From: Dimorphilus gyrociliatus | Lineage: Eukaryota > Animalia > Annelida | Assembly: GCA_904063045.1 (NCBI GenBank) | Contig: CAJFCJ010000019.1 | Coordinates: 2,247,700-2,311,699 of the forward strand | Direction of reading: 5' to 3' | DNA length: 64,000 nt | Part shown: one piece after another, positions 1 to 64,000 of the stretch | How the letters are laid out: the number at the start of each line of letters is the position of its first letter | Position numbering within the stretch: position 1 is the stretch's first letter | Made by a program: the position numbers and the translations under genes | The notes under the pieces: model-generated | Seen by the model: the letters and a program-made list of their open reading frames with translations, nothing else | What the model was told of the DNA's origin: nothing | Database searches by the model: none

Positions 1-3000
1 CAATAACGGACAGATCTCAACCAGATGGTGGATCTTTGGAAAATTGTGCTGTTATAGAATTAAGAAACCTTTATTCGACTAATCAATGGCACGATGTACC
101 CTGTTCAGTGAGCAACGTTAAACAATTCATCTGCAAATTGGATGATTATTCATTAAGGAGAGAAAAATTGGATTTAAATTTAAACTCCTCTCTAGTCAAT
201 GATTCTTCGTTGTTTAAATGTAATAATTCAGAGTTTATTCATATTTGGGCCGTCTGTAACGGTAAAAATGATTGTGTTGATGGATCCGACGAAATAGGTT
301 GTACTTTAGAATGTCCCTCATCATTTTATAGTTGCGGAAATGGTGAATGCATTCCATTCTCTTATCAATGCGACCAGAAAGAGGATTGTTCAAATGGTAA
401 AGATGAAAGCAATTGCGGTACGTATTATTTGCAAGCGATTCTTTTTCTATTATATAATTTCATTATGAAATCTATCAAATAGTTCTCAAGACGTGTGATC
501 AGGACGAATTTATGTGTGTTAATGGACAATGTATTAAGAACACGGACAGATGCGATAGAATTGAACATTGTATGGACGGTTCAGATGAAAGTGAATGCGA
601 TTTTTGTATGCAACCAGACATGTTTCAATGTTTTGATGGCGCTTGTCTTCCTTGGAAAACTCGTTGTGACAAGACACACGATTGTGCCGGATGTTCTTAC
701 GAAGATGAAATTGGCTGCTATGGAACAGCAATTTCCCTTTGTTCAAGTAAACATCTTTGTTAAGTAAATATATGCTATAAATAAATTCATATTAATGTAT
801 ACGTAGATTTAGGAAATGCCGTTGGAGAAGGTTATCCGAGTGTTACCTGCTATATAAATCAAACAATAGATGTTGGCCGTATAGATATAGATAAAGCAAT
901 TAAAATAAGCCAGGATGATAATGATACAAATTCAATTCACGTGGACGTCTACTATCCAGCTTTCCCAAATAACGAACTATTAGTTGCCGCAATGCAAAAA
1001 TCTAAATCCTGTACTCAAACAGTAACAATAAAACCTTGCGGTAGTGTGGTATGGTCTTCGAGTTATTACTATAGCGTAAACAACATAAAAATATATCTAG
1101 AGTCTTTCATCAACAAGCATTTTGACGGGTACAGTATATATAATTTCATTTCAATTTCTACTTAATTACTATAGCAAAAAACAACTAGAAATGGTAATTG
1201 CGAAGAAACATTTCAAGTGTCTAATAGGCTATTTATACCAATTTTATATATATATCTAAAGACAACAAACGTGAGGTATAATTCCCTTGAAATAGGAAAA
1301 TTAATGTGCTTAGTCGGTAAGTAAATTGTAATGAATTATTGCTGTTCATCATAGAAAAATTCTTATAATACCAACCAGATCTGGGACATGAAGAATCTGA
1401 GAAATTCATTTGTAATAATTTACAGAAAGTTGATAAAAGACAACGTTGTTTATTCGAATATGATGAGTATAACATTCAAATTGGCTGTAGAGATATGTCT
1501 CATTTAATTGATTGCGGTAAAGGTGTAATTAAATAGATCTGTAAATTCTATTGTTTTTCTTTTTAAAAAATACTATTTAGACAATGTTAAACCGCAAAAT
1601 ACCGAATGCGGTAAAGATGTTGTTGCTGAAGAATATCGGGGAACGTTAAATAGGACTAATACAGGTAAATACTGTCAGAGATGGGATATTGATTATCCTC
1701 ACGCTCAAGACGTTAACGAACCATCGATGGTTAGAGAGGCAACTGTCTCGGACGCTCATAACTTTTGTAGAAACGTTTGGAGGTTAAAGTCTCCCTGGTG
1801 CCATTCCCTTAGCCCTGATCATAGAAGAGAATTTTGCGATGTTCCCGTTTGCAGTAAAATTCATATAGCTTTAAATATAGTACATATGTATTAATTCACG
1901 TGTTTAAACATCCTATAGAGGAAGATAAGTCAATTACGCCTATGACTTGTCCAAAAGACTATGTACGATGTCCCAACTTCTATTGTATTCCTCTAAGATA
2001 TGTTTGCGACGGTGTTTGGCATTGTTCAAACGGTGAAGATGAGCAAAATTGCGGTAAAAATTGAAATATTGATTTCATAAACGTACCTTTCAATTTTCCT
2101 TTTTATTAATTTATTTCTGTTAGATAACTACTCTTGTCCTGGATTTTATAGATGTAAATCTAGCCGTAATTGCATTCCTCCTTATCAATTATGTAATGGT
2201 AAATTTGAATGCCCAGAAAAAGATGATGAAGAATTTTGTCAGACAAAATGTCCTGCTCATTGTAAATGTATTGGATTATCTTGGTTTTGTAACATTCCAG
2301 TTGATTTAAATGGAATTAAAGAAGCAAGAGAGTTCATTAGACAATTAGAATTACCATTTGTTGATATGAATACTACACAGAAAGATTTCTATACTTTTCC
2401 ATTTCTTACTAAGTTAAATTTATCTCATTCAAATATTCATTTTCTGGAAGAATATTCTTTCACAAAAACTCCAAATTTATTCTCATTGGACCTAAGTTGG
2501 AATAGTATTGAACGCTTAAGTTCCAATACTTTCCGTGGTTTGGGAAGACTACAAGAATTAGTCCTAACTGGTAATCGTAACTTGAGAATTATAGACCCCT
2601 ACTCTTTCAACGGTCTAAATAGTTTGCCTAATTTATATTTATCTGGTTTAAATATTGAAAAATTGCCAGATAATTCCTTTCAAGGACTGAACTCGTTAAA
2701 AGTTCTTGATTTGGCAAATAATCGGTTGGAATCAATTTTTGATAATTCCTTCTTTGGTTTGTCAAATTTACAAGAATTGGATTTAAGTGATAATGATATC
2801 GGAGCTGCTAATAGTAAAACTTTCGCTCCATTAAGTCAATTGATAAAGTTAACGAGCGATGAATTCCGCTTTTGTTGTTTATCCCCTCAAGTTGATAAAT
2901 CCAATTGTAAACCAGCCGCAGATGCTATATCCAGTTGTAATGATTTGATGAGAGAAAATTATCTAAGAGCATTTTTATGGATTTTCGGCTTATCGGCTTG

Positions 3001-4335
3001 TCTAGGTAACGCCTTTGTATTTATCTGGCGATTTAAAGATATGATGAAAACACCAAATTCAATGATAATTACAAATTTAGCTATTTTCGACTTTTTAATG
3101 GGAATATACATGCTGATAATAGCATCTGTTGATATCTATCTTAAAGGAAAGTATATTGAATACGATAGTATATGGAGGAATCATTGGTTATGTAAAACTT
3201 CTGGATTCTTAGCAACACTCTCTAGTGAGGGTTCCGTTTGTACTCTGGCTCTTATGACGCTCGATAGAGTTATCAATATAGTAAACCCTCTAAGTACAAA
3301 AAAATTAACAACTAAAAGTACAATTGTAACACTATTTGGTGTTTGGCTATTTGTTTTTATTATTAGTATCCTACCACTCTTTCCGATTGACTATTTCGGG
3401 TCTAATTTCTATGGCAGATCCGGTGTATGTGTTTCACTACCATTGACAGCAGACAGACCAGCTGGATGGCAATATTCTGCAGCAATATTTCTCGGTTTCA
3501 ATTTTGTTTGTTTTGTGATCATTGCAGCTGGATACTTCTATATGTATAGAATAATTAATTCATCCAGCTCCAGTTTAGGAAGTTCTCAAAGAAGGAATCA
3601 AATTGCTGTAGCAAGAAAGATCATGTTAATCATTCTTACTGATTTTGTTTGTTGGTTACCTATAATCATAATTGGTTTCGTTGCCGTAACTGGAACGGAG
3701 ATATCGGGTGATGTTTACGCTTTTGTGATCGTATTCGTTCTACCTATAAACAGCGCCCTTAATCCTTTATTATATACAATAAGCTCGATTAGGGCGCCAA
3801 AGAAGAAGATGCGAAAAACCAAAAACTCAACTGGACCAAATTCTGTAACAGTAAAACTATTATTATTATACTCAAAATGTTTTAATTTCAATAATATCTA
3901 CATTACATTAGAGAATTACTACTTACGACAATGAAAAACACAAAACATCGATGATTGTCTTCTACGGAGGTGACGGCAAACAATTAACTTTGAAACAAGT
4001 TGCCAGCTTACGTCAAACAAAAGTTGCGGGTCTATTAATAATAGCAATTAAACTGTTTAAGATAATTAATGGTCTACATAACATAGGCTTAGTGCACGGG
4101 AATTTTAAAATGAGTAATACAGCGATAAGAAAGAATAAGGTAGGTCATAAAGTAATAAATTCAAATATTATTCCCCTTTATATAATAAATTAATATGAAC
4201 GTTTAGAAAATTTATCAAGTTGGTATTCTTGGCTTGGAAAACGCCCAACATATACAAAATGAATTTGATACATCAGAAGATATATATGGTTTAAGTATTG
4301 CACTCCGATCAGCTTTGCAAACGTTTAATAAATAA
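1..4335 (+). CDS. GRL101-like / type C LGR (LDLa-LRR-7TM) with C-type lectin, Caspr-like, kringle modules and kinase-like tail; 5' end outside window
   Basis: Spliced exons <1-417, 483-746, 807-1128, 1189-1316, 1379-1516, 1581-1853, 1919-2053, 2124-3850, 3912-4139, 4207-4335, all GT-AG and phase compatible. CTL end (QPD..ENCAV..WHDVPC..FICK), multiple LDLa (CxxxxxCDxxxDCxDGSDE), kringle (YRG..CQRW..NFCRN..PWC..EFCDVPVC), LRRs, hinge ISSCNDLM, 7TM with NPLLY. Confidence 0.9.
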
Positions 4336-4709
4336 TTTTACTTGTTAAGACAATGTTGTGTATTTATTCACAAAAAGGTTAGTTTTGTAGATAGGCAAAC
4401 GAATGTCCTAACTAATTTCTATTAATAAATCAAATAATCTACTATAACATGGTACGTCCTTATTAAAATTATTGTTTTTTTCTATTCTTTTTTTGCTTAA
4501 TCACTATTATGATCAATATTTACATTTCTTAATGTATATCTTTTTTGGATAAGTTGTTAAAAAAAAACTATCAAGGGGTGGATGAGTGGGTGGGAGGAAT
4601 GAAACATCTTTCAATAATACAAAATAAAGAAGAGTTTTGTTGAGTAGTACTCAAAAAATCTAATGTAAAGTAGTTGAATATTGGGGTATGTTGCTGGACA
4701 AGTGAAAGG

Positions 4710-5906
4710 ATGAGATTGATAATTCAGGATATACTCATAATTCTGCTGGTTATTGTTTGTACTATAACTGTACTGTTAGATTTTACTGAGAAGCCTGATG
4801 CGTCTTCTGTAGTATTTCGAGTATCGTCAGATAATAAAATAGCCAATTCGGATGACTTTGAATTAGATTCAGAGGTTTCGTACAATGTTAAAACTGGTCC
4901 TCTAATGGATGTTGACGAAGAAGTAGATGAGATGATAGTTGGCGGAGATGAAATTGTATACGAGCCAATAAATCGAATAACAACAAAACTATTGCAATGT
5001 GAAGGACCAGGGGGATTAGGTAATAAAATAAGATCAATATCTTCTTGTTATATGCTCGCCGAAATTCTCGACAGGCAACTAGTAGTCATTGATAATTGGC
5101 CAACAAGATGCCCAATGTCCAATCACTTTGAACCATCCCATTTACACCTTCAAAGGGATAGATTTTGCAACAAATATAATTCATATGTATTAAAAGTACC
5201 ATTTAATTATCATAAAATTATTAATAGCCAATCAATAATGGAATTAAGAAAAAGAAATGAATCTTGTATCCTAATAAAATCAAGTACATCGTTTATGTAT
5301 CAAAATTTTGATGAGCCTGTTGTACAACTACTAAAAGAGAAGAATTTAACATCGAAGAGTTTACGTTCAACATTCAGAAATGTATTTAAAAAGCTTTTTA
5401 AGCCGAAAATAAATTTACAACAGATTGTTGACAACAACTTGAATCAAATGAGAGATGTTGATGCCGAAGATGATCCTAAAAAGTTAATATGCTTTGAAGT
5501 TAAATCTGGATGGGATGAGGCGGGTGTTGGTAAATGGACTGAAAACTGTTATCAAAATTTGATACAAACTATTAACGAAAATATAAGAAATTTTACAGAT
5601 AGTAAAGTCTTCTTGAGTACAGATAGCAATTTAATGGGATCTCTTATTAAATTGACCTTTGGTGATAATATTCACGTTGCTGAGGAAAAATTAATGGAAT
5701 TTTCAACGGATAAACTAACAGGTACACCTTGCACACTTTATAATAAAATCTACACCGATTTCCTTATTTTAACATTATGCGATAAATCATATACAAGTCA
5801 TTTTTCATCATTTGGCTTGTTATCTGCACGTCTTAATCAATTGTTAACAATGAATGTTATGAAATGTGAAGAAAATCGATTCTCAATTATAGAAAAAGAT
5901 TTTTAA
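4710..5906 (+). CDS. Type II membrane fucosyltransferase-like glycosyltransferase (alpha-1,2/1,6 FucT superfamily)
   Basis: Single long exon; N-terminal TM (ILIILLVIVCTITVLL); GGLGNKIR motif, VFLSTDS, and DFLILTLCD..S.FSSFG..SA. May have an upstream ATG exon (ATG 4449-4451, intron 4452-4673) in frame with 4674. Confidence 0.7.
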   Translation: MRLIIQDILIILLVIVCTITVLLDFTEKPDASSVVFRVSSDNKIANSDDFELDSEVSYNVKTGPLMDVDEEVDEMIVGGDEIVYEPINRITTKLLQCEGPGGLGNKIRSISSCYMLAEILDRQLVVIDNWPTRCPMSNHFEPSHLHLQRDRFCNKYNSYVLKVPFNYHKIINSQSIMELRKRNESCILIKSSTSFMYQNFDEPVVQLLKEKNLTSKSLRSTFRNVFKKLFKPKINLQQIVDNNLNQMRDVDAEDDPKKLICFEVKSGWDEAGVGKWTENCYQNLIQTINENIRNFTDSKVFLSTDSNLMGSLIKLTFGDNIHVAEEKLMEFSTDKLTGTPCTLYNKIYTDFLILTLCDKSYTSHFSSFGLLSARLNQLLTMNVMKCEENRFSIIEKDF

Positions 5907-5995
5907 TTCTATTTTTCATATTATAATATGTTAATTTATTACTTCAAATCCTTCTCATTTTCTACCTACTACTATCCCTACCAATCTCTTTACAC

Positions 5996-6015
5996 ATATA
6001 TATATATATATATAT
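5996..6015. repeat. (TA)n microsatellite
   Basis: Direct reading of about 10 TA units followed by TG-rich units. Confidence 0.9.
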
Positions 6016-6417
6016 GTTTGTGTATGTATATATTTCTTTTTTCATCTTATCTATTGAATAGATAAGAATATTTATATTTATATGTGTGTGTGATTTCAGT
6101 TATTCTCACTAGTTTAGCCATTGAGCTTGAATCGTTCATTATCTTTTAAATCGTTTTTAACATAAAAAATAAGGTTGGTTAATTAGAGCAGAATGAATGC
6201 CTTAATAAATTAACTTATGTTATAAAATAAACTTTTTAATTTATTATTAAAGTAGTCGTATTGTTAATTTATGCATATATATTAAAATTTAACAAGTTTT
6301 ATATACTATATATTTGAAATAGGAGACTTTTTAAGAAAAATATTTTTTCTTAGTTAGGCCTAAATAATTGAAAAAATAGGTCGCGCATAACTCTTTACGA
6401 TTATAATTAGCCACGTC

Positions 6418-7211
6418 ATGGTTACGTTCTACGTATTGGTCTTGGCTGCAACAATTGCAACTGCAACACTAGGAAATGAAGTAATAAACCCAGTAATTCC
6501 AGTTCCGAGGAGAAGACCTGGAGTAATTCTTTCGGAAAATACTCTGGCTAAAAAGGTATTAGTTGATTTTGAAGTGTTTTTGGAGTTGAATTGTCCTGAT
6601 AGTAAAGTCACATGGCCTGTATTGAAGAGAGTTGCTCAAGATTTTGCCCCGAAGGGGGTTAGATTAACAGTTAATCAATTTGCTCTACCATACCATCAAT
6701 ATGGCTATCTATCAACTCTTGCCTACTATTTTATAAACAATAACAATGCCTCATTAACTGTACCGTACGCTGATGCCATCTTCGAAAATATAAGGGAGTT
6801 TGGACTGCGTAGCTGGACTAAAACCCCAATAGAAATGACTAAGTAATATCCTTATTACTATTAAGAAATGATCGACTAAGACGAATTATCATTTTTTTAT
6901 AATTGTAGACGTTTGTCAGAAATTGCTGTTTCAGTTGGCTACGAACAAGGATTTAACACAACAGACATATTGGCTTTCAGCGGTCCAGTAAGAACTACTT
7001 GGAAATATGCTACAAGACGTCTGTATACAATAAAACGCATAATAGATTATTGAATAGCTAATCATTTGTTATTCTTTGTTTAGGTGGCGTTTCTGGCACC
7101 CCATGGTATTTTATTAATAACGTTGATCTCGGCATATCTTCGAGTGGAACTCTTTCCTACGAGACTTGGGCAGATTATTTGAATGGCTTATTAATGGGGA
7201 AAAAAATTTAG
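6418..7211 (+). CDS. Secreted DsbA/thioredoxin-fold protein with CPDS motif
   Basis: Exons 6418-6842, 6909-7018, 7084-7211. Signal peptide; FLELNCPDSK..WP; LPYH; splicing yields WKYATRRGVSGTPWYFINNV (cis-Pro loop GTP of the DsbA fold). Confidence 0.8.
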
Positions 7212-7637
7212 AATATAGCCATTTATTTTACTATAATTCCTTAAAATGTTCTATCTCTGTTAAAGTTCATTTAATAAAAAGATTTTATTAAAAAACTATG
7301 CTATTTAAACTTTGGTTTTATTTCATAAAATAAATCTATGAAACTTAGATACTTTTCATGATTCATAGGAATTTTATAACACTGATCTTCTCATGGTAGA
7401 TAAGCTACGTAAATGAATAGTAATGGAACCTTCTTAATATGTTACACATATAAATAGCAAACGCTAAAACTTTGCAGAAAGTTGCGAAATTCTAAGGTGA
7501 AGGTTGAATTTTTACGAAAATAAAAGTCACTTCAAAACTTCCGGTACAGCACTGCGGCGTGATCACCTTTTCTCCCCCATAAATATTTGATTTTATGTAA
7601 TCAAAATTGTGTGAAGTAGATCAGAGAATTGGGTACA

Positions 7638-9600
7638 ATGAATTTGACCACCGCTCTGGAGTCTCTTAACAGCGTAAGTAAAAATTCATCCGTATTAGCA
7701 GTTTTACTTAGCACTCATTATGCAGCAGGACAGGACTATATATGAGGAATTCATATCACAGATTAGTGACCCAGACTTGGAGGTTGGTAGAATATTGATT
7801 AAATATATTAGGTTCACTAAATTTATGTGATATGGTCCTTAGGCAACAAAAGTAGAACAATTACTTCTAGAGGTCTCACAAAATGCTACTAAATTAACTT
7901 CAAGAAATGTAGAGAACTGCAAAGACTTAATCTACAGAATATTACGCCTGAAATGGACAAATCTAGACCAAAATATAGCTAATGCCTACATTCAATTCGC
8001 TAATTTGCTAGCCTCTTCTCATCCAGAATTCGAAACTGATATTATTGAAGCTAATATAAAATCTTTTCTAATCACTGGTATGATATAAAAGAATTTTAAT
8101 TTTATAACAATCAACAATGAATAGAATTATTTCAGGTGCTTCAGAAGAAGTAGCTCAAAATCGAATTCACGATTTATTATTAAATTTATCATCGAAAAAT
8201 GGATTGTCAAAGTTTGTATACAGGCCTTTTTTCTTTTTACGCTCATCGCAAAATTGATTTGCTTTTTAGTACCGAAGAGAAGATCACTCAAGCAATAACC
8301 AGATATTTTCCTCATATGACTAAAAGCGTGGAACAACATGAAAACTTTACTAAGCACGTTTTGAAATGTAGTACGTATTTGGCATCTGTAAGGGAATATT
8401 TATTGGAAGTTATTATTGATAGAATGTTGAAATTAGATGTGAGTTCTCGCAATTTTTATATAAATATTAATGTGACTTGTAATTCTATATCAAAATAAAA
8501 TAGGCTAGAGCCTCTAGAGAAGCCATACTAGAGGCTGAGGAGAATATGGAAGAATCGTGCACGTTTACAATGGAGACTGAAAAGAATGAATTAGCTCATA
8601 AAGAAGGAGCTCGATTAGATTGTATGATGGACATTTTTTTTACTTACCTACATGATATTTGCCATCCTGAAGGCGATCTCGACTTTGCTGTAAGTCTATT
8701 CTAATATGATTAATAAATTATAAATTATTTAATATTATTCTAATCTTACAGGTAGCAAAAGTTATTTATAAGGACCTATTGTTTGTTTTTGATCGACTTA
8801 TTCTAAAAATGTGGAAAATATGTCATGTTCCATTTGTCATATTTTATTTATGTAGTTTTAAGGATTTACTCGCTGAAGATTTTTTGGATTATCTCTGGAA
8901 GAAAGTTTGTTCTCCCCAAATTGAAACTGTGTTCCGTCAGGCATCGGCTTCCTACATTGCTTCATTTCTGGCTCGTGCTAAATACGTTTCAACAAAAACT
9001 TGTTGTAATATGCTCTCGTTGTTGGCTGAATGGTTACATAATTATCAGTTAGAATCAAATGAGCCCGAGTTCGATTTGCACAAACACGCAACATATTATT
9101 CCGTTGCTCAAGCTCTCTTCTACACATTTACATTTCGACATATTGAGCTCTGTAAATCTCCTTCCGCAAGGAGCTGGATTCATTCTTTACGACTTCAAGC
9201 TTTGGTCACATCCAGACTTAATCCTTTGAAAGCTTGTTTGCCAACTGTCGTCAATACTTTTTCGAGCGTTGCTCACCAACAACAAATAGTACTTTGCGAT
9301 TCAATAATAGAGAGAAATGCTCGAAGTAGTTTACCTGTTGTCTCATCGAAATTCAGCGATGGCTGGCTTTTTACAAAGTCAAATCCACTGGACGCTTTCT
9401 TCCCATTTGATCCATACGTATTAAACCGATCAAAACTTAGGATAAATGGTATTTATAGGGAATACGAAGGTCAACCAGTTGTTATTAAGGAAAGAGAATC
9501 CACTGAAGCTATCGAGGAATCTTGGGAAAGCTTTAAGGCTTCATTAAGTCCTATGTACTGCTCAACATCGCCTGGATATTTGAATTCAATAGAAAATTAA
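7638..9600 (+). CDS. RRN3: RNA polymerase I transcription initiation factor RRN3 (TIF-IA)
   Basis: Multi-exon; motifs EVIIDRMLKLDV, RLDCMM, CHVPFVIFYLCSF, RQASASYIASFLARAK, NPLDAFFPFDPYVL match the RRN3 family. Confidence 0.92.
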
Positions 9601-9757
9601 CTATTTATTTTAAAGTTTTTTTGTTATTTCATTCGTACTTCCCGCGAAAATTAAAAAGCAAAATTCTCAACCAATAAACATCAACCAAGTTTCAATGTCA
9701 AGGTCATTTCTCACTACCTTGTTAAAATAGTATAAATTTGTACAAAAATTTCCGTAA

Positions 9758-11539
9758 ATGTGGCTAAGTAAGCTAGTATTTGTAATTTTAATAATTGGTC
9801 GTTGTTCTTTGGCCGCTGATAAAGAAGATGAGAACGTTTATACTACTACAGATCCTAAAAAACGCGAACCGTCCCCTTGTGAAGGTATATTCAATGAAAG
9901 ATTATACATTAAAGAAATTACCTTTTAGATTGATTTTCTTTCATATTTTGATAAAAATAAGTTTGCAAATATTTTGTAACGGAATTAAAAGAACGTTTGG
10001 ATGAGACTGGAAAGAATCGCGAAAAAATAAGGACCGGTTATGATTTTGATTTAGATTCTAAGAAGGAATTTGATTACAGAACATCGTGCGCTTATTCGTT
10101 ATCAATATTAAATTATTTGTAGCTTGATTTTTGTTTCTTTTTCTTTACATTTGCTTTAGAAAAGATATTTAAAAGTCTCTCTTTTTTTTGATATCTTGCC
10201 ATTGTTATTTATAATTGTTCTCTCTCACTCGAATTCTATTCTAGTCTGTAAAATCTTCGCCCTCGAACTTCAGGACAAACTAGATCAAACAAAACACTCC
10301 AAGCAAGTCTTAGAAACTGGCTACGATATAAATAAAGAAAAAAAAAAGAAACCTTATAAATATTCGTGAGTGTTGTATTCTCTCTCTTCCTCTTATGTCG
10401 ATATTCTATATTCTCATCGAATGTTCTTTACTTTGTAATATATATTCCCTATCTTATTCAGAGATGACCAAAATATTAAAACTTGCTTATTTAATAAACT
10501 ATATTTCCAGAGAAACAAGACTTATAGAAGCGCTAGAAGATCCTCATATATGCGATAAGATTCTTAAGTATAATGTTCATGCTGAGAGAAAAGGAAGCTT
10601 AAGATATGCAAAAGGTCAAAGTGAAACTATGCAAACTCTACATAATCTCGTGTAAGTATCTAAATCATTTTCCCATTAAATGGCAAATAAGGTGTAAACT
10701 GGGAAGAGAGAGAGAGAAACTCTTAACCCTCTTTAAGCCATTCAGACAAAAAGTTAGAAAAACGAATAACATTGTTAAATAGCTATATTTGAAATTAAAC
10801 AGAGAATAGCCAACCGCTTATCTCTTCGATTTCTTTTAATACAGTCATAAAGGTGTTAAAGTAGTTTACGATATACCATACGAATTATGGAATGAAACTT
10901 CGTCCGAAATTGTCAAAATGCATAGAGCAGTAAGTATTTATACAAAATGATTTTTATCAACATGTGTTACTGTTGTTTAGTTTGCTTTTTAAGGAGAATA
11001 TAAAAAGTTACTAAATATAGACTCTTTGTTCGATAAGCAATAAGATATAACTGCAGTTTTTTTCGTTAATATTCGTTGAAGTATTTTTATTTTCTCTATT
11101 TGACTCAGTAAAAATTCCTTTCAGTGTTTTGCACTTGCAAATGATTATGAGGAAGATATTCAGGAATGGTACTATAATCACCAAGACACAGTTAGCTTAA
11201 TGAAGTATGTATGTGCTGATAGATACCTTAAAGGGAAAGACAAAAGTAAGACTGAAAGATAACACACTAATAATTTCTTTTAGCTATATATTTCTTGCTT
11301 TTTAGAATGTTTGGACGAAATATTCTTTTCGAAGGGAGAAAGTGATGACGACGATGATACAGATTCAAAAGCGAAACAGAAGAAATTGAAGCCAAGTACC
11401 ACTTCTATTTTTTCCTTTATTTTTCTAGTAAAACTAATTTCTAATTTCAATTTTAGAAAAATCAAAAACTGATTCGCAATCTGAAAAAAAGAATCCTAAA
11501 TACGCAAAAGGTGATAAAGGTAGAAAGGTTGAGCTATAA
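9758..11539 (+). CDS. CNPY4: Canopy family ER protein (CNPY3/CNPY4-like, saposin-like DUF3456) with duplicated exon 2
   Basis: Exons 9758-9884, [9962-10085 or 10245-10365], 10511-10651, 10845-10929, 11125-11245, 11306-11395, 11457-11539. Signal peptide, [52 protein letters not shown]-terminal KVEL ER-retrieval-like signal. Confidence 0.92.
10705..10717. repeat. Short (GA)n tract in CNPY intron
   Basis: agagagagagaga read directly. Confidence 0.7.
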
Positions 11540-11954
11540 AAAACATTGGCGCTAAATTTTGTCAACATCTAGTCGTTCTCTCTGGAAATATATCCTACAA
11601 AATCCTCAAAGTTATTCTTTCTCTCAATTTGTGGTAATTTTTTATGTTTTGTATTTTATATACAATTTTTACAATTTCAATGAAAAATTATTTCTATAAA
11701 TTTATGTTTTTTCTCGTTTTTGTGAGCTTCGTCAAAACGTTTTAATTAATTCATGCTTTTGTATCTTTCGTCTGTTTTCTTTTTTTTTTTGTCATTTAAC
11801 CTCTTTTGTATCAAATAGAAATAGAAGCTGTCCTTGAAAGAATAAATTCTCTTAAGTGTATATTTAAGGGCAAAGTACAAGAAGTAATAAAATCAGTTGG
11901 TCCATTACAAAATACTTCACTATTTTAAGGCTACAAGCATTTAATTTTTTACAA

Positions 11955-13199
11955 TTAACTGATAGCTTCCTCAAAACCTGTACGACAAGTCATGTTTAAG
12001 TCTTTCTCTTCTACTTGATCTTCAATAACTGGATCGTTTGCCATACTTTCCTTAATCTTTTCAACGCCTCTCATTACTCTTAAAATATTTTTACCAGCCA
12101 ATTTAATAAGGTCTTCATCACTCCAGTTTCGACGAATAAGTTCAGCGAATAATTTAGGATAAGTTGAAACATCTTCCAAACCAATAGGCGTAAGATCAAC
12201 TCCGTCGTAGTCGCCGCCTATTCCAACAGTATCGATTCCAGCCGTCTGTTTAATATGATCTATATGATCGGCTACTTGGGTAAGGTTTGCCTTTGAATTA
12301 CAACTAATAAATCTGTTGTAGAAGTTGACCATAACAACGCCTCCATTATCTTTCACCCTCCTCAGAATATCGTCTGGAACATTTCGAAATGAATCGCACT
12401 TTGCTCTTGCCGATGAATGACTGTACATAACTGGTGCCTTAGTAGTATCAAGAGCATCTTTCATTGTGTTTACAGATACATGACTTAAATCGAGTATCAT
12501 ACCCATTCGATTCATTTCTTTTATTAATCTTTTACCAAAGTCGGTCAAACCAAAAGAGTTTTCATTTCCATTTTCGGTAGCCCAAGGTGTTGCACAGTTG
12601 TGAGTCAAAGTTAAATACCTTACACCTAATTCGTAAAACATTCTCAAAGCTGCCAAGCTACTATCAATCATATGACCACCTTCCATACCAATAAGCGAGG
12701 CAATTTTACCTTTTGTAAAGGCTTCTTCAACTTGATCAGCAGTTGTTGCGTATTCAAATACGTTGGGATACTTGGCGATGAATCTCCGAATAATATCCGC
12801 TTGTTCGAGAGCAGCCCTAACAGCATCACGATATTGCTGCTTGCATCCAACGTATAAGGCCCAAAATTGACCTCCAAGTAAACCTTCTTTCAATCGACTT
12901 ATATCCGTATGAGATATATTTCCCCATACTTTTTTCAAATCATCATTTAGATTTACATTGTTAAGTTTACTTTTAGCTTTAGCAAGAATTCTCCAAGCAA
13001 GATCGTTGTGACCATCGATTAGAATATTATTCTCTAAAATCCACTTTGCTCTTTCAAAAGCGTCGGAGGGACCACTAGATTTCCTTGTTAATCCGACAGA
13101 CAATCCAATTATTATAGCTAAAGCAACGATACCGCCGACAATACCAATAATAATCCATTTTCTCCGATTTTTATTTTCACCTACGAAACTTTCGTGCAT
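11955..13199 (-). CDS. DPEP1: Membrane dipeptidase (peptidase M19, renal dipeptidase family), type II anchored, intronless
   Basis: IDGHND, GGQFW, GMEGGH, TLTHNC, DLSH, SHS, GIGGDYDG motifs; N-terminal TM WIIIGIVGGIVALAIIIGLSVGL. Confidence 0.93.
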   Translation of the reverse strand: MHESFVGENKNRRKWIIIGIVGGIVALAIIIGLSVGLTRKSSGPSDAFERAKWILENNILIDGHNDLAWRILAKAKSKLNNVNLNDDLKKVWGNISHTDISRLKEGLLGGQFWALYVGCKQQYRDAVRAALEQADIIRRFIAKYPNVFEYATTADQVEEAFTKGKIASLIGMEGGHMIDSSLAALRMFYELGVRYLTLTHNCATPWATENGNENSFGLTDFGKRLIKEMNRMGMILDLSHVSVNTMKDALDTTKAPVMYSHSSARAKCDSFRNVPDDILRRVKDNGGVVMVNFYNRFISCNSKANLTQVADHIDHIKQTAGIDTVGIGGDYDGVDLTPIGLEDVSTYPKLFAELIRRNWSDEDLIKLAGKNILRVMRGVEKIKESMANDPVIEDQVEEKDLNMTCRTGFEEAIS

Positions 13200-13821
13200 G
13201 ATGCCTGAGGATCGAATGCAACTCTTATTTTATTGAGAGTTATTTTTGAGAGTTTTATACTTTATAAAAGAGCGATAAAATATGCCATTGGCGGTAAATT
13301 ATACAGCACACTTCGCGTTTATCTTACGGTTTTATTCATACTAAAAATCTAAAAAATTTCTCCAATTATCCCGTTTAAAATAATACATGTTAATTAAAAG
13401 CTTAGATTTAATTTAAAAATATTCATTATCTTATTGAATATTATAATTTATTCATAAAATGCATTGATGTTGTTTCCTATCCTTCAATAGTGAAACTGCC
13501 TATTTTTTTCGTTTACTATAAAAATATTTGGAGTAAAATAAATAGTTAATAAGAAATAGTTTCTTAATGGGCTTTTATTATAATTCATTAATCAAACATC
13601 AATGGGAAAATATCATAATAGTTTAATTTTCAAGTGTTATGTCTAATGCAAAAGAATCGATGGTTGCTACAACACAGCTAAATATAATACAGAAAATCCT
13701 CACTAGTCTTTGAGATTGTTTTTTAAGGGATACAGAATTAGATATTTCAGCACTTTTGCGGTTGAACAAATAGTGTTGATCGAGACTAATTCAAATATTT
13801 GGCCAGGATTAACAAGAAAGT

Positions 13822-16800
13822 ATGGGTTGTGGAGCATCAAATGGCGCGCAAATTAAATCTTTAGATTCCTTACCCTATACGTTCAGGATAAACACTGCTT
13901 GGGAACAAGCTCAAAAGAGCTGCAAGAAAAATACGAAGAAGAAATTGGTTGTTAACAGGAGTGGATGGAAAACTGTTAGAATCTTTGTGTCATCAACATT
14001 TAGAGATTTTCATGCAGAAAGAGAAATTTTAGTTAAACAAGTCTTTCCTGATTTGAGGACATGGTGTGAAAACAGAACATTACACCTCATAGAATGTGAC
14101 CTAAGGTAAGGATAAGAGTGTCCTCGTCGAAATCCACAGACACAGTACTCATAATATTTGTTACATTAAGTAATCTTTTCTATCATAAATAATCATATCT
14201 AGCGATCTCTTATGCCCTATACACAGCATTTATTATAATATTGTAACTAGGTGGGGAGTTCCAAAGGATTCTACAACGGAGCAAACTCTCAGGATCTGTT
14301 TAGAAGAGATTGACAGGTGTTACCAAGAAAATGTATGGCCTTTTTTCATTAACATGACATCGGAGAGAACTGGTTGGGTACCAGACGAAGACATTATTCC
14401 CGAATATGTGAAAAATCATTACCAATGGATAGATGGATTAAGTGTCACAGAAATGGAGATTATGCATGCGGCTTATCGTATAGATAATCCAAATGGTAGA
14501 TATGCCAATATAATTTAATATCAATATATATCATAAAAACTTAGAGCACAATTTAATAAAATTATACTACTCCTTGTAGCTTTATTTATGTTCCGAGATG
14601 CGAAATTTTTACAACTCCTTCCTAAGGATGTGAAATCTGAATTTACCGAATTAGAAACAGAAGTAGAAAGTCACTATAAACTTAAAGTACTGAAAGACAA
14701 CATAACGAAAAAATTTGTAAGTACACTTTTAACTAAAGAAGGTTCCATATACTAATATATATACAGTATATATATTTAGAACTTTGTCACCTCACAAGCA
14801 GATGGCGCCTCCTAAAAGACAATTTGGTTTAATGCAGTCGTATAAATTGTGTCTGTGTAGTGACAAAAATGTCAATATAGCAGACAACAACTACGTTAAT
14901 GTTATTTTCCCACTTGTTAAGAGATAAAATTTACCTGTAATACGGTAGTTTTTTATTTTAATAGAAATCATTAATTTTCAATATATTTATTAAATCAATA
15001 ATGGAGGAATTAAAAGTAAACACATATAATGTTGCTATAAACATACAAAAAAAAACAAGGAATTAACGACAATAACGAACAAAGGGTACTATTTTGACCC
15101 TATTATATTTCTCAGGGAAGTTTACAAAACTCATATTGTTCAGGATATTTTTATGTCTATATGTATATTCTTTTTAATGAAATGACATATTACAAATTGT
15201 CTTTACGCAATCATAACTAAACATTGCATATCAGATCTTTTCTGTATACGATGTTCGAATTGTAAAATGAATTTCGTATCTATTGATTTCTCCATAGATT
15301 AAAATCGATTTAGAACGTAGTGTATTTAAAGATTACTTTTAATTGATTTTATTGCTTTCTCTAAAATGAATTTAATATTGAAATATCAAAACAGAAGGAC
15401 AGAGTGAAAACGTACCAAGTAGGAGAAGTTACATATGATGAAGAAACTAATCAAGTAGAATTTTCTGGATTGGACGATTTTGCATCAAAAGTATTTAGTT
15501 TCTTTAAAAATAGGATAGAATTTCAATATCCTCTTGAAAAACGAGGCGATATGAATATTTATACAAGGAGAAAAGAACAACACGAATCTTTTATGAAAAG
15601 TAGAAGTGAAGATGTCCTTGGAAGAGATGATATCATAAAAGAAATGGAAGCCTACTTGTACGATTCTTCCGCAAACGTCCCCTATCTTGTTTTGGGTAAT
15701 GCTGGAAGTGGAAAATCATCAATTCTTGCAAAACTTGCACATAATGCATTGGAGAGAATTACTGCAGGTGATATAAAACCATTCAAAAATAGAGAATGGA
15801 GGATGTTTTGCCATTTTGTTGGAGCAGTTCCAGGCTCTACTGCTGTTGACGGTAGAAATAACTAAGATAACAAGTTGCTTTTTTTATAACATTTAATTGT
15901 ATTTTTAGATATGATTCTTCGCCTTTATAAAGAGATAACTGGTAAGGAAATAAAAGAAAATGAACGATCAAACGCAGTTCAAGTTGTATCTTCACTATTG
16001 GCAAATGACAATATTAACCCCACCATCATAATTATTGATGCTTTAAATCAGTTTGATAATGATGATGATGGAGCAAAATACGTTACTTGGTTGCCTAAAA
16101 AACTGTCGTCGGGAATAAGAATTATCCTATCTATGATTAACGGAACGCAGCAAGCAGAAGTTTTAGAGGGGAGAGAACCTAAGCCCAGAACATTAATTGT
16201 TTCAGAGTTAAATAGTGAAACTCGAACAGAAATAGTAACAACACTACTTGGAAAATACAACAAACGTTTGGATGAAGATCAAATGGAAGTACTACTGTCC
16301 AAGAAATCATCCCATAATCCTCTTTGGCTATCCATTGCGTGTGAAGAATTGAGAGTGTTTGGTAAATTTCGGGAAATTTCAAACAAAATTGACATTTTGG
16401 AGGATGGACTATTAGAATTAGAGGTACAAGTTTTAAGTAGGTTCGAAGAGGAAAATGGCGGGAATTTAATGATTGCCACTCTCTGCTTAATTGAAGTTTC
16501 CGGTATGGGACTACTCGAAACTGAATTGCTAACACTTTTAGGTCATGAAGAAATTTTAAATTTATCCAACGAAAAAGAAGAAATGGAATGCAGTGAAAAA
16601 CCAATAAATCATAATAAAAAATTACCTGCCTTTAAATGGGCCGAAGTTTTTAGAGCCTTAAAACCTTTTATTAGACCCTTTGGTGATAGTGGCGAAGGCA
16701 GATTGGATTTTTATCATAGATCTTTCAGTAAAGCAGTAAGAAAAAGATATCTCGAAAAAGCCGATGGTTATTTTATTTTCTAGTTATTATAATAACATTT

Positions 16801-17988
16801 CACTAAGTATTAACTTATATATTCTCGTCACAGGAACTGAAAATACTGGCATTAAAAAGTTTTGGCATTCACTTCTGGCTAATTTTTTCCTCTCTTCAAA
16901 AAACTTCGATAGAAAACTTGAAGAATTACCAATTCATTTGGTGGCTTTGAAACGAAAACAAGATCTTTGCGGCTTTCTCTCAGACTGGGATGTTATCAAT
17001 AAACTTTACGATACAATTTTTAGCAAAAAACTTGTAGACTATTGGCGACAAGGATGCTCCTTGACTGATATGATTGAAACATATACAAATATGGCCGAGA
17101 ATATTCTGAACAAGGGAAAAAAAACGAAAAATGATCACTTGGAAGCAAGTATATATCTTGAAAAATTATCAAGTTTGCTCACGCAAGGAGGAGAGTATAA
17201 ATTCTCTGTCGAGTTATGTTCTAAAGCTATATCCGAAGCTCAAGAGGGCAAAGCGGAAGATATTCGAATGGCGAACCTCTATTATTTAACGGGTTATATT
17301 CTAGATGAAAAGTTAAAATTAGATAATTACATCGAGCGGAGTCATACAGCAATTATAAAAAATATTCTTGAAAACTTTGAAAAAGCAATTGAAATTTGGA
17401 GATTGAATAAAGATAAAGAAATCAGGCACAAATTGGCACGAACACTAGATAGGTCTGCATTTCACTACACAGGTATGATTTTCGTTATCGTTTATTATTT
17501 AAAATTGATATATCTTTTTCTAATGTCTAGGTCTACAAGAATCCCTTGACGGCCAACAATTCAGAGAAAAGAGTATTGAATGTAATAAGGAAGCTATTGC
17601 TATTTTTAGGGAGCTGGGTGATAGACTTATGGAAGGAGATTGTTTAACTACAAGATCTCTAGCTTGTGTGAGAGGTGATCCTGAACAAGCAAAATTTTAT
17701 GATCTAGCTCTAGAAATGCTTACTCAAAATGGAGGAGATATGAATTTACAGATCCATCGTTTGTATTTAAATTATGGAATTTATTACGAAGATATTAGAA
17801 GCTATGAAAAAGCTTACGATATGTTCAGAAAATGGTATGATCTAGGTATTGAACTATTTGGTTTTACTCATCCGAAAGTAAAAAGAGCTATCGAAACATT
17901 AAACGAACCAATCTATCATAGAATTGCTAGGATCAGAAAGGATCCAATTCCAAATGCCTATGAAAAAGTTGAAGGAGAAAAAACCTAA
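13822..17988 (+). CDS. DUF4062-NACHT/STAND NTPase-TPR protein (TEP1/NPHP3/NWD-like), N-myristoylation signal
   Basis: MGCGAS start; VRIFVSSTFRDF..ERE..DLRWG (DUF4062); Walker A GNAGSGKS; Walker B IIIIDALNQ; NPLWL; FYH; C-terminal TPR-like helices. Large intron 14717-~15394. Confidence 0.85.
14795..14808 (+). promoter_or_regulatory. CTCF-like motif in large intron
   Basis: caagcagatggcgc matches 13/14 positions of CCASYAGRKGGCRS in an AT-rich intron. Confidence 0.4.
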
Positions 17989-18705
17989 AATTCATTTAAG
18001 TAGCCGAAAACACTACTCTTTATAAACTGATTAATAAAAAAACATATTTAAATATATTTTCACTGTTACAGATATATTTATAAAATATTTGAAGGCACTT
18101 TTAATAAATTGAAAATTATATGATTGTATAGTATTTAGCTAAGCTGATCATGATAGATTTGCTTATTCTGCTTATATCATAAATAATTCAATTTGGAAGT
18201 ATAGTATTATGATCAATGACAATATAAAAGGTATGCTATTGAATTCAATACACCTACGTTAGAAGTATGAATACTTTTGAATGCATTTAAAAGCAAAATT
18301 TTTATATATAGAAAGCTAGAAAATAGTGGAGATTATTCTGTTTTGGTATATTTAACTATTTAGCATAATGAATACAAACATTGAGCACGATGTAAATATT
18401 ATTCAACAACAAAGTAGCAATATAGAGTTAGTTTGTTTCCTAGGCAAACTGAAACAAACTAGCAATAATCGAAAAAGATTGAAAAAAATAAGTTTAAAAT
18501 CTGCAATGACTATATATATGAAACTAACAATGTCCACTATTATAATTGATTTGCAATGACATATTGTTTAAATACAATAGGATTAACTCGTAAAGTATGA
18601 TTCAGGTCGAATAACAATTTTATTTTTATTATAAAGTACATGCATTGATTTTGAAAAAATCTCAAAATATTTTTGGTCAACAAAAGTATTAAGTACAAGT
18701 TTGTG

Positions 18706-18722
18706 TATATATATATATATAT
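18706..18722. repeat. (TA)n microsatellite
   Basis: Direct reading. Confidence 0.85.
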
Positions 18723-18900
18723 CTAATATATATAGTAATTAGATAGCAGTAATTTTAACACGTTTGTTTATAAAGATCAAAACAAAACATACTTATATAC
18801 TGTATATCTACCAGTTTTCATGAAGGTGATTGTAAGAAAATGACAAGATTTAAACACAGCAACATTATTGCGTATTCTATATAGTTAAATATTGTCTCAA

Positions 18901-20595
18901 ATGAATTATCTTTTCTTTATATTTTTTCTTCATATTGAGCATTTATTTGCAATTCGCGTTTGTCAGAAAAATGATTTTAAACACCTTTTCAATTTAAATC
19001 TGGATGTTTGTTCCGCAATTCCTTTAATAGAAACATTTTCGAGGTGGAAATTTGATAATAGCCGCCTTAAGGAGCTTCCCTTAGATCCCGAAAAAAGAAA
19101 TTATGTTAGACGTAATGTTCATAATGCAATTTTTTCTCAAGTGCCAGTTACACCAATAAGATCACCAACACTTTTAGCTGTGTCGGATGATGCTTTGAGA
19201 AATGTACTAAATGTTCGTCCAAAAGTTACTCAAGACTCAAATTTTGTTGACTTTATTAACGGAGTCTTCCGTCCAGAGAATTCTCTTACTTATGCACATA
19301 GGTACGGCGGACATCAGTTTGGTTCTTGGGCTGATCAGTTGGGCGATGGTAGGGCAAATCTCCTTGGTGAAAGGATTTCGTTTGACGGTAAAAGATGGGA
19401 ATATCAATTAAAAGGATCTGGTCGGACACCATATTCAAGGGATGGCGATGGCAGAGCAGTTTTGAGATCATCAATTCGTGAATTTCTATGCAGTGAAGCG
19501 ATGCATTACTTGGACGTTCCAACAAGCCGAGCTGCTGCAATTATTGTTAGTGAAGACACTGTAATGAGAGATCAATTTTATGATGGTCATCCTCAACGCG
19601 AGAAAGTCGCTATTGTGTTGCGATTAGCTGAATCTTGGTTTCGAATTGGTTCTTTAGAAATACTGGCGAAAGGAAAGGAAATAGATAACCTTCGACAACT
19701 AATAGATTTCATTATAGAGAACCATTTTAAATCGATTGATCTCAAAGATGAAAACAAATACATTATATTCTTTAATGAAGTTGTTAATAATACAGCCTAT
19801 ACTATAGCAAAGTGGACAAGTATAGGCTTTGCTCATGGTGTATGTAATACTGACAATTTCAGCCTTTTGGGTCTCACAATAGATTACGGGCCTTTCGGAT
19901 TTTTGGATGCCTACAATCCTGGTTGGACACCAAATACATCAGATGATGAATATCGTTATGCTTTTAATAAGCAGGCTTTTGTTGGCTCTTTCAATCTGTT
20001 GAAATTAAGAGAAGCCCTCTTGCCTTTAATTCCTCATGAAAAACTACCCTCAGTTAGAAATATTTTGAATGGTTTTTACCCATTATACACAAGATATTTC
20101 AATAAATTATATTGCCAGAAATTAGCGCTAATTAAATGCGAAAAAGAAGACGAACATATCATAAATCAACTATTGAAAATGATGGAGGGAAAATCAGCTG
20201 ATTTTACAATGACATTTAGACAATTATCAGAGATTCGTCTGAACATTCATGAGCAAATAGATATTCCGAAAACGGCGTGGGCGCTAAAACATCTTTCGAG
20301 TCATAATCAGTTTGATGCCTGGACTAGAAATTGGATGAAAAGATTAGAGGAAAGTGGGCTAAATTTAAACGAGGCTAAACAAATAATGAACAGAGTTAAC
20401 CCCCGTTATATTCTAAGGAATTGGATATCTCAAGAAGCTATTGAGATGGCTGATAGAGGGGATTTTTCAAGAGTGAGGCTAATATTAGATATTTTGAAAA
20501 ATCCGTATAAACTACAAAAACCGGCAGAAGACTTGAAATATGCAAATAGGCCTCCAAAATGGGCTAAAGGCCTTAAAGTCAGCTGCTCATCTTGA
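18901..20595 (+). CDS. SELENOO: Protein adenylyltransferase SelO (Cys-type, ends VSCSS), intronless
   Basis: YGGHQFG..QLGDGRA, QLKGSGRTPYSR.GDGRAVLRSSIRE, HGVCNTDN, IDYGP, NPRYILRN, VSCSS-stop. First ATG 18901. Confidence 0.95.
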   Translation: MNYLFFIFFLHIEHLFAIRVCQKNDFKHLFNLNLDVCSAIPLIETFSRWKFDNSRLKELPLDPEKRNYVRRNVHNAIFSQVPVTPIRSPTLLAVSDDALRNVLNVRPKVTQDSNFVDFINGVFRPENSLTYAHRYGGHQFGSWADQLGDGRANLLGERISFDGKRWEYQLKGSGRTPYSRDGDGRAVLRSSIREFLCSEAMHYLDVPTSRAAAIIVSEDTVMRDQFYDGHPQREKVAIVLRLAESWFRIGSLEILAKGKEIDNLRQLIDFIIENHFKSIDLKDENKYIIFFNEVVNNTAYTIAKWTSIGFAHGVCNTDNFSLLGLTIDYGPFGFLDAYNPGWTPNTSDDEYRYAFNKQAFVGSFNLLKLREALLPLIPHEKLPSVRNILNGFYPLYTRYFNKLYCQKLALIKCEKEDEHIINQLLKMMEGKSADFTMTFRQLSEIRLNIHEQIDIPKTAWALKHLSSHNQFDAWTRNWMKRLEESGLNLNEAKQIMNRVNPRYILRNWISQEAIEMADRGDFSRVRLILDILKNPYKLQKPAEDLKYANRPPKWAKGLKVSCSS

Positions 20596-20791
20596 ATTTA
20601 TTCCCAACAAAAGAATTGTCATTGATTTATTTATTGCTGTTTCAAAACCTCTTAACTTATTTCATTTCATATATGTAGAACGCAATGCTACAAGCAATTA
20701 TCTGTCAAATAAAAAGTTAAAAAATTTTTCCAACAGGTGTCACTATCGACAAGCGAAGGTTCATTTTCAATCGAATCATTATTACCGTCGG

Positions 20792-21019
20792 ATGATACAA
20801 TTGCGCATTCCTCGCTTCTTAAGAATTAAGCGAGCTAACAGCGTTAAATTCTTGGTGCTCCTCATTATAGTTGAAGCTATTATCATTGGAACAGTTTTGC
20901 ATATGGAGCATAAAATGATATATGTCAATTGGGTAGCCATGAGGCGGAACAATACGATTATGTTATACGATGAAGGTGGAAATTTTGTCAGTGAATACCC
21001 AGTAGAAGATAATAGGTGA
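20792..21019 (+). CDS. Putative small type II membrane protein (~75 aa)
   Basis: ATG 20792; basic N-terminus (RIPRFLRIKR), then hydrophobic FLVLLIIVEAIIIGTVL, then polar tail; strong acceptor-like tttttccaacag ending 20737 upstream. Confidence 0.4.
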   Translation: MIQLRIPRFLRIKRANSVKFLVLLIIVEAIIIGTVLHMEHKMIYVNWVAMRRNNTIMLYDEGGNFVSEYPVEDNR

Positions 21020-21358
21020 ATGAACTATGATCAGACTTAAAGAGATAAACTTCTTCACCAGTCAAGAACTATTCAAGTGCAACTTAACTTAGTTTTTTTA
21101 TTATATAGATTGTTAATAAAAAAATAAATAAAATGATATTTTGAATAATTTCAAATTGTATTAAAGAAAGCCGATGTTTTCCTGTTTAATAATATAGAAT
21201 ACGGCCAATTACCAGAGAAATAACAATTTACAAAATATGTAGTAGACCCATGTGTATATCGATTGCTCTTTTCCAGTCAATTGATAGACACAGGACAAAT
21301 CATTTATTTGCAGAAGATCTAACTTCTGTGGTCTACTATAAAAACAATTTCAAAAAAA

Positions 21359-22668
21359 TTAATATTCTAGCTTCTTCGGTTGTTCCCAAGAAAACTCGGG
21401 TCGGCCGAAGTGACCATATGCAGCTGTTTTCTGGTATATTGGTTTTCTCAAAGCCAAATCCCTAAAAAACAAAACAAGTAAGTATGCTGTATGTATTAGT
21501 AAAAGCGTGCAATTCAATACTTACTTAACAATACGGCCTGGTCTTAAATCGAAATTCTTTTTAACAATTTCTAATAATTCTTCATCTGTTTTAATGCCAG
21601 TTCCATAGCTGCTCAAGAAGATTGAAAGAGGTTGGGCAACTCCAATAGCATATGACAATTGCACCAAAACACGTCTGCAGAGACCAGCTTTAACAAGAGA
21701 CTTGGCTACCCAACGAGCTGCGTAAGCTGCTGATCTGTCTACTTTAGAAAAATCTTTACCAGAGAAGGCTCCACCACCGTGAGCTCCCCAGCCACCGTAG
21801 GTGTCGACGATGATCTTTCTGCCTGTCAAACCGGCGTCAGATTGTGGGCCACCGATAACGAATCTTCCAGATGGATTCAAATGATAGACAGTATTGTCAT
21901 CTAAATACTTAACAGGAATGACTGGTTTAATGACCTTTTCCATTAAATCGACTTTTAATTGTTCTTGAGTGACTATATCGTCATGTTGTGTTGAAATAAC
22001 AACAGTATGAACTCTAAGGGGTACGCAAGCTCCCTTTTGCATTCTATATTCAACGGTGACTTGGGTTTTGCTGTCAGGACGTGCCCATGATAAACCACCG
22101 TTGCGTCTCAATTCAGATATCTTAGCATTTAGCTTGTGTGATAAAACAACAGTCAAGGGCATGCATTCATCAGTTTCATCAGTTGCATAACCAAACATAA
22201 TTCCCTGATCACCAGCTCCAATATTGTCATCGTCACGGCCAACGTGAACACCTTGAGCAATATCTGCACTCTGCTCTTCCAATGCTGACAATACGTTGCA
22301 AGTTTTGTAATCAAAACCTTTGGAAGAATCGTCGTAACCAATGTGTTTGATGGTGTCTCTGACAACTTTTTGATAATCAACATGGGCCTTCGATGTGATT
22401 TCTCCCAAAACCATTATCATTCCAGTCTTTGCAGCAGTTTCGCAGGCAACTTTTGCATATGGATCTTGACGTAAGTGGGCATCCAAGACGGCATCGCTGA
22501 CCTGATCGCATATTTTGTCTGAAAATCACAATATCAGCATGACAATTCAATTTTAAACAGGTTTATAATTGATAGCTCACCTGGATGTCCTTCTCCTACA
22601 GATTCTGACGTGAACAAGAAAGTATCAATTTGATTGTCACCTCCAACTTGCATGTTACTGGATTGCAT
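21359..22668 (-). CDS. MAT: S-adenosylmethionine synthetase
   Basis: Exons 22668-22581, 22518-21525, 21461-21359. [55 protein letters not shown]. Confidence 0.98.
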
Positions 22669-22739
22669 TTTAACTGTATAAGTTTTCTTATTCGTCACTG
22701 AATAACGTGGAAAAGAGGCCAATTCTTGTTAGCGCTGGC

Positions 22740-22915
22740 TTATATAGTTTGAGAAACACGTGATCTCTAAGTTAGATAGCTGATTGGCTGGTAATGAACT
22801 CGTCCACTATCACTTCTATCGGTAAACTCTTCCTGCCACGTGACTTTGAAGTTTGAATCGTAAGCTGAGATTAGATTTAATTTAAATCACTAATTTAATG
22901 ATTTTTGGCGCGAAA
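22740..22915 (-). promoter_or_regulatory. MAT promoter: TATA, two E-boxes, CCAAT, E2F site
   Basis: TATATAA on minus strand 22746-22740; CACGTG 22757-22762 and 22837-22842; ATTGG 22783-22787; TTTGGCGCGAAA 22904-22915. Confidence 0.6.
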
Positions 22916-23608
22916 TTCGACTTAAAGTAATCTTAGGTAAAGGATTTTCTTTATCCTGTCTATATTAGAAAGTATATTTTACATTTAATAAGGCAAAATT
23001 TATCGACTTTTGTGCTTTCATTCGGAAAGCCGCATGTTTTTCCCATTTGCGTAATAAAGCAGAGTTCATTACAAAATTTCAATTCTCTTACAACCAGATA
23101 AATGAAAAACTATACTTTCTGAAAGTTTAAATGTTTAAGATATAAAATGTAATGGTTATTTTTTCAATAAAAAAAGAACTCTGGAATATTCTTAAAGCAG
23201 TCCATGAAAAGTACTCAGCAGACTTTCGCCATGTCAGATTGGTTTAAAGACTATATTTTTTTATTTTTACTTCTTTACCTTCATTGAGCTGACTTACCTA
23301 AGTCACTTCACTCTGTACGCGGCAATCACAATGAGTCTATCTGAAAGTTGACCGTGCAGTATTTTCTTTAAATAAACGTAAACAAGTTCTAGTTTCGGAC
23401 AGATCTTTCTAGTTTTTTTCGAAACAAAACAGTCCTATCAGTGCGATAAGTGTATATACAAGTGCTTTGAAGACTTGGAAAATTAATAAGGTAAAAAGGT
23501 TAAAATAAAAAACAAGTCTAAAACTTGAAAAAATCTCTATTATTTACTAATCAAATTTTAGTATATTATATATTTTATATTTTCTCCTTATTAATTATTT
23601 CATAGAAT

Positions 23609-25159
23609 ATGTCTACACCAATGAGCAGATGCAGGGGTCGTGGCTACTCTGATGTTGTATCAACCGCCACAATTGCCTATGACAAGGTTCCCTTTGAGAA
23701 AGCACCCACTATAACCACCTCTGTTGATTTGAATGCACCAACTATTTCAAAAAATAATTTACCCAAAATCAAGCTTGTACAATCAGTAGTTGATGATTAT
23801 GAAGAAAACCGTAAGCATCCCGTCGCTACGGTTTATGAGCTCTATGCTAAGAATCGTTTACGCGACGAAGTCGAATTTGTTGAATGCCATCCCGGAAGTG
23901 GCTCATCTCTTTACAAGTGCTGGTATCAGGTAAAGATAACAATTTATATTTACAATTTCTTCCAAAACAATTTTTTTCAGTGCATTATTTCGGGGGTGAA
24001 ATTTTTACCAGCCAGTGGCAATAGTCAAAAGGAAGCTAAAGAACGAGCCGGTCGAGTTGTATTAGATCATCTCCTTGGTAAACAATATGGACTGGTCAAT
24101 GAAGACAGCAACGAACCAAAAGAACAAACAGTATCCCATACAGATTTAGTGAAAGTATCCTTGGAAAAGCTAGAGGATCTCGCTAACAAGAATGCCGCAT
24201 TTGCAGCAGAAATACTTCGACAGGACTGCGCTGTCTTTGTCAGGAGTCGCCGGAATAACAATTTATACGATTTAGAGGTTGTCTCAGTTGGATGTGGTTC
24301 AGTTAATAAAATGTCCACATTTTGTGAAGGAGCTTGTATTCGTGATTGCAAGGCACTCTCCTTGGCTAGAAGAGGTCTCATTCGCTATTTTCAAAATGAA
24401 ATAAGGTGGTATTGCCATAATACCAGCGACAGTGTATTAGAATTAGTGGAAAATGAGCAACCAATTTTTCAAGTTGAAGAAAAGTATAGATTTCATCTTG
24501 TTCTATTTCAACCTCCCGAAATAGAAAACTATCAACAATACGAGGAGATGCTACACAGCGAAAAAAGTGAAGACTTAAAATTTGACTCTTATGATCATCC
24601 TACAGATAATGATTTATTCTCAAAAAATATACGATTCACTCATAATATTTATGAAAATGAAAAGCTTGATCATTCTGCTAATAAGCTTTTCAAATGGAAC
24701 CACGTTGGTCTGTTAGGATCAAAATTAAGCGGCACAATAAAACCTGTGTTTTTGGATAGCATAACTGCTCAAACGTCGCCACAGCTTATGGCCTACGTGG
24801 CATGCTGTCGTTCTAAAATTCCTGTTCATCATCCACGAATTGGAGAAGATGACTTGATTTACACATTTGTGCGTTATCCAAAGCAGCTAAAAACTAGTAT
24901 TTCTTGGTCAGTGGGTTTCAAAATTTCTGACGAAGTTGAAGCTGTTGCATCTGAGAATGGTCAAAACTACTGTTATCGGAACGAAGTCAGCTACTTGTCA
25001 AATTTTGCTTTTCAAAGAAGACAAGAAAAAATGATTGAGAACGCTAAGGAACATAATCTACCTGATGTTTATCACCTATTGATTCATCCCAACAAGATTC
25101 AAAAGAGGGAATATGAAGCCTCAGTAAACAGATATAAAAAAGCTGTTTCCTTATTGTAA
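23609..25159 (+). CDS. ADAD/ADAR-like protein: one dsRBD plus catalytically dead adenosine deaminase domain
   Basis: dsRBD HPVATVYE..ASGNSQKEAKERAG (51-nt intron 23930-23980); deaminase fold VVSVGCG..IRDCKALSLARRGLIRY, NKLFKWNHVGLLGSKLS..PVFLDSI. Confidence 0.8.
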   Translation: MSTPMSRCRGRGYSDVVSTATIAYDKVPFEKAPTITTSVDLNAPTISKNNLPKIKLVQSVVDDYEENRKHPVATVYELYAKNRLRDEVEFVECHPGSGSSLYKCWYQVKITIYIYNFFQNNFFQCIISGVKFLPASGNSQKEAKERAGRVVLDHLLGKQYGLVNEDSNEPKEQTVSHTDLVKVSLEKLEDLANKNAAFAAEILRQDCAVFVRSRRNNNLYDLEVVSVGCGSVNKMSTFCEGACIRDCKALSLARRGLIRYFQNEIRWYCHNTSDSVLELVENEQPIFQVEEKYRFHLVLFQPPEIENYQQYEEMLHSEKSEDLKFDSYDHPTDNDLFSKNIRFTHNIYENEKLDHSANKLFKWNHVGLLGSKLSGTIKPVFLDSITAQTSPQLMAYVACCRSKIPVHHPRIGEDDLIYTFVRYPKQLKTSISWSVGFKISDEVEAVASENGQNYCYRNEVSYLSNFAFQRRQEKMIENAKEHNLPDVYHLLIHPNKIQKREYEASVNRYKKAVSLL

Positions 25160-26931
25160 ATGTGAAATAGCAACATGCAACATTGTAGAATAGTAACTAT
25201 GGCTTCATTTGTTGTCAAACAATCAATCAAAGCAGATTTTTTTTGATAACTATAGGCTTACTATATCTTATTAAACTGATCTCAGGAATGACTAAAATTC
25301 CATTCGACTACGAGTGACCTTTATTCTAGTTTCACTGCTGATTATTTTTTCTTTAGTATAATTGTATTGTTATTTCATTTAATGAGTCTCATTCATATCA
25401 GTAGCCTATTTTCTATATATATATAATAATAGGTACTTCCTACAGGATCTTTTTTGTTCATGCTCTTATGGTTTCAAAGGGGATAAAAATTGTCGATTCA
25501 GCGTGTATACGCGACAGCATAATTTATCACCTTTAGGGAAAACCGGGTCAGCAATTGGAAATGTTCTACTTTTTGTCACATAACTATAGCTAATTAGATT
25601 TAAAATTTTTTTCTCTTGTAATGGTGAATGTCAGACTAACGATACAACAATATCAATGACGCATGAAATGCTGTACGCTTTCTAACTGATAGGCTGTACA
25701 GTAGGACATAAACTTTCTAATTTAAAAAAGAAAAAAATGTAAATTGTATGAATTGACGACCTCAACTGTAAACTTTTATCAGATTAGAAAGTTGTAATTA
25801 TCATCAAGGTCGCTTTCAATTTATGGCTGACTTATGCGAGACATATTTTCTACGATGTTTTAAATAACTGTAAAACATACTTATTTAAAAATTTGATAAT
25901 TGTTATATAATTATGAATCTCTGAATTAGCTGTCTTTTTATTAGGTTTATTATTTTAATTACGGATCTCTTTGTTTCGTGAAACACTTGATTTGTTTAAA
26001 TATTCAAATATTTCTTTCTGCATATTGCTCCCATAAGTGCTCTGTTATATATGTTATATGCAGATAACATTTCTAGTTGATACCTATTTATTTGTCTTTT
26101 CTAGTGTTTTATTGAAAAAAGAAATCAATACTTTTTTGTTCAGTAAATAAGCAGGTCAAACCTGGAACATGTCAACTGATGAAGGTCAAACTTTTAAATA
26201 TTTATCCAAATAGAACAAGTACTGTTACGTATAAGTCTACGAGCATTACTTAATATCTGAATGTTCTACGCGTTATTTTTTTATATGACTCATCATCACT
26301 CTTAGCATAAAGCGGGATGGCCAATTGACTTATTTCTAAATCAAAGTATATTAACATAAATATGTAAGAATGTAAGGGTAATTTCAATTCCATCATTATA
26401 ATATGTACTTCTTATGCAAGTTATAACAATTAGTCTTTATTAACTGCGCATTCTTTCTATCTACTCTGTTCCTCATTTCGTTTTTTTTTTCTTTCTTAAT
26501 CAGATAACCGTATAGCTCATACATTCATTAAATTGATTTTAATAGTACGATATCAATATAAACTTGAGTTAATCTTTTAAAAAAAATAACGTTTAAAAAT
26601 ATAACAAACTTTTTATAGGTTAAGCTGATAGCTAGATCTTTTTTAGGCATAGATAGAGTGTGAATATTTAAATTTCCCACTTTTTGAGTTACTCCAAAAT
26701 TCTTCTCAGATAACACGCGGCAATTTCGGTAAACCAATTAATATTTTGACAAAAAGTTACAAATTTTGATTAGAAATATTTTTTTGACTTGTAATTTAGG
26801 ATTATAAACTTTTAATTTTTTTAAGTTTTAATTTACAAGTTCATCGATACTTTTATGCATATTAAAAGCAATTTAAACTTTCATGGGTATATTATCGCTC
26901 AGATTTTCGTTAGACGCGTTGAACTTGGCAC

Positions 26932-29900
26932 ATGGGAGTGTAAGTTTCTACAAAAATAAGGTTTAAAGTTATCATCCATTAGTAAAAATGCAAAAGCGGA
27001 AAAGAGAAAGGCCAGCTGCTCATTCTGTGAAAACCAGCGGAAGTCAAACTTCAAATACAACTGCACAATCCCAACGTAAGTGTACATTACGTAATTTCAA
27101 GAAACATTCTAACGTTTTTTATATGGATTCATCAACTTCAAATAAAAAGTTATGATTTATGCTTAATGCGAATTTATTTTGCCTAATTTTTAACAGTTTT
27201 ATTTCTTTATTAAAAACAACATGTGTAACCCAATCAAAATATAAATAAGAACAATTTCTTGACAGTTATCCTAGAATAATTAGCTAAAATTGAAATGTAT
27301 TCTTATTATCGACATACAGTATCGAATCCACCAAAGATATTTAAACCGCCAAAAAATGTTACTGTTCCGGAGCAAGGACCTGCAAAGTTTACTGCTAAAA
27401 TTGTTGGATTTCCGTTACCAAAGGTTTCTTGGTAAGTTCCAGGGCAAATTTTTATCCTATTAGAATCCAATTTTTGTATCACTGCTTTTAGGTTTATCGA
27501 AGGAACTTTACTAGAGGAAACAGGAAACATTCATATGGATTTTGAACCGAAATCGAATATTTACAATCTGACAATATCTGATAATCTTAAGGGAATGAGC
27601 GGAAAAGTTAAAGTTTTAGCTGTAAACAAAGAAGGAGAAGCCACAGCGGAAGTGAACTTGATTGTCACAGGCAGAGCTGCTTCATTTTTGGAAAAACCTC
27701 TAAAATGTACAGCCTTACAAGGTAGTATGGCTATATTTTGCTGTAAGGTTGATGGCGATCCAGTTCCCGAGGTTAAATGGTTCAGAGGAAAAGATATAGA
27801 AATTGAGGACTCAGCAAACTATAAAGCTTACTTTGACGAACGTACTAACGAACATGTTCTAGAAATAGATAATATTGGAAAGAAACATGCTGGTATTTAT
27901 ACAGTGAACCTTGAGAATAATTTCGGTCGTGAAAAAACTTCAGCCATATTGGTTGTAACTGAAAATAGCGAAGAATATGATAAGTGGAGAAAAACACTTA
28001 GAAGATTAAAAGATTCAGAAATGAATAACAATATCTTGTCAGCTAACAACAATAAAACAGACTATTCTAAGCAAATTGACTCTCAAGAGGCCGTTGCTGA
28101 ATCTCCCCAAAAAAAACCTGAAGTCCAGAGACGTAGACGTCGTAAAGCAAGAAGCGAAGTTGAACATATTAATACCAATCACTCAACAAGTCGCCAAACT
28201 GAGAAGAAATCAATAGACTGTAGCAAAAACGACAGTAATTTGAGCAATCATTCATCAACACAGAGTGAAGTGGTGACGCAACGTCGCCGACCTAGAAATT
28301 TGGAAACTTCTAAAATCAAACAAGAAGTGCCAACAACTAATAATATCACAAAGGTTTGGTTTCAATGACTTTATAGCCTAATACATTAGTATATATCTAA
28401 TATTAGTACATATAAAATTCATCACCAATTAGAGACTTATTTCTTATACTATTTCAGCCTGCATTTATTCGAGAACTTCAGGATTTGCGAATAAAGGAAG
28501 CGGAATCTGCAGAGTTTGAATGCGAAGCTAACCAATCTGATTTACCCATCACATGGTTTATTGATGATATTCAAGTAGTACCCAGTCAAAAGTATCAAAT
28601 TTTTTCAACTAAAACCACTCATAAACTAGTTATCAATAATTTAAAATTGGACGATGAAGGAGAAGTAAAATGTCGGGCAAGTAACCAAACTACATCGGCT
28701 CATCTTTTTGTATCAACAATGAAACCGTACTTTATCGCCAAGTTTTTCAACAAGAAAATCTTGGAACATGCAGATGCTTATTTTATATGCAAATTAAATG
28801 AAGATTTAACAGTGGCCTGGTATCACAAAGGTCGAATTGTACCAGATGATGATAAAAAGTATAAGATATTGAATGAAGGAATGACCAAAACTCTGATTAT
28901 AAAAGATTGTAGTATTGAAGATTCTGGTGTAATAAAAGTATTCTGCCGAAATGTTAGCTGTGAAGCGAATTTGAGGGTTCAAGCTTTCACTTCTGAATTC
29001 TCTAAGCCATTAACAAATTTAACTGTCAGAGAAAATTCAATGGCTGAATTTGTATGCTATACACATCATTGTCAGCTTCGTTCATCTATTTCTTGGTATA
29101 TTGAATCAAACAAAGTCACTGAATCAGAAAAGTACTGCTTGATATCCGATGGTTGGAAACATTCTTTAAGAATTAACAAAGTTTCAAAAATGGAAGAAGG
29201 TAAAATAACAGTTAGGTGCAAGGGCGATGAATGTTCGGCTGATTTAATAGTAGATGGTCAATTTTTTCAAAGTGAAAGAGTTTGCAAATCGGTCACTCAT
29301 AGTCCAATGGAAGTTATACATGATCGTACAAAGTGTCGCTTAAGTTCTCCTGTGTCTCCTTGGAAACATGGCTTCGAATGTTTCGTTGTTCAAAATGACC
29401 AAAATGAAATACACTGTTCACGTTGTGAAGATTCTAAGAAGTTGTTAGCTCGTATGTGTGAATGTCCACGAGAGGCCGATTCCGAGAAAGAAAGTGATCA
29501 TAAGAATTCAAGTATCGGTAGGAGAATTAATCGCAAACTCCGCTATTTGTCCTGCCCAGACGAACTAAGTAGTAGTCCAAGAATAAAGGAGAAAGAAAGT
29601 GTAATTAATAGTCCAAAATCGGACAAAATGGAATCCTGTATTAGGAATCTCTTTTCAAGCCCTGAATCTCTTGATAAATCTGCAGCGAGTCAGAGTTCTA
29701 GTTATAGATCAGCATCTGGCCAATCCATTGGTGGGAATGATGTACTTAAAACTCTTAAAGATTTTAGTTCCGCCAAAAGTCACAACGGTATTTTTGATAA
29801 TAAATATCTTCTTCAGGTGGACGACACATCTGAAACTGAAAGTTCTAAGTCATCTTTACAATATCTACCAGATGTTGGTAAATCTAGAAGTAGGCTTAGA

Positions 29901-30668
29901 AGGCAACCGAATGAGTCACCTCCATGGAAAATAAGGGAGAGATTAAGTTTACCAATAGAGCCAGTCTATCCTCCGAAGCCAGCAGAAATCAAAACTGTGA
30001 AAGATAGAGTTAAATATTTTGAGCATTGTGAAGAGGAAAAACCAATGTGTAGCGAAGACTTTCCTTCTTTCGAAAGAGAATCAGTTAAAAAAATTGTTGA
30101 AAAATTTGAAAAATTGTCAATAGAAGGAAAATTAATATTAATTGGAAGGCAAGAGCATCCGGACACAAATATTTATACTGATGATAAAAATGGTCAGCGT
30201 GAGTACAGGCAAAAATTCAACTCTCTTTTACATGAAATATTAAAGGAATTAGATAATTTGGCCAAGAAGAGAAAGTTGCACATAAACTTTGACAGTGTAA
30301 TCCTTGATAATTCTTACTTGCTGCCAAAAAATGAATTATCCAAAGAAGATCTTAAATTCAGCATAAGGCGAAAAATTCATGAAGTTGAGAGAGCTATAAT
30401 TGAATTCTTGAAAGCGTTGTCCTCAAAAAGTTCTAAAGAAAATAAATTTCAAGAGGGCATTGTCATATACGAGACAATAGCCACTTCAAAGTCGTTCAGC
30501 TCCAACAAGTATCAAAAACTTGATAGGTCGACTTTGAAAAATCCGGAATTTTTTGAATCAAAATTGCAAATCAATCCGGTTACTCTTGTAATCAAAGACG
30601 GTAAAGAAAATAGTGATAAGCAGCAATTCAGAAAGTGTTTAAATGAAATTCTCAGCTATAATAAGTGA
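26932..30668 (+). CDS. Short titin/obscurin-like intracellular protein with five I-set Ig domains
   Basis: Predicted exons 26932-26939, 26983-27075, 27320-27430, 27493-28353, 28458-30668. I-set signatures PPKI..P.V.W, VDGDPVPEVKWFR..HAGIY, ITWF..DEGEVKC, VAWYH..EDSG, ISWY..EEGKI; low-complexity linker and long unique C-tail. The first two exons are less certain. Confidence 0.75.
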
Positions 30669-31004
30669 TATTACTTTTTTTCTCAAATAAAAGATAAGAA
30701 AATATGTTTGAGGAAATAATTAACTGTACATCTGACGTTAAATATTTATGTTCGTAAAATTAGTTACTTTTCTTGACTAGATTGTTTAATAATCCTAATA
30801 AAAAGTATTTTTGAAGAAGTTGAAACAATTTTTATTATTACGTAATAAAATTGTTATCCTGAAAAATAATAAAATTAAGTTTGAAGAGAATTTCACAAAT
30901 CATAATTATCACGAGAAGTTATTTACGACAGTTTAACAAAAATATATCAAAAATAATTGACGGTTTTAGATGATCTTCTAACGAAAGCAAAGAACATTTT
31001 CTTT

Positions 31005-34000
31005 TTAAGTTTTAAGATTATTCATGCAATTGAGGAGCTTTTCAAAAGCCTTATCTTGATTATCCTTGGTTTTTAAACCCTCCTCAACTCGTTTTCGTAT
31101 TTTTGAGAAGAGCTTCAAATCAGTTTCGGAAAGTACAGTCAGAAGAGTTTTAAGTAAGATTTCGATGTTCGAACAATTTAAGTCCGCATGAGCAATAACA
31201 ATATTTAGTAAGCTGGAACATAGAACGGCTGATCTTTTTGGAGTCTGAAACAGTTGCATATCGTTATATTACATATTTTATTTTTTATTTAAGAATAAAA
31301 AATTTACCAATTCTTTAATTCTAATAATACATTGTTCAAGCACGTTACAAGCAAGAGAATTCAATTCGTTTATGAACTTATTGTCCGAACCATATAGAGC
31401 ATCGTTCGAATCAACTGAAAATATTCAAACAATTGTATGAGAAATATTAAGATAAGTCTTTGGTAAACATTTATTACCTCTCTCTATTCTATAAATATAC
31501 TGCTCTTGCGAGAAAGAACTTAAGAGGCACAAAACGTTTGCGAAAATATGAAATTTAGAATCATGACTGGAATCCCAATCATGCGCCTCAACAGCATTTA
31601 AAAGACCATTCAATAAATATAAGACTCCAGCGTCTGGGTTATCAGGAACATAAAGCAATGTAGAAAGAAATTGTTGAATATACTCGACAAGAAACGGTTC
31701 TGTTGATCGACTTTTGCCATCAATAGCTATTGCCGGCGGAATACTTTTGAGCAGAGTGACCGCAGCTTTGAAGAAAGCATCAGCTGTTTTTAAAAGTACA
31801 TTAGAATTATATTACAAATGTGTTTGCGAAGTTACCTTGACTGAAGCATTGATTACACAGCGCAACCTGACCAGATAGGATGTATAATCGAAATTGTTCC
31901 AGCATACTGTTCAAAGATGGAATCGTAATGAAGGTATAAGCCACACAAGCTCTAACAAAAGGGGCAGTTTTAGCAGTATGAACAGAATTAACGATTCGTC
32001 GAGTTTCCATCGCTAAACCATTAACACAGTGCACAAGGAATGCTGTAACTCCGTCCAAGCCGCTAAATGTGGCGCGACATTCGACATAGAAAGACAATTG
32101 ACGCTCAAAGTCTCTCCCAAAATCAACTGATCGAATATAAGAAATTATATGACCTGTTATTGATCGAACTTCATCTTCCAGGGTAAGTGCACTGTTTATG
32201 CAGAATAAAATTGTTAAAAATAGCTTATTAGATTTTTAAGCAAAATTTTATTTCTACATACTTAACGCAATCATGCATCATCCTGCTTATATACATCAAT
32301 GAGTTTATTAGCACTTCATCTTCGGTGGCCTCTTCTTTCGAGTTCCTACAAAAACAAACCGGCTTTATCTTAATCTATTAAAGTATATAAAAAAATTACT
32401 TGTTGTAAGAATCCATTATCATTTTACCAATTTCAATTCTAACAGATTCCTTTTGGAATAAATCGACAAATGGCAAAAATTTATCCTAATAGAAAATTTA
32501 CAATAGAAGCTTTATTAAAATATTTGTTTTTAAATATTAAGGCTTTCATACCAATGAGAATAAAGTCTTGAAATCTGTCATTGTAGAGAGTATTTTTCCA
32601 AGAATTGACTGAAGCTCGGGATAATGATCTTCAAATGCTCTATCGCAAGTCATATGCTTTACAACATCTGCCAAGAGTGTATTCAGCTCTCTTTTCTATA
32701 TTATGAAAATATTTTTACTTTAAATGCACTTAAAATAAATTGAAGCAATTGAAACTCACTCCAAAATACTTTGCTACAAATTCAATCCATACTTCAGCAC
32801 AGCTGATGTACTCCTACAAAAAAATCACGGATGTTTTAATAAAAAAAGTCATCTATTTTTTGCTGTTCTCTCAAAAGTTTACCCCTGGATCTGCAAGTTT
32901 CATTACAGCATTCCAAACTTCATTGAGCAGATTAAGGCGATGCTCAACGGGAACTTCTGCGAATACAGCACACATTCCCAATCTCCGATAGAGAGCGCTC
33001 TAGAAAAATACTAAGCCGTTAGTTGTTTATAACCTTCACGAAATGCAAGAATACCCTTGAAATTCCAACATCTTTGCACTCCTTTATCATTTCAGCAAAT
33101 TCTAGCGATCTGCCAACAATGTAGTCAGGCTGAAAAGCAGATAGAATTGAATGCAAGAGAATGCCACTGTTAGATCTCTCTCTTCCAGTTTGCAGAATGG
33201 TTTTAAGCTCGCTGCTCGAAGCCTTGTAGGCAACACACTGTAAAATCCAATCTAAAGCTGGACTATATAAGTTCATGTAGACACCCATTTCAATCCGATT
33301 TTTAACTAATAACGGTTGAATACGTTCAGAGCGTATTTGGGAAAATGTAATCAAAAAGTCAGAATAAGTTGGCATTAAATGAACCCGTAAATTTTTATCT
33401 AATACAGATGCAACACGGCAGAGATAGCATCTTGCATATATGGCCACCAAAGGATCACCTACTCCACGAATCATGCTTGATAATCTCAACAGAGCGGGTT
33501 TATATGGCCTGGAAAAATATAATAGAATTTGAAAATATTAATTCTTATTCTCTAATTTTTATAAGAATATTCTAACTCAAGTTTTAAGAATCTATAGCAT
33601 TTTAGAATAGCACACTCGACGTAGAATCTTGGCAATAATTCACGTATTGAAGCAATTTTGTAAAACCAATTTCTACAGGTTTCCTTAGCAGATTCAGGAA
33701 CTTGATCACTTGTAAACTTATCTAGAACATGAATACAAAATGTTAGATATATATATATATATATATATATACTGTATATTAATGATGTGAATGATCCTCC
33801 ATAACCTACTCGAAATTGATTGAAATAAAAAAAGTTTCCAAAAAACCCTAAATCTTTTCTATGCAGCATATTTAATGAAAGTTACTGTAATGTACAAATT
33901 ATAACATTTGCTTTATTTTCATCGCTATCAAAAGGACCTAGATATTGGATGACAGTTATAAACGTTAACTGTTTTCATTATTTTTAAATAAAATATTTAA

Positions 34001-35094
34001 AGATTTAAAAAAAAAAATAACATCAACAGTTAGTTCTTTTTTTAATAGCCAAAAAAATGTTGTCAGTTGTCTAAAGAAAATAGCTGTGTCATTTCATAGA
34101 GTTGTTGAGTAGTATCAGGTGATTCCTGAACACGTATCACGCGAAAAAAAAAGAACGTTTGAAAAATATCTACCTGCTATATCAGAACCAATTTTAGATT
34201 TATCTCGAATTCTTTCAAAAACTAATCTTCCAAAAGTGTCTAGAATTTCGGTTACAAGCACGAATTTACTTGGGTAGAATTGAATAACACTAATATCTGA
34301 CAAAAGTTTCGCACACTGTAAGGGTTAATTGCATAAAAAACTGTAATTATCAAAGTTAATAAATTATACTCAATATATATACATTTAATTTATATATTTA
34401 TACATGCGCATAAAAAGACTTTATGATGATATCTTATGCTTACTTGAATGACAATTTTTAAAGATCTAACTCTTTGATCAGACTGCCAAGAAATTTTTAA
34501 TTCCGAATTTAAGTCATCTATTCTTTTAGTATAATCTTGTTGACTTAGATTTAATGTTTCCTGTACACTTCCTTCTTCAAAATCATCTAATTGTTCCAAT
34601 CTATTTCGAACAGTTTCGCTAACAACAGACTTTACAGACACTGGAAAAATTTACAGTAAAAAGAATAAATGTGACTTTTTTAAAAATTTAATACTCACTT
34701 TTATCCCCGTCTGAACATAGAACTGATATTGACAAAGTCTCTGATGTAGTATACTTAGCTAGAATAGCCGACTTTTTCGTATTCCACGATTCAAATGGTT
34801 CGTCTTTCTCTATTACTTCTTTTTCTTTTACACCAACAGAAACTTTTTTCTCTAAAGATAGAACGGAAAGGGGATCCCTTCCGTCCATAAGAGCAGTCAA
34901 CGGGTCAATGAAATCGGGTATGTCGGTTTTTTTCTGTTCTTTGCCCGACTATAAAACTCAATTACTTAACAACTGTCTCAGACGAATTGCAATTACTCAC
35001 ATTGATAACAGTAATCCCTTTAAGCGGGTGAGAAGCAGTTTCCTCAAAAACTAACTGCCGCTTCTCTCTCCAGTACTGTCTTTTGCGAGAGACC
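31005..35094 (-). CDS. VPS35L: VPS35 endosomal protein sorting factor-like (C16orf62, Retriever subunit); first coding exon unresolved
   Basis: [98 protein letters not shown]. Confidence 0.93.
33747..33771. repeat. (TA)n microsatellite in VPS35L intron
   Basis: Direct reading, about 12 units. Confidence 0.9.
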
Positions 35095-35294
35095 CTATAG
35101 CGAATATAAAGTTCTTAACGAATTCAACGACTTCACTACAATTTTATCAATTTTATTGGCTTATTTCACGATATTTTATAATATTGTTACGTTCTGATAC
35201 AATAACACATGTTATAATTTTACAAGCATCATCAAACTCAGATGACTAGTTGTAATATTTTTAAAGTTACAAACCAATTATAAGAAGACTCCCC

Positions 35295-35318
35295 CATCAC
35301 GTGATGTTAAGCGCGAAA
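35295..35318. promoter_or_regulatory. Palindromic E-box (CATCACGTGATG) plus E2F-like GCGCGAAA upstream of VPS35L
   Basis: Perfect 12-bp palindrome 35295-35306; gcgcgaaa 35311-35318. Confidence 0.55.
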
Positions 35319-35393
35319 CTATGCGGTCTAAAAAGAAATATAAAGCACTAATAGATCGATTTGCATAAGAAAATACATAAAAAATGAGTTTTT

Positions 35394-35797
35394 TTAAATT
35401 ATTTCGAGCTCGTTTTCCAAATTTCTCCAAGTTATTCCACAATTCAAATCTGGATCAGCAAAACAGTAACTTTGTTGATGAGGATGACGATTTAGTGTTC
35501 CGTCCTGAACTAGTTCTTCAAGTTTCTTATTCAACTTATTAGCTAGTTTTCGAATATTTATAGGGTAAAAATCTAGTATAGCATCGCTCATCATTTCAGG
35601 AGTAATCCAAAATTGATTTCCGTCGGATATCAAGTCAAGAGAATTATTGTTTAAATTCAAATGATCCGAATTAATGGCGTATTTTCTCAATGCATAATAA
35701 ATCATTTCATTAATATTTTGTTTATTACTAAAAAAATTAATAAAATTATATTTAGTACACTAATTTAAAGAATGTTCCAATTAATTACTAACCTCAT
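35394..35797 (-). CDS. Small winged-helix protein resembling the linker histone H1/H5 globular or SAMD1/KAT6 WH domain, no basic tail (~112 aa)
   Basis: Exon 1 ATG AG 35797-35793, intron 35792-35728, exon 2 35727-35394 in frame. EMIYYAL / MSDAILDFYP / KLNKKLEELVQDGTL..SY. Confidence 0.65.
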
Positions 35798-36016
35798 AGC
35801 TAGTTTATTGGAGCGTTTGTTAGTCTTCTGGGATGTCGGGGACTTTTAGTGTTTATTCTTTGAAAATTTCAAATAAGATGTTGAAATTTATTTCAAAATA
35901 TAGATGACGCTCTTTTTTAACTAAATGATGACGAGCGCCATATGAAGACGTTGTCAAATAGTAATGGACTATTTTCGATTTTTGCCTACATTCGTCTGAG
36001 TTATTTACTCGGCGGT

Positions 36017-38896
36017 ATGAATGATTCGAAGACCTCTTCTCTTATCAGCCTTTTTGAAGAAAGTGGTAGTGATGATATATTTGTAATATACGATAATGGA
36101 TCTGAAAAGCCATCTCAGATATCTTATTCAGACTTTTTTAAACTTTCTTCTGAGGTTTGTCAATTTATACAGACTTTCAAAACTGTTGAATTTGAAGGAA
36201 CTCCTATTATCGCCCATACTGTTACAAACAGCTGCTATGCTCCTCCCCTATTGTATGGAATTTTAAAAGCCAAGTGTGCATTCTTAAATCTTGATGTTAC
36301 GTATGACGTTCTCTTCGTGAAAACCTTATTGGAAAAAACTTGTTCCAAGTTTTTAATAACTTTAAAAACTCAATCTACTATACTAAGAAATAGATGGAAA
36401 GAAATAATTAATGATTCCTATGAATTTGAACATTTTGGACAGTATTTTGTTCTTCATAGAACTAAAATAAAGATCAATGAGAAAAATTGTCATAAAGATA
36501 TTGCATACGCAATTACAACGTCAGGAACAACAGGAATACCAAAACTGGTTTTTGTTCCAAACACCTGTATTTTACCTAATATTTTAGACTTTGCCAAAAT
36601 ATACCGTTTAAAACCGAAAGATATATTTTTTACAGCATCTCCTTTAACCTTTGATCCGGCTATTGTTGATATTTTTTCCTGTTTGTACTCAAAAGCTACA
36701 ATTCTCTTAGTAAGCGATGAACTTAAGAGTCTTCCCGAAAAAATTGCCAAAATTCTCAATGATCTTAAAATTAAAGGCTTTCAATGCACTCCTTCTTTTT
36801 TTTTAAGAATATCTCCTTACCTGAATCCTTACTTGGAGTTAGATTTGATAGCTTTAGGAGGTGAGAGATTTCCAACCATGAACTTTATTAGATCCTGGAA
36901 TAAAGACAGAGCTACGAGATTTCTAAATTTGTATGGAATCACTGAGCTTTCCTCATGGGCATTTTTTAATGAACTAGACTTAACTCAAGAAGAATGCGAT
37001 CTTGGACAACCCCTTTCAGAAACTGCCTATGAAATTGAAGATAATGTTTTGCATTTGAAAAGTGAAACTCGCTATTGTTTTATTGATGACGAATCGTCTC
37101 CAGTATTTTGTCGGTCTACTGGTGATATTGTTGAAAAACGAGATGAAAAGCTTTACTATTCAGGAAGAAGAGATTCCCGTTTAAAACGTCAAGGAAAGAG
37201 GTTAGATCTAATTGAACTAGAACGTTGCGTTATTCTAAATAACCCAGTTTTATTATGTTCTGCAACTGTTTGGAAAGGTGATTTAATTATAATTGTTAAA
37301 CTGAATCAAGTAGAAATAGATGAAAAGCAAATAAGGCAATCTATAAAGAAACTTCCTCCACATTATACTCCAACAAAAGTTATCCTTCTTAATGATATCC
37401 CATTAACCATTAATGGAAAAATCGATATAGAGGAGTGTTTAAATCAAAAAGAAGTTTGTGTTAAACATGAAACACTAGTGAAGATTTTTTATAGAGTGTT
37501 AAATACATTTGGGACATTCCCTGAAAACATTGTCAAAAACAGTAATCTCTCAAGCTATGGTATGGACTCTACTCAAGCTGTAGCAATTTCAGAAACACTT
37601 CAAGGCGAATTAGGTTTGAAACTACCAAAGTTAACAGAATTGCTACTGACAAAAAATTTGTTCCAGATTGAGGAATATTTAAAAGAACCGTCAAATGAAG
37701 ATACTCTTGATGAACCATCGCAAAAAGCAATAAAATTAAGTGATAGTAAAGATATTTGCACATGTTCTTCTTTGACTAAATCGTACTCTCTGACCAAAAC
37801 AAATATGTGTTACGAGCATTCCTATTGTGACAATTGTGGCAATTGCAATGCCACATCTGTTTCATACTCCGATATTCCTTTTCAATGTAAGACTCCTATT
37901 CACAGTATGGAGGTAAAATGGAAAATTAATGCAGGAAAATGCATAGATGCTTCACCTCTTGTAGTAATTAAAGACCAACTTGAGCTTGTTGTTATCGGAT
38001 CTCATTCGCATAAAGCATTGGCTGTAGATATTGGGACATCTAAAATATTTTGGGAGATAGAAGTTGGTGATAGAATTGAAGGATCTGCATGCTTAAGTCC
38101 ATGCTCAAACTATGTATTGTTTGGATGCTACGATTCTAGCTTATACATATGTCATTTATCAAATGGCTTAATATTTAAGAAGATTTCAACAGATGGTTTA
38201 GTAAAATGCTGTCCAACTATTAATGCAAATAAATTCTATTTTGGATGTTATGGTGGAGCGATTTACGGAGTTAAAATTACAAGGGGAAAGTTAGTTATTG
38301 AGAAAAAGTCGTTAAATAGTGGTCCAATTTATGCTCAAATTACTGTGTTCAAAAACAATTTATTAGTATCAACTTTGAGGGGAGCTTTTTATTGTATTAG
38401 TAGGAATACTCTAAAGATCTTTTGGAAATTCCAGTGCCAACAACCGTTCTTCACAACACCTGTTCCATCTAATGATGGAATTATTATTGCAAATGTTTGC
38501 GGTGAGATTCTTAAATTAAATTGGGAAAAAAATCAAATGTGGAATTGTCAACTTCCTGGTCAAATATATTCTTCCCCACTTAAAATTGGCAATTTTATTT
38601 TTATTGGTTGCAATGACTCAAATATTTACAAACTCAATTGGATAACAGGAGATATACATTGGAAATTTACAGCCAACTCTCAAATTTTTTCCAGTCCTTG
38701 CCTAGTCGGAGATTTCATTGCCTTTGCTTCAACAGTTGGTCATATATACCTTATTGATAAAAATGGTAAACACTCAGAAAGTCTCGAGCTAACAGTACAG
38801 GGAGAAATATTCTCATCAATAGTTTCTTTCCGAAATACATTGCTAGTAGGCTGCAGAGATGATCATTTGTACTTCATACAAACATTAAATAAATAG
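36017..38896 (+). CDS. AASDH: Beta-alanine-activating enzyme AASDH/ACSF4 (NRPS-like A-T-PQQ propeller), intronless
   Basis: TSGTTGIPK, NLYGITE, TGD, GRRD..LKRQGKRLDL, PLTINGKID; carrier domain YGMDS; C-terminal WK..G..DASP / IFSSP propeller repeats. Confidence 0.95.
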   Translation: MNDSKTSSLISLFEESGSDDIFVIYDNGSEKPSQISYSDFFKLSSEVCQFIQTFKTVEFEGTPIIAHTVTNSCYAPPLLYGILKAKCAFLNLDVTYDVLFVKTLLEKTCSKFLITLKTQSTILRNRWKEIINDSYEFEHFGQYFVLHRTKIKINEKNCHKDIAYAITTSGTTGIPKLVFVPNTCILPNILDFAKIYRLKPKDIFFTASPLTFDPAIVDIFSCLYSKATILLVSDELKSLPEKIAKILNDLKIKGFQCTPSFFLRISPYLNPYLELDLIALGGERFPTMNFIRSWNKDRATRFLNLYGITELSSWAFFNELDLTQEECDLGQPLSETAYEIEDNVLHLKSETRYCFIDDESSPVFCRSTGDIVEKRDEKLYYSGRRDSRLKRQGKRLDLIELERCVILNNPVLLCSATVWKGDLIIIVKLNQVEIDEKQIRQSIKKLPPHYTPTKVILLNDIPLTINGKIDIEECLNQKEVCVKHETLVKIFYRVLNTFGTFPENIVKNSNLSSYGMDSTQAVAISETLQGELGLKLPKLTELLLTKNLFQIEEYLKEPSNEDTLDEPSQKAIKLSDSKDICTCSSLTKSYSLTKTNMCYEHSYCDNCGNCNATSVSYSDIPFQCKTPIHSMEVKWKINAGKCIDASPLVVIKDQLELVVIGSHSHKALAVDIGTSKIFWEIEVGDRIEGSACLSPCSNYVLFGCYDSSLYICHLSNGLIFKKISTDGLVKCCPTINANKFYFGCYGGAIYGVKITRGKLVIEKKSLNSGPIYAQITVFKNNLLVSTLRGAFYCISRNTLKIFWKFQCQQPFFTTPVPSNDGIIIANVCGEILKLNWEKNQMWNCQLPGQIYSSPLKIGNFIFIGCNDSNIYKLNWITGDIHWKFTANSQIFSSPCLVGDFIAFASTVGHIYLIDKNGKHSESLELTVQGEIFSSIVSFRNTLLVGCRDDHLYFIQTLNK

Positions 38897-38922
38897 AAAT
38901 TTGTATTTTAAATGTTCAAGAT

Positions 38923-40448
38923 TTAATCAAGTGGTTCCGCTTGTACACCCAAATGGGCCATTTTCGATGCTTTTATCTTGTCCATAGACTTTGTAAAGTC
39001 TTCCATCGCTAAAGGTCTTAGTTTATGGCCACTGTAATAAATAGAAATTACAATAATATTAAGAAAATAAAATAGTATACAAACCTCTCAACATCTGATT
39101 GGTATACATCAGAAGAACCATTCTTGTAGCTTTTCACTAAATCTCTAACTCTAAATACTGATGCCTGTCTACACAATTCACGTAAGTCGCTGCCAGAAAA
39201 AGTTTTAGTCATTTCTGCTATGCGGTATAAGTCTATATTGTCAGATAAATTTTCACTTCTGAGTACTAAATCCAATATCCTTCTTCTATTTCTTATGCTC
39301 TGAAAAAGTATTATAACAATTATACAACATAAGCTGGAATATGACAATTTTAGCTTACCGGTAATCCGATCTCAAAAGTGCTTGGCATACGCCTCATTAT
39401 TGCAGCATCTACATCATGAGGTCTATTTGTTGCTCCTACAATCATTATTCTGCAATCTTCATCAGTCATTAATCCGTCCCAAGAGCTCATAAACTGAGTT
39501 TTTATCATTGCTGTTGCTTCGTGATCAGATGAAGTTCGATTTCTTAAGAAAGCGTCTGTATTTAAATTTCAGACAATTCAATTATTTGTTTTATTAGAAT
39601 ACTTGATCAGTATGCATACCAATTTCATCTATAAATATAATAGCAGGCTGGAGTTTTCTGGCAACAGAGAAAACAGCCTCGGCCCTTTTTTGTGATTCAC
39701 CATACCACTTATCAAAAAGTGAAGACATTTCAAGATTAATAAATCTCGCTTCAGCAGCCTTGGCCATTGCTTTGGCAATCATTGTTTTACCACAACCAGG
39801 TGGACCGTACAAGAGAACACCTTTGGGCGGTTGAGCCAAAGAACTTTCACGTCCTAGATCCAATCGAAATGGTAAGATGACTGTATCTTTAAGGTCTTCG
39901 ATAATATCATCTAAACCACCAATATCGTCCCAGCTGATGGGAATGGAGCTAGGATCAACTAAGTTGGAAGCAATACAGAGTTCATACTCATTCAACTATA
40001 GGGGTAATGTTTGAATTTAATTCAAAAATTTTAATAGATTTTAAATTTTGACACTATTACCTCTACATTCTTTAATCCAAGGCTTCTCATCAACCTTTCA
40101 GCCTGCAAGCAAAATGGTACTATTCAAGAAAAGTCATTTGTAAACGTTTATATTTACTTTGCTTTTCGATTTTTCTTTATCTTTTCTCGTAGGATCTAAA
40201 GCTTTGGTAAGATATTTTACGCCAAAATACGTAATTGAGAATGATACACCAAGTCCTAAAACCAAGGATATAATCTTTGCAAGAATTTCTCTTTCGCGGA
40301 GTTGCATAACTTGATTATCCTCGGTGGTAACTGACGAATTACTTGAAAAAAATTGTTTCGGTATTATTTTCGAAAAAGATATAGAGTCTGATGATGACTT
40401 CACTGAATTTTGGACTGAACCCACAAGATCTTTCAAAGATTGCAGCAT
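38923..40448 (-). CDS. ATAD1: Outer mitochondrial transmembrane helix translocase ATAD1 (Msp1)
   Basis: TM SLVLGLGVSFSITYFG; WDDIGGL; GVLLYGPPGCGKT; IIFIDEI; ILRRMP; FSGSDLRELCR; last exon LRPLAMEDF..EPLD-stop at 38923. Confidence 0.95.
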
Positions 40449-40628
40449 GTCACAAAGCAAAATGCTCGTAGGTCACTGGTTTTAGGTGTGATTCACTTAA
40501 GTTTCCTGAAATATTATCCAGGAACTGCAACCTGATTATTTCTTTATCTCAGCTGAAGGTTCGGAAAATTATCGTATTGTAGAATTTTCAATTGCAGACA
40601 ACTTTTGAAGTTCATATCTGAATAAAAG

Positions 40629-42238
40629 ATGCTAAAATTGCAAGTCTTGACACAATGTAGATCAGCATGTCTATGTATTAGGCAGGTATAAATTCTAATA
40701 TATTATCCTATGAAAATGTCATTATGCTTTCGATCTGTAAACTCACATTTAGCCAACGACAAAGCTTTTCTTCCATTATCGTTCACCGAAAAGTACATTT
40801 GCAAACATCTCAAATGATGGTTCATTACATATTTTTGACAAAGTATATAAGCTGGATGAATTTACAAATGTTACACCTAAAATTCTCTCTAGAGTTGGCG
40901 AAAACTTGCATAATCGTAAACACCATCCATTAAACTTAATCCGTCGACGAATAGAAGAACAACTTAAAAAAATAACAAACTTTTCAGTCTTTGATAACTT
41001 AACGCCAGATGTAACCATAGAACAGAATTTTGATTCTCTTCTTGTCCCAAAAGATCATGTTAGCAGAAAGAAATCAGATTCTTATTACATAAACGAAAAT
41101 ATTATGCTTCGAGCTCATACAACAGCTCATGATGCATCTTTATTAAAAGCTGGTGAAAGAAATTTTATAAACATAGGAGATGTCTATAGAAGAGATGAAA
41201 TCGACTCAACACACTATCCAGTTTTCCATCAGTTAGATTGTGTGAGGTCCTTCTCATCGAATAATGTAAGAAACACTTTTTAAAAAAAATAAAGCAATTT
41301 TAACAACTTTTTATTTATTCTATTTATAGTTACAAATGCCAATTTTTGAAAATGGTGAAAAAACCGAATTGAAACAAAATGTTCACACGCTTGAAGCTGC
41401 CAAATTTGTAGAAAAGGATATGAAGAGCGTTTTAGAAGGAGTTTCTAAAGCTCTCTTTGGAAAGGGTAAGTTTGTTTTTGTTGAAAGAAAACCATGAATA
41501 TCATCTCTTGCTTAATTGTAATTTACAGACGTCCAATTTCGTTGGGTGCAAGAAGATGTATATTTTCCATTCACACATCCTTCCTGGGAACTTGAAGTAC
41601 TTTATAATGATTCGTGGTTAGAATTACTTGGGTGCGGGATATTGCAGCACGAAATCGTGCAAAAAGGTTTTTTCAAACAAGCGAAAATTACTTTAAATTT
41701 ATAATTGAGTGATGGTATTTTGCAGCCGGAGCAGACGAAAATATTTGCTGGGCATTTGGAGTAGGCTTGGAGAGATTAGCCATGAAATTGTACGACATTC
41801 CAGACATTAGACTATTTTGGAGTAAAGATCCTGGATTTTTAACTCAGTTCGAAATTGATTATCATCAAGACGTTAAATATAAAGTAATGAAAAATTTCTT
41901 ACCACGATCCACAAATAATATTATATAGTATATACATATATATCCTTCAGCCTGTTAGTGTCTATCCAGCATCTGATAAGGACATGTCTATGTGGTTAAG
42001 TCAAGAAAAATCTCATCATCCCAATGATTTCTATGACATTGTAAGATCAGTCGGAGGAGATGTAATTGAAAGGGTATCGTTAGTGGACGAATATACAGCG
42101 AAAGACGGAAGAACAAGTCATTGTTATAGAATTACGTATCGAAGTATGGAGAAAACTTTAACAAGAACTTTTATAAATGACATTCATAAAAATATTGTAG
42201 ATCAAGCTACAAAACAATTAGGTATTACTATTAGATAA
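40629..42238 (+). CDS. FARS2: Mitochondrial phenylalanyl-tRNA synthetase
   Basis: Exon 1 40629-40685 ([19 protein letters not shown]), intron 40686-40752, then [64 protein letters not shown]-terminal anticodon-binding domain. Confidence 0.95.
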
Positions 42239-42488
42239 AAAATACGAGAAATAAATGCCCGAAATCGATATTTAGAAAAAATACCAATTGTTAGTAACTT
42301 AATTAAATATTCATCAGTAATTATGACGTGTTAAAATTAGGCGTAATTAAGTTAATATCGTTAAATAGCCCTTTTATCATAGTTAGTCACTTTTCGATAG
42401 CAAAAAAATACTTATTCGTTTGCCGACTGCCGGTATATTTACTCTTCTTTTTATCTCCATTGCGACTTTCTAACCAAAATCTATAAAA

Positions 42489-44188
42489 ATGGTAATGATA
42501 TCTAGCTTTTTAATAAATGAAAATCTGCAATAAATATTTTTTATTAGAGAGAATGCGTCTCCATTCATATTGGTCAGGCTGGTGTTCAGATGGGAAATTC
42601 ATGTTGGGAATTGTACTGTTTGGAACATGGAATTCAACCCGATGGTAAAATGCCAAATGATACCTCGCCAGGATCCGAGCAAGACTCTTTTAATACTTTT
42701 TTCCATGAAACGAAATCTGGTCAACATGTTCCTCGGGCTGTTTTCGTTGATCTTGAGCCTTCCGTAATAGGTAAGACATACCATCAATACAGTATCTATT
42801 AAAATACATTTACTATTATTTTCAATTGTAAAAGATCAAATTCGAACTGGTAAGTACAAAAATCTGTTCCATCCTGAGCAAATGTTGAATGGAAAAGAGG
42901 ATGCGGCTAATAATTATGCACGTGGCCACTATACTGTCGGAAAGGAAATTGTCGATAGTGTTCTAGAACGCATTACTAAATTAGCTGAACAATGTGAAGG
43001 ACTACAAGGTTTTCTTATCTTCCATAGTTTTGGAGGAGGTACTGGTTCAGGTTTCACTTCTCTACTAATGGAGAAGTTGACTTGCGAATATAGTAAAAAG
43101 TCCAAGCTAGAGTTTAGTATTTATCCTGCTCCTCAGGTCAGTAGAGTAAGCATCTTATACTCGTTGATTTGAATTTTAACTCTATGCAGGTATCAACAGC
43201 TGTTGTAGAACCTTATAATAGGCAAGTTTACAAGACAAATTAATTAATTATCTTGTAAATGACAGCCTTGTCGATCTATTGGCGTCTCTCTTGTTTAAAA
43301 TTCTGTGTAATGAAACGCCAACTGACCGACAGTATACTGACTACGCACACTACGTTAGAACATTCCGATTGCTCTTTTATGGTTGACAACGAGGCTATTT
43401 ACGATATCTGCCGTAATAACTTAAATATTCAACGACCATCTTATGACAATTTAAATCGCTTAATAAGTCAAGTAGTCTCCTCCATCACCGCTTCCTTAAG
43501 ATTTGAAGGATCTTTGAATGTTGACTTGAACGAGTTTCAAACTAATTTGGTTCCCTACCCACGTATCCATTTTCCCCTTGCTACGTATGCTCCTCTTATT
43601 TCTGAAAGTAAAGCCCATCATGAAACTCATTCAGTTTATGAGATAACCAACTCTTGTTTCGAACCCTCCAGTCAGATGGTTAAATGTGACCCAAGGAGCG
43701 GAAAGTATATGGCTTGCTGCCTCTTGTACAGAGGAGATATAGTTCCTAAGGATGTAAATGTTGCGATATCGAAAATTAAAACTAAAAGAACTATACAATT
43801 TGTCGATTGGTGTCCTACAGGATTCAAAGTTGGCATAAACCACCAAGCTATGACTGTTGTTCCCGGAGATGACTTGGTAATATTTCAAAAATATAACGTC
43901 TATTAATTTTAATTCCTTTTATATATCTATATATAACAGGCATCAGTTCCAAGAGCAGTTTGTATGCTGTCAAACACAACAGCCATTGCTGAAGCTTGGG
44001 CAAGACTTGATCATAAGTTTGATTTGATGTTCTCCAAGCGGGCTTTTGTTCACTGGTACGTCGGCGAAGGTATGGAAGAAGGCGAATTCTCTGAAGCTCG
44101 TGAAGATCTAGCTGCTTTAGAAAAGGATTATGAAGAAGTTGCTGCTGACTCCGTTGTCGATGATGATCAAGATGAAGATGTTTATTAG
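42489..44188 (+). CDS. TUBA: Divergent alpha-tubulin
   Basis: ATG|intron|[12 protein letters not shown]; [10 protein letters not shown]; GGGTGSG; EPYNS across GC-AG intron 43222-43332; [11 protein letters not shown]; [12 protein letters not shown]; ends DEDVY. Confidence 0.97.
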
Positions 44189-44677
44189 AATCTTAAGATT
44201 TTATGAGCTGAAACCGTAGCTTTTTTTCAAGTAAATTCGAGCTTATTTCTAAAATGTTTTTTTAAAGAAAAGATATGTAGTGGTTTAATTCAATACAATG
44301 TGATTTTCTTATTGAAATAAACATAAATTCAAGTTGTCAAGCCCCGCCAAAAACTATGGGTCACCTATTCCAGCCATTTTCGCTTTTCCACTCTAATTAC
44401 TTGTTTTTACCCAATTTATTCTATTTAACGATAAAGATTTTTATAATATTAAAAATTAAGTGTGTAAGTGTTACTAGTTAATGAAAAAAGCAATTTATAT
44501 TTTTGCTGCTGCATTTATAATTCGTCACTTCCTTTACAAGCTGCCATGATATATATCGAAAAGAAATATCGAGATCGATTTTCATATCGACTGCAGCTAT
44601 TTCCTTCTATTTTTTGGCGATTAAGACTATTTCGATTATATAGATTTTCCTTGAAATTGGAATAGACCACGTGAAAA

Positions 44678-46025
44678 ATGGTAGGTACCGCTATTTTTTC
44701 ATTAAAAAGCTTTATAAACATGATTCCTTGAATAGTATGATTGAGATACTGTATTTTAATTTTAGAAACCGTTACTACTTCACGGTCACGAAAGATCTAT
44801 TACACAAATAAAATATAATAGAGAAGGAGATTTATTATTTTCATCTGCCAAAGATCAGCAACCCAATGTTTGGTTTTCTTTAAACGGTGAACGTTTAGGT
44901 AGTTTCAATGGACATACTGGAGCTGTCTGGTGTATAGACGTTGATTGGGAGACTAGCAAGTTCATGTCCGGTGCAGCAGACAATTCATGGAGATTGTGGG
45001 ACTGTCAAACTGGTAACATATGACCGATTAAATATGTCTGTTATTTATATCACTTTCGTTTCAGGTAAACAATTGGAAATATTGGAAACAAAATCAGCCG
45101 TACGAACATGCGGATTCTCGTTTAGTGGAAATTTAGTGTTTTATTCTAATGATCAAGCTATGAATCAAACCTGTGAATTGTCTATTTATGATTTGAGGGA
45201 TTCTAATCAAATACGTAAATTTCGTTATAACGTTTATTCAAATTTATTTCATCCAAACATTCTATTTCTGACAGAGTTTAATAAGCCTTTTCTAAGAATA
45301 CCTATGCCAGAGAGTAAAATAACATCAGCCATTTGGGGACCTTACGACGAATTCATTGTAACAGGACATGATGATGGTACTATCTCTCAGTGGAATATAG
45401 CTGTTAGTATCATCAACAATATTTACTAATTCAAATTCTCATAATAACTCTTTCCAGGACGGTGCAATTATAAATACGGAAAAAGCCCACACTAAACCAA
45501 TAAACGATTTGCAATCGTCAAAGGACTCGAGTTTGTTAATTTCTGCTTCAAAAGATCTTACAGCTAAGGTGAGGCTTTACTCAAAGCTTTAAGTACATTT
45601 CGATCTATATACTTTTAAACTTCCTCACAGTTGTATGACTTATCCTCTTTGGATTTGTTGAAGACTTACAAAACCGATAGACCTGTTAATTCCGCATCGA
45701 TATCTCCATGTAAACCACATGTATGTTTTTATGAATTACCTAAAATTAAGAATCTACTAACTGAATTTTGCGATAGGTTGTGTTGGGTGGTGGTCAGGAA
45801 GCTAGAGACGTAACAACGACTTCTACACGTGTTGGAAAATTCGATGCTAAATTTTATCACCTAGTTTTTGAAGAAGAATTCGGTAGAGTGAAAGGACATT
45901 TCGGACCTATAAATTCTGTAGCTTTTCACCCTGATGGTTCAGGATATAGCAGTGGAGGAGAAGACGGTTACGTTAGAGTGCACCAGTTTGATGATTCTTA
46001 TGAGGACATTACTTTTGAATGTTAG
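44678..46025 (+). CDS. EIF3I: Eukaryotic translation initiation factor 3 subunit I (WD40)
   Basis: ATG|intron|[26 protein letters not shown]; [12 protein letters not shown]; [15 protein letters not shown]; SGGEDGYVR. Confidence 0.97.
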
Positions 46026-46076
46026 GTAAATTTTCGTTTCTTGTATTAATAAAAATTCTTTCATATATGAACATTT

Positions 46077-46811
46077 CTATGTTGTATGTGAATGGCCATT
46101 ATGTTTAGTGATATTAAGATAGTCAAAAGTGACTTTCCCGCCAATATCGGTTGGTGATGCCGCATATACACCTAACTGGAAATTTTAAAAGTAAACTAAA
46201 ACAATTCTTTCATATAAGTTAAAGCTTGCCTTTGCTTCAAGTGAGCCACTTTTAATATGAGCTATTCTGAAAAATGCCCATTCTGATCCGTTGTGATATT
46301 CAACAACATAGCTATTCTTTTGTCTGAAAACTCTAATTTTTAATTCCCCTGAGGTCCATGGTTGTGTTGACCAATCGCTAAATTCATTGGTGACAACACA
46401 GCTTACCCTATGCTGCCCATCAACATATTCTAGCCCTGTTTTTAACCAATGTTCATGATCAAAACGAATATATATTCCTCCTTGATCGAATTGGTTGACA
46501 GCATCAACTTTAAATTTGGTCTCAACAATCAACATATCGTCTTTGCTAGTAAAGCATAACCCTGCAGCGTTATCTTTAACTAACTCAGTTCCTGGGCCTG
46601 AAGGTATTTTAAACAGTAAATCAATGTGTAAAGAGGAAAAAAAGTAAAAACCATTAGGTGTATAAAAAGTTCTCCTCCAGAGATCTGGACCTGCATCCGG
46701 CCAGATACACAATGTATTTGATAATTCAAATTTCTTAGATGGGTTTAACCATTCGAGTTTATTTGAATCCCAACCCAGAGACCCCGACGAAAAAACTATA
46801 TTGTCAGCCAT
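46077..46811 (-). CDS. DUF1349 / Ree1-like concanavalin-fold protein
   Basis: WLNP..DLWRRTFY; FDQGG..WLKTG.E..VVTN..SDWS; FFRIAH; after GC-AG intron 46229-46176 continues LGVYAASP..VTFDY. Confidence 0.8.
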
Positions 46812-47072
46812 CTTGCGCATGTGCATGAGCTGCCGGCCTAGAAAGATCAATGTTCAGCAGAAAAAATTTAAAGGTATCATTTTGAATGATAGATAACTTA
46901 ACACGGATTTTAAAAATGATAAAGTACTGAACTGAAAAAAAGAAATAATTTTCTCATGAATATTTTAAATATATTTCAGTTTATGAATTAATAGTCTACA
47001 AGCTAATAAAGTTTATAAAAAAGATAGTTTATCAAGTATTAATACTTTTGAATGCTAAAAACATAGAATTTG

Positions 47073-50000
47073 TCAATTAATATCTTCAATAGCCAATATT
47101 TTTTCAGTACAATCAGGATCATCTTCAAAAATTATTTTTGTACTTGATTTTTTACTATTAGGAATATGTTCTACAAATTCCTTGCTGTCCTCTTTTTTCA
47201 GTATTATAAAGTAAGAATTTGTATAGTTAATACAGCTTTTAAATTTCTTTGAGCACATGTCTAACATTGCAAACCATGATGGTAATTGTAAAAAATTGCC
47301 TTCCGGTCCAAATAAGTAACATACACTTTGCATAAAAAAAGTGGAAAATAGCCAAGAAATTACCATTACAGTCATGAGAAATTCTCCCATTTGGTTGTAT
47401 GCTAAAATTTTACTTGGCATCATCCATAAGCCAGTTGTAAAAGTTGTAACACCAGCCATAAATACAGCTGTACCTACTCTTTTAAATGAGTCGTGAACCC
47501 TATCAACTCTATTTGTATTATTAGAGAGTCGATACGCTACCCCGTAGTGCAAGGAAAAGTCTATTGACAAGCCCACAGCTACAGCTACTGTTGTTGACTC
47601 TAATACATTTAGTTTCCACCCGAATAGGACTGTAGTTACGAGGAATGATACTGACATAAAATCGTTTTTTCCAATAGAATAACAAACCTAATATTGCCAT
47701 AGTTGCAAAAATGGATAAACCTACCGTAAACATTGCATAGAGTGTAATAAGGACATTCAGCGAAGTTAATAACATAACTCCTGTTGAGATCGCTAGTGAT
47801 ACAGCAACAGCTAGAAAGGTTCCCGACTGTAGGGATTTTTGAATATCATAGAAATCTAGGCGAGCGGTTACAAAACAGGATTCTCCTAAGAATTTCAAAT
47901 GTTTAATACAAAGGGTTTTTACTGAATCTTGAATAGGTTTAATAATCTTTTTCATATCTCTATAGTTTAGAGAAAACGTCTGATTGGCTTGAAATCTAAA
48001 TTCAATTGCCCTAATCTTTGATAAATCATCAAAATAGGGAAACCCAAATATTTCGTTGATTTTGTTCTTATCATACAATTCCTTTTTAAATCAATAAGGA
48101 TTAGGCAAAACTTCTAATTCTAAGTAGAAAATATTTTGCCTGATTCTTACTTTCATAGCTTTAGCATAACAATAGTTAATATCCAATTCTTTAAAATATT
48201 CGTATCTATGACAACAATCAGTTCTATTTAAATTGCTGCAATTCAAATAATGACTGCAATTACAGTCCAAGTTGAGAATTTCTTCGACTTTATTAATAAA
48301 GCATTTTTTATATTTTAAATCTTTCGTTGCAAATTCAACTGCTTTTAGTTCTTTGCAAAATTCATTTAAAGACTGTCTTACTGTTTTATCATTAAAATTA
48401 AAAGAGGCGTCTAATTTTAAGAATCCTCTATCTTTAGGATTAAAATGATCGCCATTATCTGTTGGAACAATTCCCAATATCACGTGAATTGAGAAGCCCT
48501 TCTTAGATCCTTCGAATAGTTCTCGGACATAGTTAAATTTGAATTGAATGTCTTTTTCATATGCCTCCATTGGAAAGGATTTTCGAAAGAGCTGTACATA
48601 AGCTGTCTCGGGTAAATCTAATTTTGGATAGACAAATACAACAAATATACCCAAATAACCAAGAATTTGAAAGACTATTACAAAGATTTTTGGATATTTA
48701 GAAATAAAGTTAAATAATGTATTGTCAAAGAAATTGTTGAAAAGTTTTTTGCACTTTAGAGCTTGAATTTTAGCTGACGAGAGTGATAGATTAGGATTAG
48801 GGCTTATCCAACTAGAAATGCTAAAACGATATTTCGGTTGACTTCTTACTTCTTTAATCGAATTGTGATTGGTTGAGCATCTACCATTTTCACCTAATTT
48901 ATGACAATTTGTAATATAATTCAGTAGATTTAAAATGGAGAATTTTTAATAATTACCTGGAAAGTGTTGACAGCACTCTTTCTTTGTATTAGCACTATCG
49001 TCTTTTGCGTTAGACTCATTCAATGAGTAATTTTCGCGAAGACTCGTCAGGGGACTATTATTAACTGAACTATTTGAATCGCAACACCTACAGAAACAAC
49101 TATTTCCATACTTTTTGGATAGAACCATAATTGGCGGTATAAAGGTGATCATTAATACAAAATTTGAGAGAACTACTATCCCCGAAAAAATTCCGAAACA
49201 TCTTATAGCCAATATCTCTGATATGTAATTAGTGAAAAAAGCAGCCGCCGTTGTAAAGCTTGTTACTAATATAGCTACTGTAGCATGAACGACGGTATTT
49301 TCTATTATTTTGGCGTGATATTTCCATATAGGTAATTTAGATATATTCCTATTTCTTAATAACATTTCCTCTTGCCGCCAAGTATCGCAGAATACGAATA
49401 CGTCATCGGCGCCAATCGCAACCAAAGTTGATAAGGAGAGAAGATTCATAAATGGAAAGAATTTAAAACCAAGTATATCGTGATAGATATAATATCCAAT
49501 TACAAAACTAAAAATAATATCAAGAAAGGTAGCTACCATCATTATCGATGATTTAAGATATACTGCTATTAGAATCAATACTAGAAAAAATCCAACTCCA
49601 GTCCACAGTACATCTCTAACTACAATTTCTTGAAAGAATGCATGTTTTATTCCTAAATTCAAACCAACAAGCCTTATCTTTCGGAACCCGATAAAATCTA
49701 AGAGATCGATTGGTACCTCTAAATTATCTTTATAATAGTTTCTCATATCGGTAAAGTTAGGTTTATACGAATAGCCAATATATTGAATATATTGTAATTT
49801 GTCCGAGTTATTTTTTAAATAATCTGAATCAACGAGATAATGATATATTTGAAAAAGAGCAAGAGCAGTTTTTCCCTCTTGACAAACGACAGGAACATTT
49901 ATACAAGTCGTTCTATTCGATATATTCGAACAATCACCAACTAATTGCCCGCTACTGTAATAATCAGCACAATATTTAAATAATTCTTTTACTTCACTAA

Positions 50001-50719
50001 CATCTTCTTGAGTTAATTGCAGGCATTCTTTTTTTTTAATAGCAGCCATATAGGCTGCAATTGAATGTCCCCGACATTTACAGGGATAGGAAAGTCTAGT
50101 TGTTACATTATAGCATAACGGTGTAACATAGTATTTTGTATTTCTATAATACTCATCTTCAAATAGGCATATATCCTTTATATGATCAGATGTAAACATA
50201 TCAATATTATGTCGATTAAACACAGCTTCGGGTGCAAATATAAATTTAGGATATTTCTTATAAGGATTATCTAAAAAGTTACTTAGTTTGTTATTACTTT
50301 TAAAGATTAATGTTAAATGAACAACAATAAGAGATATTACAATAAAATTTCTGCAAATTAAGAAGACAAGTTGAATCTTCGCTTGTTGAAATATTTGTTG
50401 CTAAGTTGAAAGACGGTGGAATCGATTCCATACTAAAATCATTATCATCATGGAATTTCTCATTCGTTAAAGGCTTCCTATAAAGTACTTTTTGAGACTT
50501 TGTTTTATTTATTAAATGATCGGCGGCTATCATTTGAGATTTTATCTTTGTTCCTCTTGTCTCAAATCCAATTGTTGGATCATCAAAGTTGGGAAAATCG
50601 TAACGTAAACAAACCCGAATAGAACAACCTAATATAATCATAACAATAATAATTACATTAATGAATGGATACCTTGCAATAAAGTTTGCGTATCCACCAA
50701 TTATCTTACTTCTAACCAT
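47073..50719 (-). CDS. DISP1: Protein dispatched homolog (RND family, sterol-sensing domain)
   Basis: TM4 AIGADDVFV (GxxxDD), FPFMNL, TSFTTAAAF, TM10 GLSIDFSLHYG, GIVPTDNGDHFNP; multi-exon. Confidence 0.88.
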
Positions 50720-51366
50720 ATTTAGTGTTAATTATCTTAACTTTTTAGTGGCATATTTATAATTTGAATATTCTCTGACAAAATTGTATTCTTTAAAAAA
50801 AAGGTGACTTTTTGAGAAATTGATTAATAAGGGAATAATTCCAATACATAATTATATTTAAATATTTCTCTATTGAAATGATTTTTAAACTTTCAAAAGT
50901 AATTGAAAGAATCTGCCAACTGATGGATCACTTGTACAGTTGAAAATTTTACATCTTGCTATGACGATTCGTTACGTAATTAGCTAATATTTTCACAATT
51001 TTGACGATTATCCATTCGATAATCACTTATCTGTATATATATGGACTCAAATGAAAGTTTATTAGTGAATAGTTGAAGTGTTTTTTACGCATTATCGACA
51101 TTAAATTCGATTACGATACATTATTCGATACGATTTCAAGATGGTGGTCTAACGAGTGAAAACACAACAAATCCCTCTACATTACACGCCTTGACAACAC
51201 TTTAATCAGGACAAGTATTTTCAAGTGGTGAATAAATTTATATTCTAAGAAGCGTAGTTTTTCTTCACTCAATCGCATTGAGAATGATGAAAAAAATTTG
51301 CGTCACTGACAGCGTGTCAGGGTGACTCATTTTCAACTCACCCCAACTTTCTTTAATTACCAGAGA

Positions 51367-52165
51367 ATGGCCGGTTCGTTTAGATCGACAGTCTGGGACC
51401 CTACACTCATAATATCACAGATTACATGCATGCAAGCGATCTACTATTTTGGACTGTGCTTTTGGGTTTTTTTAGTTGATTTCATTCTTGGAACAAATCG
51501 TTCGCTCGCTCACTTGTTTAGCTATGAGGTAATTATTTAGTATATAATTATCATTTATTTATATCAGGTTTACTTGTTAATAAAAATTTGGTTTAACAAT
51601 CTGAAAGGAATCGACTTTACTGCGTAAATAATAATAAGAATAGAGGAAGATGATATTGCGACATCGTAAAATCCATGTTCCTTATACAAATATATAATTT
51701 TTGGCCCATATTTCATTTATAAAAGCATGAAATTATAAATATTGTTCTATGTTCTCGAAGGGTATTTTTTTTAAATAACCTTCTTAAAATAACAGTACTC
51801 TAGCAATTTTATTCTATGTTTTTAGTAAATTTTTTCAGAATCTAATATAATATTATCAACAGGAACTTTCATTCAGGGGTATTTCTGGTAGACTTATTAT
51901 GGCTGCCTTCTTAGTGAATGCTTTAACAGGAGCTCTTGGTCTATGGTTTATTGTGAAAAGAACTAAACAATGTTGGGATTTTACAACCACAGTTCATATT
52001 ATTCACTTAATCATATGTTGGTTCTACAACTCATACTTCCCAAACACGATTAGTTGGTGGTTTGTGACTGTGATTAATGTTATTATAATGACTGTTACAG
52101 GAGAGTTTATGTGCATGCGTTCCGAACTTAAAGCCATTCCCATAGGCAGAGTTGTAGACTTATAG
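51367..52165 (+). CDS. SYS1: SYS1 Golgi trafficking protein
   Basis: MAGSFRSTVWDP.LIISQI; intron 51530-~51863; IVKRTKQCWDF; GEFMCMRSELKAIP. Confidence 0.95.
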
Positions 52166-52961
52166 TCAACACGAATAGTTTTTTTTCTTTATGGTGCTAC
52201 TACCTTTTTGTTTTTTTGCATTTATTTATTATGTGCATAAATATTTCGGTTTTAAGTCAGAAAAGCGTCTAAAAAAGAGACAAGAAGAAATCATAAGACA
52301 AATTAATTAAACCGAAAAATTCAATACAGATATATTGTAATACCCATTCGTCTATCAGTTTATTTTACTATTATTATTGTTATTACTTATAACTCACTGG
52401 TACATTTAGTTTTTATAAAGCTAACTCAGTTTTAATTGATAAAAGAAGGTTTTTTTTTTAAATTTTAAATGACAATACTAAAAATATTGATTTATTTCGT
52501 TATCTATGTAAATGTCAAGAAATATTCTAATTGTGAAAGGAATATTCACGCTCCTAGGCAGAAATTTATATCAGGGTTATGTGGTTTCACAGTATTACCC
52601 AAGTTTTTTGCACATTGAAATGCAATCCTACTACCCCCTGGCGGTAATTAGATGGACACTGCAACTCGTGTACTATAGTCAGAATCTATCTAGAAAATGA
52701 ATGTCGACGACATCAAAAGTAAGGTTTGTTATCTAATCGTATTTTTTCAAGAAATATAACGTATTAAGTTAATAGTTTTGGCATTTCCGGAAGAATAAGT
52801 TATATATGTTTAATTTAAGTTGAAAAATTTATGAATTTTTACGGGCAATAACTGTATCAGTAAACAACAAAATATCGCTCCATTTTTTTTTGATGATGAA
52901 AGAAAATTTATACAACAGGTTTAAAATGAGGATTTCTGCAGAAAATAATAGATAGTAGAAC

Positions 52962-54422
52962 ATGTCGCACCAGGGCTTAAATAATTCCCACTATATTCAA
53001 AGCCTACAAGCAAGGGGAACATCAAATGAAACGTACGAAACTCCATATCTTTATACAAAATATGAAGGCGAGCAACCTAACGAACAAAAGCAGTGGTTTC
53101 TGAATACTATGGCAGCATGCCCTACTCAACCGAGTATTTCGTCTTTGTTGCAAACCACTACGAGAGATAATTATCTACATCCAGCTGCCGCCAATCCGGG
53201 TTGTCAAGGTAAAATTGACGACTCAAAAGGCCGTAAGAGAAAACTTTCGGGACAACCATTAGATTTGACTGTTAGTAACCGATCTGACGTAATTGACTTA
53301 TCAAGTAAACGTCAAGCGACTGGGACAGAATATAATTATCACTTTGGTGTAAGAGCAACTGAGCCTCCTATACCAAAACAAATGACGAAACCCGCTGTTT
53401 GTGTACCCGATAACAGAATATCGAATGCCCCTTCAGACAAAGGAATGGAAAGCCTCTTTCATTTAGTCATTGATAACAGATTGTTAAGAGACCAGCCAAT
53501 TGTGGGTAATCGATTACATGAGCTCTTTCAAGGCCCTGCTGACTTTCGTGAGGATCCACCCTTAACAAGGCAATTAAAAGTGGTAAACTCAAAAATGTAC
53601 TCTAGTAGGGAACATAAAAGTTTACTTGAGTGTGTCCATTTTCCATTACAAAACCCATATTTGCGTAGAGTTTTTGCAATTCGTTTCAAGAATAAGTGGT
53701 ATTGTTGGTTAAGTTTAATAGCCGCTACACTCCATGTTGATTATGAAAATTTAGAGAAATCTCTTACTCGTGTGGGTCAAAGTGAATTAGTTAAACCACA
53801 TCCAATTGTTAATAAAATGCTTCAATGTTATCTTGAATCTGAACACAAACCCACCTATGTGCCTTCTCGCCTGGTTAATGGTAATCTGATAGCACTAGAG
53901 AGCATCACTTCTGAAGTATTCACACAATTTTTGCAGAACTGTATCGAAAAAGCTAGATATCAGAGAAATTCAGCTTTACAATCATACAAGGCTCAGGCAT
54001 CGGCTCCCAAAGTGTCTACAGCTCTTACGCGACCTATTCTACCCAAGAACAATGCTAGTTGTACAACCACGAGTGCACCGTCTCCCCCACCTGCAACTTC
54101 AAAGTTACAACAAACTAAAGAAGCCGATGAAGGGCCAAAGCCACAAACCCTTACTTTTCGCGACCGAACTTTTTATTATGTAAAGCGCGGTGCTTCAAAA
54201 TTTATTTCAAAACAGCACCTATATGATAAGCTTTTCAAAGACAGTGATAGTGGACGTAATTATAATAAGTTCTCCAAGGCAGTTAAGTCGGCTGGTTTTG
54301 TACTGAGAAATTCAAGCAAGCAAGAAGAAGAATTGCTAAAGGAGCCTGAGGATCACCTACAATCCCATAGACTACTTCTCTTAACTGATTTAGAAAAGAA
54401 TTTTGACAAGCTGTTGTCTTAA
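52962..54422 (+). CDS. Orphan nuclear protein with NLS, PLDLT motif and two putative Ski/Dach- or BRO-like DNA-binding folds
   Basis: 486-aa intronless ORF; KGRKRKL, QPLDLT, VIDLS; two globular regions separated by a P/S/T linker. The domain call is tentative. Confidence 0.6.
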   Translation: MSHQGLNNSHYIQSLQARGTSNETYETPYLYTKYEGEQPNEQKQWFLNTMAACPTQPSISSLLQTTTRDNYLHPAAANPGCQGKIDDSKGRKRKLSGQPLDLTVSNRSDVIDLSSKRQATGTEYNYHFGVRATEPPIPKQMTKPAVCVPDNRISNAPSDKGMESLFHLVIDNRLLRDQPIVGNRLHELFQGPADFREDPPLTRQLKVVNSKMYSSREHKSLLECVHFPLQNPYLRRVFAIRFKNKWYCWLSLIAATLHVDYENLEKSLTRVGQSELVKPHPIVNKMLQCYLESEHKPTYVPSRLVNGNLIALESITSEVFTQFLQNCIEKARYQRNSALQSYKAQASAPKVSTALTRPILPKNNASCTTTSAPSPPPATSKLQQTKEADEGPKPQTLTFRDRTFYYVKRGASKFISKQHLYDKLFKDSDSGRNYNKFSKAVKSAGFVLRNSSKQEEELLKEPEDHLQSHRLLLLTDLEKNFDKLLS

Positions 54423-54762
54423 TGTGGACTAATAACTCTTAATTCATCCTAATTCAAGTGTATTTGTGATCTTTTCGTGCTTTATTTGCAATTAATCTTT
54501 AAAGGTGCTTTATATTTTGTAAGGAATTAAAATGATAATAACTAATGAATCATGTTATATAATTCTCTTTATGCTGTTTTGCTTTTACTGAATATCATGT
54601 TGTTCGTTCTGGTTGTACAGTGCAACGGTGAATACTAATTTTAAAAATGCCCTTCAATTGTATTTTAAAAATACACGCTGTAAAAATAAGGCATTGAATT
54701 ATTCGGTGAAAATTGCTTTTTTAATATGTATAGTGGCTACTATAAGTTTCCATTCAAATCCT

Positions 54763-57690
54763 TTATAATTCTGATTCTAAATATTTCTTCAAAGCATCAT
54801 TATCTCTTGCCAATTGTGCCTTATTTAGTAGAATGTTTTCAATGCTTTGGTCAACGCTTCTTTTGATTGACGGAGCACCGTTGACCTCAAAGAATTTCTA
54901 AAGAAAAAATAAAGTATAAAACATTTTTTCGATATAAAGAAGGTCTGAATATTACCTTAACATCAGCAACTTTGTCCTCGTCAGCGAAGCTTTCAGGTAC
55001 TCTAGCCAAATGATTCAACAAAAATCCACCTTCGTACATTTCGTATAGTTTCTTCCAATTGTTTTTGATGAAATTCCAAGCTCCTTCTCTACCAACCACA
55101 GAGCCCCCAGTTCCTCTAATTACAAATACGGTATCTTGCGAGCGTACATCTTTGGAAATAGAAAAGTTCAAAACTCGGTCAATCAATTCCGGACTACTAA
55201 CAGCGCCAAGAGAGCGCATTATTCGTTCTTTCTCTTCGTGCATATCAGCATCGTTGAAGAGTTTCATCATAGCATCCATCACTTCAGAAGTGCCATCAGT
55301 TAACACAGTGGTGTAAACAGCTTTTCTTAAATCAGCTGCCATCTTAGTATCGGATGAACAATGTAGCTTGAATCTCCTCTTTGCCTCAGCGATAACCTTA
55401 GGCTCGCCTGCTCTGCCTAACTTTCCAATCACCAGGCTTCTTAACATTGATGTCAAATGACCTTCTCCTTCTACTGAATCCCAACCAAGGCTATCGCAAA
55501 TTGGATTGTAGAGCTTTCTGGTAAATGCTTTCATCAGATCATGATAATCAGTATATTGTAACAGAAGGGAAACAGAAGATAAATTGGTTGAAAGATCGTT
55601 CCACACCGTATAGTTAGTTTCATTCTGGTAGGCGGATGCAATTTTTAAAGCGTCAACAGTAGAAATTGCACCTGCTCTCGCTAATGCAAAAGCATCATTT
55701 TGTAAACCAAGACGGTCTCTGGCAGAAAGAGTCATGCTTTTAATACTTGGCAGTAAAGCGTTTAACATAGATTCAGAATACTGGACTCTATAAAATCCAA
55801 CGTGACCCATGTTTAATTTGATCCAGTCGTCTGGTGAAACATTATCGAGTGTAATTACAGTTTCCTTCTCCTCTAACACAAATTGATGAATTGGCTTGGA
55901 CGACGAACTAGAGCCGATATTTATGGGTACTAGCCATTTGCTATCGTCAGTTGACCCATCAGCAGTAAATTTACTTTGTTTTAAATGTAGTATACGCTTG
56001 CTACCTTCACGTTTTTCATCAACCGAAATAATAGGGAATCCCATTTGTTTAGTATAGGTGCTCATAATTTGATCGACAGGCTTGCCACTTGCGTCTCCAA
56101 GAGCCTTCCACAAATCAGCCGTCACAGTGTTTTCATACTTGTGCTTAGTTAGATAATTATATAAGCCAGTACGGAAATGTTCATCTCCGATGTAATCATT
56201 GAGCATCCTTATAACAGAAGCGCCTTTGCAATAGGAGATTGCATCGAAGATTTCATCAACTTCAGCTGGATGTCCAACTTCAACTTGAATAGGATGACTA
56301 CTTTTCAATGCATCCAAATCGAGAGCTTTGGAAAAATCATTGCTTGCAAATTGAGTCCAAATATCGAAGTCAGGGAAGCAATGGTCGACACACAAGTACT
56401 CAATCCAGGAGGCAAATCCTTCATTCAACCATAAGTCGGTCCACCATTCCATTGTAACAAGATTTCCGAACCATTGGTGAGCCAATTCGTGGCCAACAAC
56501 TAGTGCAACCCATTGTTTTGATGCCGATGAAGAATTGACTGGATCAATTAGCAGAGCAGTTTCTCTGTAAGTGACAAGACCCCAGTTCTCCATAGCTCCT
56601 GCCGCAAAGTCGTCAATAGCAATTAGGTCGATTTTAGGTAATGGATAAGAGATATTAAAGTATTTCTTGTAGAATGGTAAAGTTTTCACAGCAACATTAA
56701 GAGCATATTTTCCTTGTTCTGATTTACCGACTGGTGTAAATACTCTAACCAATACTCCATCTTCATCTTTTGCTTCAATTTTGTCATATTCACCCACAAT
56801 AAAAGCAAGTAAATAAGTACTCATTACAGGAGTTTTTTCGTATTGAATTGTCTTGGTCTTCTCTCCAACTTCGCAGTGTTTTTCTGGCATGTTGGACAAA
56901 GCTACCAAATCTTTCGGTACAGTCATTTGAACTTCAAAAGTAGCTTTTACAGCTGGTTCATCCCAGCAAGGAAATGCTCTCCTAGCATCAGTGGACTCAA
57001 ATTGGGTAACGGCTCCGTATCTCTCTTCACCAGAAGATGTAAAATATTTGTTGCGATAGAATCCTTTCAGTTTATCATTCAACTGACCAATAAAAGTCAT
57101 TCCAAGTTTTCCTCTTCCTTTTGGGAGTTTTGAATCGAATTCAAACTTAACAGTTTCTTCCTCATTATTCAAAGTTGTGCGAATACCGCTTTTGATACTC
57201 AATCCTATGATTAAAATTAGTTAGAAATACTTACTACAATATATTTTATAAAACAAACCATTGCATTCAAACCAAACATCCTTAATCTCAATATCGCAAC
57301 TGTTCATAGTAATTGATGACGTCTCATTTTTTACCTGTTCAATTATACAATTTTACTTCTGCTTTTATACAGGGTTTTACTTACCTCTATGGCTATTTCC
57401 TGTTTTCCGTCAAACGTAAAGTTACTCAAATGAGGTGTTAATTCGAGAACATAGTTTTCGGGAACAACATCTTTTGGGAGGCGTTCGAAAGGCTTCTTTT
57501 GGGACATGTTTCGGGTAGGTACAATGAATGACTTGCGAAAAACACAGGAATGTCGGTAAATCGACCTTGACCTTAAATGGATGTTAGAGCTGCTTAGCGC
57601 GACGTTCGAAAATGTTTTGAACACAGTAGAAGTGTCAAAGGAGTTAATTGGTTTCAATAAAACCTGAGTAACTTTTAAGAATATTTTCAT
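54763..57690 (-). CDS. NPEPPS: Puromycin-sensitive aminopeptidase (M1)
   Basis: KPFERLP, TQFE.TDARRAFPCWDEP, GAMENWG, HELAHQWFGN..WLNEG; last exon ends ESEL-stop 54763; second in-frame ATG 57507. Confidence 0.97.
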
Positions 57691-58479
57691 ACCAAGATGT
57701 TAAGCAAAATAAAAAATATGCTTTTTTAGCAAGAAGAGCATCAATAAACAACCATGTGCGAGTCACCTCGCCGTTTTCAAGAGACAATACAAATTTGATT
57801 CGTAAACTGGTCAAAATTTAATACAGTATTATATGTTTACATAGAAAATTTTTTACAAGTTTATTGTAAAATAAATATTTGCTTTACATGCTTATTTACG
57901 AAACTGGAATATCAACAAGATATTCGATCACATGATGAAGTGTCTTCTAAAAGATTTCCTTCGTATATCAGAGATTTCTGCTCTTGTGGGGCTGCGCAGG
58001 GTTGCACAGGATTGAAGTATGAATTCTACTTTAAAATGTTCGTATATTGTACATACATGTTAATCAAATCTAAGTTAAATGTGTAAATATATTTTTAAAG
58101 GAAATTTCTAAAAGCATTATCTTAAAAAACACAAATTCGTAGTTGTTTCAAATAAACTTATTGGCTGTTCACAAGCAACCCAATTCATATCTGGAACATG
58201 ACAGGTAACCCATGATAACAAAACTAAATCTTATACTTAATAAATTTTAAACACTCTTGATTACCTTGACTATTTTAAGTGACAATAGCTTAAAACTTGA
58301 AGAGCAGTTAAAACTGAAGAATCTTGTTATTTGGTTGTTCTGAAACATTATCACTGAAATCTGATTTATTTTGATAAAATTACGAAACATTCGTAAGCGT
58401 AATCTGTGATTGCTTAGGATTAATTATCATGTGAGGGGAGGTTTCTATTCACTTGAAGGCTAATAATATAGTGATAGAA

Positions 58480-60297
58480 ATGAATTGGAAACTATTAAAT
58501 ATCATCCTTGTTGGATTCGCTTTCATGCTGCTTTTCACAGCATTTCAAACAAGTTCTATGGTGCAGGTGTGTGAATTTTCTTCAATAATATCTTCTTTAC
58601 AACTGGTTGTCAAAATAATATTTTAATACAATTATTGCATTCATTTATAGGAAAGCGTCATTGAAGGAGCCGTTAGACAGAGTAATGGTACATTCAAAGG
58701 AAAAGGTTATACAAGTTTAGCTGTAATCTATGCCGTCTTTGCAACTTTCAACTGGGCAGCCCCATCAATTGTTGCTCTACTTGGGCCAACTGTATCAATG
58801 TTATCGGGTGGGATAACCTATGCGTAAGATTTAAGTTATTAAATGAAACTTGAAAATAAATTTTTCTATTATTTTTAGATTATTTATTGCAACTTTTTTA
58901 AAACCAATGACATGGGCCTTCTATACTGGATCAGTCCTTGTTGGTATTGGAGCTGCCATAATTTGGACAGGTCAGGGGAATTTTCAAACTATAAATTCAG
59001 ACGATTCGACAGTTGGAAGGAATGGAGGAATATTTTGGGCATTGATGCAATGCAGTCTTTTATTTGGCAATTTATATGTATATTTTCAATTTAGAGGGAA
59101 AACAACAATATCAGGTTCAGATCGTGTGAAACTCTATGGAGTTTTAACTGCAACTGCTCTCGTTGGCCTGGGCCTTATGGTTGTAATAATTGTTCTCAAT
59201 GTTATTTTGAAAAGAAGAAGGGCAGAGAGTTTTGAAGATTCGTAAGTAATTTTAATACTAATTTGTTTACGTTCTTACATACTAAATTAATAAACACAAA
59301 AAAATCTACTATTTACAGAGAATCTGAAACACCTGCTACTCCAATTCAGGCTTTTCGTGAGTAAATACAATATTTAAACCATGTGGAAGTTAGTAAACAA
59401 TTACAAAAAATCATTTCAGTTAACTCAATAAAATTGCTAAAAACTAAACAAATGCTACTCTTATGCGTCTCATTTGCATATACTGGTATATAATTGATTT
59501 ATAAAAAAAAATCAATAGTAACACCAAGATATTTTGAAAATTTTCAGGATTCGAATTAACTTTCTTTAGCGGTGTCTACGGAACAGCTGTTGGCCATAAT
59601 CAACATTTTGGAAGTGATGGAAAGTCCTTAATAGGACTTTGCGGTATATTTATCGGCGTTGGAGAAATTTTTGGTAATTTAATGCAACTTAAAATTAAGT
59701 CAAAATTCTTTATATATCATAATTAACTTTTCTTAGGTGGAGGAATATTTGGAATTCTTGGATCAACAACGAGAAAGTATGGAAGAGATCCCATAATTCT
59801 TTTTGGATATATTTGCCATATGGTGACATTCTTTCTAATATTTCTTAATCAACCGTTCAATTCTCCCATAACTGATACGAGCGATCCAACCTACATAAAA
59901 CCAAAGTATTTCTCAATTTGATAATTCAATTATGTTCTTTAATCGTAAATATTTTAACAGCAAAATTTTAGCTGTTGCTTGCGCATTTCTCTTAGGATTG
60001 GGAGATAGTAGTTTCAATACTCAGATTTACTCCATTTTGGGATCTCTATACAGCGAACAAAGTGCTCCCGCATTTGCTCTCTTTAAGTTTTTTCAATCTG
60101 CTACTGCTGCAGCAGCATTCTTCTACAGCAACGTCCTTGAATTGCATTGGCAATTACTGATTTTGGTTGTTACTGGAACATGTGGAACTATTAGTTTTTT
60201 CATCGTCGAACAAAAGCGTGATTCAAGGGGTTGCTATCAATTAATACGAGAGGACGACGATGAGCCTGAGGTAATACGTCCAAGCATAGAGGCATAA
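58480..60297 (+). CDS. MFSD11: UNC93-like MFS transporter MFSD11
   Basis: LLNIILVGFAFMLLFTAFQT, WTGQG, FWALMQCSLLFGN, GFELTFFSGVYGT, LGLGDSSFNTQIY..SAPAFALFKFFQS. A possible 7-nt upstream coding exon (ATG ACA G, ending 58204) is unverified. Confidence 0.93.
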
Positions 60298-60672
60298 CGA
60301 ACTATTATTTTTTATTTCTGATTAAAAGAAAAACTGAAATTGGCTTGAAATATTCTTTCATTAAAATTCTATAAAAAAATCACTTTTACACAAATGACAA
60401 TACTCAAATGTTTGATTCTAGACACTCTTTTAAGTGTCAACCTCTTATCATGCACTTACATGAAAATCATTTATTTTAGTACCCGAGTATAGACTTTTCC
60501 TTCAAAGCGAAGAGTACACAATTTGCTATGGCTAAAAAAGTACAAGACTTTAATATATTATCTATTTCCTTATCTATAAAAGAGTAGTAATTTTGCAATT
60601 GTATAAATTATATTCATTTCTACTTCCATTATTCAAATAGTTGAATAAAAACAAAGAAATAAATTAGAAAGA

Positions 60673-62011
60673 TTATGGTGATTTTCTAACAGCTAGTTTC
60701 CTCAATCGGCTTCTTGCTTCTCCTCTACAACTTATGTATTCGTACCGAAGAATATTTGGTATCAGTGTTGAATCCCTTATCATAAATATTTCCGATATTT
60801 TCCTAAAGTTTTTGAATTAAGAGTATGTTAAAAGAAAAAGTGTTAAAAAAACTTGTTGTAAATATCTTACCATGAGGCAATTATAGGAAAATATTGTGTC
60901 AGTATACAATGGACAAAAATAAACCATACAAGTCCGAAAAGTGCACCAATAGACGCTCCGCAGACAACTTGATGGCTTGAATGGTACAGCAGATACGTTC
61001 TGTTAGTTTGATAGGTGTTTACAATAATAAATCACTAATTTGATATGTTGTGTAATAACCTGCTGTAGCATACTATCACTGAATGGATAAGAATACCAAC
61101 TGTGAGTATGTATTTCCAGATATTCTCGACGATATTAACGTTACGATGCACTCTAAGATAGATAGTAGTTTTATTAAATAGACGTGTTTCGATCTTCCAT
61201 TTAAATTCTGTTCTTGTCTTACCTAATATGGAGGAAAAGGCTCAGATATATGGAAAAGAATACCATAAACTGTGCATGGCTTGAAGGCATTCCGAACTCA
61301 GAAAATAAAACTCTACCTTCTATAAAAGAATTGTTCTATTTATAAAAGAAATCTTGCAGTCAAATTTAATTTTGTTAAGCTTACTGTATGATGGCCTTGG
61401 CTCCTTAATGGTATTCTTTAGTATATAATTTATACCTTCATTAACTAATAAACCCAGGAAAAAGGAAATCTAAATAGAAAAATGGAAAAATAAATAAACA
61501 GGTGTTTCAACTTTATTTAATCTATAAAGTTGAAGAAATAATTAAAATGACTTATTTTTAGAAATTTTTATTATTACTCTAGTTTTTTTTATTACTAATT
61601 ATAATGTAGATATAAGCCAATAAATGTTATTGACAATTAATTGTCGATTGAGATGCTTTGAGCTCTTAATGTTAGACATAATTAAGGAAAATTAGTTTAA
61701 TTGTTGTTTACTTACTGTATGCAACTCTCTTCTAAATAACATTAACGCTGCAAAGCCACATAGTATTATTACAGGACTTAAACTACTAATAGCCAACAAC
61801 TTTCCAAAAGAGTCGCCTGTTATATGATAAAACACCTAATTATCACTCATTACAAGTTTTATTTAGTTTTTATCATCGTTATACTTATAGTATGCAATAT
61901 AACCTTACCTTCTGGATATTCAACATGAGTAAGTGAAAGGGATTTCCATTTAGTCTCACTATTTAAATGTATATTATCTGTATATTCCTCAAATTTTGTT
62001 TTAGTAACCAT
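60673..62011 (-). CDS. DOLPP1: Dolichyldiphosphatase 1 (PAP2 family)
   Basis: Manual splicing: WKSLSLTHVEYPEGD, LSP..FRRELHTISF, NE.IN..LK..IKEPRP, GMPSSHAQFM, SRVYL.YHS..QV, IRDST.IPN; stop 60673. Confidence 0.92.
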
Positions 62012-62341
62012 CCTTAGAGTTACCAGTTTATCTTGGCGGCAAGTATAGTGCAAAGTCGTTGAACTTAAGAAATTTAATAATAGAGCAATATTTTCTTTTA
62101 ATATCAAAGCAGCGCTCAAGAGCTATTTTTATGTTCTTTTAGTTAGTATATCTCATATTACATAAAAGATTTAATTGCGTTCTACATAATGTAAAAATTG
62201 TGTTTTTAGTCTTTTTATTAAAAAAAGAGAGCAAAATTAATTTAATAACATATGTTGTTTTATTTTTATAGTAATATTTTTATAGATTAAATAAAAATTG
62301 AAAATACGGACGTTTTGTTTGAGTTTTACAGATGTCTTTGA

Positions 62342-63032
62342 TTAGCTGTGGACGGCTGAACCGATGACTTGAATATTATGCACACTTATAAAGTGATCAT
62401 AGCCAGAATCGAAGATAAACTTTATATGTTTTGCTGAACCACTCGACACTGGCAGATCTTCTGTCTGAATTAGGTCATTAGCGTTGTCCAATTCTGTTGA
62501 TTATAGTTAATTGTAGTTATTTTTAAAGCTTTTGTTATTATTTTATTTAGATAATGACAAAATTTGATTGTGTTTATCAAATGCGCAAGACAAAAAAAGA
62601 CATTTACAACAAAGGCTTCACATATTTTACCTCTTTCATGTAGTGGTTCAAAATCTATCGGGTCGTTACTAACACTTCTCTCGATTCGAAAGTGTTTAAC
62701 TAAAAGATTTTTGTTTTAATTAATAATTTGTAAAAGTCATAGTTATTTTATAGACTAACCGCTACTGCAATCAATTTTAATTGAGCTAACACTCATCAAT
62801 CCTTGGAAACTCACAACGAGTTCTTGTGGAAAGAGACCAGTTGATGCCCAAAATGAGTTTGGAGATCTATTTTGATTATTATTAATAATTATTATTTAAT
62901 GCTTCAATCTATTATTATGTGCATAGAATTTATGCTTTACCCATCTATAATACAATCTGGCTGATGTTTCTCGTCGCTTGATGAAGCGAGACTTACTTGA
63001 GCTCCAGAACTTGCGAGAGCGACATTAAACAT
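62342..63032 (-). CDS. IFT25: Intraflagellar transport protein 25 (HSPB11)
   Basis: Four small exons absent from the ORF track: MFNVALASSGAQVSLASSSDEKHQPDCIIDG / FWASTGLFPQELVV / FRIERSVSNDPIDFE / IKFIFDSGYDHFISVH. Confidence 0.93.
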
Positions 63033-63403
63033 CTTGAATACTCAACAGAAATATTTAGTAAAAAACTCTCCGGTGCAACGGGTTTCTACCAGTTTCTTTT
63101 AAAGTGGTCAAGTCCTCAACGCTCATATTGATCATTATTAAAGAAACTTGGGATATCGCCTAGTCACAGGAAAGCGGTAATTTTCAACAAAGTCTTAAGT
63201 AACTCGAAACTATACTTGTTGATGGCCTTTTTAATTGCAAAATGTAACTGGGTTACTTTTTCGAAATAATTTCGTAAGTCATTGTCTGTTTTTAATACGA
63301 TTTAGAGGATTTTGCTAATAATCTGCTGAAGGTAATCCTTTGCTGAATTAAATCAGAGCCACACCTCTCAAAAGTGACAGTTTGAAACAAGAAATCGACA
63401 AAT

Positions 63404-63679
63404 ATGAGTGAAGCACCAAAAGTTACTGAAGAGCAGGCCTGGCAGACTTGCGTTGAAGATCTACGTAGGCAAGTGCCTATGAATAGGATGCCAATGTCCG
63501 AAGCTCTAAAACTGTAAATTACATTTTTTTTCATAGTATAATTTGAGAAAGTAATTAATTTTAGGATGCTGGACTTCGTAGCGGAGAAGAAAGGTGAAGA
63601 TTTCTTGCTTACGCAAGTCGGCAGAAATAGCTGGACAGAAGCAAAGAATAATAAAAGTGGCGGATGTAATTTAAGTTAA
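63404..63679 (+). CDS. GNG: Heterotrimeric G-protein gamma subunit (GGL domain, CaaX)
   Basis: Exons 63404-63513 and 63565-63679: VEDLRRQVPMNRMPMSEA..L.DFV..EDFLL..NSW..GGCNLS-stop. Confidence 0.8.
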
Positions 63680-63749
63680 AAAAAATAAATAGTTATTTAT
63701 TAATATAAATGTGCAGTTGGACGGATAAGTTTTGTAAACAATATTTATA

Positions 63750-64000
63750 CTAATACATCAACTGCATTAACAATGCTTTCAAATGCCTAGCTTCATAGGT
63801 TACAGTATTCTTTCCCGGAGGTATAGGATCTTGTTCCAAAGGTTGTTCAATTACAGCTTTAACATCTTTTCCATAAACTAGAATGACGCAATAAATATAA
63901 ATAAATTTTATATGAAATATTACAGAACGATTTGTTGACTTACGTTCACACTGTTCCAGGAATTGTACACACTCGAGAAGAACTTGATCACGCAGCATCA
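63750..64000 (-). CDS. 3' end of an unidentified protein-coding gene
   Basis: Exons >64000-63944 and 63877-63750 joined by GT-AG intron 63943-63878 give ..QFLEQCELYGKDVK..LLMQLMY-stop. Family not recognised. Confidence 0.7.
   Translation of the reverse strand, partial: MLRDQVLLECVQFLEQCERKSTNRSVIFHIKFIYIYCVILVYGKDVKAVIEQPLEQDPIPPGKNTVTYEARHLKALLMQLMY

What the first reader, a model, noticed from the sequence alone, without database searches (positions are those of the whole stretch)
3851..4335. GPCR with a spliced pseudokinase C-lobe fused to its cytoplasmic tail
Seen: after TM7 (NPLLY), two more in-frame exons (3912-4139, 4207-4335) give MIVFYGGDGKQLTL..IAIKLFKIINGLHNIGLVHGNFKMSNTAI..VGILGLENA..SEDIYGLSIAL. 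By eye this follows protein-kinase subdomain order: hinge; alphaE LHxxG; catalytic loop HRDLKxxN changed to HGNFKMSN; DFG changed to GLE; short activation segment; subdomain IX D-x-Y/W-x-L. The N-lobe and catalytic Asp are missing. Inference: a dead kinase half-domain acting as a scaffold on a rhodopsin-class LGR, an architecture I do not recognise from characterised LGRs.
Basis: partly seen in the sequence, partly recalled or inferred. Interest (0 to 1): 0.75.

Follow-up and report, generated by a model that had tools for sequence, protein, structure and literature searches.

The report
Hormone-type receptor with dead half-kinase tail
Two small conserved exons give this LDLa/LRR-type G-protein-coupled receptor of a tiny marine worm a cytoplasmic tail that is a catalytically dead, truncated remnant of a protein kinase; related receptors of molluscs and echinoderms carry the same tail, and I found no paper that describes it.

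Summary
Observation confirmed. After TM7 (NPLLY), the big receptor exon (2123-3850) can splice through two GT..AG introns of 61 and 67 nt into exons 3912-4139 and 4207-4335 (stop TAA), both in phase 0.

A relative with a 92% identical receptor keeps both exons in frame, with the same splice sites and stop. Substitutions fall mainly at third codon positions, while the introns and the unspliced read-through are not conserved.

RefSeq models of Pecten, Haliotis and Amphiura GRL101-like receptors carry the same tail, encoded by the same two-exon layout.

A profile of the first tail exon hits only protein kinases in the PDB, always over alphaD-alphaE-catalytic loop. The best hits are HGN-type pseudokinases (5uv4, E 1.6e-5; JAK/TYK2 JH2). 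A paralogue in the same genome encodes the whole tail in one ORF and passes Pfam's Pkinase cut-off.

The N-lobe, the HRD Asp (HGN), the DFG Asp (ILG), the activation loop and everything after alphaF are missing.

The window's exon alone is not significant, AlphaFold gave no confident tail model, and I had no RNA data.

This scan already found the same tail on paralogues elsewhere in this genome. The scaffold function is inferred, not shown.

The parts
1..2053 (+). Upstream ectodomain exons of the same receptor gene (context only; the gene starts before the window)
   Evidence: Pfam on stop-free pieces: Ldl_recept_a in 36-419 (8.5e-19), 512-760 (2.9e-10) and 1900-2061 (3.3e-10); partial Kringle in 1727-1891 (4.8e-7). 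Exon borders were not worked out here.
2123..3850 (+). Large exon: last LDLa, LRR array, rhodopsin-class 7TM (NPLLY), then a 25-residue basic linker ending ..NSVT
   Evidence: Pfam LRR_8 1e-35, 7tm_1 4.6e-29, Ldl_recept_a 0.0012. The nearest named homologues are 'GRL101-like' receptors.
3851..3911 (+). Intron 1 of the tail (61 nt, GT..AG, phase 0)
   Evidence: Sequence. The donor CA|GTAAA is kept in the relative, whose intron is 85 nt and 56% identical. Median intron length in D. gyrociliatus is 66 bp (PMC7854359).
3912..4139 (+). Tail exon A, 76 codons: beta5/hinge-like MIVFYGG, alphaD, alphaE (..IAIKLFKIINGLH), pseudo-catalytic loop HGNFKMSN at 4095-4118
   Evidence: Translation. Conserved in L006, P0121, L011, Pecten, Haliotis and Amphiura. 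Its profile hits kinases only. An HMM built from non-annelid homologues picks this piece as the only further hit among the window's six-frame pieces (E 0.003; next best 0.89).
4140..4206 (+). Intron 2 of the tail (67 nt, GT..AG, phase 0)
   Evidence: Sequence. The intron sits at the same place in the protein in Pecten, Haliotis and Amphiura and is lost in paralogue L031.
4207..4335 (+). Tail exon B, 42 codons plus TAA (4333-4335): beta-strand KIYQV, ILG in place of DFG (4225-4233), a 15-residue stump of the activation segment, and the subdomain IX/alphaF motif DIYGLSIAL (4279-4305)
   Evidence: Translation. 86% identical in the relative, with the stop at the same place. The DIYxLG motif is shared with L011, Pecten, Haliotis and sea urchin and aligns with residues 118-134 of the paralogue's tail. 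The exon-B profile alone finds nothing in the PDB.
4325..4330 (+). AATAAA hexamer overlapping the last codons; possible poly(A) signal
   Evidence: Read from the sequence. It lies within conserved coding sequence, so its role is not shown.

Best explanation
The gene encodes a type-C (GRL101-like) leucine-rich-repeat GPCR. Its ectodomain carries LDLa, kringle and LRR modules.

The mature message most likely joins the 7TM exon to two short terminal exons. These add about 118 residues, starting about 25 residues after NPLLY. The tail is an old, catalytically dead fragment of a protein-kinase domain, running from beta5/hinge through alphaD, alphaE, the catalytic loop and beta7-beta8 to alphaF.

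It has no N-lobe, so no glycine loop, no VAIK Lys and no alphaC Glu. HRD has become HGN and DFG has become ILG. The activation loop/APE is deleted, and the protein stops just after alphaF. It can therefore hardly bind ATP or phosphorylate anything.

Shown here: the exons are real coding sequence under purifying selection; the same two-exon tail sits on related receptors of molluscs and echinoderms; and the family of tails is homologous to protein kinases.

Inferred: the tail works as a protein-protein interaction surface on the receptor's cytoplasmic face, as KIND domains and JH2/KSR-type pseudokinases do. It might recruit a partner (possibly a true kinase), pair two receptor tails, or fold back on the receptor. 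It lies where other GPCRs carry GRK/arrestin phosphosites.
For: Splice geometry and frame.

Conservation in a syntenic relative: same donor, acceptors and stop; a coding indel that is a multiple of three (231 against 228 nt in exon A); pN well below pS; most changes at third positions; diverged introns; an unrelated read-through peptide. A third taxon, P0121, keeps the exon and the downstream neighbour gene.

The same tail lies downstream of TM7 in L011/L012. It is also inside annotated Haliotis, Pecten, Ruditapes, Amphiura and Strongylocentrotus proteins. The exon layout is the same, at 77-80 aa plus a terminal exon.

Kinase homology:
- The exon-A profile against the PDB gives kinases only. 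5uv4 scores E 1.6e-5 in a single stretch, and JAK1/TYK2 JH2, which also carry LVHGN, score about 3e-6.
- Pfam PF07714 reaches 3.9e-5 for one member.
- The only non-self hit among 1.8 billion representatives is the same region of a shrimp kinase.
- The profile also picks up genuine kinases in the worm's own genome.
- Paralogue L031's single-ORF tail scores Pkinase 1.2e-7 at 31.9 bits (cut-off 31.7) and PF07714 1.9e-7, and hits 1289 PDB kinase chains.
- hhalign of the exon-A profile against that tail gives probability 88% and E 2.9e-6, and the exon-B alphaF motif aligns further on, collinearly.

Predicted secondary structure of the Pecten tail follows the kinase order: two helices, a beta hairpin, then a helix.

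D. gyrociliatus has no operons or trans-splicing, which argues against a separate cistron 17 nt after the read-through stop (PMC7854359).
Against: I had no RNA or cDNA for this gene, so the two junctions are inferred. Searches found no transcript-derived protein.

The window's exon A alone is not significant: Pfam Kinase-like 0.083 and no PDB hit by phmmer at E<=10.

Exon B alone finds nothing.

The shrimp hit's E-value sums four near-identical repeats.

AlphaFold gave the tail low confidence: pLDDT 38-56 in the full Pecten model and 61 for exon A alone. Foldseek found nothing. It is therefore open whether such a fragment folds on its own.

The mollusc and echinoderm models are automatic predictions whose RNA support I did not check. 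The function is pure inference.
Confidence: 0.8

Rival explanations
1. The two exons are not part of the receptor message. The receptor ends at the unspliced stop at 3934, and 3951-4335 is a separate small gene or conserved non-coding or UTR sequence.
For: There is an in-frame ATG at 3951, and the relative's exon starts with ATG. Automatic gene callers list the piece as its own 80-86 aa ORF. No RNA evidence was obtained.
Against: The exon A frame opens exactly at the acceptor AG. The donor at 3851 and phase 0 are conserved, while the read-through peptide is not. Annotated mollusc and echinoderm proteins join the homologous exons to the 7TM. The codon-position bias of the changes rules out non-coding sequence. 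A promoter would have to fit within about 17 nt in a genome without operons.
Confidence: 0.05
2. The tail is real, but its likeness to kinases is convergent or due to chance. On this view it is a lineage-specific helical tail domain unrelated to kinases.
For: The window's exon alone gives no significant kinase hit. Exon B gives none. There is no confident kinase-like 3-D model.
Against: All 60 best profile hits are kinases, at the homologous segment. The paralogue's tail passes Pfam's curated Pkinase and PK_Tyr_Ser-Thr cut-offs over profile positions 59-153 and aligns with the window's profiles in the same order. Motif order and spacing match: hinge, alphaE ..LH, H-x-[DN]-x-K-x-x-N, 13 residues to x-x-G, then D-[IL]-x-x-L-G.
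Confidence: 0.07
3. [quoted passage not shown]
For: The idea is the same: an N-lobe-less, non-catalytic kinase remnant used for protein binding (PMC2064798, PMC3934834).
Against: No Pfam KIND match at E<=10 for any tail, while the Pkinase and PK_Tyr_Ser-Thr models do match. The tail ends at alphaF and lacks alphaG-alphaI, whereas KIND spans the whole C-lobe (my own knowledge of the family).
Confidence: 0.04
4. The tail keeps some nucleotide-binding or catalytic activity, making this a true GPCR-kinase like those of choanoflagellates, sponges and oomycetes.
For: The catalytic-loop Lys and Asn are kept (HGNFKMSN). One paralogue keeps HRE.
Against: Only about 25 basic residues lie between NPLLY and the tail, and the introns of 61 and 67 nt leave no room for more exons. 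So there is no N-lobe, glycine loop, VAIK Lys or alphaC Glu. The HRD Asp and the DFG Asp are replaced.
Confidence: 0.02

Closest known systems
[quoted passage not shown]
   Same: A kinase-derived module without an N-lobe or catalytic residues, used as a protein-binding surface. v-KIND binds MAP2 and Spir KIND binds formin 2 (PMC2064798, PMC3934834).
   Different: There is no sequence match to Pfam KIND here. The tail is about half as long, ends at alphaF and has the activation loop deleted. It sits on the C-tail of a GPCR, not in a cytosolic scaffold protein.
HGN-type pseudokinase domains: JAK/TYK2 JH2 and the plant LRR-receptor pseudokinase 5uv4
   Same: These are the best profile hits. They share alphaE ..L(H/E)..(G)LVHGN(I/V) with the HRD Asp replaced by Asn.
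   Different: Those are complete bilobal domains, and some still bind ATP (my own knowledge). Here only the beta5-to-alphaF segment is present.
GPCR-kinase fusions (GPCR-TK, GPCR-TKL/K) of choanoflagellates, sponges, oomycetes and amoebozoans
   Same: A 7TM receptor with a kinase-family module at its cytoplasmic C-terminus (bioRxiv 10.1101/2025.04.15.649019).
   Different: Those carry complete, presumably active kinase domains on unrelated 7TM families. The preprint reports them in sponges but in no other metazoan lineage. Here a bilaterian rhodopsin-class LGR carries a dead half-domain.
GRL101 / type-C LGRs (Lymnaea GRL101, arthropod LGR5, relaxin-receptor relatives)
   Same: LDLa + LRR + rhodopsin 7TM architecture. 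The nearest named homologues are 'GRL101-like'. The family is orphan; Veenstra proposes an insulin/IGF-like ligand (PMC8286064).
   Different: The published descriptions I could read deal with the ectodomain and 7TM, not the tail. Many family members in my hit list have other tails, or their models are truncated.
Kinase-homology domain of receptor guanylyl cyclases
   Same: A dead kinase-like module built into a membrane receptor's cytoplasmic part as a regulatory or scaffolding element (my own knowledge).
   Different: It is a full-length pseudokinase that binds ATP and gates a cyclase domain, on a single-pass receptor.

Membership tests
Type-C LGR / GRL101-like GPCR | Rhodopsin-class 7TM domain | tested here: met
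   Pfam 7tm_1 4.6e-29 over residues 301-551 of exon 2123-3850.
Type-C LGR / GRL101-like GPCR | Leucine-rich-repeat ectodomain next to the 7TM | tested here: met
   LRR_8 1e-35, four stretches.
Type-C LGR / GRL101-like GPCR | LDL-receptor class A repeats in the ectodomain | tested here: met
   Ldl_recept_a in four separate pieces.
Type-C LGR / GRL101-like GPCR | Closest named relatives are GRL101 or relaxin-receptor type | tested here: met
   Top named hits are GRL101-like proteins of Haliotis, Anneissia, Ruditapes and Pecten at 41-46% identity. The crude tree groups it with annelid genomic homologues.
Protein kinase superfamily (Pkinase / PK_Tyr_Ser-Thr) | Significant sequence-profile match to the kinase domain | tested here: inconclusive
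   Window exon alone: Kinase-like 0.083 and no PDB hit. The family profile is significant (5uv4 1.6e-5). Paralogue L031 passes the Pfam cut-offs and aligns with the window's profile (E 2.9e-6). So the feature is met for the tail family and reaches this copy by transitive homology.
Protein kinase superfamily (Pkinase / PK_Tyr_Ser-Thr) | N-lobe with glycine loop, VAIK lysine and alphaC glutamate | tested here: not met
   Only 25 basic residues lie between NPLLY and exon A. The paralogue's Pfam match starts at profile position 59 of 263.
Protein kinase superfamily (Pkinase / PK_Tyr_Ser-Thr) | Catalytic Asp of HRD and metal-binding Asp of DFG | tested here: not met
   HGN at 4095-4103 and ILG at 4225-4233. 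The positions were fixed from the alignments.
Protein kinase superfamily (Pkinase / PK_Tyr_Ser-Thr) | Kinase C-lobe three-dimensional fold | tested here: inconclusive
AlphaFold: exon A alone pLDDT 61 with helices at 27-31 and 36-57. The Pecten tail has pLDDT 38-56, with secondary structure in the kinase order. Foldseek gave no hit.
KIND domain | Match to the KIND family profile | tested here: not met
   No KIND hit at E<=10 in Pfam scans of exon A, its seven homologues and the paralogue's whole tail. HMMER filters can drop very weak matches.
KIND domain | Complete C-lobe (alphaD to alphaI) without an N-lobe | tested here: not met
   The protein ends 12 residues after the alphaF motif. The missing N-lobe is the shared feature.
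GPCR-TK / GPCR-TKL/K fusion receptors | 7TM followed by a complete kinase domain detectable by Pfam | tested here: not met
   Only a partial, degenerate segment is present. The family definition is taken from bioRxiv 10.1101/2025.04.15.649019.

The most novel reading that the evidence does not exclude
The tail may be the relic of an ancestral bilaterian receptor that combined an LGR-type hormone-binding GPCR with an active TK/TKL-type kinase. If so, GRL101-like receptors would be a molecular link between the GPCR arm and the receptor-kinase arm of insulin/relaxin-like peptide signalling. The surviving half-domain might still dock a kinase-pathway partner, so the receptor would signal through more than G proteins.
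Probability: 0.1. Interest if true: 0.85.

Novelty: new variant of a known kind. Interest (0 to 1): 0.62.

Why it matters
GRL101-type LGRs are a widespread invertebrate receptor family. They are still orphan and have been proposed to bind insulin/IGF-like peptides (PMC8286064).

A conserved, kinase-derived tail has not been noted in the papers I could search. A 2025 survey reports GPCR-kinase fusions from protists and sponges but from no other metazoan lineage (10.1101/2025.04.15.649019).

If the tail is a docking module, it gives a concrete handle for finding what these receptors signal through. It also adds a new, very short member to the small set of N-lobe-less kinase remnants such as KIND.

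For annotation, it shows that short terminal exons of compact-genome GPCRs can carry real domains that ORF-based gene calls treat as separate small ORFs.

Tried and rejected
1. Own-genome tblastn with each tail exon gave only weak kinase hits and no close paralogue. The paralogous tails appeared only with profiles.
2. The search of 1.8 billion representatives with exon A gave only a relative's ORF and a shrimp multi-kinase protein whose E-value is inflated by four repeats.
3. The word-indexed search with exon A found only P0121 and no transcript-derived fragment.
4. BLASTP of exon A against the candidate ORF in L008 gave no alignment. That ORF fits the family alignment only by motif (H-x-x-G-x-x-HG), so I treat it as uncertain.
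5. The exon-B profile against the PDB found nothing.
6. phmmer of exon A alone against the PDB found nothing.
7. AlphaFold of exon A alone followed by Foldseek was uninformative.
8. AlphaFold of the full Pecten protein gave a low-confidence tail, so I ran no fold search on it.
9. ESM Atlas look-alikes of the Pecten tail were kinase fragments at 0.86-0.89, which counts as a lead only.
10. The FastTree of 121 homologues showed tail-bearing proteins scattered among phylum-level groups. Many rows are truncated ORF calls, so I infer neither gains nor losses from it.
11. The organisms behind assemblies GCA_022702875.1 and GCA_022702835.1 could not be identified from papers.
12. In one search my slicing of tails failed because gapped alignment rows overwrote the proteins. 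The HMM therefore covered most of the length of the aligned non-annelid proteins. The result, with exon A as the only further significant piece of the window, still holds as a test.

I used the exons one by one, annotated proteins from other species, and the paralogue's single-ORF tail instead.

Full report
**What is in the sequence**

The window is AT-rich eukaryotic DNA with very short introns. The assembly size of 77.9 Mb and the intron lengths fit that species (published genome 73.8 Mb, median intron 66 bp; PMC7854359), but I did not verify the name myself.

From before position 1 to 4335 runs one plus-strand gene for an LGR-type receptor. LDLa repeats and a kringle lie upstream. One large exon, 2123-3850, carries a last LDLa, the LRR array and a rhodopsin-class 7TM (LRR_8 1e-35, 7tm_1 4.6e-29).

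The receptor frame completes a codon at 3850. A GT follows at 3851 and an AG ends at 3911. The next frame opens exactly there, because the in-frame TAG at 3909-3911 is also the acceptor. That frame runs 76 codons to 4139. A second GT..AG intron (4140-4206) leads to 42 more codons and TAA at 4333-4335.

Both junctions are phase 0, and the introns are 61 and 67 nt.

**Are the exons real?**

A Logan contig of a close relative (L006; receptor 92% identical; same neighbouring genes) has the same arrangement:
- The donor CA|GTAAA is kept.
- Exon A is 231 nt, one codon longer than the window's and in frame.
- Exon B is 129 nt, with the stop at the same place.
- Its introns are 85 and 62 nt and only 56-58% identical to the window's.
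- Sequence after the stop is about 63% identical, close to the intron values.
- The unspliced read-through peptides of the two species are unrelated.

Synonymous sites are saturated (pS 0.75 and 0.59) while pN is 0.185 and 0.072. Third positions carry 39 of 69 and 17 of 23 differences.

A third taxon (P0121, 70% identical) keeps exon A and the downstream neighbour gene. This is coding sequence under purifying selection.

**Does it belong to the receptor?**

I could not obtain RNA. The evidence is therefore comparative.

In a more distant genomic homologue, two exons lie downstream of the TM7 exon (L011/L012; 7TM about 55% identical over the 57% of the query region that its truncated ORF covers). 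Both have good acceptors and phase 0. They encode ..GLQDMGLVHGHITSRNIYL.. and ..DIYGLGIIARDLL...

Annotated proteins from NCBI carry the same tail after NPxxY:
- Haliotis P0003 and P0005: ..LLHSNGLVNG.. and ..DIRDFGHLVSKML..
- Pecten P0033: ..YLHKQELVHGNISAESIEI.. and ..DIYDLGMVVKVLL..
- Ruditapes P0014
- The brittle star Amphiura P0009: ..YLHTSGLSHGKV..
- The sea urchin P0023: ..HACAMAHGSID.. and ..DLDQLGAVIAEL..
- More weakly, a spider fragment, P0008.

Mapping three of these proteins onto their genomes shows the same layout. There is one exon of 77-80 codons, then an intron at the same place about ten residues after the pseudo-catalytic loop, then a terminal exon.

An HMM built only from non-annelid homologues picks 3912-4190 as the only significant further piece among the 1842 six-frame pieces of the window (E 0.003; next best 0.89).

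D. gyrociliatus has no operons or trans-splicing (PMC7854359). That makes a separate cistron starting 17 nt after the read-through stop unlikely.

**Is it kinase-derived?**

The window's exon A alone gives only a hint: Pfam Kinase-like at 0.083, nothing by phmmer against the PDB, and weak tblastn hits on catalytic loops of the worm's own kinases.

Scored against 1.8 billion representatives, the only non-self hit is the alphaD-alphaE-catalytic-loop segment of a shrimp protein with four kinase domains. Its E-value of 9.5e-7 is summed over four near-identical repeats, so I do not rely on it.

Profiles settle the matter:
- A 7-sequence profile of exon A (A2) finds 252 PDB sequences at E<=10. The best 60 are all protein kinases, aligned over the same segment.
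- The best single-stretch hit is the plant LRR-receptor pseudokinase 5uv4 (27.4 bits, E 1.6e-5; ..LHN..HGNIKSSN).
- It is followed or flanked by JAK1 and TYK2, whose JH2 domains read DLVHGNV, and by BUBR1, VRK3, KSR1, STK40 and VPS15. Most of these are known pseudokinases.
- One member alone reaches PF07714 at 3.9e-5.
- The same profile finds genuine kinases in the worm's genome.

Most tellingly, a paralogue on another contig of this genome (L031, 7TM 46% identical) encodes the whole tail in one open frame, with intron 2 lost. That 136-residue piece scores Pkinase 1.2e-7 at 31.9 bits, above the curated cut-off of 31.7. It scores PK_Tyr_Ser-Thr 1.9e-7 over profile positions 59-153 of 263, and it matches 1289 PDB kinase sequences.

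hhalign of the window's exon-A profile against it gives probability 88% and E 2.9e-6 (residues 39-93). The exon-B alphaF motif aligns further on (residues 118-134), so the two are collinear.

**Anatomy of the remnant**

By those alignments the tail reads as follows:
- MIVFYGG: beta5/hinge.
- ..LTLKQV..: alphaD.
- ..LLIIAIKLFKIINGLH: alphaE.
- HGNFKMSN in place of HRDLKxxN. His, Lys and Asn are kept; Arg is Gly and Asp is Asn.
- Thirteen residues further, ILG stands in place of DFG. The spacing is the same as LLG in the paralogue and one residue more than in RSK2.
- Only 15 residues follow before DIYGLSIAL, the subdomain IX/alphaF motif with its invariant Asp. About 18 residues are therefore missing, namely the activation loop, P+1 loop and APE.
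- The protein ends 12 residues later. AlphaG-alphaI are absent.

Upstream there are only 25 basic residues after NPLLY, and the introns are too short to hide exons. There is no N-lobe.

The piece is thus less than a C-lobe: it is the beta5-to-alphaF core. The 'DFG' position varies across species (D in Pecten, A in Haliotis, G or I in annelids), as expected for a dead domain.

**Structure**

AlphaFold on exon A alone (8-row alignment) gave pLDDT 61, with helices at 27-31 and 36-57. Foldseek found nothing.

AlphaFold on the full Pecten protein gave an excellent LRR+7TM model but a tail at pLDDT 38-56. Its elements were H445-449, H455-477, E491-495, E498-503 and H519-533. That is the kinase order alphaD, alphaE, beta7, beta8, alphaF, but at low confidence.

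The fold is therefore consistent with a kinase core but not demonstrated. Whether the fragment is stable on its own, or needs a partner, a second tail or the receptor core, remains open.

**How it most likely works**

Catalysis and ATP binding can be excluded with good confidence from the missing N-lobe and the replaced Asp residues.

The tail persists across molluscs, annelids and echinoderms. It shows strong constraint, exon B especially (pN 0.07). The conserved positions cluster on alphaE, the HG loop and alphaF. All this argues for a structural or binding role.

By analogy with KIND domains (v-KIND binds MAP2, Spir binds formin 2) and with JH2/KSR-type pseudokinases, I propose a docking surface on the receptor's cytoplasmic face. 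This step is inference only.

**Comparison with the literature**

No paper in the library pairs GRL101 with a pseudokinase. Veenstra's treatment of GRL101 discusses the ectodomain and 7TM only.

A 2025 preprint on holozoan GPCRs states that GPCR-kinase fusions occur in oomycetes, amoebozoans, choanoflagellates and sponges but in no other metazoan lineage. It adds that none has been characterised.

The tail is present but unannotated in public RefSeq models.

Earlier follow-ups of this scan (s1-080382, s1-080282) reported the same dead half-kinase tail on paralogous receptors elsewhere in this genome. My profile scan of paralogue loci agrees: L031 is clear, and L037, L041, L040 and L035 give weak collinear hits.

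**Verdict**

This is a new variant of known kinds (pseudokinase or KIND-like modules, and GPCR-kinase fusions). The splice junctions, the fold and the function still need experiment.

Noticed in passing
window 4674-5906 (+): The next gene is a single 398-410 aa ORF with an N-terminal hydrophobic stretch and only a weak Pfam hit to xyloglucan fucosyltransferase (E 0.004). It keeps its place right after the receptor in both relatives (408 aa in L006, 397 aa on the ERR14224705 contig).
   Followed up: partly
window 806-1165 (+), ORF 941-1165: A receptor ectodomain exon between the LDLa pairs and the kringle has no Pfam match.
   Followed up: no
L031 (G000:C33:88414-92259), ORF 2477-2887: This paralogous LGR has its whole kinase-like tail in one ORF (intron 2 lost). 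It keeps HRE instead of HGN and is the least degenerate copy seen. It passes the Pfam Pkinase cut-off.
   Followed up: yes
G000:C7:471837-472676 and 480566-481408 (L033, L032); G000:C34 (L035-L037): The genome holds clusters of neighbouring LGR paralogues. The C34 copies and L040/L041 show weak collinear tail-profile hits downstream of TM7. The two C7 copies show none within the 1.5-kb flanks fetched.
   Followed up: partly
L011 4160-5000: In the distant homologue, the intron between the two tail exons is about 1 kb long and filled with a degenerate short tandem repeat that reads as YSYIMH-type ORFs in several frames.
   Followed up: no
P0122 (XP_068229785.1, Palaemon carinicauda): This 2846-aa shrimp protein is named 'serine-rich adhesin for platelets-like', but it consists of four near-identical units of coiled coil, Ser-rich repeat and a complete protein kinase domain. 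The name looks wrong.
   Followed up: partly
L008 12480-12720 and 2434-3489, 13371-13583: The contig of the 53% identical homologue carries a long (ATT)n/(ATC)n microsatellite and retroelement remains (Exo_endo_phos, RVT_1) around the receptor. That genome is much less compact than the window's.
   Followed up: no

Follow-up and report, generated by a model that had tools for sequence, protein, structure and literature searches.

Does a single invertebrate gene make, by a choice between two exons, what vertebrates have divided between two genes? This question is raised by a canopy locus of the annelid Dimorphilus gyrociliatus, located in a stretch of 64,000 nucleotides of contig CAJFCJ010000019.1 that is called the window below. 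Two similar segments, here named exons 2a and 2b, lie in tandem between exons 1 and 3 of this gene. The first-pass annotation had read them as a mutually exclusive pair and had taken 2a to be CNPY3-like and 2b to be CNPY4-like, so that the pair would be a splice version of the vertebrate paralog split. Canopy proteins give GRP94/gp96 its choice of clients, Toll-like receptors among them (PMC6566547). The locus was compared with public RNA, with the canopy loci of other animals and with the vertebrate paralogs.

Gene structure and identity

Reading of the window combined with piecewise translation gave a CNPY3/4-type canopy gene on the plus strand with seven coding exons, one copy of exon 2 included (Table 1). 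Exon 1 ends with ..PSPCE plus one base. Its end is also where the exon 1 contig of run X2 (see Transcripts of the locus) stops, at 9884, with joints to 9962 and 10245, and the C-terminal end of this exon was matched in other annelid loci by tblastn. On the Pfam profile PF11938 (DUF3456/Canopy), 2a covers positions 5–46, 2b positions 5–45, exon 3 positions 49–84 and exon 5 positions 114–146. Six cysteines are present in the encoded protein. A CXXC motif (C-E-V-C) spans exon 1 and either copy of exon 2; of the other cysteines, exon 3 has one, exon 5 has two, the first of them at its start, and exon 6 has one, and the last pair is C(X)11C and not C(X)6C. CNPY3/4 proteins are marked by six conserved cysteines, of which two form an N-terminal CXXC and the C-terminal pair is spaced C(X)11C instead of C(X)6C (PMC6566547). 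A hydrophobic N-terminus and a KVEL C-terminus were noted by eye; annelid relatives likewise end with ..VEL or ..DEL. In a tree of the rest of the protein, which leaves the relation between CNPY3 and CNPY4 open, the gene groups with lophotrochozoans. By these comparisons the gene belongs to the CNPY3/4 group as one of its lophotrochozoan members and is the ortholog of neither paralog.

Table 1. Features of the canopy locus (positions in the window)
Feature	Position	Strand	Characteristics	Evidence
Coding exon 1	9758..9884	+	ATG, hydrophobic signal-peptide-like start, first Cys of CXXC, phase-1 end	Translation
Intron exon 1/2a	9885..9961	+	77 nt, GT..AG	Joint 9884>9962
Exon 2a	9962..10085	+	124 nt, acceptor ..aaaataag, donor gtgcgc (10086)	Translation, Pfam, joint to exon 1
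Stretch 2a–2b	10086..10244	+	159 nt, in-frame TAG 10120–10122	Retained in 2a-bearing contig
Exon 2b	10245..10365	+	121 nt, acceptor ..ttctag, donor gtgagt	Translation, Pfam, joints on both sides
Intron 2b/3	10366..10510	+		Joint 10365>10511
Exon 3	10511..10651	+	Third conserved Cys, post-hairpin helices	Pfam 26.5 bits; joint 10651>10845
Exon 4	10845..10929	+	'VV.D..WNETS' type, also in vertebrate CNPY3	RNA joints, exon-4 tree
Exon 5	11125..11245	+	Fourth and fifth Cys	Pfam 26.6 bits; RNA joints
Exon 6	11306..11395	+	Sixth Cys 11 residues past the fifth, acidic stretch	Joints 11245>11306, 11395>11457; equals P0195
Last exon, coding part	11457..11539	+	Lysine-rich tail, KVEL end, TAA 11537–11539	Equals P0195 C-terminus; RNA joint

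The public model of this gene, DgyrCDS11843 (P0195, 211 aa, Dimorphilus gyrociliatus), to which PF11938 is assigned in the database, is identical to exons 3–7. The 39 residues at its start derive from intron sequence, as window positions 10395–10649 translate exactly to the P0195 N-terminus. The model is wrong in starting at the intronic ATG at 10395, and exons 1, 2a and 2b are missing from it. The protein database searched holds no full-length Dimorphilus canopy protein derived from a transcript.

Homology and frame of exons 2a and 2b

Sequence and translations confirm that 2a and 2b are homologous, stop-free, bounded by AG and GT, entered in phase 1 and left in phase 2. BLASTP aligned the two copies with 12 of 29 residues identical (E 8e-10), and in all they agree at 15 of 39 aligned residues. 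Both match an equivalent stretch of the PF11938 profile, with scores of 20.8 bits for 2a and 26.4 bits for 2b, and the family-invariant residues C, K, E, Y and S are present in both. At their borders the copies are built alike: the first two bases finish a Val codon that is followed by Cys-Lys, and the last two bases start a Ser codon that is completed by exon 3. Forty stop-free codons occurred by chance in 1–5% of trials at local composition.

With 124 and 121 nt, each copy is one base longer than a multiple of three, so that a productive mRNA holds exactly one of them. The frame shift postulated for messages with both copies or with neither was indeed found, with early stops within a few codons in each case. 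The donors of 2a (gtgcgc) and 2b (gtgagt) differ at positions +4 and +6, both of which are off consensus in 2a. The weak donor of 2a is not disqualifying, since in the main contig another weak donor, gtacca of exon 6, is spliced. As to competing RNA pairing as a mechanism of exclusion, the 23 inverted repeats found are short and AT-rich, such as AT-rich DNA is expected to contain, and lack comparative support. No unusual RNA structure was detected in the 2a–2b stretch (fold z −0.58).

Transcripts of the locus

Two public runs cover the region. One is a marine metatranscriptome, in which a relative with 90–95% similarity is represented by exons 3–4 only. The other is a D. gyrociliatus run (X2) of unrecorded library type, from which spliced contigs were obtained. 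Most probably X2 represents RNA, since its contigs are >99% identical to the window and all introns from exon 3 onward are absent from them. The contig depths given below are rough; contigs drop rare forms, and gaps among them are not proof of absence.

Four junctions were of interest for the proposed pair. Three of them were present in X2 contigs with exact borders: 9884>9962 (exon 1 to 2a) in one contig with a mean word depth of 98, 9884>10245 (exon 1 to 2b) at a depth of 194 and 10365>10511 (2b to exon 3) at a depth of 282. The fourth, 10085>10511, was absent, and no X2 contig joins 10085 to 10245 either. All four downstream introns are spliced at a depth of 391. Unspliced sequence of 9885–9961 reached a depth of about 4, and the intron between 2b and exon 3 had none. 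The productive message in X2 is 1-2b-3.

In the contig with 2a (contig 8 of X2, 340 nt), 26 nt of exon 1 are joined to sequence that runs without a break or mismatch from 9959 to 10272 and comprises 2a, the entire 159-nt stretch and the start of 2b. It is the sole X2 form with both exons; the intervening intron is retained, and read-through from 2a adds 12 extra codons before the TAG at 10120–10122. The low depth of the unspliced intron 9885–9961, together with the absence of the intron between 2b and exon 3, indicates that this contig is a processed transcript and not pre-mRNA or DNA. Moreover, the depths of the two exon 1 joints (98 + 194) come close to the 282 at the 2b>3 joint, suggesting that 2a-bearing molecules continue through 2b into exon 3. 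At this joint a variant contig was retained at a depth of only 3. Since so rare a contig was still kept, a 2a>3 form, if it occurs in the X2 sample, is probably rare.

Taken as a claim about transcripts, mutual exclusion finds support in the use of both acceptors and in the frame logic, but the 2a messages of X2 retain the intron and stop early. The first-pass annotation had itself named a dead duplicate with weak 2a splice sites as the case that would speak against it. This case comes close to the RNA of X2, but 2a is clearly not long dead, as the following comparisons indicate.

Distribution and age of the duplication

A profile of 2a and 2b was compared with 1.84 billion representatives and gave 78 matches, many of them exon-sized ORFs on genomic contigs. 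By tblastn with every exon, 14 canopy loci (L002–L015; the short fragment L001 excepted) were examined. Nine are of annelid type, namely Capitella (L005), Lamellibrachia (L006), Paralvinella (L007), Helobdella (L008) and clitellate-like metagenome contigs (L011–L015). Four are of mollusc type, namely Mytilus (L002), Elysia (L003), a bivalve-like contig (L004) and Mercenaria (L009), and one is from amphioxus (L010). Each of the 14 has one exon 2, and a counterpart of the 2a/2b pair was thus missing from all of them. Searches of metagenomes for closer relatives with the 2b ORF yielded no match; with the 2a ORF they yielded ordinary clitellate-like loci only, each with a single exon 2. Because exon 2 is single in all other loci, the duplication is, on this comparison, specific to one lineage and occurs in Dimorphilus only among the species sampled.

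The two copies have changed to a different extent. Exon 2 of four annelid genomes is 52–67% identical to 2a and 36–51% identical to 2b; for the constitutive exons, the same annelids gave 56–64% (exon 4) and 53–58% (exon 5). In the exon-2 tree the end branch of 2a (0.44) lies in the range of isolated lophotrochozoans, and that of 2b (0.76) is among the longest. By these measures 2a is the conservative and 2b the divergent copy. Only 5 of the 15 residues shared by 2a and 2b use the same codon. The coding nucleotides of the two copies are 47% identical, compared with 29.5% expected from composition, and in their flanks only the homologous donors (tc followed by gtg(c/a)g) can be aligned. Since synonymous sites between the copies are saturated, the duplication is judged to be old.

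Relation to vertebrate CNPY3 and CNPY4

For comparison with the vertebrate paralogs, non-human CNPY3 and CNPY4 sequences were used; human and primate entries entered one motif count only. Mean global scores of 2a were 77 for CNPY3, 64 for CNPY4 and 116 for annelid exon 2. Those of 2b were 64 for CNPY3, 86 for CNPY4, 89 for annelid exon 2 and 95 for mollusc exon 2. The claimed likeness of 2a to CNPY3 and of 2b to CNPY4 therefore holds in direction (77/64 and 64/86), but its size lies within the spread of species with a single exon 2, for which the scores for CNPY3 and CNPY4 were 97 and 87 (Mytilus), 64 and 78 (Capitella), 65 and 92 (P0095) and 65 and 133 (amphioxus). Exon 2 of annelids and molluscs resembles both copies more closely than either vertebrate paralog does. 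The residues that 2a has in common with CNPY3 are also the annelid consensus, and those that 2b has in common with CNPY4 (ELQ, VLE.G) are found in many single-exon invertebrates.

In the maximum likelihood tree, 2a and 2b fall into an unresolved lophotrochozoan comb, outside both CNPY3 (support 100/99) and CNPY4 with amphioxus (99/96). AU tests on the 41 columns rejected none of the constrained topologies: 2a and 2b as sisters cost 5.6 lnL (p 0.22), 2a forced to CNPY3 cost 13.1 lnL (p 0.22) and 2b forced to CNPY4 cost 12.3 lnL (p 0.09). On this evidence the likeness of 2a to CNPY3 and of 2b to CNPY4 is weak and not a matter of shared descent. The tree and the AU results, taken with the finding of only one exon 2 in every other locus, are explained most economically by a duplication within one lineage, after which 2b changed fast, and not by a relic of the CNPY3/CNPY4 split. 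With a single exon 2 in 14 loci and both copies outside the vertebrate clades, we do not regard the pair as a splice version of that split.

The worm gene is a mosaic in its similarity to the paralogs. Exon 3 is nearer to CNPY4 (71% vs 56%); exon 4 (69% vs 49%) and exon 5 (43% vs 27%) are nearer to CNPY3.

Tandem copies of exon 4 in bivalves

Another exon of the family was found to be duplicated in bivalves. The RefSeq isoforms X1 and X2 of Mercenaria mercenaria canopy 4-like (P0105 and P0126) differ solely in the exon-4 segment. The Mercenaria locus L009 contains three tandem copies of exon 4 (16299–16379, 18695–18775 and 20493–20573), and the bivalve-like contig L004 contains two.

A tree of exon 4 (27 columns) separates two types with 99/98 support. 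The 'V.MD..WNETS' type includes vertebrate CNPY3 with that of lamprey, the Mercenaria copies a and b, copy a of L004, Dreissena, the transcript P0133 and exon 4 of Dimorphilus. The 'ELG..WD.PS' type includes CNPY4, amphioxus, all other annelids, arthropods, Mercenaria copy c and copy b of L004. Convergence may be behind the two types. The idea of splice alternatives that match the vertebrate paralogs nevertheless fits bivalve exon 4 far better than Dimorphilus exon 2.

Protein segment encoded by exon 2

An AlphaFold model was built for the ortholog from Lamellibrachia, in which exon 2 shares 68% identity with 2a; the core of the model has a pLDDT above 90. In this model exon 2 corresponds to helix 1 (residues 44–63, starting from the CXXC) and a beta-hairpin (68–71 and 79–82) with a lysine-rich turn; the next helix begins with exon 3. 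In the worm gene, exon 2 contributes the second CXXC cysteine, the greater part of saposin helix 1 and, after it, the lysine-rich beta-hairpin. According to the model, a swap from 2a to 2b would alter the exposed face of helix 1 and would turn the tip of the hairpin from acidic (2a) to strongly basic (2b). By analogy, such a swap might affect client or lipid binding, an idea that draws on the binding proposed for saposin-like proteins (PMC6566547). A sequence search of the PDB with 2b gave no match.

Discussion

We consider it probable, though by no means certain, that 2a and 2b form a real, frame-enforced alternative pair, with 1-2a-3 as a candidate message and productive use seen for 2b only. 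An old tandem duplication in the Dimorphilus lineage would have copied exon 2 of a single CNPY3/4-type canopy gene. Exon 2b, with its good donor, would supply the bulk of the message. Purifying selection would have acted on a translated exon 2a long after the copies arose, as suggested by its open frame, the retention of every family-invariant residue and its normal rate despite saturated synonymous sites. This preservation of 2a in sequence is the main argument for its being, or very recently having been, a working exon. Most likely 2a still gives 1-2a-3 by regulated use of the weak donor gtgcgc, possibly in a stage, sex or cell type that is not dominant in X2. The retained-intron form might be a dead-end by-product which arises when the strong donor of 2b is the first to pair with exon 3, and without help at the weak donor the use of 2a would end there. 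Two observations count against this explanation: the only 2a contig continues straight through the intron, with no 2a>3 joint in X2, a single run, and the 2a donor is off consensus at +4 and +6. A more far-reaching version supposes that both copies are functional and that splicing toggles helix 1 and the hairpin between a CNPY3-leaning (2a) and a CNPY4-leaning (2b) state. Dimorphilus, in which exon 4 of the CNPY3 type would be all that remains of an ancient two-type system, would then have independently rebuilt a two-state client switch in exon 2, comparable to the alternative exon 4 of bivalves and to the vertebrate paralogs. We think this version unlikely.

The RNA of X2 favours a different explanation, which we regard as possible but would put forward only tentatively. 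Exon 2a might be an ancestral-type exon 2 that has recently lost its donor and whose acceptor still competes, its sole output being the retained-intron, prematurely stopped transcript, either as waste or as a brake on canopy output by unproductive splicing. A lost donor would agree with the retention of 10086–10244 in the only 2a contig, with the missing joint from 10085, with the stop that follows at 10120–10122 and with a productive message carried by 2b, and gtgcgc can be seen as a degraded version of the homologous gtgagt. However, the duplication is old, and yet 2a is intact and conserved like the constitutive exons. The death of 2a must then be very recent, as an AT-rich exon with 40 open codons, a run expected by chance in 1–5% of trials, has acquired neither a stop nor a frameshift, and a purely regulatory decoy would need no conserved peptide. 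Selection on 2a would be explained without donor use if the retained-intron transcript were itself functional. It would encode a short secreted peptide with the putative signal peptide, the CXXC, helix 1, the hairpin and 12 intron-coded residues, and without the KVEL tail. The depth of this transcript is comparable to that of the productive form, and its frame covers all of 2a. Such a peptide would nevertheless be missing four of the six fold-defining cysteines (PMC6566547) and be left with unpaired ones, and no truncated canopy protein was present among the 78 profile matches, exon-sized genomic ORF fragments aside. We therefore judge a functional peptide to be very improbable.

Hardly more can be said for an origin of 2a and 2b from an exon-2 pair of the bilaterian ancestor that was later divided between CNPY3 (2a) and CNPY4 (2b). 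The differential scores and a second comparison of the two copies point in this direction, the AU tests leave both forced groupings standing, and an ancient two-type system seems to exist for exon 4. Against this stand the absence of a second exon 2 from 14 other loci and the fact that both exons resemble their annelid and mollusc counterparts more than they do either paralog. The free tree places both copies outside the vertebrate clades, and forcing them in costs 12–13 lnL, compared with 5.6 for 2a and 2b as sisters. In addition, the residues shared by 2a and CNPY3 are those of the annelid consensus, and those shared by 2b and CNPY4 are widespread in single-exon invertebrates. An ancestral pair thus seems scarcely credible to us, and we return to the frame-enforced pair that arose within the Dimorphilus lineage.

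Mutually exclusive tandem exons may be enforced by frame incompatibility, with decay of messages that include both copies or neither. Exons 2a and 2b resemble this system in being adjacent homologs with the same phases and near-equal lengths that are not multiples of three, and in the use of both acceptors. They differ from it in that productive use was seen for one copy and the form with both copies retains the intron, with no splice from 2a to 2b. Conserved competing RNA pairing was not demonstrable in Dimorphilus, which is a further difference. With vertebrate CNPY3 (PRAT4A) and CNPY4 (PRAT4B), saposin-like co-chaperones of gp96/GRP94 in the ER, the worm gene has in common the DUF3456 domain, six cysteines, the CXXC, C(X)11C, a lysine-rich tail and a KDEL-like end. 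Unlike the vertebrates, the worm has one gene, known here from sequence and transcripts. The Mercenaria gene likewise yields two versions from one canopy gene by tandem exon duplication, but there exon 4 (81–85 nt) is duplicated, and the exon-4 types occur across phyla whereas the exon-2 pair occurs in Dimorphilus only. Drosophila CNPYb (seele) is also an invertebrate CNPY3/4-type gene, the single CNPY3-like co-chaperone of gp93 (the GRP94 homolog) in the fly, acting on Toll-type receptors (PMC6566547). In contrast to the worm gene, no exon-2 alternative has been reported for it. A literature search for canopy genes together with exon duplication or mutually exclusive exons found no paper linking the two.

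As annotated, the public gene model is without the putative signal peptide and the first helix, and it is corrected here. If the worm swaps helix 1 and the hairpin within one gene, the two forms would be a natural variant pair for mapping the surface responsible for client choice. The canopy family appears to make two versions repeatedly by exon duplication, with exon 2 in Dimorphilus and exon 4 in bivalves. Since the exon-4 types align with CNPY3 and CNPY4, respectively, a model in which an alternative exon was turned into paralogs becomes testable in the canopy family.

Gene model and neighbouring genes

The public protein DgyrCDS11843 starts at an ATG within the intron between exons 2b and 3 (window 10395-10510), from which the frame is open through into exon 3. 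Exon 1 and the tandem exons 2a and 2b (window 9758-10365) are absent from this model, which therefore lacks the signal peptide, the CXXC motif and helix 1. In one contig of the public D. gyrociliatus run, an extra A was found within the ten-A run of exon 2b at window 10337 (depth 51 of about 600). This insertion would shift the frame of exon 2b and may reflect either slippage during library making or an allele.

The stop codon of the upstream gene lies near 9598. Only about 158 nt separate its coding region from that of canopy, and a single contig of 1987 nt from the same run continues unbroken from the 3′ end of the upstream gene into canopy exon 1 (window 9500-9884). Judged from this contig alone, the two genes may have overlapping untranslated ends or be joined by read-through. 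Downstream, a long open stretch on the minus strand (window 11940-12500) is convergent with the canopy 3′ end and, by eye, resembles a gene of the membrane dipeptidase type. In the same run, the contig covering canopy exons 3-7 reaches about 1.3 kb past 11800, into this stretch.

Exon 4 and its copies

A marine metatranscriptome contained a spliced contig with 90-95% identity to exons 3 and 4 (window 10511-10648 and 10845-10929), and therefore a close relative of D. gyrociliatus was present in that sample. This contig ends short of exon 2.

In bivalve canopy genes, exon 4 is present as two or three tandem copies, and the Mercenaria isoforms X1 and X2 differ solely in this exon.

Location of canopy exon 4 and its tandem copies
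Source	Locus	Positions
Mercenaria	L009	16299-16379, 18695-18775, 20493-20573
Bivalve-like contig	L004	11213-11293, 11594-11674
Dimorphilus	window	10845-10929

The match to exon 3 in the assembly of Mytilus edulis (L002 8003-8141) is interrupted by a stop together with a change of frame, and the deposited Mytilus protein (P0001, 198 aa) omits the interrupted part. Either the assembly is in error here or the copy is damaged.

Two types of exon 4 separate with 99/98 support over 27 columns. Vertebrate CNPY3 has the first type in common with some of the bivalve copies and with Dimorphilus; the second is found in CNPY4 and in almost all remaining invertebrates, the other annelids among them. Since the comparison spans only these 27 columns, convergence is a possible explanation of the two types. 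The split suggests an old pair of alternative exons 4, whose members vertebrates would have divided between the paralogs CNPY3 and CNPY4.
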